Program-made: the position numbers and the translations under genes
Assembly: GCF_001548275.1 (NCBI RefSeq)
Contig: NZ_AP014945.1
Span: forward strand, 810,001 to 842,000
Source: Caldimicrobium thiodismutans
GTDB lineage: Bacteria; Desulfobacterota; Thermodesulfobacteria; Thermodesulfobacteriales; Thermodesulfobacteriaceae
Length of the DNA: 32,000 nucleotides
Reading direction: 5' to 3'
Shown here: positions 1 to 32,000 of the stretch, piece by piece
Layout of the letters: each line of letters starts with the position of its first letter
How positions within the stretch are numbered: the first letter of the stretch is position 1
Notes under the pieces: generated by a model
What the model was told of the DNA's origin: nothing
Database searches by the model: none
Seen by the model: only the letters and a program-made list of their open reading frames with translations

Positions 1-2
1 TT

Positions 3-398
3 TCCCTTGCCGAACTTATTAAGGCCTTAGAAAGATTTCCCCGAGTTAAAAAGGGTAGACACACTATTGAATACACACTTATTAAAGGGATAAATGACTC
101 TCTAAGAGAGGCTGCTTCACTTGCTAAGCTATTAAAGGGGTTTCCAGTAAAAGTTAATCTTATCCCCTATAATCCCCATCCTGATCTTCCCTTTGAAAGA
201 CCTGATGAATCGGCAGTTGAGAGATTTCAGAAGTATTTACTTTCAGAGGGCATTTTAACCACAGTCCGAAAAAGCAAAGGGCTTAAAATCTCAGCGGCTT
301 GTGGCCAGTTAAGGGGAAAGCTTCTGAAAAAATCCTATTTCCAGACCCCAGCAATAGAAAAGCCACACTTAGGACAAAGCCCATCTTCCTTAAGTTGA
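3..398 (+). CDS. rlmN: Radical-SAM rRNA/tRNA m2A methyltransferase RlmN, C-terminal fragment (5' end lies outside the window)
   Basis: Frame 3 is open from the window edge to TGA at 396-398. Translation ...HTIEYTLIKGINDS...VNLIPYNPHPDLPFERP...RFQKYLLSEGILTTVRKSKGLKISAACGQLRGK matches the conserved RlmN/Cfr C-terminus with the AACGQL motif. It is absent from the ORF track because no start codon lies in the window. Its last 64 nt overlap the convergent gene at 335-1354. Confidence 0.8.
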   Translation, partial: SLAELIKALERFPRVKKGRHTIEYTLIKGINDSLREAASLAKLLKGFPVKVNLIPYNPHPDLPFERPDESAVERFQKYLLSEGILTTVRKSKGLKISAACGQLRGKLLKKSYFQTPAIEKPHLGQSPSSLS

Positions 399-1354
399 TT
401 GGAGATAATAGCAAAGCCATATCTTTCAATTAGAAGGGTTGAACACTTAGGGCAGAAGGTATTTTCTGTCTCGTTACCAGGGACATTTCCGATGTAAACA
501 AAATATAAACCCTCTTCTTTACCAATGTAATAGGCCCTCTGTAGAGTTTCAATAGAGGTATAGGGTTTATTTTGCATCTTGAACTGGGGATAAAAACGGG
601 AGATGTGCCAGGGGGTCTCAGGGCCAAGTTCATCTCTTATAAATCGGGCTATATCTCTCAACTCTTCTGAACTATCATTTTCCTCAGGAATGACAAGGGT
701 AGTAATCTCAACCCAGATACCAAGTTTTTTAAGATACTTAAGGTTATCCAAGATGGGTTTTAATTTGGCTTTACATATGCGATGATAAAATCCTTCTGTA
801 AAGGCCTTTAAATCCACATTTATGCCATGCAGATAGTCCTTAATGAGATCTAAGGCAGACTTGGTCATATATCCATTGGAGACAAAGACATTTTTAAGCC
901 CCTCTTTGACTGCTAATTTAGAGCAATCTAAGGCATACTCAAAATAAATAGTAGGCTCTGTATAAGTGTAAGATATGCTTTTACATCCATGATTAAGGGC
1001 CTTTTTCACAATATCCTTTGGAGAGTAAGGTGTCCCTGGAATTGAGCCGGGATAAAGATGGGGAAATTGAGAAATTTCAAAGTTCTGACAAAAGGAACAT
1101 CTAAAATTACAACCAACAGTAGCTATGGAATAGGAATAGGATCCTGGTAAAAAGTGATAAAGGGGCTTCTTTTCTATAGGATCAATATGTTCAGCAATGA
1201 CGCGACCATAAACTAAGGAGTAAAGGATACCCTCTTCATTTTTTCTAACTCCACAAAGCCCTGTTTTGCCATTAGGGATAAGGCATTGATGATTGCAAAG
1301 ATAACAACGAACCTTTTTATCCTCTAAGGACTCATATAATAAAGCCTCCTTCAT
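335..1354 (-). CDS. AmmeMemoRadiSam-system-type radical SAM enzyme (AmrS / pyruvate-formate-lyase-activase-like)
   Basis: 339-aa ORF. It has an N-terminal Cys cluster (VRCYLCNHQCLIPNGKTGLCGVR), the radical-SAM motif GCNFRCSFCQN (CxxxCxxC) and C-terminal CPKC...CPKCG. This layout is typical of the AmmeMemoRadiSam radical SAM family. Confidence 0.75.
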   Translation of the reverse strand: MKEALLYESLEDKKVRCYLCNHQCLIPNGKTGLCGVRKNEEGILYSLVYGRVIAEHIDPIEKKPLYHFLPGSYSYSIATVGCNFRCSFCQNFEISQFPHLYPGSIPGTPYSPKDIVKKALNHGCKSISYTYTEPTIYFEYALDCSKLAVKEGLKNVFVSNGYMTKSALDLIKDYLHGINVDLKAFTEGFYHRICKAKLKPILDNLKYLKKLGIWVEITTLVIPEENDSSEELRDIARFIRDELGPETPWHISRFYPQFKMQNKPYTSIETLQRAYYIGKEEGLYFVYIGNVPGNETENTFCPKCSTLLIERYGFAIISNQLKEDGLCPKCGFSIAGVWK

Positions 1355-1360
1355 ATTTTC

Positions 1361-1389
1361 ATTTTAATAATTTTCCAATTCAGAGTCAA
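1361..1389 (-). promoter_or_regulatory. Sigma-70-type promoter of the radical-SAM gene, leaderless layout
   Basis: Read on the minus strand: TTGACT (1389-1384), 17-nt spacer, TAAAAT (1366-1361), 6 nt, then ATG at 1354. No SD is present. Confidence 0.55.
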
Positions 1390-1523
1390 GGGCTTGTTTG
1401 CGTCCATATCTTTTGAGACTCTATAGGATTTTTTCTACTATTTCAGTTGTAGGAAAAGAAACTTTTCCCCTTTTTCCAACCCTCCTTTTTCTTGTAAAGA
1501 TAAGTGCTTATGCAGAAAATCAA

Positions 1524-1552
1524 TTGACGAAGGCTGAAGAAATGAATATATT
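1524..1552 (+). promoter_or_regulatory. Sigma-70-type promoter of recN
   Basis: TTGACG (1524-1529), 17-nt spacer, TATATT (1547-1552). The ATG at 1563 is only 10 nt downstream and has no SD, so the 5' UTR would be about 3-4 nt. Confidence 0.55.
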
Positions 1553-1562
1553 TTAATATGTT

Positions 1563-3206
1563 ATGCTCCTTGAGCTTAAAATCACCAATTTTGTCCTGAT
1601 TGAAGAGGCTCACTTAAGCTTTGATAAGGGGCTCACTATCTTTACAGGAGAGACGGGAGCTGGAAAATCTCTTCTTATTAAGGCACTAAAGGTGCTCTTA
1701 GGTGATAAAGGAGCTGGAGGACATCTTAAACCCGAGACAGAGACCTCTGAGGTCTCTGCCCTCTTCTACGGTGGCCCTTATCTTTCTGCCAAATTAAAAG
1801 AGCTGGGATACCCAGCAGAAGAGGAGATTCATATCAAAAGAATTATTTCACCTCAGAGGCAGAGGAGTTTTCTTAACGGCTCTCCCATATCCACTCTTGA
1901 ACTTAGCCAAATCACCCGGGACCTTATTTCTCTTACCAGTCAGCATGAATACTACACCTTTTTACGCCGAGAAAATCAACTTAAGTTTGTTGATGAGCTC
2001 CTTAGCCTAAAGGAAAAACTTAGGGCCTACCAGAATCTTTACTTACAGTATAGGGAACTTGAAAAAGAGATTAAGGATCTGGAGGAAAAGGTCTCCCAGG
2101 TCATGCTAAAAAAAGATTATCTTCTCTTTCAGATCTCAGAACTTGAGGAATTAAATCCTGATCCTGAGGAAGAAGAGACCCTCAAAATTAAAAGAGAAAG
2201 ACTGAGGCACATGCAACTTATCCAGGAACTTTCCGCAGGCCTAAGGATATCCTTAGATTCTGCAAAGGACAATCTAACTCAAGCGTTAACCCTTCTTTCA
2301 AAACTTACGCCTTTTGAGCCCTCTTTCAAAGAGAGACAACACCTATTACAGGATCTTTACTACGAAATATCTGAGCTTGAAAGGGATCTTAAGGTTCTGG
2401 AGGGAGATCTCCTGGAGAATCCCTCTGAACTTGAACAAATTGAAGCCCGGCTTGCAAGATATGAAAGACTTAAGAAAAAATATGGTAAAGATGCACAGGG
2501 GCTAAAAAACCTGAAAGAGGAGCTAAAGGTTGAACTGGAGCTTCTCGATTCTGGTGAAGAAGAATTAAAAAAACTCCTCAGAGAAAAGGAAAAACTTGAA
2601 CAGGAACTTTTAAATCTTGCCCTAAACTTAAGGGAGGAGAGACAAAAAGGTAAGGGAAAGATTGAAGATCTTATTAAAAAAGAGCTTAAAGACCTGGGTA
2701 TGGAAAAAGTGGAATTTGAAATTAAAATAACCCCCAAGGAAATTGCCCCTCAAAATCTTACTTCCACTGGTCTTGATGAGATTGAATTTCTCTTTTCACC
2801 TAATCCCGGGCTTGCCCTTAGACCCTTAGAAAAGATTGCTTCAGGAGGGGAGCTTTCCCGTATCTTTTTATCCTTTAAAACCCTTCTTAGGGAAAGAGAG
2901 CCTGTGGGCACCCTTATCTTTGATGAGGTTGATGCTGGAATTGGTGGCCCAACCGCCTTGCAAGTAGGTAAAAAGTTAAAAGAACTATCTAAAGGTCTTC
3001 AGGTGCTCTGTATCACCCATCTTCCTCAGATTGCCTGTTTTGCAGATCACCATTTTTTAGTGGAGAAACACTCTACGCAAGAGGAAACAACCACCTTTAT
3101 TAAAAGATTGAATGAAAGAGAACGCCTTCAAGAGCTTGCAAGAATGCTTGGGGATAAGGATAACCTTGAGCTTGCCCGCAGCTTTCTTGAAGGGCTAAAT
3201 TTCTAA
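1563..3206 (+). CDS. recN: DNA repair protein RecN (SMC-like ATPase)
   Basis: 547 aa. N-terminal Walker A in FTGETGAGKSLLIKAL, a long Glu/Lys/Leu coiled-coil middle, the C-terminal signature ASGGELSRIFLS and Walker B LIFDEVDAGIGG. Confidence 0.9.
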   Translation: MLLELKITNFVLIEEAHLSFDKGLTIFTGETGAGKSLLIKALKVLLGDKGAGGHLKPETETSEVSALFYGGPYLSAKLKELGYPAEEEIHIKRIISPQRQRSFLNGSPISTLELSQITRDLISLTSQHEYYTFLRRENQLKFVDELLSLKEKLRAYQNLYLQYRELEKEIKDLEEKVSQVMLKKDYLLFQISELEELNPDPEEEETLKIKRERLRHMQLIQELSAGLRISLDSAKDNLTQALTLLSKLTPFEPSFKERQHLLQDLYYEISELERDLKVLEGDLLENPSELEQIEARLARYERLKKKYGKDAQGLKNLKEELKVELELLDSGEEELKKLLREKEKLEQELLNLALNLREERQKGKGKIEDLIKKELKDLGMEKVEFEIKITPKEIAPQNLTSTGLDEIEFLFSPNPGLALRPLEKIASGGELSRIFLSFKTLLREREPVGTLIFDEVDAGIGGPTALQVGKKLKELSKGLQVLCITHLPQIACFADHHFLVEKHSTQEETTTFIKRLNERERLQELARMLGDKDNLELARSFLEGLNF

Positions 3207-3207
3207 T

Positions 3208-4137
3208 ATGCCCAGAGCCTTGCTTCTCTTTTCAGAAGGACTTGATAGCACTTTATGTGCCCTCATTCTCAAAAGGGAAGGGATTGAGGTAATAGTTCTG
3301 CGTTTTATTACCCCTTTTTTTGGCTGGAAATATAAAGATTCTCCCCATCTCTTTGAGGAAAAGATTAAGGCCCTTGGCCTTCCTGCTGGTAGAGTGGTAG
3401 ATATTACTGAAGAATACCTTGAAATACTTAAAAAACCAGCCTTTGGCTACGGAGATTATGCTAATCCTTGTATAGATTGTAAAATTTTTTTTCTAAAAAA
3501 GGCTAAAGATTTGATGCAAGAGTTGCAAGCGGATTTTCTTGTAAGTGGTGAGGTCCTTGGTCAAAGGCCTATGAGTCAGAACAGGGTAATTTTAGAAAAA
3601 ATTGAAAGAGAAGCAGGGGTGGAGGGATTGCTTTTAAGACCCCTCTCTGCAAAACTTCTAAAGGAAACAGAACCTGAAAAAAGGGGACTCCTATCCAGAG
3701 AAAAACTTTATGGCCATTCTGGAAGAAAAAGAGATTTCCAGCTGGAACTTGCAAAAGCCTTTGAGCTTAAAGAGATACCTACTCCGGCTGGAGGGTGTCT
3801 TCTTGCAGATCCAATTATCGGAAGCCGTATCTTACGGGTCCTGAAAGAAAAAAAACCGCTTAACCCCCTCACAGCCGAACTCCTCACCTTTGGAAGACAC
3901 CATTTTGATGGCGACCTTTGGGCAGTCCTTGGAAGAAATGAAAAGGAAAATCTGCGGTTAGAAAGGGTGATTGCAGGAAGGCTTCCTCTTTATACTCTAA
4001 GTGAGCCAGCTCCCAATCTTGCTGTGATTTGTGGACCTATAGATGAGGAGAATATAAAGAACTTACTGATAAACTATTCTAAAAAGGCCCAACTTAAGCT
4101 CCAGAGGGGAGAAAGAGTTGAGCTTATTGCAAAGTAA
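3208..4137 (+). CDS. PP-loop superfamily ATP pyrophosphatase (ThiI/MnmA-like tRNA thiolation-type enzyme), degenerate PP-loop
   Basis: 309 aa. The N-terminal LLLFSEGLDSTL occupies the SGGxDS PP-loop position. NPCIDCKIFFLKKAKDLM resembles the Cys-containing segment of tRNA thiolation PP-loop enzymes. The start lies 1 nt after the recN stop. Confidence 0.55.
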   Translation: MPRALLLFSEGLDSTLCALILKREGIEVIVLRFITPFFGWKYKDSPHLFEEKIKALGLPAGRVVDITEEYLEILKKPAFGYGDYANPCIDCKIFFLKKAKDLMQELQADFLVSGEVLGQRPMSQNRVILEKIEREAGVEGLLLRPLSAKLLKETEPEKRGLLSREKLYGHSGRKRDFQLELAKAFELKEIPTPAGGCLLADPIIGSRILRVLKEKKPLNPLTAELLTFGRHHFDGDLWAVLGRNEKENLRLERVIAGRLPLYTLSEPAPNLAVICGPIDEENIKNLLINYSKKAQLKLQRGERVELIAK

Positions 4138-4912
4138 TCCTCCTAAGGTAGTTACCCTTCTTACAGATTTTGGCTTAAAGGACCACTATGCTGGAGTGGT
4201 GAAAGGAAGGATCCTGCAAGAGCTTTACGGGTATCCTTATCCCCTGTTTATAGACCTAAGTCATGAGATTCCTCCTCAAGATGTCAAAAAGGCTGCCCTT
4301 CTTTTAAAATTTTCCTATAAATATTTTCCAGAAGGGACAATTTTTCTATGTATTGTTGACCCTGGGGTGGGAACGGAAAGAAGGGCCCTACTCCTTAAAA
4401 CTGAAAAATTTTCCTTTGTAGGACCTGATAACGGGCTTTTTACCTTTATTCTCAGAGAAAGTCAAACCAGTGAGGCCTTTGAAATATTAAAGGAGAAACT
4501 TCTTTCCTTTCCCTATAGTGCAACCTTTCATGGGAGAGATCTTTTTGCACCAGCTGTTGCCCTACTTTTAAAATCAGAGAGTATTGAAGACTGGACAAGG
4601 GTTATCTCAAAAGAGAGCCTTTTACAGCTTGATTTCCCTGAACCAGAGCCTGTTTCTTCAGGATTCAGGCTTTCTATCTGGTATGTGGATCACTTTGGAA
4701 ATCTCATAACCAATTGGGAAAAGACTTTTACGGAGAGGCCTTTCAGAGTTTTTGTAAATAAAAAAGAGGTAAGATTGGTTAAGACCTATGGAGATGGGAA
4801 AGAGGGAGAAGTGATAGCCCTTTTTGGCAGTGAGGGACTCCTTGAAATAGCAATCCCGAATTCTTCAGCTATACAAAAATTAGGCCTACCTGAGATTACA
4901 ATAAGTTTTTAA
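4118..4912 (+). CDS. SAM hydroxide adenosyltransferase (DUF62; fluorinase/chlorinase-like SAM hydrolase family)
   Basis: 264 aa with LLTDFGLKDHYAGVVKG, IVDPGVGTERR, GPDNGLF and VDHFGNLITN, all hallmark motifs of the family. TTG start at 4118 with GGGGAG 7 nt upstream. It overlaps the upstream gene by 20 nt. Confidence 0.8.
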   Translation: MSLLQSNPPKVVTLLTDFGLKDHYAGVVKGRILQELYGYPYPLFIDLSHEIPPQDVKKAALLLKFSYKYFPEGTIFLCIVDPGVGTERRALLLKTEKFSFVGPDNGLFTFILRESQTSEAFEILKEKLLSFPYSATFHGRDLFAPAVALLLKSESIEDWTRVISKESLLQLDFPEPEPVSSGFRLSIWYVDHFGNLITNWEKTFTERPFRVFVNKKEVRLVKTYGDGKEGEVIALFGSEGLLEIAIPNSSAIQKLGLPEITISF

Positions 4913-4942
4913 AGAGAAGGCCACTTTTTTACGTAAGGTCTT

Positions 4943-5094
4943 ATCCTTACAAGAAAAAGGTGAGAGGTGAAAGTAAGGGAAGCCCCTTGCGTGTCTGTCC
5001 AATCCTTGCGTGTCTGCCTGATAATGTAAAGGAACATATAACAGGCAAATACATAGCCAAAAGAGGGCAACACACAGGTTTGCCCCTACAAAAT
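4943..5094 (+). repeat. Dispersed repeat, copy 1 (inverted partner at 13936-14099)
   Basis: ATCCTTACAAGAAAA...GGGAAGCCCCTTGCGTGTCTGTCCAATCCTTGCGTGTCTGCCTGATAATGTAAAGGAACATATAACAGGCAAATAC...CAGGTTTGCCCCTACAAAA aligns with the reverse complement of 13936-14099. The ~75-nt core is about 88% identical by eye. It contains an internal direct repeat CCTTGCGTGTCTG x2 and a GGCAA/TTGCC hairpin. Confidence 0.8.
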
Positions 5095-5170
5095 ACAGGT
5101 TCATTTTCCCATAACCGAAGTAGTAGAAAAATTCTCTTGAATCTCAAAAGATATGGACTTATATACCCCT

Positions 5171-5198
5171 TTGTAATTTCAAAAAGTGATGTTATATT
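5171..5198 (+). promoter_or_regulatory. Sigma-70-type promoter of the rpsP operon
   Basis: TTGTAA (5171-5176), 16-nt spacer, TATATT (5193-5198). A ~35-nt leader carries SD AAGGAGGG ahead of GTG 5234. The conserved upstream box lies at 5142-5158. Confidence 0.55.
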
Positions 5199-5233
5199 TT
5201 AAAGTCAAAAAATAGGATAAGGAGGGATAGGTC

Positions 5234-5476
5234 GTGCCGGTAAGAATTAGGCTTATGCGTTTGGGAAGAAAGAAAAAACCCTTTTTCAGAGTGATTGCTG
5301 CGGATTCAAGGTCTCCCAGGGACGGTAAATTTTTAGATATTCTCGGATACTATAATCCCCTTAAAGAACCATATGAATTCAAAGTTGATTCAGAAAAGGT
5401 GAAGCTCTGGCTCCAAAGAGGTGCAGAACCTACCGAGACTGTAAGAGCCCTTTTAAAGAGAGAAGGGCTCCTTTAA
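5234..5476 (+). CDS. rpsP: 30S ribosomal protein S16
   Basis: 80 aa, [44 protein letters not shown] start with a strong SD. Confidence 0.95.
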
Positions 5477-5507
5477 GGAGAAAATAAACCTCAAAAGGAG
5501 GCGGAAG

Positions 5508-5747
5508 ATGAGCAAACTCAAAGATCTCGTGGAACAGGTGGCCAAGGTCCTGGTGGATAAGCCTGAAGCAGTGCAAATTAACGAAATTGAGGGGGAACAA
5601 ACCTCAGTTATTGAACTCAGGGTTGCCAAGGAAGATCTTGGCAAAATTATCGGAAAGGAAGGTAGAACTGCCAAGGCTATAAGAACTATTCTTGGCGCAG
5701 CTGGCAGTAAACTCAAAAAGAGGGTAGTTCTGGAAATTATTGAATAG
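5508..5747 (+). CDS. KH-domain RNA-binding protein (YlqC/UPF0109 family)
   Basis: 79 aa with the motif [22 protein letters not shown]. It sits in the canonical position between rpsP and rimM. SD is AAGGAGG. Confidence 0.9.
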
Positions 5748-5753
5748 GCTTCC

Positions 5754-6278
5754 TTGACAGAGACTGATCTTATTCCTCTCTTTAAGGTCCTCTCTACCCA
5801 CGGATTAAAGGGTGACCTGCGGGTCGCCCTTCTTACTCTTAATCAGGATCTGCTCTCTCATATCCAAAAGCTCTATCTTAAAAATAAAGAAGAAGTTCCT
5901 TTAGTGATTAAGTCAATTCAAAAAGGGCCAGGCTTTAATATCTTTTTGCTCTCTTTAGAAGAAATTGATTTTGAAAGGGCAAAGGGACTTTTGAACAAAA
6001 TCCTTTATCTTAAACCTTCTGATTTACCTGAACTTAAGGAAGAAGAATTTTATTACTATCAATTAGAGGGGCTAAAAATTGTTGACAGGAAAGATAAGTT
6101 CTGGGGAGAGGTTTCAGGGGTTATGCCCTTAGGAGAATATGACCTCCTCCTCATTAAAACCCCTGAAGGGAAGGAATTCTATCTTCCCCTTGTGGATGAG
6201 TATGTAGAGGAAGTAAATATCAAAGAAAAGATTATCCTTGTAAAGGAAATTGAGGATCTTGTTAAAAGTCAGCGTTAA
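5754..6278 (+). CDS. rimM: 16S rRNA processing protein RimM
   Basis: 174 aa. STHGLKGDLRVALLT matches the RimM N-terminal beta-barrel motif, and a PRC-barrel-like C-terminus is present. TTG start; conserved operon position. Confidence 0.85.
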   Translation: MTETDLIPLFKVLSTHGLKGDLRVALLTLNQDLLSHIQKLYLKNKEEVPLVIKSIQKGPGFNIFLLSLEEIDFERAKGLLNKILYLKPSDLPELKEEEFYYYQLEGLKIVDRKDKFWGEVSGVMPLGEYDLLLIKTPEGKEFYLPLVDEYVEEVNIKEKIILVKEIEDLVKSQR

Positions 6279-6280
6279 GG

Positions 6281-7579
6281 ATGCGCTTTAAGATATTAAC
6301 CATTTTTCCTGAATATTTTTCTTCTCCCCTTGAAGTGGGCTTAATCAAAAGAGCAAGAGAAAAAAAAATCATAGATATTGAGGTTTATGATTTAAGAGAT
6401 TTTACCTCAGACAAACACAAGGTAGTTGACGATGAGCCTTATGGAGGGGGGGAGGGAATGGTTTTTAAGCCCGAACCTCTCTACCGAGCCTTAACGCACA
6501 TAAAAGAAAGAGATCCTGATACCTATACAGTGTATCTCTCACCTCAGGGAAGGCTTTTTAATCAAAAAATAGCTGAAGAGCTATCTAAATTAAAAAGCTT
6601 ACTTTTCATCTGTGGACGCTATGAAGGAATTGATGAAAGGATCCGGAAACATTTTATTGAGGATGAAATTTCCATTGGAGATTATGTCCTTTTTGGGGGT
6701 GAGGTAGCCTCCTTAGTTATCCTTGAAGCTGTAGCAAGGCTTATACCTGGAGTTGTGGGAAAAAGAGATTCCGTTGACAGAGAATCTTTTACCTCCGGGC
6801 TTCTTAAGTATCCCTGTTATACAAGACCAGCTGAGTTTCTTGGATTTAAAGTGCCAGAGGTTCTTCTTTCCGGGAATCATGCAGAGATTGAAAATTACCG
6901 TCGCAGGGTTTCTTTGGAGATTACCTTAAAGAGGCGCCCTGAATTGCTTTCTCAAATTCCCCTCTCTGAAAGGGACTTAGAGTTCTTAAGAGAGCTTTTA
7001 CAGAGACAAAGGCTCTATCTTTTTTTGCTTCATTATCCTGTTTACAATAAAAAAGGGGAGATTATTGCCTCAGCCATAACAGGGCTTGATCTTCATGATC
7101 TTGCTCGCCTTGGATGCACCTATGGGGTTAAAGGAGTTTACATAGTGCAACCTCTTGAGGATCAAAAGAAACTTGCTGAAGGACTTATAACTTACTGGAT
7201 ATCCGGAAAAGGTAAGGACTATAATCCCTTAAGAAGTAAGGCTATGGAACTCTTGAGAATTTATTCAACCCTTGAAGCTGCCTTGCAGGATGTTAAGGCC
7301 AGAGAGGAAGAAGATCCCATCCTTATCGGTACAGATGCTGGCCCTAAAAGAGTGCCCATTTCCCCTGAAGAGGTTAGGGACCTCCTCTGGAAAAAACCTA
7401 TTTGCCTTGTCTTAGGCACTGCCTGGGGACTTGAAGAGACCTTTCTTAGGCAATGCCATTATTTTCTGGAACCCATCTGGGGAAGAATTGCCCCCTATAA
7501 TCATTTGTCCGTAAGATCAGCTGCCTCTATCCTCCTTGATCGTATCTTTAGGCCCTATCTCCTTTTTAAAAGGCAATAA
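6281..7579 (+). CDS. trmD: tRNA (guanine37-N1)-methyltransferase TrmD fused to a second C-terminal SPOUT-like domain
   Basis: 432 aa. Residues 1-~238 are canonical TrmD (ILTIFPEYF, DDEPYGGGEGMV, ICGRYEGIDERI, SIGDYVLFGGE, LLSGNHAEIENYRR). Residues ~243-432 carry a SPOUT-knot-like end (LVLGTAWGL....PYNHLSVRSAASILLDRI). Confidence 0.85.
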   Translation: MRFKILTIFPEYFSSPLEVGLIKRAREKKIIDIEVYDLRDFTSDKHKVVDDEPYGGGEGMVFKPEPLYRALTHIKERDPDTYTVYLSPQGRLFNQKIAEELSKLKSLLFICGRYEGIDERIRKHFIEDEISIGDYVLFGGEVASLVILEAVARLIPGVVGKRDSVDRESFTSGLLKYPCYTRPAEFLGFKVPEVLLSGNHAEIENYRRRVSLEITLKRRPELLSQIPLSERDLEFLRELLQRQRLYLFLLHYPVYNKKGEIIASAITGLDLHDLARLGCTYGVKGVYIVQPLEDQKKLAEGLITYWISGKGKDYNPLRSKAMELLRIYSTLEAALQDVKAREEEDPILIGTDAGPKRVPISPEEVRDLLWKKPICLVLGTAWGLEETFLRQCHYFLEPIWGRIAPYNHLSVRSAASILLDRIFRPYLLFKRQ

Positions 7580-7627
7580 AAGGGAAAGCTTGTCTTGAAT
7601 CCCAAAAAATTTAAAAACAAAATTCCC

Positions 7628-7655
7628 TTGAAATCCCTATAAATTCCGGCAAAAT
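7628..7655 (+). promoter_or_regulatory. Promoter of the decayed Rpn copy (duplicate of 28686-28713)
   Basis: TTGAAA (7628-7633), 16-nt spacer, CAAAAT (7650-7655), 6 nt, ATG at 7662. Near-identical to the promoter of the intact copy. Confidence 0.45.
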
Positions 7656-7661
7656 ACCTCT

Positions 7662-8341
7662 ATGCCAAAGAAGAAACCTCCTGTTCCCTATGACCTTTTT
7701 GCCAAGGCCTTCCTCAAAGACCCTGAAAACTTAAAAGGCTTCCTCTCAACCTTCCTCCCTGATCACATTAAAACTCATCTTGACCTTGACTCCCTTATAA
7801 AATTATCCCGGAAGAGCAAGTTTCTCTTTCTCCCTGTTTTCCCCTTGTGTTTTATGAAGGGAAATAAGCCCTGGGTGTATCCTGAAAGGATAGAGGAGAT
7901 ATTTTCAGTGCCAGAGGGGTTAAAGGGAGAACTTTTTAAGGTTCATGTGGTTGATTTAAAGAGGGTGGAGGATGAGAAGATATTGAGGGTATTTGATATT
8001 TTAGCAGGGCTTGGGTGTTATCTTTATTTAATAAAGGCGGAATCAAGGGATTTTGAAAGATGGAGTTAAAGAGCTTTTGGGATAGAGTGGGAGAGAAGTT
8101 TTATAAGCAGGGAATTGAGCAGGGAATTGAGCAAGGAATTGAGCAGGGGAAATATCAGGGGTTAATTGAGGAGGCAAGGGAGCTTGTGCTTGAGGCCATA
8201 GAGGTGAAGCTTGGGTATGTGCCGGAGGAAGTGAGGGAGAGGGTGGTAAGGGAGGAAGATAGAGGAGTTCTTAAGGAGTGGCATAGAAAAATAATCCTTG
8301 CAAAGAGCTCTGAAGATATCTTTAAACTCTTTGAAAATTGA
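7662..8341 (+). pseudogene. Decayed Rpn/YhgA-like (PD-(D/E)XK, Transposase_31 family) gene with internal deletions
   Basis: Direct repeat of 28720-29754. It lacks ~190 nt (junction near 7830), which removes the catalytic core, and 166 nt (junction 8057/8058). It also carries small indels. The result is two ORFs, 7662-8069 and 8060-8341. Confidence 0.85.
8060..8341 (+). CDS. Intact 93-aa C-terminal Rpn-derived ORF (possible stand-alone RpnS-like small protein)
   Basis: 282 nt, collinear with 29473-29754 and without any indel. 16 codon differences, 11 of them synonymous. The ATG overlaps the end of the upstream remnant ORF by 10 nt. Expression is not demonstrated. Confidence 0.4.
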   Translation: MELKSFWDRVGEKFYKQGIEQGIEQGIEQGKYQGLIEEARELVLEAIEVKLGYVPEEVRERVVREEDRGVLKEWHRKIILAKSSEDIFKLFEN

Positions 8342-8614
8342 TATTATTTAATCTTTCTTGCTTCTTTTTCTTCTATAAGCTTAGGTAAAATTATTCCCAA
8401 ATCAATTGATTCTATTATTTGCGGATTTAAAATCTGTGTTATAAAATATTTTCCTAAAAAGCAATGTTTAGTAATAAAATATTACGAACATATTATCCAT
8501 AACGAGCAGGGAGGACGGACGGGAAGCATTATATTTTGTATAAAAAAATAATCTACATTACCTGCCAAAAAAAGCATGTTTAAATCTCAAAAAATCGGGA
8601 CTTATACACCCCCC

Positions 8615-8642
8615 TTGACAAAACCTAAGGGAAGGTTATATT
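8615..8642 (+). promoter_or_regulatory. Sigma-70-type promoter of tRNA-Leu(GAG)
   Basis: TTGACA (8615-8620), 16-nt spacer, TATATT (8637-8642). The tRNA 5' end lies 12 nt downstream. The upstream box lies at 8585-8601. Confidence 0.6.
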
Positions 8643-8654
8643 TTATTTTATAGC

Positions 8655-8739
8655 GCCGAGGTGGCGGAACTGGTAGACGCGCTGTCTTGAGGGGGCAGTG
8701 GGCCCCGTGCCTGTGCGGGTTCGAGTCCCGCCCTCGGCA
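8655..8739 (+). tRNA. tRNA-Leu (anticodon GAG)
   Basis: Manual fold: acceptor GCCGAGG/CCTCGGC, anticodon stem CTGTC/GGCAG with loop TTGAGGG, long variable arm, T arm GCGGG-TTCGAGT-CCCGC, discriminator A. No encoded CCA. Confidence 0.9.
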
Positions 8740-8741
8740 TT

Positions 8742-9557
8742 TCACTTCTTCGGGTTAAGTATCTCCTGTAAGGTCTCACCAAGCAAAATAAAAGCTAAAA
8801 CCGTTAGCAAAATAGCAAGTCCTGGAAATACTGAGAGCCACCAGGCAACCTCTAAGGTCTCCTTTCCATCAATAAGCAGATTTCCCCAGGAGGGGGTAGG
8901 TGGTTGAACTCCAATTCCAAGAAAGGAAAGGGCAGATTCAATCAAGATTGCATTTCCCATACCTAAGGAGGCGGATACAAGAATAGGGGGAAGGGTATTA
9001 GGTAAAAGGTGCTTAAAGATGATACGAAATGAAGAGGCTCCGTAAATCTTTGCGGAAAGCACAAATTCTCTTTCTTTTAAAGACAAAAATTCAGCCCTCA
9101 CCAGACGGGCAACCCCCATCCAGGATGTAAGCCCTATCACTACCATAATAGTAAAAATAGAGGGCTCAAGATAGGCAATCACCGCCAAGATAAGAAAGAT
9201 GGTTGGAAAACAAAGCATAATGTCAATGATTCTGGAGATAATTTGATCAATTATTCCCCCGAAGTATCCAGCTAAAGCTCCTAAGAAGATACCAATAAAA
9301 AGAGATAAACCTACCGCAACCAAACTTACTTGAAGGGAAATCCTTGCCCCAAAGATCATTCTACTTAAAACATCCCGGCCAAGAAGGTCTGTTCCAAAGG
9401 GATGGGTAGGAGAAGGGGCTTGTAAGATAGCATTTACATTTATTTCAAGAGGATCAAAAGGGGTAATCCAAGGGCCCAAAAGGGCAAGTAAGATTAAAAA
9501 AAAGACCATACCTAAGGAAAATGCCCCTGTTTTTGAGGAAAGGAGCTCTTGCAGCAT
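8742..9557 (-). CDS. ABC transporter permease, oligopeptide/dipeptide type (OppC/DppC-like)
   Basis: 271 aa, polytopic. Has the EAA-loop-type segment (SAKIYGASSFRIIFKHLLPN) and N-terminal GTDLLGRDVLSR, typical of OppC/DppC. Confidence 0.8.
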   Translation of the reverse strand: MLQELLSSKTGAFSLGMVFFLILLALLGPWITPFDPLEINVNAILQAPSPTHPFGTDLLGRDVLSRMIFGARISLQVSLVAVGLSLFIGIFLGALAGYFGGIIDQIISRIIDIMLCFPTIFLILAVIAYLEPSIFTIMVVIGLTSWMGVARLVRAEFLSLKEREFVLSAKIYGASSFRIIFKHLLPNTLPPILVSASLGMGNAILIESALSFLGIGVQPPTPSWGNLLIDGKETLEVAWWLSVFPGLAILLTVLAFILLGETLQEILNPKK

Positions 9558-10543
9558 TACCTCTTTTCTCCAATTCTTATGCGTGGGTCAGCTAAAGCAT
9601 AACCCAAATCAGCTAAAAAATTCCCAAGAAGCGTTAGAAAGGAAACAAGGAGTAAATTTGCCATAATTACAGGATAGTCCCTGCTCATAACCGCCTGCCA
9701 CATAAGTTGCCCTAACCCAGGTATTCCAAAAATGGTCTCAAAAATAACTGAACCTCCAATTAAGCCCGGTAAAGAGAGCCCCAGAAGGGTTATCACAGGA
9801 AGAAGGGCATTTCTTAGAGCATGTTTATATAGCACTACCCTCTCAGGAAGACCCTTAGCCCTGGCATAGGTGATATAGTCTGCATGCAAGACCTCAATCA
9901 GGGAGTTTCTTAAATATCTGGAAAACCCAGCGATACCACCAAAGGTTGCTACAAAAAGGGGGCAGAGTAAGTGTTTTGTCCAATCCCAGAGCTTTTGCCA
10001 AAAATTCATCTGGTCATATCCAACAATAGAGTGAAGCCCTGATATAGGAAGAAGCTGTAGCTTAACTCCAAAAAACATCATCAGTAATAGGGCCAGCCAA
10101 AAGCTTGGCATGGCATAGCCAAAAAAGGTAAATATGGTGAAAAAACGATCAAGTTTGCTTCCTGCCCTGACTGCAGAAAAAACACCCATTGGAATACTTA
10201 CTAATAAGATAAGGAAAAGGGAGATGCTATTGATAAGCAAAGTTATGGGAAGCCTCTCTTTAATTTTATCCCAGACAGGTCGCTGATCTAAGGCAAAGGA
10301 ACGGCCAAAATCAAATCTTAAAATTCCTTTTAGCCAGTTTAAATACTGGATGTGAAGGGGTTTATCAAGACCATACATCTTTACAAGTTTTTCTCTGAAT
10401 TCAGGAGTAATCTTGGGATTAAATTCCGTCAATGGACTCAAAGGACCACCTGGAGCAAGGTGAAGAATTCCAAAGGTTAAAATGGTTATTCCCCAAAGGG
10501 TGACAAGTAAAATAGAAATTCTTTTTAAGAGATAGAGAAACAT
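9557..10543 (-). CDS. ABC transporter permease, oligopeptide/dipeptide type (OppB/DppB-like)
   Basis: 328 aa. N-terminal LLKRISILLVTLWGITILTF and YITYARAKGLPERVVLYKHALRNALLP are typical OppB/DppB motifs. 1-nt overlap with the downstream permease. Confidence 0.8.
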   Translation of the reverse strand: MFLYLLKRISILLVTLWGITILTFGILHLAPGGPLSPLTEFNPKITPEFREKLVKMYGLDKPLHIQYLNWLKGILRFDFGRSFALDQRPVWDKIKERLPITLLINSISLFLILLVSIPMGVFSAVRAGSKLDRFFTIFTFFGYAMPSFWLALLLMMFFGVKLQLLPISGLHSIVGYDQMNFWQKLWDWTKHLLCPLFVATFGGIAGFSRYLRNSLIEVLHADYITYARAKGLPERVVLYKHALRNALLPVITLLGLSLPGLIGGSVIFETIFGIPGLGQLMWQAVMSRDYPVIMANLLLVSFLTLLGNFLADLGYALADPRIRIGEKR

Positions 10544-11241
10544 CTTTTCCTTTCAGCCTCTGAGGCCTTCAGATAAAGAGGCAGAATATCTTCTGCCCTT
10601 TCAGGTTTAATCTGGTTTAACTCTAATTTTAGCTTAGCCACCTGAGAAAGCAAGCCAGCTCTAAGGACTGGTTGAAAAGGAGGAAGCAAAAATCTTTCTC
10701 TTAATGTCTCTCTAAAAAAACTCTCCCACTTCTCTATGGTCTCACTGATAAAAAGAGTCGGTTCCTTAATTAAAGAGGGAATCTCTTTAAGGGGATAAAG
10801 CCCTGGTTCTATAAGAGTTTGCAGGTTTTTTCCCTCAAATTTATAAATCCCCACAAATACTTCCTTAGAATAGGCATCAATCAGGGCAATTATGGGCTGA
10901 GTTGAACTATAAAAGGAATAAGCCAGGATTTCAAGACTACTCAGAGGCAAAACAGGAAAATCATAAACTAAGGAGAGGGCCTTAGCAAGGCTAAGCCCTA
11001 TTCTTAATCCCGTAAAACTGCCAGGCCCGATATCTACCGCAAGATAATCAATTTCCTGTAGGGAGACGCCTCCCTTATCAAGTAAAAAAGGTAATATCTG
11101 AAAAAGCCTCTTAGAATAGGAATCCTTAGCATAAAAGTTTATCTCCTCAAGAAGCGTCTCTCTATATAGGGCAAGGCCCCCGAATTTCCCTGAGGTTTCA
11201 ATGGCAAGGATGAGGGGCTCCTTTTTTAATGGAGCTTCCAT
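10525..11241 (-). CDS. tsaB: tRNA t6A37 biosynthesis protein TsaB (YeaZ family)
   Basis: 238 aa. ILAIETSGKFGGLAL and DYLAVDIGPGSFTGLRIGLSLAKAL are characteristic ASKHA-fold TsaB motifs. Confidence 0.8.
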   Translation of the reverse strand: MEAPLKKEPLILAIETSGKFGGLALYRETLLEEINFYAKDSYSKRLFQILPFLLDKGGVSLQEIDYLAVDIGPGSFTGLRIGLSLAKALSLVYDFPVLPLSSLEILAYSFYSSTQPIIALIDAYSKEVFVGIYKFEGKNLQTLIEPGLYPLKEIPSLIKEPTLFISETIEKWESFFRETLRERFLLPPFQPVLRAGLLSQVAKLKLELNQIKPERAEDILPLYLKASEAERKRCFSIS

Positions 11242-12308
11242 CCTGAAAGAACGCGAAGTATATCATTATAAAAAACAGCAATAGAAAGGGCAATAATTAG
11301 CACAAGGCCAATTTTAAAGATAAGTTCCTGGGTTTTTAAAGAGAGAGGATTTCCTCTTAAGGCCTCAATCCCAAAGATGACAAGGTGCCCACCATCTAAC
11401 ATGGGAAGGGGTAAGATATTTAAAACACCCAGATTTATGGAAAGCAAAGCCATAAAAGAGATAAAGGCTACAATCCCAAGCCGCGCGGAATCTCCAGCAA
11501 ATTTTCCAATGGTAATAGGCCCTCCAAGAGTAGAAAAGGGAAGCTCTCCTGTAAAGAGCTTGTAAATAGCCAAAAAAGTAAGGGAGGTAAAGTCATAAAC
11601 CTTCTTGGCAGCAAGCCCAAAGGCAGAGATTGGATCAAGCCTTTCATGAATCTGTTCAGGAGCAGACTTGACTCCAAGAAAAGGCACCCGGGTCTTTTTG
11701 CCAAAGACATTAGTCCCCTCCATTAGCTCTGGTTTTACCTTGAAAAGAAGAATCTCTGTTCCTCTCCGGACTTTGAGTTCAATCTCTTGAGGAGTTTCCT
11801 CTTTTCTTAGTTCAAGAAGAATATCTTCAAAGGATTTAACACTCTTTCCATTAATCTCGGTAATCAAGTCTCCCTTTTGAAGACCTGCTTTTTCCGCTGG
11901 ACTCCCAGGGAAAATCTCACCAATTTTGGGAGGCGTAAAGGTTCTACCAATAAAAGAAAAGATAAGCCAGAAGGCAAGAAAGGCAAAGATAAAATTGGCA
12001 AGAGGCCCGGCTATTACGATAAAGGCCTTTTGCCAGGTCTTTTTAAAAGCAAAGGCCTTTTCAGTCTCAGCTACATTCGGCAGGGTATCAGGATGCTCTC
12101 CATAAAGTTTTACATATCCGCCAAGGGGAATTAAAGAGATACGATATTCCGTTTCTCCCTTAAGAAAGCCCAATATCTTTGGACCAAACCCTAAGGAAAA
12201 GATTTCTACCCGGACACCCATTTTCTTTGCAGCAAGAAAATGACCAAGCTCATGAACAAAGACAAGGATACCGATGACAATTATGGTAGCAAGAATGGTT
12301 ATGAGCAT
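11226..12308 (-). CDS. rseP: RIP site-2 metalloprotease RseP (M50 family, with PDZ domain)
   Basis: 360 aa. HELGHFLAAK zinc motif, PDZ-like segment GSPAEKAGLQKGDLITEING, C-terminal NLLPLPMLDGGH. Confidence 0.9.
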   Translation of the reverse strand: MLITILATIIVIGILVFVHELGHFLAAKKMGVRVEIFSLGFGPKILGFLKGETEYRISLIPLGGYVKLYGEHPDTLPNVAETEKAFAFKKTWQKAFIVIAGPLANFIFAFLAFWLIFSFIGRTFTPPKIGEIFPGSPAEKAGLQKGDLITEINGKSVKSFEDILLELRKEETPQEIELKVRRGTEILLFKVKPELMEGTNVFGKKTRVPFLGVKSAPEQIHERLDPISAFGLAAKKVYDFTSLTFLAIYKLFTGELPFSTLGGPITIGKFAGDSARLGIVAFISFMALLSINLGVLNILPLPMLDGGHLVIFGIEALRGNPLSLKTQELIFKIGLVLIIALSIAVFYNDILRVLSGWKLH

Positions 12309-13468
12309 AAACCTTCCCTCTTGATTATCTCCTTAGTAAAGGCAAGCACCTCCTTATGAAGATTCAGATAATCCTCAAGGACTCTTGCCTGTCCAAAAGT
12401 AAATTTAAACTCATTTAGAGTTTTTTCAAGAAGACAGGGAATTTGGGGAAAGGAGATCTTTTTTTCAAGGAAGGCAGAGACCACCTCCTCATCTGCTGCC
12501 TCAAGGATTAAAGGATAAGGAAACCCTCTCTCAGCTACATCAAAGGCAAGACTTAGACAGGGGAAACGCTTAAAATCTACCTCTCTAAAGGTAAGTTCCT
12601 TCAGCTCAGCTAAGTTTATCTTAGAGAAGGGAATCTCCCACCTTTCAGGATAGCTCAGGGCATAGGCAATGGGAATCTTCATGTCTGGTTGACTTAAGTG
12701 AGCCAAAAGACTTCCGTCACTCATCTCTATAAAACTATGAACAATGCTCTGGGGATGAATAATTACCTTGATGCACGAAGGAGGAAAACTAAAAAGCTCA
12801 ATAGCTTCCAGGACCTCAAAACCTTTATTCATAAGGGTAGCAGAATCAATGGTAATTTTAGCTCCCATCTTCCAGGTGGGATGTTTCAAGGCAAGTTCAG
12901 GGGTAATTTTGATAAAATCCTTGATATCCCAATTTAAAAAGGGGCCTCCGGAAGCAGTCAAAATCAAGGTTTTGACAAATCTCCTCTCCTCACAGCGCAA
13001 AAGTTGAAACAGGGCTGAATGTTCACTATCCACAGGTATAATCTCTCCTCCGAAAGCCTTGGCGGTTTCTCTCAAGAAGCTTCCTGCAGAGATTATGGCT
13101 TCTTTATTGGCTAAGGCTACTCTCTTTCCCTTTTTTAGGGCATAATAAACAGGGATAAGGGCCTTTATTCCCGAAATAGCAATAAGAAATATCTCAGCAT
13201 CTGAACACTCAGCTAATTCCTTAAGACCTTCATCTCCTATAAGAATTTCTGCCTTATATGAAAGGTTGGCTTTCAACCAATCTGCAGAGGCCTTATTTTC
13301 AACTACCAGATAGGGCACTTGATATGTCTCAGCCTGTATTTTAAGTTTTTTAAGATTACTCCTTCCTGAGAGGCCGAGGATTTTAAAGTTTTCTTTAAAT
13401 TCAGTTAAAAGACTCAGAGCAGAGGTTCCAATAGAGCCTGTAGAACCAAAGATAACCAGCCCTTTCAT
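12299..13468 (-). CDS. dxr: 1-deoxy-D-xylulose-5-phosphate reductoisomerase
   Basis: 389 aa. GSTGSIGTSAL NADPH-binding motif, LANKEAII, PVDSEHSALFQ, ILTASGGPF, HPTWKMGAKITIDSATLMNKG. Confidence 0.95.
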   Translation of the reverse strand: MKGLVIFGSTGSIGTSALSLLTEFKENFKILGLSGRSNLKKLKIQAETYQVPYLVVENKASADWLKANLSYKAEILIGDEGLKELAECSDAEIFLIAISGIKALIPVYYALKKGKRVALANKEAIISAGSFLRETAKAFGGEIIPVDSEHSALFQLLRCEERRFVKTLILTASGGPFLNWDIKDFIKITPELALKHPTWKMGAKITIDSATLMNKGFEVLEAIELFSFPPSCIKVIIHPQSIVHSFIEMSDGSLLAHLSQPDMKIPIAYALSYPERWEIPFSKINLAELKELTFREVDFKRFPCLSLAFDVAERGFPYPLILEAADEEVVSAFLEKKISFPQIPCLLEKTLNEFKFTFGQARVLEDYLNLHKEVLAFTKEIIKREGLCS

Positions 13469-13819
13469 TTACTTGCTTTGAGGGGGAAGAGCCGGAGGGT
13501 TCTGAGGTGGAACAGGTGGTAAAGCAGGCACAGGAGGTTGGGTCTTTTGAGGGGACTCTTTGGCAGGAAGTTTCTCTGGAAGCATAATCTTATGTTTGGC
13601 TGTGCTAATCTTGGTAAGAAGCAGGGAATTTACAAAGAATAGGATGACAAGAAGCATTGTGACCTTATTTAAAAAACTTGTTGGGCCTGCTCCTCCAAAG
13701 ATGGCTTCAGCACCTCTAAAAACTGCACCATATTCAGAACCTTTAGTTACATTAACAAGGACAATAAGCACAATCAAAATAGCAAGAATTATCTGGAAAA
13801 CTATTAAGAGTGTCTCCAT
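13469..13819 (-). CDS. secG: Preprotein translocase subunit SecG with a Pro-rich C-terminal tail
   Basis: I use the METLLIVFQIILAILIVLIVL... start at 13819 (GGAG 6 nt upstream) rather than the track start at 13891, which lies upstream of the predicted promoter. Two TM helices flank the Gly-rich loop FGGAGPTSFLNK. Confidence 0.75.
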   Translation of the reverse strand: METLLIVFQIILAILIVLIVLVNVTKGSEYGAVFRGAEAIFGGAGPTSFLNKVTMLLVILFFVNSLLLTKISTAKHKIMLPEKLPAKESPQKTQPPVPALPPVPPQNPPALPPQSK

Positions 13820-13847
13820 TTTTAGCTCCTTTTCATAAGTTTTTTTA

Positions 13848-13875
13848 AATTTATACCCTTTTTCAATTTTGCCAA
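13848..13875 (-). promoter_or_regulatory. Sigma-70-type promoter of the secG-dxr operon
   Basis: Minus strand: TTGGCA (13875-13870), 16-nt spacer, TAAATT (13853-13848), then a ~28-nt leader with SD. The upstream box variant AAAAGGTGTGGATC lies at 13898-13885. Confidence 0.45.
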
Positions 13876-13935
13876 GGGGAAATAGATCCACACCTTTTAA
13901 TACTTAAATCTGCACCTGCAATCAATCTATGCGTT

Positions 13936-14099
13936 TTTTAATAGGACAAACCTGAGTGTTTGCCTGTTATATGTGCCTTTACATTATTGGGTAGACATGC
14001 AAGGATTAGGCGACACGCAAGGGCTTCCCATACCCTAACCTTTCACCTTTCACCTTTCACCTCTTACCTCTTACTACCCTTCCATTTTCTTGTAAGGAT
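13936..14099 (-). repeat. Dispersed repeat, copy 2 (inverted partner of 4943-5094), with an expanded heptamer tract
   Basis: The reverse complement aligns with 4943-5094. It contains five tandem heptamers at 14040-14074 (CTTTCAC x3, CTCTTAC x2), whereas copy 1 has two (4960-4973). Confidence 0.8.
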
Positions 14100-14323
14100 C
14101 TGAACCTATGCACCACCCCTGTCAGCGGACTTTCACCTGTGTAAAGAAGATCCCGCATCATTATGAATGGAGTTAGAAGGCAACAACTTTGGGTTTAATT
14201 TGGAGACTTGACCTTTTAAACATTTAAATGAAATTTTTGATATATATAAATGAAAAAAGTATATTAAAAAAATTGTGTGTCTGTGTGGTGGAGAAATTTG
14301 ACCTTTTTAAACCTTTTGATAAA

Positions 14324-14407
14324 TGCGGGAGGGGGGATTTGAACCCCCACGGGGATAATCCCCATCGGATCCTAAGTCCGAAGCGTCTACCTTTCCGCCA
14401 CTCCCGC
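14324..14407 (-). tRNA. tRNA-Leu (anticodon TAG)
   Basis: Reverse complement GCGGGAGTGGCGGAAAGGTAGACGCTTCGGACTTAGGATCCGATGGGGATTATCCCCGTGGGGGTTCAAATCCCCCCTCCCGCA. Acceptor GCGGGAG/CTCCCGC, anticodon stem TCGGA/TCCGA with loop CTTAGGA, long variable arm, T arm GGGGG/CCCCC. Confidence 0.9.
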
Positions 14408-14856
14408 AGCTTATATTAAATCGCTTTTCAAACATATTAAAATTAAACTAACCTTTGAAAAATTCAACCTCTTTAATTGCCTCATTAAAAATCTATTTGA
14501 AATTTTATCGTTGCCTCATATAAAAAATCTCAGCTCCTCTTTTGAACCTTCACAAAAAAACTATCTATTTCGCCCCTCTTAAATTTACAAGCTTAGTTCT
14601 TTAGCAAAGCTTATTTCAAAGGAAAGTGTAGGTAAGAAGCTTTATAGAAAGATAAGGAGATATCAGAAAATGCTTGAAAGAGCATATTTAGAGAAAAATG
14701 GGAATTATTTTCGGGGAAAAATTGACAATAAAAAGGAGGGGAAGGTAAAATAATTTCCTTTAGAAAATTAAATGAGGCATTACGCTTTAACCTTCTCATT
14801 TCTCCTGTAGCAAAAAGTTTTTAAGCAACCTTCCTCAGATCAACCACCCTTTATAA

Positions 14857-14884
14857 TTGATTCTTCAAAAAAGTGCATTAAATT
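14857..14884 (+). promoter_or_regulatory. Sigma-70-type promoter of the FmdB-like gene, leaderless layout
   Basis: TTGATT (14857-14862), 16-nt spacer, TAAATT (14879-14884), 6 nt, ATG at 14891. No SD is present. Confidence 0.45.
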
Positions 14885-14890
14885 TTAGAT

Positions 14891-15256
14891 ATGCCTCTTT
14901 ATGAATTTGAATGTGAGTCCTGTGGAGCCATCTTTGAGGTATTTTTAAAAAGGGATGAACCCTATCCTGAATGTCCCCTTTGCCATTCCTCTAAAATTAT
15001 AAAACTCCCCTCTCTTTTCGGATTTCAAGATAAAAGTGCTTACCGATCTGCAAGAGAAAGAGCCATTCTCCAGAGGGCAAGAGATTATCTTCAAGATGGA
15101 AAACTTAGAGATGCCCAGAGATTTCTTGAAAAGGCCAGGGCATTTCATCCCACAGATAAGGTTAAACAACTTTCTGAAAAACTTGCTGAAAGAAGAGCTC
15201 CAAAAGAGGGTTTTTTGATAAAGCCCGAAGCGGTTATAATTAAAAAGAAGGGGTGA
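14891..15256 (+). CDS. FmdB-family zinc-ribbon protein (putative regulatory protein)
   Basis: 121 aa. N-terminal MPLYEFECESCGAIFEV....CPLCHS is the CxxC...CxxC FmdB/TIGR02605-type zinc ribbon. Confidence 0.75.
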   Translation: MPLYEFECESCGAIFEVFLKRDEPYPECPLCHSSKIIKLPSLFGFQDKSAYRSARERAILQRARDYLQDGKLRDAQRFLEKARAFHPTDKVKQLSEKLAERRAPKEGFLIKPEAVIIKKKG

Positions 15257-15260
15257 GAAC

Positions 15261-15527
15261 ATGGACTTGGATAAGGATCTTTGCAATTTAATCAACTTCA
15301 ATACTTTTATCCTTTCCCTTAACACAGCTGCCCTTGTGCACCTTGGAGAACTTCCTGATCCCATAACTAACCGTAAGGAGCTAAATCTGACTTTGGCCAG
15401 GCATACTATTGAAACCCTGGAGATGCTCAAAGAAAAGACCAAAGGTAATCTTACCCTTGAGGAAGAAAAACTTCTCCAAAGTATTCTCTACGAATTAAAG
15501 CTTAAATATGTAAAGATCTGTAGTTAA
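15261..15527 (+). CDS. DUF1844 domain protein
   Basis: 88 aa. FILSLNTAALVHLGELPDP....NLTLARHTIETLEMLKEKTKGNLTLEEEKLL matches my memory of the DUF1844 consensus. Confidence 0.65.
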   Translation: MDLDKDLCNLINFNTFILSLNTAALVHLGELPDPITNRKELNLTLARHTIETLEMLKEKTKGNLTLEEEKLLQSILYELKLKYVKICS

Positions 15528-15543
15528 TCCCTATCAAAATTTA

Positions 15544-16389
15544 ATGAAATCCCTATTTTGTTTAGCTCCAGCAAAAATTAATCTTACCCTTCAGGTATTG
15601 CGAAAAAGAGAAGACTGCTATCATGAGATTTATAGCCTCTTTCAAAAGGTTTCCCTCTTTGATGAATTAGAGATAGAAAGAGAACGCCCTTCCTTTGAAT
15701 TGATCTTTGAGTGTGATGAAGAGATTGAGCTTGAAAAGAACCTTCTCTATAAGGCCTGGAGACTATTTAAAAATACCTTTCAAGTAAAGGAAGAGATAAA
15801 AATCTGGGTCAAAAAAAGAATTCCCCTTGGAGCAGGTTTAGGGGGAGGAAGTAGTAATGCAGGAACTCTTCTTAAAAACTTAGCCAAACTTTATGAGATT
15901 GAGAGAGCAAAACTTTTTCCTATAGCAGTAAGTCTTGGGGCGGATGTTCCATTTTTTCTTGAGGATCTCTTTGCAGCTGAAGCAACTGGCATTGGAGAGA
16001 TACTTAAACCCTTTCCATCCTTTTCTGTCTATTACCTTCTCCTCTATCCGGGTTTTAAGATTGATACTGCCTGGGCTTATCATACCCTTAACTTGACAAA
16101 AGAAAAAAATCCTATTAAATATGAAGCCTCTTTACCCCCCTGGGAGAAAAAAGAGGGACTTTTAAACGATTTTAAAGGGCTACTTTATAAGAAATACCCC
16201 CTATACGAAGACCTGGAAAGAGCTTTAAAAGAGGTAGGGGCAAAGGGTGTAAGTATCTCTGGAACGGGTTCTACCCTTTTTGGGGTATTTGAAAAGCTTC
16301 CTACCAATGCCTACCTGAGACTAAAAAAATTTTTAAAAGGTGGTAAAATATTTCTTGTTAAGAATTTAAACGGGAGTGGAGGAAATTAA
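15544..16389 (+). CDS. ispE: 4-diphosphocytidyl-2-C-methyl-D-erythritol kinase
   Basis: 281 aa. [12 protein letters not shown], the GHMP kinase motif [14 protein letters not shown], and GADVPFF. Confidence 0.9.
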
Positions 16390-16391
16390 AA

Positions 16392-17339
16392 ATGTTTGTT
16401 AATCACTTAAAGATTTTTTCAGGCTCAGCGAACCGTGAGTTATCTGAAAAAATCTGCAGATATTTAGCAACTCCTCTGGGACATAGCACTCTAAAAAGAT
16501 TTAGCGATGGCGAGCTCTTTGTAGAGATCGATGAAAATGTTAGAGGGGCTGATGTTTTCATTGTTCAGCCAACTTGCACCCCTGTGAATGAAAATTTGAT
16601 GGAACTTCTTATTATGATTGATGCAGCAAGAAGGGCCTCTGCCCGGCGTATAACCGCGGTTATTCCCTATTATGGCTATGCCAGGCAGGACAGAAAAACT
16701 GCCCCCAGAACTCCTATTTCAGCAAAACTTGTGGCAAACCTTATTGTAGTTGCTGGGGCAAGAAGGGTTTTAACTATGGATCTTCATGCCGGGCAGATTC
16801 AGGGCTTTTTTGACATTCCTGTTGATCATCTCTATGCCTTACCAGTATTTTTGCAGTATATAAAAGAGCATTTTAAAGGAAATGAGATAGTAATTGTCTC
16901 TCCAGATGCTGGGGGAGTTGAAAGGGCAAGAGAGTATGCCAAAAGATTAGAAAGCACCATGGCTATTGTGGATAAAAGAAGGCCCAGGCCTAACGAATCA
17001 GAGGTTATGAGTATCATAGGGGATGTAAGGGACAAAATTGCAGTAATTATTGATGATATGGTAGATACGGCTGGAACCATCTGTAAGGCAGCTGAGGCTA
17101 TTTTAGATAGAGGGGCAAGGGAGGTCTATGCTATTGCCACTCATCCTGTCCTTTCAGGAAAAGCCCTTGAAAGGATTGCCGCTTCTCCACTGAAAGCCCT
17201 AATTGTTAGTGATACTATTCCTCTAAGAGAAGAGGCTAAAGTCCTTGATAAAATAAAGGTTTTGAGTGTAGCTAATCTCCTTGGAGAGGCTATAAGAAGG
17301 ATTCACACCGACGATTCTATAAGTTCACTTTTTATATAA
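16392..17339 (+). CDS. prs: Ribose-phosphate pyrophosphokinase
   Basis: 315 aa. [35 protein letters not shown], and the PRPP-binding motif [12 protein letters not shown]. Confidence 0.95.
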
Positions 17340-17586
17340 AAATTAAAGAAGGAGTCAACTATCAGAAAATAGGGTAAGTTAAAAATGTTAGCCATGGCAA
17401 ATCACCTCGGAATTATTAATCCTTTTATTAAAATTTTTACGGGAATAGAATTAAAGTTGTCCCTCATTCCATCCCCCCATGTGGCAAGGGCTTTTAGCTT
17501 AAACCTTTTCAATGGGAGTTGAAGGACAAAATTAAGCAAAGGAGACATGCTTATATTATAAACAAAAAAATTGTAGGAGGTTTTTT

Positions 17587-18171
17587 ATGAAGCTGGTAAC
17601 CTTAAATGCTATGAAAAGGGAAAAGACCGGTAAAGAGACCGCCAAAAAAATGCGTAAAGCTGGGTATATCCCAGCTATTCTTTACGGTAAGGGAGCTCAG
17701 CCTCTTCCCTTTGGAGTGAGATATCCAGAATTCGAGAAAGTTTACAGGCGCCATCATGGAGAGACAGTTATCTATACCCTTAACTTTGAAAATGGAGAAA
17801 ACTTGATGAAACAGGCCATTCTTAAAGAGATCCAGCGGGATCCTGTTACAGATATGTTTATCCACCTTGATTTTCAGGTTATAGAAGAGGATAAACCCAT
17901 AGAACTCAAGGTACCTCTTGAATTTGTAGGAAAACCCGTTGGAATCACGAAAGGTGGAGTCCTTGAGATACACCTCCATGATATTGTAGTTGAATGTCTG
18001 CCTGTGCATATTCCAGATAAGATTACTGTTGATCTAAGTAAATTAGATGTGGGCCAGAGTTTACATGTAAGAGATATCAAAGTCCCTGAAACTATTAAAA
18101 TTGTTAGTAGCCCTGGAGAGACGGTAGCAACCTTAGTAGCTGAAGAAGAGGAGATTCAAGCCTCTGAATAG
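17587..18171 (+). CDS. rplY: 50S ribosomal protein L25 / general stress protein Ctc
   Basis: 194 aa. GKETAKKMRKAGYIPAILYGKG, HLDFQ, plus the Ctc-type C-terminal domain and acidic tail. SD is AGGAGG. Confidence 0.9.
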   Translation: MKLVTLNAMKREKTGKETAKKMRKAGYIPAILYGKGAQPLPFGVRYPEFEKVYRRHHGETVIYTLNFENGENLMKQAILKEIQRDPVTDMFIHLDFQVIEEDKPIELKVPLEFVGKPVGITKGGVLEIHLHDIVVECLPVHIPDKITVDLSKLDVGQSLHVRDIKVPETIKIVSSPGETVATLVAEEEEIQASE

Positions 18172-18209
18172 GCTTCAGCCTAAAAATTATATTGAGGTAT
18201 TAAGGTTTT

Positions 18210-18767
18210 GTGTGGATATATTGCGGACTTGGGAATCCAGGACTTACCTATGAAAAAACACGGCACAACTTTGGCTTTCTTGCGCTTACAGCCTTTGCTA
18301 CTAAGCACAAGCTCAATTTTCAAATGAATTCGGCCTTAGAGAGTGAGCTTGCCTTTTACAGAGACAAAGCCATACTATTGAAGCCTATGACTTATATGAA
18401 TCTTTCAGGGAGGGCGGTTAAAAAGGCCTTAAATAAATATGGACTTAGTCCTCAAAATCTTCTTGTTATTTATGATGACCTTGATCTTCCTCTTGGAAGG
18501 ATGAAACTTTTACCCAAGGGTGGGTCAGGGGGACATCGAGGGGTTCAATCTATTATTTCAGAGCTTCAAACCAAAGAATTTCCAAGATTGAGACTTGGGA
18601 TTGGACGCCCTGAAAAAGGCGATCCAAGGGATTATGTCCTTTCACCTTTCAGGGAAGAAGAATGGCCAATAGTTGAGAGCGTGCTTGAAAAAGTGGTTTT
18701 AGCTCTGGAAGAACTTTTATATCATGGACTTTTAAAAACCATGCATAAAGTAAATTCTGGAGAGTAG
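18210..18767 (+). CDS. pth: Peptidyl-tRNA hydrolase
   Basis: 185 aa. GLGNPGLTYEKTRHNFGF, MNLSGRAV, DDLDLPLGRMKL.PKGGSGGHRG, LRLGIGRP. GTG start. Confidence 0.9.
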   Translation: MWIYCGLGNPGLTYEKTRHNFGFLALTAFATKHKLNFQMNSALESELAFYRDKAILLKPMTYMNLSGRAVKKALNKYGLSPQNLLVIYDDLDLPLGRMKLLPKGGSGGHRGVQSIISELQTKEFPRLRLGIGRPEKGDPRDYVLSPFREEEWPIVESVLEKVVLALEELLYHGLLKTMHKVNSGE

Positions 18768-18770
18768 GTA

Positions 18771-19241
18771 ATGACTCCTGAAGAAAAATCCCAAAACTTT
18801 AGAATTCGGGCAAGAGAGTTTTTTATCAAGTTGGAAGAGTATCTCTATTATCTCGTAGCTATAGGGCTGATTATAGGTTTTGGCATTGTTATGATAGATG
18901 GTTTAGTCATTCTTATCAATTTATACAATACCGCTAATTTTACAGAGGGAGCCATTAAGTTTTTAGATAAAATACTTGTTTCTCTGATATTTCTGGAGAT
19001 TTTCTATACAGTTTTAGTTGCCATTTTAGAGGAAAGTGCTGTAAAGTGTGTTGAACCCTTTATTTTGGTTGCTATTACTGCCCTGGTTAGAAGATTATTA
19101 ATTCTTTCTTTTGAGCTCTCCCATCCCACTATCTTTTCTACAGAGAGAATGAAGTATTATCTTATTGAGATGGCCCTGGTTGGGATATTGATTTTAATGC
19201 TTATCTTTAGTCTTATTCTCTTTAGAAGGAGTAAGAGATAA
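18771..19241 (+). CDS. PsiE-like (phosphate-starvation-inducible E family) membrane protein
   Basis: 156 aa with four predicted TM helices. The [10 protein letters not shown]...[15 protein letters not shown] pattern resembles E. coli PsiE (FEFIALIV...IGITAIVRLIIV). Confidence 0.55.
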
Positions 19242-20788
19242 TGGAACACCCTGAAAAAATTTTAGTTCTTGATTTTGGCTCTCAGACTACCCAGCTTATC
19301 GCCAGAAGAATCAGGGAACTTTCTGTTTATAGTGAGATAAAGGCCTGCTTTGTAAGTCTAAAAGAGATTAAAGACTTTCAGCCCAAGGGAATTATCTTAT
19401 CTGGTGGACCAGCCAGTGTATATGATGAAGATTCTCCCAAGGTTGATCCAGCCCTTTTTGATCTCGGAATTCCTGTGTTGGGGATTTGTTATGGTGCTCA
19501 GCTTATGAGCTATCTCCTGGGGGGAAGAGTAGAAAGAAGTCTCAAAAGGGAATTTGGTTTTGCAGAAATAGAGCTTTTAAAGGACTCTCCCTTTTTTAAA
19601 GGACTCAGTCTTGACCAGAAATATCAAGTCTGGATGAGCCACAGTGATAGAGTAGAAGCCCTGCCCCCAGGCTTTGTTGCAATTGCCAGAACTAATAATT
19701 CTCCCTACGCAGCCTTTACCCACGAAGAAAAGCCCCTTTTTGCTGTTCAGTTTCATCCAGAGGTTGTTCATACAGAAATTGGAAAGGATCTTCTGAGGAA
19801 TTTTGTCTTTGAGATATGTGGTTGTAGTCAAACCTGGACAATGCCCTCCTTTATTGAAAAAACTGTTGAGGAGATATCTATAAAAATAAAGCCTGAAGAA
19901 AAGGTCATCTGTGCCCTCTCCGGAGGTATAGACTCAACAGTTACAGCCCTTCTTGTGCATAGAGCCATAGGAGATAGGTTAATTTCCGTTTTTGTTAATA
20001 ATGGTCTTTTGAGGAAGGGAGAGGCAGAAGAGGTCCTTGCTCTTATGGAAGGCTTGGGTCTAAAACCTGTCTATGTGGATGCAAGTTCGCTCTTTTTGGA
20101 AAGATTAAAGGGTGTTGTTGATCCAGAGTTAAAGAGAAAAATCATTGGTGAGACCTTTATTGAGGTCTTTGAAAAAAAGGCACAAGAATTTAAGGGGGTT
20201 AAATATCTTGCTCAGGGGACTCTTTATCCAGATGTGATTGAATCCTGCTCCTTTAGAGGACCTTCCGCAAGAATTAAGAGCCATCACAATGTGGGAGGTC
20301 TTCCAGAAAAAATGCAGCTTAAGCTCATTGAACCCTTAAGGGAGCTTTTTAAAGATGAGGTAAGAAAGATTGCTGAGCTCCTGGGTCTTCCAAAGAAGAT
20401 TATCTGGAGACAGCCTTTCCCTGGACCAGGACTTGCAGTAAGAATCTTAGGAGAGGTGACCACAGACAAGCTTGCTATTCTCAGAGAGGCTGATGCTATT
20501 GTTATAGAGGAGATGCTTGCCTCTAACTGGTATTATAAAGTTTGGCAGAGTTTTGCTGTCCTTCTTCCCGTAAGAACAGTTGGTGTTATGGGAGATGCGA
20601 GAACCTATGATTATGTAATAGCTATAAGGGTAGTTGAAAGTCAAGATGCTATGACAGCTGACTGGGTAAGGCTTCCTTATGACCTCCTTGCCCGTATTTC
20701 AAATCGTATCATTAATGAGGTAGCCGGAGTAAATAGGGTAGTTTATGATATATCTTCCAAACCTCCAGCAACTATTGAATGGGAATAA
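19241..20788 (+). CDS. guaA: GMP synthase (glutamine-hydrolysing)
   Basis: 515 aa. GATase domain ([12 protein letters not shown]), PP-loop SGGIDSTV, and the C-terminal dimerisation domain ending PPATIEWE. Confidence 0.95.
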
Positions 20789-21342
20789 ATTGGAGAAGAA
20801 GGCTCTTTCACATAATCGCATCTCTTTTCTTTTTTGCTCTTTCAAAGCTCCTGAATAAAACTTCTTTTCAGATCTTTCTTTTCTTTTCAGGAGGTTTACT
20901 TTTCCTCTGGGAAACTTTACGCCTTAAATTTCCGGAGAGGGTTCCTTTTAAAGGTCTCTGGATAGGGCTCCTTAAAGAAAGAGAAAAAAGGGAACTGAGT
21001 GATGCCTCCTTTTTTATTTTAGGGATTTTCATTAGCTCTTTATTAGTTTCAGAAGTATATCTTGGAGTTTGTATTCTCATCCTGGGTATTTCTGATCCTT
21101 TAGCTGGAATAGCTGGTAGCTATTGCCCAAAGGGGCCCTTTATAAAAGGTAAAACCCTTGTGGGAAGCTTGGTTTTCTTTTTTTCCTCTCTTGGAATTAC
21201 CCTTTATTTTCTTGAATTTCCCTTGATAACTCTTTTGGGACTTGTCCTATTTTTAAGCCTGATTGAGCTTTTTACCAAACGGGATAATTTCTGGATACCT
21301 GTAGCCTATTCAATTTATCTGAGGCTATTCTTGACAAGGTGA
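20779..21342 (+). CDS. Polyprenol/diacylglycerol kinase family membrane protein (COG0170 dolichol-kinase-like, CTP-dependent)
   Basis: 187 aa, polytopic. RRRLFHII start motif, [13 protein letters not shown]....KGKTLVGSL and a RDNFWIP-type C-terminal motif are typical of the SEC59/phytol kinase family. Confidence 0.55.
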
Positions 21343-21359
21343 GGACTATAGATTATATT
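21331..21359 (+). promoter_or_regulatory. Sigma-70-type promoter of the tRNA-Lys/tRNA-Glu pair
   Basis: TTGACA (21331-21336, inside the last codons of the upstream CDS), 17-nt spacer, TATATT (21354-21359). The tRNA starts 12 nt downstream. Confidence 0.6.
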
Positions 21360-21371
21360 TATAGCATATTT

Positions 21372-21444
21372 GGGCCGCTAACTCAGACGGTAGAGTACCA
21401 GCCTTTTAAGCTGGGAGTCGCAGGTTCGAGTCCTGCGCGGCCCA
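21372..21444 (+). tRNA. tRNA-Lys (anticodon TTT)
   Basis: Acceptor GGGCCGC/GCGGCCC, anticodon stem CCAGC/GCTGG with loop CTTTTAA, T arm GCAGG-TTCGAGT-CCTGC, discriminator A. Confidence 0.9.
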
Positions 21445-21457
21445 TGGTGGAAAAGCT

Positions 21458-21532
21458 GCCCCCATCGTCTAGCCAGGTCCAGGACATCGGCCTTTCACGC
21501 CGGCGACAGGGGTTCGAATCCCCTTGGGGGCG
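21458..21532 (+). tRNA. tRNA-Glu (anticodon TTC)
   Basis: Acceptor GCCCCCA/TGGGGGC, anticodon loop CTTTCAC, T arm AGGGG-TTCGAAT-CCCCT, discriminator G. Confidence 0.9.
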
Positions 21533-21567
21533 CTTCTTTTGAAAATGTAAAAGGAGGATTTTTTGGC

Positions 21568-21780
21568 ATGGCCAGGCATAAAAAGATCGAGAGAATGAAA
21601 GAGATTGAGAGGCGGAGGAGAAGAAGGGAAAAACTTTCTAAACTTCGTGCTAAAGGTCTCTTCCCAAGGCCTGAGGGCTATGATCCCACTATTTATTCCT
21701 ATGTGGCTTATGCAGTTGCTAAGGGTATTATGACCCTTGAGCAGGCCTTAGCTCGCTTAGAAAAGGCTAAGCTTTCATAA
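21568..21780 (+). CDS. Small basic hypothetical protein (70 aa, Arg/Lys-rich N-terminus)
   Basis: Strong SD (AAAGGAGG) 8-9 nt upstream. MARHKKIERMKEIERRRRRREKLSKLRAKG, then a helical C-terminal half. An intrinsic terminator follows. I cannot assign a family with confidence. Confidence 0.6.
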   Translation: MARHKKIERMKEIERRRRRREKLSKLRAKGLFPRPEGYDPTIYSYVAYAVAKGIMTLEQALARLEKAKLS

Positions 21781-21803
21781 AGCCTTACAAAAGGATGTCT
21801 CAG

Positions 21804-21834
21804 AAACCCCGCTTAGGAAGCGGGGTTTTCTTTT
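21804..21834 (+). terminator. Rho-independent terminator
   Basis: Perfect inverted repeat AAACCCCGCTT (21804-21814) / AAGCGGGGTTT (21818-21828), followed by TCTTTT. Confidence 0.8.
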
Positions 21835-22566
21835 ATGAACCCCCTCTTAAAAGTTAAAGGGCTCTCCAAAAGCTTTGGAGAAAAGGTAGTTCTGAGGGAT
21901 ATATCCTTTGAGGTTAATCCCAAAGATATTCTGGGTATAATAGGTCCAAATGGGGCAGGTAAAAGTTCCCTTCTCTACCTTCTACTGGGAATCATAACTC
22001 CAGACCAAGGTGAGATCCTTTATTTTGGAAAGGACTTTTTTAAAGAAAGAAGCCTTCTTTTAGAAAAGGTTGGATTTGCTTCTCATTATGTAAGTCTTCC
22101 CTTTTCTCTATCAGTAAAAGAAAATCTTCGCATTTTTGGGCACCTTTATGGGGTAAAGGCTTCAGAGAGAAGGATTGATGAGCTCCTTGAGCTCTTCAAA
22201 TTAAAAGAAAAGGCAGATGCCCTTACAAGAACCCTCTCATCAGGAGAGATGATGCGTCTTAACTTAGTAAGGGCTAATCTTTCAGCTCCTAAGATTTTAC
22301 TTCTTGACGAACCTACAGCAGGCCTTGATCCGGAATATATTAGATATGTTGCTAAGGTATTAAAAGATAAGGCTCAAAAAGAGGAATTAGCCATTATTCT
22401 CACTTCTCATCAATTAGGAGAGCTTGAAAGGATGGTAAATAAACTCCTTCTGTTAAAGGAAGGACAAGTGATTGGATATGGAAGTGTGGATAAACTTTTT
22501 CAAAGATTTGAGGTAACCGATCTTGAGGAATTATATTTCAAGGTCTTTGGAGATGTCAGGACTTAA
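21835..22566 (+). CDS. ABC transporter ATP-binding protein (ABC-2 exporter type)
   Basis: 243 aa. Walker A GPNGAGKSS, signature LSSGEMMRL, Walker B LLLDEPTAGLD. Confidence 0.9.
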   Translation: MNPLLKVKGLSKSFGEKVVLRDISFEVNPKDILGIIGPNGAGKSSLLYLLLGIITPDQGEILYFGKDFFKERSLLLEKVGFASHYVSLPFSLSVKENLRIFGHLYGVKASERRIDELLELFKLKEKADALTRTLSSGEMMRLNLVRANLSAPKILLLDEPTAGLDPEYIRYVAKVLKDKAQKEELAIILTSHQLGELERMVNKLLLLKEGQVIGYGSVDKLFQRFEVTDLEELYFKVFGDVRT

Positions 22567-23353
22567 ATTTAGACGAGTCTGGGGAATACTTTTAAGACAT
22601 CTTTATCTGCTTAAGCACTCTTTTAGTCGCTGGCTTGATCTTCTATACTGGCCTACAGTTGATCTCCTTCTCTGGGGATTTATAACCCTATACCTTCAAA
22701 GGGAATCCCAAACTGGCATTAGCTTAGCCTCTCTATTTCTCGGAGCTCTTATTTTTTGGAATATTTTGATTAGAGCTCAACAGGGGCTTGCAGTAGGGTT
22801 CCTTGAAGATATCTGGGCAAGAAATCTTCTTCATCTTTTTGTTTCTCCCTTGAAGGTTTCAGAATACATTTTAGGCCTTTTTCTTTATAGCCTTTTTAAG
22901 GCTGTTCTTGCCTCGGGGGTGATGAGTCTCCTTTCCATTTTTCTCTTTCACTTTAATTTTTTCTCTCAGGGTCTTTATGTCTTTTACCTTACCTTTGGGC
23001 TTATTCTTTTTGCCTGGGCAATCGGCCTCTTAACCATTGCCTTTATTCTATATTTTGGTCAGGAAGCTGAAATTCTGGCCTGGGCTCTTGCCCTCTTCTT
23101 TTTGCCCTTTTCAGCAGTCTTTTATCCAGTTTCTGCTCTACCCCCTTTTTTTCAAAAAATTGCCTCCTTTGTCCCGGCTTCATACTTTTTTGAGAGTTTT
23201 CGGTTTCTTATGCTCAAGGCTCAAACCTCCTTTTCAATGCTTATAAAGGGTTATCTCCTCACCATTATCTATCTCCTTTTAAGTTCTTTTGTCTTCATCC
23301 TCTCCTTTAAAAAGGCCCAATCTCAGGGAAAGCTTATTAAAATTGGTGAATAA
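22523..23353 (+). CDS. ABC-2 type transporter permease
   Basis: 276 aa with about six TM helices, immediately after and overlapping the ATPase gene. The start is ambiguous: TTG 22523 (GAGG ~9 nt upstream) or ATG 22553. Confidence 0.75.
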   Translation: MRNYISRSLEMSGLKFRRVWGILLRHLYLLKHSFSRWLDLLYWPTVDLLLWGFITLYLQRESQTGISLASLFLGALIFWNILIRAQQGLAVGFLEDIWARNLLHLFVSPLKVSEYILGLFLYSLFKAVLASGVMSLLSIFLFHFNFFSQGLYVFYLTFGLILFAWAIGLLTIAFILYFGQEAEILAWALALFFLPFSAVFYPVSALPPFFQKIASFVPASYFFESFRFLMLKAQTSFSMLIKGYLLTIIYLLLSSFVFILSFKKAQSQGKLIKIGE

Positions 23354-23407
23354 AAAACCCTTCTACCTTGTTTTTTTAGAGAGATTGGTTATTTTTAAAA
23401 GCTAATT

Positions 23408-25216
23408 ATGAAGGATGGAAAAATTATACCTCAGGAAAAAATAAGAAACTTTAGTATCATTGCCCATATTGATCACGGGAAATCTACCTTAGCAGACCGT
23501 CTTCTTGAAATTACAGGAGCAGTCTCAGAAAGAGAGATGCGAGAGCAATACTTAGATAGGCTTGACTTAGAAAGGGAAAGGGGCATTACTATTAAAGCTC
23601 AGGCGGTAAGACTTTATTATGAAAGAAAAAAAGGCGAGGTTTATCAATTAAATCTCATAGATACTCCTGGACATGTGGATTTCAGTTATGAAGTTTCAAG
23701 GGCTCTTTCTGCCTGTGAGGGAGCACTTCTGGTAGTGGATGCCTCTCAAGGGGTTGAGGCTCAGACTCTGGCTAATGTATATTTAGCCCTTGAAAATAAT
23801 TTAGAGATTATTCCAGTTATAAATAAGATAGATCTACCTCAGGCAGATGTTGAAAAAACAAAAAGGGAGATAGAGGAGATAATTGGGCTTCCAGCTGAGG
23901 ATGCCCTTCTTGTTAGTGCCAAACAGGGAATTGGGATTAAGGAAGTCTTAGAGGCAATTGTGGAGAAAATTCCACCTCCTAAGGGAGAGAGGGACGCGCC
24001 CCTTAGGGCTTTAGTCTTTGATTCCTGGTATGATTCCTATTTGGGTGTAGTAGTCTTAGTAAGAATAGTTGAGGGAAAACTCTATCCAGGTCAAAAGATC
24101 AGGTTTCTTTCAACAGGGAAGACCTTTGAAGTCACTAAAGTAGGTGTTTTTGCACCTGAGGCTACCACTCTTGATGCCCTATATGCTGGAGAAGTTGGTT
24201 TTATAGCCGCAAGCATAAAAGAGGTAAGAGATGCCAAAATTGGAGATACCATTACTGAAGCTTCTGCCCAGGTTGAAGCACTTCCAGGATTTAAGGAGAT
24301 AAAGCCCGTTGTTTTTGCAGGTATCTTCCCAGTTGATAGTGATGATTTTCCTGAATTAAAGGAGGCCATAGAGAAACTCTGGTTGAATGATCCAGCTTTT
24401 TCTTATGAGGTTGAGACTTCAGCAGCCCTTGGTTTTGGATTTAGATGTGGATTTCAGGGGCTCCTGCATATGGAGATTGTTCAAGAAAGATTAGAACGGG
24501 AATTTAAGCTCAATCTCATTTCAACCGCGCCCTCGGTTAAATACCGGGTAAGATTAAGGAATGGTAAAGAGCTTGAGATTGAGAATCCTGCAGAATGGCC
24601 TGATCCCGGCACCATAGAGGAGGTTCTTGAGCCTTATATTCAGGCAGAAATTTATACTCCTAAGGAGTATCTGGGAGCCCTTATCAATCTCTGTGAAGAA
24701 AAAAGGGGGATTCAAAAAGAAATCAAATATCTTACTCCTGAGCGCATTGTTCTCATTTATGAGTTACCCTTTAGTGAAGTGGTGATGGACTTTTACGACA
24801 AACTCAAGAGCCTTTCTCGGGGATATGCCTCTTTAGACTATCAGTTTATAGGCTATAGACCCTCAGATCTTGTCAAGATGGATATCCTTATTAATAAACA
24901 ACCAGTTGATGCTTTATCTCTAATAGTGCACAGGGAAAAGGCCTATTACCGCGGGAGAGACCTTGTGAGCAAGCTTAAAGAGGTCATTCCCAGACAACTT
25001 TTTGAGGTGATTATTCAGGCTGCTATCGGAAGTAAAATTATAGCCAGAGAAAGAATTGCGCCCTTGAGAAAGGATGTCCTTGCCAAGTGTTATGGTGGGG
25101 ATGTTACCAGAAAAAAGAAACTCCTTGAAAAGCAAAAGGAGGGAAAAAAGAGGCTTAAATCCATCGGGCAAGTGGAGATACCTCAAGAGGCCTTTCTTGC
25201 AGTGCTAAAAATCTGA
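23408..25216 (+). CDS. lepA: Translation elongation factor 4 (LepA)
   Basis: 602 aa. [33 protein letters not shown], and the LepA-specific C-terminal domain. Confidence 0.95.
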
Positions 25217-25235
25217 TATTGAAAAGGAGTTAAAA

Positions 25236-25841
25236 ATGACTCAGGGAAAAATTGCCGAATGGGTGAAAAGCATTATTATTGCCCTTGTTTTAGCCCTTTT
25301 TATTCGGGCCTTTTTTGTGCAAGCCTATAAGATACCCTCAGGGTCTATGATCCCTACGCTTCTTGTAGGAGATTATCTTCTGGTGAATAAGATCGTCTTT
25401 GGAATAAGAAATCCTATTAAAGATGATTTTCTTTATCGCTGGAAGATGCCTGAGCGTCAGGAGATTGTAGTCTTCACTTACCCAGTAGATAAAAAACTTG
25501 ATTTTATCAAAAGGGTTATCGGTTTACCAGGAGATACTGTTGAAATTGTGAATAAAAAGGTCTTTGTTAATGGTAAACCTTTAAAGGAGCCCTATGTTCA
25601 ATATACGGACAAAGAGGTCTATCCAAAGGAGATCAGCCCCAGAGATAACTTTGGCCCGGTAAAGGTTCCTGAGGGGCAAATTTTTGTCCTGGGAGATAAT
25701 CGAGATCAAAGCTATGATAGCCGATTTTGGGGATTTGTTCCTCTTCACTCACTTAAAGGCAAGGCCCTAATTATTTACTTTTCCTGGGACTCTGAAAATG
25801 GTGGCATTCGTTTTAAAAGGCTTGGAAAACTCATTAATTAA
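25236..25841 (+). CDS. lepB: Signal peptidase I
   Basis: 201 aa. N-terminal TM helix, SGSMIPTL (catalytic Ser), KRVIGLPGD (catalytic Lys), GDNRDQSYDSRFWG. Confidence 0.9.
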   Translation: MTQGKIAEWVKSIIIALVLALFIRAFFVQAYKIPSGSMIPTLLVGDYLLVNKIVFGIRNPIKDDFLYRWKMPERQEIVVFTYPVDKKLDFIKRVIGLPGDTVEIVNKKVFVNGKPLKEPYVQYTDKEVYPKEISPRDNFGPVKVPEGQIFVLGDNRDQSYDSRFWGFVPLHSLKGKALIIYFSWDSENGGIRFKRLGKLIN

Positions 25842-25846
25842 GGGGC

Positions 25847-27184
25847 TTATTTAGCAATCATAGCTCGCATAAGATCAGCTGAATTTTCCGCATGGTGAGA
25901 AATATCACAGATTAAATCTATGAGCTTAAGGGTATAGAAAAGCTGGAGGGGATCTTGAATTATCTCAAAGGCCAATTTTTTCACCTGATTTCCCATCTCC
26001 TCAGTTAAAAATTCTTGATACCGGATCTGGCGGATTAACTCCTTGGCCCTTGTTCTTGAATTTTCGTCCCAGTTGACTAAAAAATCCTGGGCATAGCGGA
26101 TCATCTCCTCTAAAAAAGTAAGAGGTTCTAAACTCTGATTCAGGAGGGCTTCAATCTTTTCAGAGACCATCGGGGGAAAAGTAATGTCCTTAAAGGAAAG
26201 CCAGGTAAGGATACCCTCTGCAGAATCTGCAATGGCATCTTGTTCTTTCAGATAAAGAAAAAGTTCAAATTTTTCAACGGGAAGGATTAACCCCTTTGGA
26301 AGGTGCCCTCTGATATTGGTTTTAATTTTATCAGCTTCTTTTTCAATATCCGTTATGTGTTTTACAATCTCTTCAAGCCTTGGTTTATCCTTTTTTAGAT
26401 AGGCCTCAAGGGCTAAGGGGAGCCTTTCCATACACTCAAGCACAAGTCTTGCATGCTTAAGGAGATAATCAAAAACAGGCAGTTCCCTTGAGAGAAGCTC
26501 TCTTACAGGAGGAAACTTTTCTTTTTCCATCTTGGGCATTTTGCCTTCAGATGTGAAAATAACTGCTTCAGCAATATTACAGGCAAGATCTGCAACCCTT
26601 TCCAGATTTTCCACTACAACAATATATTCAATACCAGCATCAGTAAGAATAGGATCACTTTTCATGCATTCCTTTATCTGAGATATGTAATCTTTTTTGA
26701 ATTGATCCACAATATCATCATGGGCAATCACTTTTTTGGCTTTTGAGGTATCCTCAGAAAGAAAGGCATTGATGGCAGATTCAAGCATAAAAAGGGCCTC
26801 TTTAGCCATATTCATAATGTTAATTTTGCACCTGATTAAAAGGTGGTCTTTATACTGAATTAGATTGGGAATTCTTTCCGCAATATTGACTGCTTGATCC
26901 CCGAGGCGTTCAAGGTTTCTGGCTATATCTATGGAACTAACGATAAATCTCAAATCCTTAGCAACAGGTTGTTGAAGAGCAATTATCTCAAGGGCTGTAA
27001 GAGTTACCATGTGCTCATAGTAATCTATTTGATCATCATATTTGATGACCCGTTCAGCTGAGTCCATTTCAAGTTTTTCAAAAGAAAGCATAGCCCCACT
27101 AATCATCTCATTTACAGCCTTGGCCATGTCAAGTAAAAGATTTTTTAAAATTTGAAGATCTCTTTCTAAGGCAATTCTAACCAT
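25847..27184 (-). CDS. PhoU (two PhoU repeats) fused to a DUF47/PhoU_div domain
   Basis: 445 aa. Residues 1-~215 have both PhoU repeats (DDQIDYYE...ARNLERLGDQAVNIAE; DDIVDQFK...VENLERVADLACNIAEA). Residues ~225-445 resemble DUF47 (IEKEADKIKTNIRGHL..G.ILPVEKFELFLYLKEQDAIADSAE). SD is AAGGAGAGG. Confidence 0.7.
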   Translation of the reverse strand: MVRIALERDLQILKNLLLDMAKAVNEMISGAMLSFEKLEMDSAERVIKYDDQIDYYEHMVTLTALEIIALQQPVAKDLRFIVSSIDIARNLERLGDQAVNIAERIPNLIQYKDHLLIRCKINIMNMAKEALFMLESAINAFLSEDTSKAKKVIAHDDIVDQFKKDYISQIKECMKSDPILTDAGIEYIVVVENLERVADLACNIAEAVIFTSEGKMPKMEKEKFPPVRELLSRELPVFDYLLKHARLVLECMERLPLALEAYLKKDKPRLEEIVKHITDIEKEADKIKTNIRGHLPKGLILPVEKFELFLYLKEQDAIADSAEGILTWLSFKDITFPPMVSEKIEALLNQSLEPLTFLEEMIRYAQDFLVNWDENSRTRAKELIRQIRYQEFLTEEMGNQVKKLAFEIIQDPLQLFYTLKLIDLICDISHHAENSADLMRAMIAK

Positions 27185-27238
27185 AAGCCTCTCCTTTTAA
27201 TAATTTATAAATACTGCAAATAGAAGATTCTTTTTATT

Positions 27239-28552
27239 TTATCCATTTTCTGGCACCTGGTCAATTCCCAAAATTTGTTCTGGCTCCTTAAGATTGTAAG
27301 CCCGGAAGTTCATTTTTCTGAGCTTAAGGGTAAAAAGATAACTTAGCCTTCCAGAATAACAGAAGAAAAGAAGATTTTTTTCTCTAAAGGGGCGAAAGGT
27401 TTTAAAAAGGTCTTTTTCATTTTCCAGAAGAGAAGGCGATATCCATTTTGCAGAGGGCAAAGTGCCTTTAAGGTAATCCTCCTTTTCCCGAACATCAAAG
27501 ACCATCCATTTTTGTCTTTCGGAAGACTCTTCAATTTTTTGCCACTTAGCAAGGGATAACTCAAGAGTTTTATCTTCAATTCTTGAGAGAAGATTTACCC
27601 TCCGACAAAAGCCACAGATTCCATGGACAGAAGCTGTAGGTTCTCCGCAAACCTTACAGGGAACTAAGGTGCTCTCTTCAAAGTTTTCTCTTAAAAGGGG
27701 AATAAATCCCTTTAAAAAGACTGAAAGGAGTTGGTATTTAAAGGTGCGATTTTCTTTTTCTAACTCTTCCAGAATTCCCTTTATTTTTTTTGAAGGGGTA
27801 ATTTCACCATGGGGGCAGGCACATCCTTCAAGAGGAAGCTCATTTAATACCGCATAAAAAAATATCTCCCTTTCTGGAATTTGATAAAGGGGTTTAATTT
27901 TTTTAGCTTGGCCCTCAAAGAGGGGGAGATTAACTGGAACAAGTCTTTTGATGGAGATAAAATCTCCATTAAAAAAGAGGGTAAGATAGGTAGAAAGGAG
28001 ATCGTCTAAATGATGCCCTGTAGCAATTACGGTTAAACCAAGTTCTCTGGCAACCTTGGAAAAAAGATATCTCTTGATTGTGCCACAAACTGAACAGATT
28101 TTATCTTTAAAGGAGGTAAAGACAAAATCATCTATGGAAAAGCCTTTTTCCGCCTTAAGGTCATAGACAAATAGAGGGATAGATAGGCTTTCACAGAGTT
28201 CTTCAACGGCTTTTTGAGCAAAGTCAGAATAATATCTTATACCAAGATTGAGATAAAGGCCTTGAAAAGAAATTTCTGGAAAGGTTTTTTTAAGTAGATG
28301 AGCCAAGGTTGCACTATCCTTTCCCCCTGAAAGGAGAATCCCTACCCTATCCTCAGGCCCAAACATCCTGTATTTTTTAACAGCCTCGCTGAGTCTTCTT
28401 TGCTGAATTTTACTGAAGCAGTTTTTGCAAAGTTTAAGATTCTGAGTAGTGAGGGTAACTACAGGCACCTCAGACTTACATAATTTGCAGAGCTTACCAA
28501 GAGGTTTTATTTCAAATTCAAATTTTTCTGCACCACACTTGAGATACTGCAT
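27239..28552 (-). CDS. TtuA/NcsA-like tRNA 2-thiolation PP-loop ATPase fused to a C-terminal rhodanese domain
   Basis: 437 aa. N-terminal zinc finger CKLC...CKNC, PP-loop LLSGGKDS, Fe-S Cys candidates CSVCG and GCACPHG, ATGHHLDD, C-terminal zinc finger CKVCG...CGFC. Residues ~340-430 are rhodanese-like with active-site loop FFCYSGRLS. Confidence 0.75.
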   Translation of the reverse strand: MQYLKCGAEKFEFEIKPLGKLCKLCKSEVPVVTLTTQNLKLCKNCFSKIQQRRLSEAVKKYRMFGPEDRVGILLSGGKDSATLAHLLKKTFPEISFQGLYLNLGIRYYSDFAQKAVEELCESLSIPLFVYDLKAEKGFSIDDFVFTSFKDKICSVCGTIKRYLFSKVARELGLTVIATGHHLDDLLSTYLTLFFNGDFISIKRLVPVNLPLFEGQAKKIKPLYQIPEREIFFYAVLNELPLEGCACPHGEITPSKKIKGILEELEKENRTFKYQLLSVFLKGFIPLLRENFEESTLVPCKVCGEPTASVHGICGFCRRVNLLSRIEDKTLELSLAKWQKIEESSERQKWMVFDVREKEDYLKGTLPSAKWISPSLLENEKDLFKTFRPFREKNLLFFCYSGRLSYLFTLKLRKMNFRAYNLKEPEQILGIDQVPENG

Positions 28553-28558
28553 AATACA

Positions 28559-28587
28559 AACTTAATCAGCATAACTTTTAAAGTCAA
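28559..28587 (-). promoter_or_regulatory. Sigma-70-type promoter of the TtuA-like gene, leaderless layout
   Basis: Minus strand: TTGACT (28587-28582), 17-nt spacer, TAAGTT (28564-28559), 6 nt, ATG at 28552. No SD is present. Confidence 0.5.
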
Positions 28588-28685
28588 TAGATTTTGAAGA
28601 AAACTTCCATCCTGCATAAGTTCACATTCTTTTTATCTGCAAAATAGGCAGATTTAAGTCTAAAAATATGGAGGCATACACTCTA

Positions 28686-28713
28686 TTGAAATCCCTCTAA
28701 ATTCTGGCAAAAT
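28686..28713 (+). promoter_or_regulatory. Sigma-70-type promoter of the intact Rpn gene, leaderless layout
   Basis: TTGAAA (28686-28691), 16-nt spacer, CAAAAT (28708-28713), 6 nt, ATG at 28720. No SD. The upstream box lies at 28659-28673. Confidence 0.45.
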
Positions 28714-28719
28714 ACCTCT

Positions 28720-29754
28720 ATGTCAAAGAAGAAACCTCCTGTTCCCTATGACCTTTTTGCCAAGGCCTTCCTCAAAGACCCTGAAAACTTAAAAGCCTTC
28801 CTCTCAACCTTCCTCCCTGAGCACATTAAAACTCATCTTGACCTTGACTCCCTTAAAATCATCCCTGAAGAACAGGTTTCCCTTTCAAGAAAAAAGCGAG
28901 AAATCCCAGATCTTGTTGCAGAGGTTAATCTCCTTAGTGAAGGTAAACCTTCAACCAAAGCCCATCTCTACATCCTTATTGAGCACAAAAGTGCACCTGA
29001 TAAAAGAATTTACCTTCAGATTTTAAATTACATAACCGCTTTAAATGAGAGGTCTTTCAAGGAGGGGAAGGGGTATGTGCCTGTTTTACCTCTTGTGTTT
29101 TATGAAGGGGATAAGCCCTGGGGCTATCCTGAAAGGATAGAGGAGATATTTTCAGTGCCAGAGGGGTTAAAGGGAGAACTTTTTAAGGTTCATGTGGTAG
29201 ATTTAAAGAGGGTAGAGGATGAGAAGATATTGAGGGTATTTGATATTTTAGCAGGGCTTGGGTGTTATCTTTATTTAATGAAGGCGGAATCACTGGATTT
29301 TGAAGAGATAATTGAAGTTATTACAAGGGCGACAGAGAGATTAGTAGCAATAGGGGAGAAAGGAAGATGGGAGATGGGATTTTTGATTAGGATATCTGAA
29401 ATAAAGTTCAGGGTTGACGGGGAGGTAATCTGGTTTAATATATTAGATAGTTGTGAAGAAGAGGGGGTAAAGATGGAGTTAAAGAGCTTTTGGGATAAAG
29501 TGGGAGAGAAGTTTTATAAGCAGGGAATTGAGCAGGGAATTAAGCAAGGGATTGAGCAGGGGAAATATCAGGGGTTAATTGAGGATGCAAGGGAGCTTGT
29601 GCTTGAGGCGATAGAGGTGAAGCTTGGGTATGTGCCGGAGGAAGTAAGGGAGAGGGTGGTAAGAGAAGAGGATAGAGGAGTTCTCAAGGAGTGGCTGAGG
29701 AAAATAATTCTTGCCAAAGGTTCTGAAGATATCTTTAAACTCTTTGAAAATTGA
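28720..29754 (+). CDS. Rpn/YhgA-like recombination-promoting nuclease (PD-(D/E)XK; Transposase_31 family, often annotated as a putative transposase)
   Basis: 344 aa. YDLFAKAFLKDPENLKAFL, PDLVAEV...LYILIEHKSAPDKRIYLQILNY and LPLVFYEGDKPWGYP parallel E. coli YhgA/RpnA (VLIEHQS.PDKHMAFRL..Y; PVLFYHG). C-terminal GIEQGIKQGIEQG repeats are typical of the family. Confidence 0.85.
   Translation: MSKKKPPVPYDLFAKAFLKDPENLKAFLSTFLPEHIKTHLDLDSLKIIPEEQVSLSRKKREIPDLVAEVNLLSEGKPSTKAHLYILIEHKSAPDKRIYLQILNYITALNERSFKEGKGYVPVLPLVFYEGDKPWGYPERIEEIFSVPEGLKGELFKVHVVDLKRVEDEKILRVFDILAGLGCYLYLMKAESLDFEEIIEVITRATERLVAIGEKGRWEMGFLIRISEIKFRVDGEVIWFNILDSCEEEGVKMELKSFWDKVGEKFYKQGIEQGIKQGIEQGKYQGLIEDARELVLEAIEVKLGYVPEEVRERVVREEDRGVLKEWLRKIILAKGSEDIFKLFEN
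29473..29754 (+). CDS. Candidate internal in-frame product of the Rpn gene (93 aa, RpnS-like)
   Basis: In-frame ATG (Met252) preceded by GAGGGGG (29461-29467) at 5-nt spacing. The same 93-codon ORF survives intact in the decayed copy at 8060-8341. Confidence 0.4.
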   Translation: MELKSFWDKVGEKFYKQGIEQGIKQGIEQGKYQGLIEDARELVLEAIEVKLGYVPEEVRERVVREEDRGVLKEWLRKIILAKGSEDIFKLFEN

Positions 29755-29860
29755 TAATTTGTAAGCTTTCTTGTATTCTTTTCTGCTATAAGCATAGTCA
29801 AAAATTCCTTTTAAAAAAAATCCTCTTTAAGTTGTAAAAAATATGGATGCATGCATGCCC

Positions 29861-29889
29861 TTGACTTTGAGATAAAGGATGTTAATTAT
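29861..29889 (+). promoter_or_regulatory. Sigma-70-type promoter of the TPR gene
   Basis: TTGACT (29861-29866), 17-nt spacer, AATTAT (29884-29889), then a ~26-nt leader with SD AGGAG. The upstream box AAAAAATATGGA lies at 29836-29847. Confidence 0.5.
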
Positions 29890-29915
29890 AAATAAAAATT
29901 GCAGGAGCTATCTTT

Positions 29916-30371
29916 ATGCCTGAAGTTGATCTTGAGGAGCTTTTTTTAGAAGCAGCCAAAAAGCTTGCCCAGAAAGATTTTGAAAGGGCCCTTGAGCTTT
30001 TTAATAAACTTTTAAATTATGATCCAGGGCATGTTAAGGCCTTAGAAGCAAGAGCCGCTATTTATCTTCAGAAAGATGAGCTTGACTCCGCAGAAAAGGA
30101 CCTAAGAGAAGCAATGGAGAGGGAACCTGAAAATTATAGAATTTACTTTCGTTTAGGTCAGGTCTATTATAAAAAGAAAGATTTGGACTCTGCCCTTGAG
30201 CTCTTTACTCGGGCTATTGATCTTAATCCCATGTATCCAGCGGCTTATTTAGCAAGAAGTCAGATTTTAAGAGAAAAGGGGCTTGAAGAGGCAGCTGACC
30301 TTGAACTTGATAAGGCAGTTGCTGCTCATAGGGAGCTTGCTAAGGCCCAAAAGATTATAGATTTTGCTTAA
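29916..30371 (+). CDS. Tetratricopeptide (TPR) repeat protein
   Basis: 151 aa with three to four 34-residue A/L/Y-patterned repeats (ALELFNKLLNYDPGHVKALEARAAIY; IYFRLGQVYYKKKDLDSALELFTRAIDLNPMYPAAY). Confidence 0.8.
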   Translation: MPEVDLEELFLEAAKKLAQKDFERALELFNKLLNYDPGHVKALEARAAIYLQKDELDSAEKDLREAMEREPENYRIYFRLGQVYYKKKDLDSALELFTRAIDLNPMYPAAYLARSQILREKGLEEAADLELDKAVAAHRELAKAQKIIDFA

Positions 30372-31465
30372 AGGCTCTCCTCAAGGATAAGGGTCCACTT
30401 AAAAGGGTCTTCAATCTCCCCATACTGGAGACCTGTTAGATAATCAAAAAGCCTTTTGGCAATCTCTCCTGTTTGCCCTTGATTTATTAAATATTCCCTT
30501 TCCCGATAAAAAATCTTACCCACTGGGGAAATCACAGCTGCTGTGCCTGTGCCAAAGCACTCTTTTAGTTTTCCCTTTTCAATTCCCTCAATAACCTCAT
30601 CAATGGAGATTCTTCTTTCCTCAGCTTTTAGTCCAAGTATACTTGCGAGTTTTAAAACGGAATCTCTGGTTATACCGGGAAGAATTGAACCAGTGAGGGC
30701 AGGAGTAATCAGTTCATCCTCAAAAACAAAGAAGATATTCATGGTTCCAACTTCTTCTACATATTTTCTTTCAAGGCCATCAAGCCATAGAATCTGGGTA
30801 TAGCCTGCCTTTTTGGCTTCTTCTTGAGCCTTAAGACTTGCAGCATAATTACCCCCCGCCTTAACATCCCCTGTGCCTCCTGGAAAGGCCCTGACATATC
30901 TTTCCGTTACATAAATCTTAATGGGATTGAAGCCTTCTTCGTAATAAGCTGAAACCGGGCATAAAATTATTATAAATAAATATTCATGGCTTGGCTTAAC
31001 CCCAAGACTTCCCTCAGTACCAAAGACAAAGGGTCTAATATAAAGTGCTGAGCCCTTTTGCTTGGGGATCCAGTCTTTATCCAGCCAGACTAAGGTCTTT
31101 ATAGCCTTAAGCACAAATTCTGAATTAAGTGTAGGAATACAGAGCCTTTCAGCAGATCTATTTAAGCGGGCCACATTTTCCCAGGGACGAAAGAGTCTAA
31201 TTTTCCCATCCACACCATAATATGCCTTAAGGCCCTCAAAAATGGTCTGGGCATAGTGAAGGACAATAGCTGCTGGATGAATCTCAATGTTTGAAAAGGG
31301 AACTATGCGAGGGGAATGCCAGCCCTGATCACAGTTATACTCCATAATAAACATGTGAGGAGTAAAGACCCGACCAAAAAGCAATTTTTCAAAATTCGGG
31401 GCCATCCTCTTTTCCTCGGGTGCCAGTCTAATCTCAATCTCCATAACTAAAATTGTGCCTCCCAC
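30368..31465 (-). CDS. ilvE: Branched-chain amino acid aminotransferase
   Basis: 365 aa, class IV aminotransferase. YAQTIFEGLKAY, YIRP, GGTGDVKAGGNYAASL, TPALTGSILPGITR, ECFGTGTAAVISPV. Start is either GTG 31465 or ATG 31444 (MEIEIRL). Confidence 0.9.
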   Translation of the reverse strand: MGGTILVMEIEIRLAPEEKRMAPNFEKLLFGRVFTPHMFIMEYNCDQGWHSPRIVPFSNIEIHPAAIVLHYAQTIFEGLKAYYGVDGKIRLFRPWENVARLNRSAERLCIPTLNSEFVLKAIKTLVWLDKDWIPKQKGSALYIRPFVFGTEGSLGVKPSHEYLFIIILCPVSAYYEEGFNPIKIYVTERYVRAFPGGTGDVKAGGNYAASLKAQEEAKKAGYTQILWLDGLERKYVEEVGTMNIFFVFEDELITPALTGSILPGITRDSVLKLASILGLKAEERRISIDEVIEGIEKGKLKECFGTGTAAVISPVGKIFYREREYLINQGQTGEIAKRLFDYLTGLQYGEIEDPFKWTLILEESL

Positions 31466-31503
31466 TCTATTTAAATTTTCATAAATTAAACCCTTTTACC
31501 ATT

Positions 31504-31532
31504 TTGACAAGCACCTAAGGATGTGTTAATTT
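31504..31532 (+). promoter_or_regulatory. Sigma-70-type promoter of the RecB-like gene, leaderless layout
   Basis: TTGACA (31504-31509), 17-nt spacer, TAATTT (31527-31532), 7 nt, ATG at 31540. No SD is present. Confidence 0.45.
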
Positions 31533-31539
31533 ATAAAAA

Positions 31540-32000
31540 ATGGCCTTGCGTTTATATCAATCCCCCATCTCACTAAAACTTTTACAGGAAAAAAGTTACT
31601 TCCAAAGACTTGGTGAAATTTTACACTTTTCTATAGAGGCCCTCCTTTTAAAAGAAGATATTTTCACAATTAATGAGGAGACACTAGCAAAGCTTGTGGC
31701 AAAGGCCCTTTTTCTCTATCCAGAGCCTTTACTTGAAAGGGAAAGGTTAAAAGAAGAGGCCTTAAAAATCCTTAAATCTGCCATACAAAGCGAAGATTGG
31801 AGGGCTTTGCAAAATATTTTTAAGGATGCTGAAGCATTTTATCAGGAAATTGAGGGCTACTTTGCAGAGGAAAACAAAATTTTGAGACCAGATTTCTTGA
31901 TTTTTAAGAAAGATATCCTTTATCTCCTTGAGTTTAAACTTCGTAAAGAGGATTTTCAAAAGGAGCAAGTTAGACTTTATCAGAAGTTTTTGAACTCTCT
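31540..32000 (+). CDS. Hypothetical protein with a RecB/Cas4-like PD-(D/E)XK nuclease motif (3' end lies outside the window)
   Basis: Open from ATG 31540 to the window edge (>=153 codons), and absent from the ORF track because no stop lies in the window. MALRLYQSPISLKLL...RPDFLIFKKDILYLLEFKLRKEDFQKEQVRLYQKFL shows the D...ExK...QxxxY arrangement of RecB-family nucleases. Confidence 0.5.
   Translation, partial: MALRLYQSPISLKLLQEKSYFQRLGEILHFSIEALLLKEDIFTINEETLAKLVAKALFLYPEPLLERERLKEEALKILKSAIQSEDWRALQNIFKDAEAFYQEIEGYFAEENKILRPDFLIFKKDILYLLEFKLRKEDFQKEQVRLYQKFLNS

What the first reader, a model, noticed from the sequence alone, without database searches (positions are those of the whole stretch)
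7628..8400. Decayed second Rpn copy: nuclease core deleted, 93-codon C-terminal ORF intact with mostly synonymous divergence
Seen: 7628-~8400 is a direct repeat of 28686-~29810, covering the promoter, the ORF and ~55 nt of 3' flank. Retained blocks are roughly 94-96% identical by eye. The copy lacks ~190 nt (junction near 7830, corresponding to ~28887-29079). That segment encodes PDLVAEV...ILIEHKS, the whole catalytic core. It also lacks 166 nt (junction 8057/8058, corresponding to 29305-29470) and has small frame-shifting indels around 7795-7870. The last 282 nt (8060-8341), by contrast, have no indel. By my manual count they differ from 29473-29754 at 16 codons: 11 synonymous and 5 replacement (R9K, E24K, E38D, H75L, S82G). 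The retained first ~140 nt show 3 differences, all replacement. The remnant N-terminal ORF stops at 8069 and overlaps the ATG at 8060, so translational coupling is possible even though the internal SD was deleted. Inference: this pattern fits selective retention of a stand-alone RpnS-like antitoxin or immunity protein after loss of the toxin moiety. Caveat: constraint acting only on the intact copy, or gene conversion, could produce part of the synonymous bias.
Basis: partly seen in the sequence, partly recalled or inferred. Interest (0 to 1): 0.65.

Follow-up and report, generated by a model that had tools for sequence, protein, structure and literature searches.

The report
Decayed Rpn toxin-antitoxin gene copy
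A broken second copy of an Rpn nuclease defence gene has lost its DNA-cutting core but keeps an intact small "antitoxin" reading frame; the mostly silent differences that seemed to show selection come largely from sequence exchange among about nine sister genes, so it is most likely an ordinary gene relic, with a working orphan antitoxin still possible.

Summary
Window 7628-8355 is a direct repeat of the intact Rpn gene at 28686-29768. It lacks the PD-(D/E)XK core (B 28887-29079) and a further 166 nt (B 29305-29470). That leaves a 135-codon remnant ORF overlapping an intact 93-codon ORF that begins at the intact gene's internal start codon.

The source is a Caldimicrobium thiodismutans genome with 7 intact Rpn paralogues, one N-truncated copy and this relic. 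The same two deletion junctions occur at the orthologous trmD/tRNA-Leu locus in other assemblies, so the relic predates their split.

The selection argument does not hold:
- Only 3 of the 18 nucleotide differences in the small ORF are specific to the relic lineage.
- Orthologous relics differ 4.8 times more than their flanks, mostly by alleles present in other paralogues. This indicates gene conversion.
- The internal promoter-like site and strong Shine-Dalgarno sequence were deleted.
- The ORF staying intact over this short divergence is expected by chance.

Stand-alone RpnS genes are already documented in E. coli (ypaA). My verdict is an ordinary decaying paralogue (about 0.55). A functional orphan RpnS remains possible (about 0.33). 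Interest is low to moderate.

The parts
7628..7655 (+). Promoter-like site of copy A (TTGAAA, 16 nt spacer, CAAAAT). It ends 6 nt before the ATG, so the mRNA is probably leaderless. Homology to all paralogues starts exactly at the -35 hexamer.
   Evidence: No SD before the ATG (-1.7 kcal/mol).
7662..8069 (+). Remnant ORF1 (135 codons). It comprises Rpn residues 1-45, about 22 frame-shifted codons, then residues about 131-196 in frame. It ends at a TAA that overlaps the ORF2 ATG.
   Evidence: Weak PF04754 match, 38 bits.
7796..7799 (+). +2 nt insertion (TATA against TA), present only in the window strain.
7830..7833 (+). Junction of the catalytic-core deletion. B 28887-29079 is replaced by TC. 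The same junction is present in L037 and L040, and in L037 the ORF reads through in frame (net 192 nt missing).
7859..7864 (+). +1 nt in a G/A run. It is shared with L040 and absent from L037. Together with the +2 it reopens the frame in the window strain.
8057..8058 (+). Junction of the 166-nt deletion (B 29305-29470), with 2-3 nt of microhomology (AA/AAG). It is identical in all orthologues.
8060..8341 (+). ORF2, 93 codons: an intact RpnS-like C-terminal module.
8108..8155 (+). 12-nt (four-residue) repeats QGIE-QGIE-QGIE-QGKY inside ORF2. One unit is missing in the orthologues L037, L038 and L040.
8342..8385 (+). 3' flank shared only with copy B (29755 to about 29800) and with no other paralogue. 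This marks A and B as products of one duplication of about 1.1 kb.
28686..28713 (+). Promoter-like site of copy B (TTGAAA, 16 nt spacer, CAAAAT).
28720..29754 (+). Copy B: an intact 344-codon Rpn family nuclease gene (RpnL).
28887..29079 (+). Segment of B that is missing from copy A. It encodes the PD-(D/E)XK core (D64, E88, K90).
29305..29470 (+). Second segment of B that is missing from copy A. It contains a promoter-like site at 29414-29441 (TTGACG, 16 nt spacer, TAATAT) and the SD GAGGGGG at 29461-29467.
29473..29754 (+). Predicted intragenic RpnS of copy B. It has an internal ATG with a strong SD (-12.4 kcal/mol, 5 nt spacing).
   Evidence: A comparable SD followed by GTG-GTG occurs at about the corresponding position (located by eye) in the 49%-identical homologue L001.

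Best explanation
Copy A is a nuclease-dead relic (pseudogene) of one member of a family of about nine Rpn toxin-antitoxin/defence genes in Caldimicrobium thiodismutans.

Origin. An ancestral duplicate of about 1.1 kb, sister to copy B, took two deletions. One, the one upstream in the gene, was an in-frame loss of the PD-(D/E)XK catalytic core. The other was a 166-nt out-of-frame deletion. This second deletion removed the linker together with the internal promoter-like site and the Shine-Dalgarno sequence that drive the intragenic antitoxin RpnS in intact genes. Which of the two deletions came first is not known. Both deletions were fixed before the sampled strains diverged.

What remains. The surviving 93-codon ORF is the RpnS module.

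Why it looks conserved. The appearance of conservation comes from three sources:
(i) substitutions on the lineage of the intact copy B;
(ii) variants that segregate among paralogues and are moved into the relic by short-tract gene conversion from intact, selected genes;
(iii) changes made while the copy was still whole.

No selection on the relic itself is needed. Over the short time sampled, the ORF staying intact is expected by chance.

Shown: the anatomy, the family membership, the shared junctions, the excess mosaic divergence and the loss of expression signals. Inferred: lack of function.
For: Family and inventory.
- Copy B matches PF04754 and TIGR01784 above their cut-offs.
- The 1.81-Mb genome encodes 7 full-length paralogues plus the N-truncated THC_0388.

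Shared junctions. Both deletion junctions are identical in L037, L038 and L040 at the syntenic trmD...tRNA-Leu/opp locus.

Gene conversion.
- The window and L037 are 99.1% identical over 12,970 nt.
- Copy A nevertheless holds 21 of the 96 mismatches in 5.5% of that length. This is 4.8 times the flank rate, P = 5e-8.
- ORF2 pS among orthologues is 0.08-0.125, against 0.014-0.022 in 15 flanking genes.
- 11 of 15 variable ORF2 columns carry alleles present in other paralogues. One example is the tract GGATTGATACAG, which is identical to L035 and L039.
- In 8150-8341 the window copy is as far from its own orthologue (10/192) as from the non-orthologous L036 and L042 (9/192 each).

A versus B. Only 3 of the 18 ORF2 differences are relic-specific, 5 are B-specific and 10 are shared polymorphisms. 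dN is equal in all blocks.

The synonymous bias is not specific to ORF2. Relic-specific fixed changes are 2 synonymous in the mid block of ORF1 and 2 synonymous in ORF2.

Expression signals. The SD falls from -12.4 to -5.1 kcal/mol, which is background level. The promoter-like site at 29414-29441 lies in the deleted segment.

Chance survival. Only 7.5% of point changes destroy the ORF. P(intact) from substitutions alone is about 0.55 for the sampled tree, and P(all small indels fall outside ORF2) is 0.22-0.37.

Decay is common in this family.
- Frameshift-split copies: L036 (230+101 aa) and L041 (226+89 aa).
- A copy with a shortened C-terminus: P0083.
- ORF2 is not among the proteins on record for this genome.
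Against: - ORF2 is intact in all four orthologous sequences, whereas ORF1 took frame-changing indels in two of three lineages.
- In the window strain a +2 and a +1 indel together reopen ORF1 up to the stop that overlaps the ORF2 ATG. This could reflect selection for translational coupling.
- The 5' promoter-like site is retained.
- ORF2's repeat segment (23 residues) equals that of copy B, and of no other intact paralogue in this genome. In E. coli, equal repeat number is required for neutralisation (PMC10400941).
- Alleles found in no sampled paralogue are 4 synonymous to 2-3 replacement in ORF2. This is nominally biased (hand binomial calculation from the counts, about P 0.02-0.03). DNA of the seven other paralogues of this genome was not available, so 'novel' is uncertain.
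- E. coli ypaA is annotated as a pseudogene yet is expressed as RpnESs.
Confidence: 0.55

Rival explanations
1. After loss of the toxin core, the 93-codon ORF is retained by selection as a stand-alone RpnS-type antitoxin (an 'RpnSs'). It would be transcribed from the retained leaderless promoter at 7628-7655 and translated by termination-reinitiation coupling with ORF1 (stop 8067-8069 over ATG 8060). It would bind RpnL proteins with the same repeat length, which in this genome means copy B, and so buffer their toxicity or tune the defence threshold.
For: - The ORF is intact in 4 of 4 orthologous sequences while ORF1 is disrupted or re-opened.
- The overlapping stop/start is preserved in all of them.
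- The repeat segment length of 23 matches copy B only among the intact paralogues.
- Stand-alone RpnS genes exist and are expressed (PMC10400941).
- 8 of 36 small homologues match DUF4351.
- About 40 free-standing small homologues were found.
- There is a weak synonymous excess among alleles not seen in other paralogues.
- The AlphaFold2 model is confidently helical in its C-terminal two-thirds (mean pLDDT 82.7).
Against: - The SD and the internal promoter-like site are deleted.
- The synonymous bias is explained by copy-B changes and conversion, and it is equally present in the 'junk' mid block.
- Post-split novel changes are 2N:2S.
- The repeat length is 19 in the orthologues, while their copy-B orthologues have 23 or 27.
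- The sampled divergence is too short for intactness to be informative.
- In L040, ORF1 is split, so coupling is not conserved.
Confidence: 0.33
2. The relic, like the N-truncated THC_0388, serves as a silent donor cassette. It would be an unexpressed store of C-terminal and repeat variants that gene conversion copies into intact Rpn genes. This would diversify the RpnL/RpnS interaction helix in the manner of pilS or vls cassettes.
For: - Gene conversion among paralogues is evident.
- C-termini and repeat numbers are hypervariable even between orthologues. The copy-B orthologue L039 is 99.5% identical downstream of the repeats but only 88% identical across and just upstream of the repeat region.
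- The authors of PMC10400941 leave the diversification mechanism open.
Against: - Every detectable transfer is into the relic.
- Its four private fixed variants (7952, 7967, 8257, 8296) occur in no sampled paralogue, so there is no evidence that it acts as a donor.
- With 7 intact paralogues available as donors, a silent cassette adds little.
Confidence: 0.07
3. The pattern is an assembly artefact or a chance similarity.
For: None.
Against: - The blocks are 91-97% identical over about 700 nt.
- Identical junctions occur in independent assemblies from other samples.
Confidence: 0.01

Closest known systems
RpnL/RpnS intragenic toxin-antitoxin (antiphage) systems of E. coli and C. difficile (Zhong et al. 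2023, PMC10400941)
   Same: - Copy B is a PF04754/TIGR01784 protein with the PD-(D/E)XK motif.
- It has an internal start with a strong SD and a promoter-like site upstream.
- It has a helical C-terminal module carrying four-residue repeats (QGIE, compared with KGIE in E. coli RpnC) that start 17 residues after the internal Met.
- Repeat number varies in steps of 4 residues between paralogues and strains (11 to 31 residues).
- The genes are multi-copy, sit as single-gene insertions between housekeeping genes, and lack terminal repeats.
   Different: - Nothing is shown experimentally here.
- The organism is a thermophilic Thermodesulfobacteriota species.
- Copy A has lost both the toxin core and the internal expression signals.
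- Sequence similarity of the C-terminal module to E. coli RpnS is not detectable (hhalign probability 1%; PDB 7TH0 not hit).
Stand-alone RpnSs genes (E. coli ypaA/RpnESs, rpnCSs; DUF4351, PF14261)
   Same: - A free-standing ORF equal to the C-terminal module of an Rpn gene, derived from a paralogous or duplicated rpn gene.
- ypaA is likewise annotated as a pseudogene.
- 8 of 36 small homologues of ORF2 match DUF4351.
   Different: - ypaA lies immediately downstream of its intact parent rpnE and is shown to be expressed.
- ORF2 lies 21 kb from copy B, sits behind a decayed N-terminal remnant, lacks an SD, and does not itself reach the DUF4351 model.
Orphan antitoxins and toxin-inactivated toxin-antitoxin relics in bacterial genomes (general knowledge)
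   Same: The toxin moiety is destroyed while the antitoxin reading frame survives.
   Different: Here toxin and antitoxin share one reading frame, so loss of the toxin needed an internal deletion. Retention by selection is not demonstrated.
Concerted evolution and gene conversion in multigene families, including pseudogene recipients (general knowledge)
   Same: - Mosaic, clustered variants are shared with paralogues.
- Orthologues are more divergent than their flanks.
- Frameshift-split copies appear to be chimeras where two sequence types differ by compensating indels (read by eye).
   Different: No donor role for the relic has been shown.

Membership tests
Rpn family (PF04754 Transposase_31 / TIGR01784) | Significant match to the family HMMs above the curated cut-offs | tested here: met
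   Copy B: PF04754 99.4 bits (cut-off 21) and TIGR01784 72.4 bits (cut-off 52.1). Copy A ORF1: PF04754 38.2 bits, in two fragments.
Rpn family (PF04754 Transposase_31 / TIGR01784) | PD-(D/E)XK catalytic motif (D ... E-x-K) | tested here: met
   Copy B has PD64LV and IE88HK90S. These align by eye with the SDVL/IEHQ positions of E. coli RpnE. For copy A the feature is not met, because the whole segment (B 28887-29079) is deleted.
RpnS (intragenic antitoxin of Rpn genes) | Corresponds to the C-terminal module of an Rpn gene and begins at an internal translation start with its own ribosome-binding site | tested here: met
   In copy B, ATG 29473 is preceded by GAGGGGG at 5 nt spacing, -12.4 kcal/mol, and by a promoter-like site at 29414-29441. 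ORF2 of copy A starts at the same ATG, but its SD and promoter are deleted (-5.1 kcal/mol).
RpnS (intragenic antitoxin of Rpn genes) | Four-residue repeats, variable in number, starting 8-20 residues after the initiating Met | tested here: met
   QGIE/QGIK units start at residue 17. The segment between KFY and ARELV is 11, 15, 19, 23, 27 or 31 residues in paralogues and orthologues.
RpnS (intragenic antitoxin of Rpn genes) | Compact helical bundle with a long first helix, as in RpnA-S (PDB 7TH0) | tested here: inconclusive
   The AlphaFold2 model is all-helical: H3-51 followed by three short helices, mean pLDDT 82.7. Foldseek against the PDB gave no match with E below 1, and 7TH0 was not listed. 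A profile search of PDB sequences gave nothing relevant.
RpnS (intragenic antitoxin of Rpn genes) | The small protein is actually made | not testable with these tools
   This needs Ribo-seq, tagging or proteomics in C. thiodismutans.
RpnS (intragenic antitoxin of Rpn genes) | Binds and neutralises the RpnL with the same repeat number | not testable with these tools
   Only compatibility can be stated. ORF2 and copy B both have a 23-residue repeat segment. The orthologues have 19 while their copy-B orthologues have 23 or 27.
Stand-alone RpnSs / DUF4351 (PF14261) | Match to the PF14261 model | tested here: not met
   ORF2 has no PF14261 hit at E up to 1 or 0.01. 8 of 36 small homologues found with ORF2 do match, so the link is transitive only.
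Stand-alone RpnSs / DUF4351 (PF14261) | Detectable homology to an experimentally validated RpnSs (E. coli YpaA) | tested here: not met
   hhalign of the ORF2 family profile against YpaA gave probability 1% and E 0.054 over 10 columns. The paper describes these tails as highly variable.

The most novel reading that the evidence does not exclude
In a thermophile carrying about nine Rpn genes, a toxin-deleted paralogue is kept as a trans-acting orphan RpnS. It would be expressed from the old leaderless gene promoter by coupling to the remnant ORF, and it would neutralise the one intact RpnL with the same repeat length (copy B). Gene conversion among paralogues would continually re-tune its specificity. 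This would amount to a cross-regulating network of Rpn toxin-antitoxin genes rather than independent single-gene modules.
Probability: 0.3. Interest if true: 0.45.

Novelty: new member of a known kind. Interest (0 to 1): 0.25.

Why it matters
If the small ORF were functional, it would be a natural case of an intragenic antitoxin freed from its toxin and acting in trans on a paralogue. That would bear on how multi-copy Rpn defence genes coexist in one cell.

As it stands, the value is mainly methodological. In multi-copy, conversion-prone families such as Rpn, pairwise dN/dS between a relic and an intact paralogue does not measure selection on the relic. Even orthologue comparisons are contaminated by imported, pre-selected variants.

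The data also point to paralogue gene conversion, in addition to 12-nt repeat slippage, as a source of the C-terminal hypervariability that Zhong et al. left unexplained.

Tried and rejected
- Exact look-ups of the window's own proteins found nothing on record. The source genome is not in the contig index.
- The genome-contig scan with copy B returned only relatives at 49% identity or less. The source genome and its paralogue DNA are absent there. DNA of the seven other paralogues of this genome could therefore not be used, only their proteins.
- A metagenome scan for the 166-nt deletion junction (24-mer) gave one unrelated chance hit, L043.
- A PDB sequence search with copy B and with the ORF2 profile gave nothing relevant.
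- Foldseek of the ORF2 model gave nothing significant.
- hhalign against E. coli YpaA was not significant.
- Pairwise dN/dS of A against B was reproduced (omega 0.09) but rejected as evidence, for the reasons given in the report.
- A Fisher test of the synonymous/replacement split between blocks was not significant (P = 0.24).
- A test for clustering of window-versus-L037 differences (maximum in 30 nt) was not significant on its own (P = 0.10). The excess over the flanks and the allele sharing carry the conversion argument.
- The terminator-like hairpin at 7810-7830 across the deletion junction is within chance expectation.
- Rfam found only the four tRNAs.
Full report
**Observation.**
The window holds an intact 344-codon gene at 28720-29754 (copy B) and a shortened direct repeat of it at 7628-8355 (copy A). 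The repeat finder returns three co-linear blocks: 7628-7800 at 97%, 7833-8057 at 91% and 8056-8355 at 93%. The offsets are 21058, 21247 and 21413, so the net losses are 189 nt and 166 nt. The pairwise alignment and the raw sequence place the first loss at B 28887-29079, replaced by TC at 7831-7832. The second loss is B 29305-29470, with the junction at 8057/8058. Small indels lie beside the first junction: a +2 within 7796-7799, a +1 in the run 7859-7864, and a -1 just right of the junction. ORF 7662-8069 (135 codons) overlaps ORF 8060-8341 (93 codons) by 10 nt. There are 16 differing codons in the last 93, of which 11 are synonymous and 5 are replacements (the last is S83G, not S82G). In the first 44 codons there are 3 differences, all replacements. 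NG86 omega is 0.09 for the C-terminal block.

**What the genes are.**
Copy B matches PF04754 (99 bits) and TIGR01784, 'Rpn family recombination-promoting nuclease/putative transposase' (72 bits). Both scores are above the curated cut-offs. It carries the motif PD64LV...IE88HK90S. Named homologues place the window in Caldimicrobium thiodismutans, on a 1,814,952-bp replicon. That genome encodes seven full-length paralogues of 329-348 residues, among them P0001 (copy B), P0063 (RefSeq's 329-residue model, sharing its sequence with THC_1337), P0067 (THC_1743), P0068 (THC_1666) and P0084. It also encodes an N-terminally truncated copy, THC_0388 (225 residues in GenBank, 248 in RefSeq), which lacks the catalytic core. 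Copy A is therefore one of about nine copies. Its 93-residue ORF is not among the proteins on record for the genome.

**Relation to the published RpnL/RpnS system.**
Zhong et al. 2023 (PMC10400941) reported several relevant points:
- rpn genes contain an internal promoter and an internal translation start that produce the C-terminal tail as a separate small protein, RpnS.
- RpnS binds and neutralises the toxic full-length nuclease, RpnL.
- The shared helix carries four-residue repeats that begin 8-20 residues after the internal Met.
- Repeat number varies between strains, and only an RpnS with the same repeat number neutralises a given RpnL.
- RpnS can also be encoded by a separate gene (ypaA/RpnESs, rpnCSs; DUF4351).

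Copy B fits this anatomy:
- The internal ATG at 29473 is preceded at 5 nt by GAGGGGG. Pairing to the anti-SD is -12.4 kcal/mol, as strong as the best ribosome-binding sites in the window.
- A promoter-like TTGACG-16-TAATAT lies at 29414-29441.
- QGIE/QGIK repeats begin at residue 17 of the internal ORF.
- A 49%-identical homologue keeps an SD followed by GTG-GTG at about the corresponding position, located by eye.

The start of the gene itself has no SD (-1.5 kcal/mol), and a -10-like hexamer ends 6 nt before the ATG, which suggests a leaderless mRNA.

ORF2 of copy A is exactly this RpnS module. However, the 166 nt lost from copy A include both the promoter-like site and the SD. What remains upstream of 8060 pairs at -5.1 kcal/mol, and 28% of random positions do as well.

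Direct similarity to E. coli RpnS could not be shown. The Foldseek, PDB profile and hhalign searches were all negative. This is expected for such variable tails. Eight of 36 small homologues of ORF2 match DUF4351.

**Orthologous loci.**
The small-protein search found close free-standing relatives, and their contigs were decisive. L037 (assembly GCA_017880035.1) and L040 (JGI metagenome 3300038964) carry the same gene order as the window: rpsP, KH-domain gene, rimM, trmD fusion, then the relic, with the opp permease genes on the far side. L038 is a short variant contig. All have both large deletion junctions at identical positions, so the relic predates the split of these strains.

In L037 the core deletion is cleanly in frame, reading ...EEQVSLS-PCF-PLVFYEGDKPW..., giving 134 residues. 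L040 has only the +1 indel, and its ORF1 is split into 67 and 71 residues. The window has the +1 and a private +2, which together reopen the frame. ORF2 is intact in all four sequences: 93 residues in the window and 89 in the others, which have one repeat unit fewer.

**Why the synonymous bias is not evidence of selection on the relic.**
First, dN is the same in all three retained blocks (0.024-0.030). Only dS differs, at 0, 0.10 and 0.275. This points to different histories for the blocks rather than different constraint.

Second, I aligned copy A, its orthologues, copy B and six other paralogue sequences. This partitions the 18 A-versus-B nucleotide differences in ORF2 into 5 found only on the B lineage, 10 whose two alleles both occur in other paralogues, and 3 specific to the relic. 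Those three are two synonymous changes (8257, 8296) and one replacement inside the repeats.

Third, the window and L037 are 99.1% identical over 12,970 nt. Fifteen flanking genes give pS 0.014 and pN 0.0026, and against L040 pS is 0.022. Yet ORF2 differs between orthologues at pS 0.08-0.125 and pN 0.02-0.03. Copy A holds 21 of the 96 mismatches in 5.5% of the aligned length, a 4.8-fold excess with P = 5e-8. Eleven of the 15 variable ORF2 columns carry alleles present in other paralogues, in tracts such as GGATTGATACAG (identical to L035 and L039) and CTGAGG (identical to B and L041). In 8150-8341 the window copy is as far from its own orthologue (10/192) as from the non-orthologous L036 and L042 (9/192 each).

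The variation is therefore imported by short-tract gene conversion from intact paralogues, where selection has already filtered it. This produces low dN/dS whatever the state of the recipient.

Changes that are new since the split number 2 replacement to 2 synonymous in ORF2, and 3 to 1 in ORF1. These counts have no statistical power.

The four fixed relic-specific changes are all synonymous (P = 0.0014 under neutrality). They fit accumulation before the deletions, or import from unsampled paralogues, better than ORF2-specific constraint.

**Is intactness informative?**
Only 7.5% of point substitutions would destroy ORF2. With the flank pS taken as the neutral rate, about 8 substitutions are expected over the sampled tree, giving P(intact) of about 0.55. 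The chance that the two or three small indels all fall outside ORF2 is 0.22-0.37. Both indels also sit within about 35 nt of the first junction. I infer that the interrupted homology there should hinder repair by conversion. Intactness of ORF2 is thus compatible with neutrality.

**Points in favour of a function.**
- ORF2 is intact in 4 of 4 sequences, while ORF1 was hit in two lineages.
- The pair of indels in the window strain is frame-restoring.
- The promoter-like site at 7628-7655 is retained, and the stop/start overlap is preserved.
- The repeat segment is 23 residues, as in copy B and in no other intact paralogue of this genome, which have 11, 11, 15, 15, 19 and 27 residues. THC_0388 also has 23.

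Against the last point, the orthologous ORF2s have 19 residues while the copy-B orthologues have 23 (P0070) or 27 (P0065, taken to be the copy-B orthologue because it lies on the same contig). E. coli ypaA, annotated as a pseudogene but shown to be expressed, is a caution against dismissing the ORF.

**Decay and conversion elsewhere in the family.**
Related assemblies contain frameshift-split copies: L036 (230+101 residues) and L041 (226+89). There is also a copy with a shortened C-terminus, P0083, along with other fragments. By my reading of the alignment, the frameshift in L036 and L041 lies where two sequence types differ by a pair of compensating indels, and the split copies look like chimeras of the two types. 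If so, conversion tract ends themselves generate pseudogenes. The copy-B orthologue L039 is 99.5% identical to the window downstream of the repeats but only 88% identical across and just upstream of the repeat region. This is the hypervariability that Zhong et al. describe.

**Verdict.**
Copy A is a nuclease-dead relic of an Rpn toxin-antitoxin gene whose RpnS module is still open. The anatomy and family assignment are shown. The claim of selective retention is neither established nor refuted, and the specific evidence offered for it is explained by gene conversion and by changes on the copy-B lineage. I rate a neutral relic at about 0.55, a functional orphan RpnS at about 0.33, a silent donor cassette at about 0.07, and an artefact at about 0.01.

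Rpn genes, intragenic RpnS, free-standing RpnS genes, repeat variation and rpn duplications are all published. At best this is a new member of a known kind. Interest is 0.25.

Noticed in passing
window 14477-14784: An insertion of about 308 nt next to tRNA-Leu(TAG). It is absent from the otherwise 99%-identical orthologous site in L037. Copies at 87-90% identity occur in L035 10156-10492 and L036 10771-11056. Its ends look like short inverted repeats (TTGCCTCATT ... AATGAGGCA). It may be a MITE-like mobile element.
   Followed up: partly
window 5001-5052 / 13956-14007 (inverted, 88%); also 1402-1457: Short dispersed intergenic repeats, also present in intergenic DNA of related contigs (L034, L035, L036, L041, L042). 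They are REP-like elements of unknown role.
   Followed up: partly
L036 3020-3060 and L041 (226-aa + 89-aa ORFs): Two frameshift-split Rpn paralogues. By eye, they break where two sequence types (TTGATTAG-GATATCTG... and TTGA-TAGAGATAGCAG...) differ by compensating indels. The split copies look like chimeras, which suggests that gene-conversion tract ends create the frameshifts.
   Followed up: partly
window 7796-7799 and 7859-7864, compared with L037 and L040: Among three near-identical strains, ORF1 of the relic is in frame (L037), broken by a +1 (L040), or reopened by an added +2 (window). This compensating pair of indels within 70 nt could be chance or selection for read-through to the ORF2 start.
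   Followed up: partly
window 28686-28722 and 7628-7664: The rpn genes have no Shine-Dalgarno sequence, and the -10-like hexamer ends 6 nt before the ATG, so the full-length RpnL mRNA is probably leaderless. The internal RpnS start, by contrast, has one of the strongest SDs in the window. This would be a built-in bias toward antitoxin translation.
   Followed up: partly
L039 1-360, compared with window 29376-29768: The orthologue of copy B in another sample is 99.5% identical downstream of the repeats. Across and just upstream of the repeat region it is only 88% identical, and it has three fewer repeat units there (11 against 23 residues). The C-terminus is hypervariable between orthologues.
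   Followed up: partly
Homology boundaries of all paralogues (window 28686 and 7628; stop codon + about 5 nt): All sampled Rpn copies share homology that starts exactly at the -35 hexamer and ends a few nt after the stop codon, with no terminal repeats or target duplications. Only A and B share a further 45 nt or so of 3' flank. How the 1.1-kb unit spreads between housekeeping genes is unexplained.
   Followed up: no
L044 7817-8002 (E. coli K-12 ypaA): RefSeq flags ypaA as a pseudogene, although PMC10400941 shows that it is translated as RpnESs. Annotation status is therefore a poor guide for such fragments.
   Followed up: yes

Follow-up and report, generated by a model that had tools for sequence, protein, structure and literature searches.

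An Rpn/YhgA-like nuclease gene of Caldimicrobium thiodismutans with a conserved internal start for a putative antitoxin

By its sequence, THC_0837 of the hot-spring bacterium Caldimicrobium thiodismutans is an intact nuclease gene of the Rpn/YhgA PD-(D/E)XK type. An in-frame internal start within it very probably yields, in addition, a small protein that restrains this nuclease. The gene lies in a window of 32,000 nucleotides (contig NZ_AP014945.1, positions 810,001 to 842,000), which was first read from its letters alone and then compared with relatives. The reading preferred here, to which a probability of roughly 0.8 can be given, is that of a compact rpn unit in which a full-length protein (RpnL) and a small C-terminal protein (RpnS) come from one reading frame and RpnS inhibits RpnL. 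Gene-within-gene toxin-antitoxin pairs of RpnL and RpnS have been described for E. coli RpnA-E and the plasmid-encoded RpnP2 (Zhong et al., 2023, PNAS, PMC10400941), and the background that the sequence-only reading had drawn on, on internal-start small proteins neutralising the nuclease and a link of the family to phage defence, agrees with that account. On comparative evidence, the Caldimicrobium gene is a well-supported new example of this system, whose first description, in E. coli, dates from 2023. The family, the anatomy of the locus and the conservation of its signals are shown by the sequences; separate translation of RpnS, complex formation between the two proteins, toxicity and a possible part in phage defence are inferred. 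The features of the locus are collected in Table 1.

Table 1. Positions of the rpn features in the window
Feature	Position	Strand	Basis
Promoter-like site of the full-length gene, TTGAAA, 16 nt, (TG)CAAAAT	28686..28713	+	Scan; same layout in relatives
rpnL ORF, Rpn/YhgA-like PD-(D/E)XK nuclease	28720..29754	+	Profile matches, RpnA alignment
Catalytic core, D64 to E88-H-K90	28909..28989	+	Sequence; A2 alignment; deleted in remnant copy
Internal promoter-like site, TTGACG-16-TAATAT	29414..29441	+	Scan; kept in relatives
Shine-Dalgarno-like GAGGGGGT	29461..29468	+	Duplex -11.8 kcal/mol; kept in relatives
rpnS, internal in-frame ORF from Met252, putative antitoxin	29473..29754	+	SD, conservation, free-standing counterparts
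Tandem 12-nt repeats, QGIE-QGIK-QGIE-QGKY	29521..29568	+	TRF: period 12, 3.6 copies
Imperfect direct repeat, one copy on each side of the rpn unit	left 28653..28680, right 29826-29855	.	Score 31 vs maximum 28 in 300 shuffles
Second, decayed rpn copy	7628..8397	+	Same promoter and first ~55 codons kept
Free-standing rpnS-type ORF, 93 aa, unannotated	8060..8341	+	Starts at Met252-equivalent ATG

The full-length product has 344 aa (39.9 kDa). Membership of the Rpn/YhgA-like nuclease family is taken here from PF04754, TIGR01784 and COG5464, and the two profiles that had been proposed for an HMM search both scored above their family cutoffs on THC_0837 (PF04754: E 2.6e-28, 99.4 bits vs 21; TIGR01784: 72.4 bits vs 52.1). 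Together with the intact PD-(D/E)XK residues D64 (28909-28911) and E88-H-K90 (28981-28989), these matches bear out the family hallmarks that had been noticed in the 344-codon ORF. D64 and E88 are unchanged across 19 homologues (alignment A2), and the N-terminus aligns collinearly with E. coli RpnA from residue 1 onwards (29 % identity over 177 aa, E 3e-17). The current annotation of THC_0837 is hypothetical protein or putative transposase only. A PDB sequence search with the full protein gave no related entry, a Foldseek search with the full-length AlphaFold model gave restriction endonucleases as top matches, none of them significant, and a structural match of the tail to the solved RpnA-S was not obtained. 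The AlphaFold model shows a break at residues 245-247 and then a long helix (residues 248-302), so that Met252 is placed at a predicted domain boundary.

The case for a second product begins with the in-frame ATG at 29473 (Met252), from which an ORF of 93 aa (10.9 kDa) can be read. The SD-like GAGGGGGT ends 4 nt before this ATG, with GAGGGGG (29461-29467) at 5-nt spacing, and its calculated duplex with the anti-SD amounts to -11.8 kcal/mol. The assignment of the ATG to Met252, the GAGGGGG string, its spacing and the 93-aa product had all been given by the sequence-only reading, and each was confirmed when the sequence was read again. Its description of this element as the best SD in the gene stands, but narrowly, as AAGGAGGGG, which stands ahead of an in-frame GTG (29077, V120), reaches -11.4. 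That GTG was rejected as an alternative internal start, being found in the closest clade only (3/13) and replaced by Ile elsewhere; another in-frame SD and start, at V305, is partly conserved (10/13 full-length relatives). Purines make up 65 % of the 3' two-thirds of THC_0837, so that SD-like strings are frequent there. Among 252 internal in-frame starts in the long ORFs of the window four reach -11, two of these within THC_0837, and of the ten internal starts with the strongest SDs among the window ORFs, five fall inside this gene. For the single sequence alone, a chance origin of the 29473 site is not negligible; the site is raised above chance level by its conservation in relatives.

Residues 250-252 are the only position at which an in-frame SD and start are kept in every full-length relative. 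The conservation of the internal ATG and SD among orthologues, which had been proposed as a check, extends to all 13 full-length and all four partial relatives within the Thermodesulfobacteriaceae, each of which carries an SD-preceded ATG or GTG at most two codons from the Met252 position. This finding supports the earlier proposal that the gene shares the intragenic layout of the E. coli Rpn genes. In relatives of 38-49 % identity the start lies two codons upstream, after GGGGGTGA or GGAGGTGA, and is always GTG or ATG, with GTG accounting for 53 % of the Val codons there; the preceding Gly codon is always GGT (vs 18 % usage), giving GGTGA. The SD string AGAGGGGGT or GGAGGTGA is kept in all relatives, and AGAGGGGGT is common to the window and L001, whose codon phases differ at this point, so that it encodes different residues (EEGV vs RGGE). 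Further afield, an SD and ATG stand 8-12 residues before the repeats in three of four Planctomycetota homologues (24-28 % identity), and a Met lies about 8-20 residues before the repeats in 12/12 distant protein homologues. A sliding synonymous-conservation profile (0.85 upstream of the internal start vs 0.66 overall) was not relied upon because close paralogues dominate it.

The 93-aa product also carries the hallmarks of published RpnS proteins, namely four-residue repeats of variable copy number that lie 8-20 residues after the Met of the small protein (PMC10400941), because both the position of its repeats and their copy-number changes match. The QGIE/QGIK repeat begins 16 residues after Met252, and among copies with 89-90 % identical DNA its number shifts by indels of 24 and 36 nt, in 12-nt steps; across homologues it ranges from 0 to about 12 units. 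A profile of RpnS aligned with free-standing small proteins, including Pfam DUF4351 members (hhalign 99.5 %, E 1.7e-22). PF14261 (DUF4351) itself gave no match to residues 252-344 or to the remnant ORF, even at E 10, and Pfam reported a sub-threshold Yae1_N repeat match only, so that the relation to DUF4351 is a profile-to-profile one, via small proteins that carry PF14261. The variable four-residue repeats, the internal promoter-like site and free-standing RpnS copies were features absent from the sequence-only reading.

The two start sites differ in the signals that precede them. Upstream of the full-length gene, a promoter scan pairs TTGAAA at 28686 with a TG and CAAAAT (28708-28713), which ends exactly 6 nt before the ATG at 28720. 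As noticed earlier, this ATG stands close behind the -10-like box and has no SD (duplex -1.5 kcal/mol). Position 28686 had been given as the beginning of the feature; it holds good as the position of the -35-like box and fails as the ORF start. The same layout of -35, -10, 6 nt and ATG is found in 10 orthologues (11/11 sequences) and in close copies (A3). The RpnL mRNA appears leaderless, given the absence of an SD and the distance of 6 nt between the -10 box and the ATG. Lack of an SD is not unusual for this genome, as it is shared by about 40 % of the window's long ORFs. Within the gene, TTGACG-16-TAnnnT is present in 14/15 sequences (L012 has TTGACT); promoter-like matches overall are not enriched over shuffles. 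The -10 codons of this site encode differing residues among relatives, and the site is intact in the frameshifted copy L028. From here a short transcript would start about 25 nt upstream of the ATG at 29473.

In decayed copies the nuclease part is lost and RpnS retained. Several rpn copies occur per genome at unrelated loci, and the second copy in the window has lost its catalytic core and the stretch equivalent to 29310-29468. It contains a 135-aa ORF (7662..8069, THC_0810) and the RpnS-type ORF at 8060..8341, which is read in a different frame from the upstream ORF and overlaps the stop of that ORF (ATGGAGTTAA). The pN/pS of this small ORF against the main copy is 0.11, and that of the same remnant at the same locus in MAG GCA_017880035.1 (L029) is 0.09, low values that could also stem from gene conversion by intact copies. 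In L028 the RpnL frame is shifted, and the promoter, SD, ATG and a 101-aa ORF are intact. From the paralogues THC_0388 and THC_1337, which are truncated, the first 119 codons are missing, and elsewhere gene callers begin ORFs exactly at MELKSFWD (P0027, P0028). The repeat length of THC_0388 and of the ORF at 8060..8341 equals that of THC_0837; in MAG GCA_017880035.1, the repeat numbers of orphan RpnS ORFs differ from that of the intact copy.

The neighbours of THC_0837 are of a housekeeping kind (a PhoU-like protein, a PP-loop/rhodanese tRNA-modification-type enzyme, a TPR protein and a class IV aminotransferase). PADLOC returned no defence-system match, and the gene context lends a link to phage defence no support. 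The sequence of the direct repeat flanking the unit is single-copy in the syntenic contigs L038 and L039, which represent an empty site free of rpn. When such repeats were looked for as a general feature of rpn units, both copies in the window gave borderline scores, and L026, L027 and L028 gave no significant ones.

Several other explanations of these observations can be weighed against the preferred one. It is improbable that only the 344-aa protein is made and that the ATG with its G-rich string is a by-product of Glu/Gly/Lys-rich, purine-rich coding. The purine content (65 % in the 3' two-thirds of the gene), the share of strong internal starts in this gene (5/10) and the further partly conserved sites (V305 10/13, V120 3/13) all speak for that case, but the site at residues 250-252 alone is present in 13/13 relatives, its synonymous choices are fixed (GTG or ATG; GGT), the SD is kept despite a codon-phase shift, and the free-standing ORFs of decayed copies begin exactly at the Met252 equivalent. 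RpnS could likewise be made and serve as something other than an inhibitor, either in the role of an essential subunit or regulator, like Cas11d for Cas10d, or as a DNA-binding or oligomerisation module. Zhong et al. cite complementary gene-within-gene cases (PMC10400941), the tail is DUF4351-like and longer than RpnA-S, and the mismatched orphan repeat numbers in MAG GCA_017880035.1 would suit such a role. We rate it as unlikely to the same degree, as the five E. coli systems that were tested and plasmid RpnP2 all act as toxin-antitoxin pairs (PMC10400941); moreover, a toxin-antitoxin pair is favoured over an obligate complex because decayed copies lose the nuclease core yet keep RpnS.

Slightly less probable still is that the unit is mainly a mobile element whose protein acts as its transposase, as annotations of the 'putative transposase' or ISNCY type would have it. 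The multiple copies per genome at unrelated loci point in this direction, as does the empty site in syntenic contigs with the imperfect ~28-nt flanking direct repeat. They are outweighed by the lack of terminal inverted repeats bounding the unit, by the ISNCY model NF007418, whose score of 47 bits on THC_0837 stays below the curated transposase cutoff of 583, by the flanking repeats being not significant at three other copies, and by the fact that PD-(D/E)XK proteins are not known as autonomous transposases (PMC10400941).

Under the preferred reading of a toxin-antitoxin pair from a single reading frame, the unit would occupy about 1.1 kb (28680 to ~29808) and encode two proteins. RpnL would be a PD-(D/E)XK DNA endonuclease followed by a helical middle domain, the C-terminal long helix and a small helical bundle, and RpnS would be the C-terminal part of RpnL on its own, translated at ATG 29473 by means of the SD at 29461-29468 and probably from its own short transcript, starting at the internal promoter-like site (29414-29441). 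By analogy with E. coli RpnA, RpnB, RpnC and RpnP2, RpnS may bind RpnL through the long helix common to both and so block DNA cleavage, and the number of four-residue repeats in this helix may decide which RpnS fits which RpnL. A leaderless RpnL mRNA would limit the amount of toxin in relation to an antitoxin translated by means of its SD.

A more speculative extension, which we put forward tentatively as less probable than not being the case, concerns regulation and movement. In this thermophilic clade RpnL would be translated from a leaderless mRNA and RpnS through a strong SD on the internal transcript, and the two modes of initiation could set the toxin to antitoxin ratio. Decayed rpn copies that persist as orphan RpnS genes might buffer the single intact nuclease, and insertion of the unit may duplicate about 28-40 nt of target. 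If true, such target duplication would bear on how rpn genes move.

These findings would extend the gene-within-gene toxin-antitoxin principle of 2023 to a deep-branching thermophile, and testable ideas on the ratio of toxin to antitoxin follow from the leaderless type of start in the toxin gene and from the remnants with an orphan RpnS. The internal start is recognisable by conservation alone, through the alternation of ATG and GTG, the fixed synonymous codons and an SD retained across a codon-phase shift. Such criteria could be adopted by annotation pipelines, which at present overlook the small ORFs and call the full-length genes 'hypothetical' or 'putative transposase'. To our knowledge, the structure of an RpnL-RpnS complex is not solved; should the two proteins be thermostable, as would be expected from their host, this pair could be suited to structural work on it.

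Among the closest known systems is E. coli rpnA, in which an in-frame internal SD and ATG (AAGGAG-6 nt-ATG, M244) also precede the C-terminal tail. The N-terminal PD-(D/E)XK domain is collinear with that of RpnA from residue 1, a promoter-like site lies within the gene, and a four-residue repeat whose number varies between copies falls in the predicted first long helix, the place that it has in the E. coli Rpn proteins. The tails differ, however, since that of THC_0837 is 93 aa long and DUF4351-like (KLGxVPEE motif), whereas RpnA-S is an HTH-like three-helix bundle of 49 aa. The full-length start is of the leaderless type without SD in THC_0837, while rpnA has GAAGGA before its ATG, and the host, unlike E. 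coli, is a thermophilic member of the Thermodesulfobacteriota.

The orphan ORFs resemble RpnE-YpaA (RpnSs) and free-standing DUF4351 (PF14261) proteins, where a separate small ORF corresponds to the RpnS part of an rpn gene; 8060..8341, P0027 and P0028 each begin at the Met of the internal ORF. The origins differ, as the copies described here arose by decay of whole rpn genes through nuclease deletion or frameshift, and RpnE-YpaA is a duplicated small gene after an intact rpn. Outside the enterobacteria, Zhong et al. (PMC10400941) used E. coli to express the Rpn of Clostridioides difficile. This gene belongs to another lineage, and its Caldimicrobium counterpart is described by comparative evidence only, but it too is a non-enterobacterial rpn gene with a predicted ribosome binding site and internal start leading to a small protein, and its repeats vary within the species.

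The rpn gene of the window, whose full-length nuclease is called RpnL here, encodes a product identical to THC_0837 of Caldimicrobium thiodismutans (Thermodesulfobacteriota), a hot-spring thermophile, and its source labels read 'hypothetical protein' or 'Transposase (putative) YhgA'. The Rpn/YhgA assignment made in the sequence-only reading was confirmed by HMM search with PF04754 (99 bits, cutoff 21) and with TIGR01784 (72 bits, cutoff 52), the latter titled 'Rpn family recombination-promoting nuclease/putative transposase'. The nuclease hallmarks it named are likewise present as catalytic D64 and E88-H-K90, and D64 and E88 are invariant across 19 homologues. Since the N-terminus aligns with E. 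coli RpnA from residue 1 (MSKKKPPVPYDLF vs MSKKQSSTPHDAL; 29 % identity over 177 residues, E 3e-17), 28720 is the true start. This ATG indeed has no Shine-Dalgarno (SD) sequence (anti-SD duplex -1.5 kcal/mol) and is placed 6 nt 3' of CAAAAT, which a promoter scan paired with TTGAAA at 28686, plus an upstream TG.

Coordinates of rpn features in the window
Feature	Position	Strand	Remarks
rpnL ORF	28720..29754	+	344 codons
Decayed rpn remnant	7628-8397	+	between trmD and tRNA-Leu(GAG) (8655-8739)
Upstream remnant ORF THC_0810	7662..8069	+	135 aa
RpnS-type ORF in remnant	8060..8341	+	intact, 93 aa, from Met252-equivalent ATG

E. coli rpn genes have a second product, RpnS, a small C-terminal protein translated from an internal start and with an internal transcription start as well; it binds and blocks the toxic full-length nuclease (Zhong et al., 2023, PMC10400941), in agreement with the background given in the sequence-only reading. 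In the window gene the corresponding candidate is ATG 29473 (Met252), preceded by GAGGGGGT, which base-pairs with the anti-SD at eight positions, including two G-U pairs (-11.8 kcal/mol), and opening an in-frame product of 93 aa and 10.9 kDa. It had been called the best SD in the gene; it does rank first, but the margin is narrow, with AAGGAGGGG before GTG 29077 at -11.4. Purines make up 65 % of the gene's 3' two-thirds, which makes SD-like strings frequent there. Because four of 252 internal in-frame starts across the window's long ORFs reach -11, two of them within rpn, the internal SD and ATG are suggestive but not compelling when judged on this single sequence. The AAGGAGGGG element (29059-29079) lies 9 nt 5' of the in-frame GTG 29077 (V120), where annotation begins two paralogues truncated at the N-terminus, THC_0388 and THC_1337; this start is kept in the closest clade only, with Ile at that residue elsewhere. 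A further in-frame GTG at 29632 (V305), with GAGGTGAAG ahead of it (29615-29634) and a predicted peptide of 40 aa, has an SD-preceded equivalent in 10 of 13 relatives, which may be a mere reflection of the conserved IEVKLGxVP peptide.

It is conservation that makes the case for the internal start. A genome scan gave 25 related loci, chiefly from Caldimicrobium and Thermodesulfobacteriaceae MAGs, and exact look-ups added two full-length copies with 89-90 % DNA identity to the window gene. When all in-frame starts whose duplex scored -9 or lower were mapped onto the protein alignment of 13 full-length copies, residues 250-252 were the only position occupied in all 13. In copies of 38-49 % identity the start is found two codons 5' of Met252 in the window gene; the codon there is always GTG or ATG (10 and 4, respectively, at 14 loci), with GTG making up only 53 % of Val codons in these copies. 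It is preceded by GGGGGTGA or GGAGGTGA (-13.6 to -14.7 kcal/mol), and the second Gly codon before it is always GGT, against a usage of 18 %. Moreover, AGAGGGGGT is common to the window and the related locus L001 in different codon phases (gaA GAG GGG GTa vs AGA GGG GGT) and encodes different residues; selection thus acts on the RNA motif rather than the peptide. Among Planctomycetota homologues (24-28 % identity), three of four have an ATG with GAGGAGG, GGAGGA or GGGAGGTG before the repeat region, and a Met stands ~8-20 residues ahead of the repeats in all 12 distant protein homologues. Upstream of the internal SD, a promoter-like site (TTGACG-16-TAATAT, 29414-41; predicted leader ~25 nt) recurs as TTGACG-16-TAnnnT in all but one of the 15 sequences examined (TTGACT at locus L012), with -10 codons that encode different residues among them; promoter-like matches show no excess over shuffles, and the argument for this site is its conservation.

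The RpnL start differs from that of E. coli rpnA, where GAAGGA precedes the ATG. All 11 clade members examined lack an SD; in each, a -35 box is followed, across a 16-17-nt spacer, by a -10 box (TAAAAT, TATACT or CAAAAT), and the ATG comes exactly 6 nt after it, a geometry that points to a leaderless mRNA and might result in weak or condition-dependent toxin synthesis. Approximately 40 % of the window's long ORFs are without an SD, so its absence is not unusual in this genome. Two minus-strand ORFs, 335..1354 (start 1354) and 27239..28552 (start 28552), likewise lack an SD, and in both a TAnnnT hexamer is separated from the ATG by exactly 6 nt (TAAAAT-GAAAAT-ATG and TAAGTT-TGTATT-ATG); C. thiodismutans may commonly use leaderless mRNAs. 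In the window gene (28714-28719) and its orthologues alike, the hexamer separating the -10 box from the rpnL start codon is invariably rich in pyrimidines (ACCTCT, TCCTCT or TCCTTT) and similar to the anti-SD sequence; it could serve as a promoter discriminator, or pair with the internal SD in read-through transcripts.

In known RpnS proteins a four-amino-acid repeat begins 8-20 residues past the RpnS Met within a long first helix; its number differs among strains and the repeat sets pairing specificity (PMC10400941). The window gene carries QGIE-QGIK-QGIE-QGKY, encoded by 12-nt tandem repeats, with its onset 16 residues past Met252. Near-identical copies differ from it by clean 24- and 36-nt deletions within the repeat, and homologues range from none to ~12 units. 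In the AlphaFold model (pLDDT 75) a break at residues 245-247 is followed by a long helix, 248-302, that holds the low-confidence repeat region, and then by three short helices, which places Met252 at a predicted domain boundary. At least six full-length copies occur in a single MAG, Caldimicrobium sp. SKYB6 (L003, L005, L008-L011), each with its own number or type of repeat (QQGL, QQGI, RLEG), a diversity that fits private antitoxin specificity per copy. A search with the 93-aa part also found many free-standing proteins of 78-130 aa with the same layout, and profile-profile comparison with these gave 99.5 % probability. Pfam places some of them in DUF4351, a family equated with separate RpnS genes (Zhong et al., 2023, PMC10400941); the DUF4351 model does not match the window RpnS sequence itself.

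Decayed copies show which part is retained. The window's remnant keeps the same promoter-like site as the main copy and the first ~55 codons, whereas its catalytic core is gone, as is the segment equivalent to 29310-29468 with the internal promoter-like site and SD. Its RpnS-type ORF is out of frame with THC_0810, overlaps the stop of the latter (ATGGAGTTAA), and is unannotated, its product not being found in the protein collection; pN/pS against the main copy is 0.11. MAG GCA_017880035.1 has the same remnant at this locus (L029, with free-standing protein P0028), with one repeat fewer and a pN/pS of 0.09; gene conversion with intact copies as donors may be partly responsible for such low pN/pS. 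At another locus of that MAG (L028), a frameshift cuts RpnL at 230 aa; the internal promoter-like site, SD and ATG are intact, as is an ORF of 101 aa that carries extra repeats. THC_0388 and THC_1337, in the same genome as the window, have lost the first 119 codons and kept the tail. In Caldimicrobium sp. SKYB93, two rpn copies (L006, ~2929-3123; L022, ~2983-3288) are broken by early stops or frameshifts, so here too the nuclease part has decayed. Loss of the nuclease with retention of the small ORF is the asymmetry expected of a toxin/antitoxin pair.

The unit common to close copies runs from ~28680 to ~29808 (promoter, ORF and short tail), and such copies lie at unrelated loci, adjoining rpoC and rpsO. 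Two of them, L026 and L027 (4961-6026; 89-90 % DNA identity), stand just past rpoC-rpsO in two assemblies; the genes downstream differ, so rpn is at a synteny breakpoint, and in L027 the sequence on the left (TGAAAAT..ATAAATTT) looks like the 3' end of an rpn unit, a hint that a tandem copy once stood there. Syntenic metagenome contigs carry the aminotransferase-TPR-PP-loop genes with no rpn between. An imperfect direct repeat of ~28 nt, possibly up to ~40 nt, flanks the window unit (28653-28680 and 29826-29855) and is single-copy in the rpn-free contigs L038 and L039 (about 3700-4000). It looks like a target duplication with marginal support (score 31, shuffle maximum 28); no such repeat was found at three other rpn copies, no inverted repeats were found at the window unit, and published work describes rpn genes without target duplication. 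Contextual support for a defence role was not found at the locus, where the neighbours are housekeeping genes and PADLOC returned nothing.

Most likely, RpnL would be a DNA endonuclease that is harmful if unopposed, and RpnS, with an SD and probably a promoter of its own, would be produced in excess, pair with the identical helix in RpnL and inhibit it, with repeat length giving each copy a private antitoxin. The observation is real, and strong comparative evidence supports the RpnL/RpnS interpretation of the sequence-only reading. The sequence details given in that reading all proved correct, the SD ranking by a narrow margin. The tail of the window gene is longer than E. coli RpnA-S, whose structure is solved, and of a different type. 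The locus belongs to the already known RpnL/RpnS kind and is not a new one.
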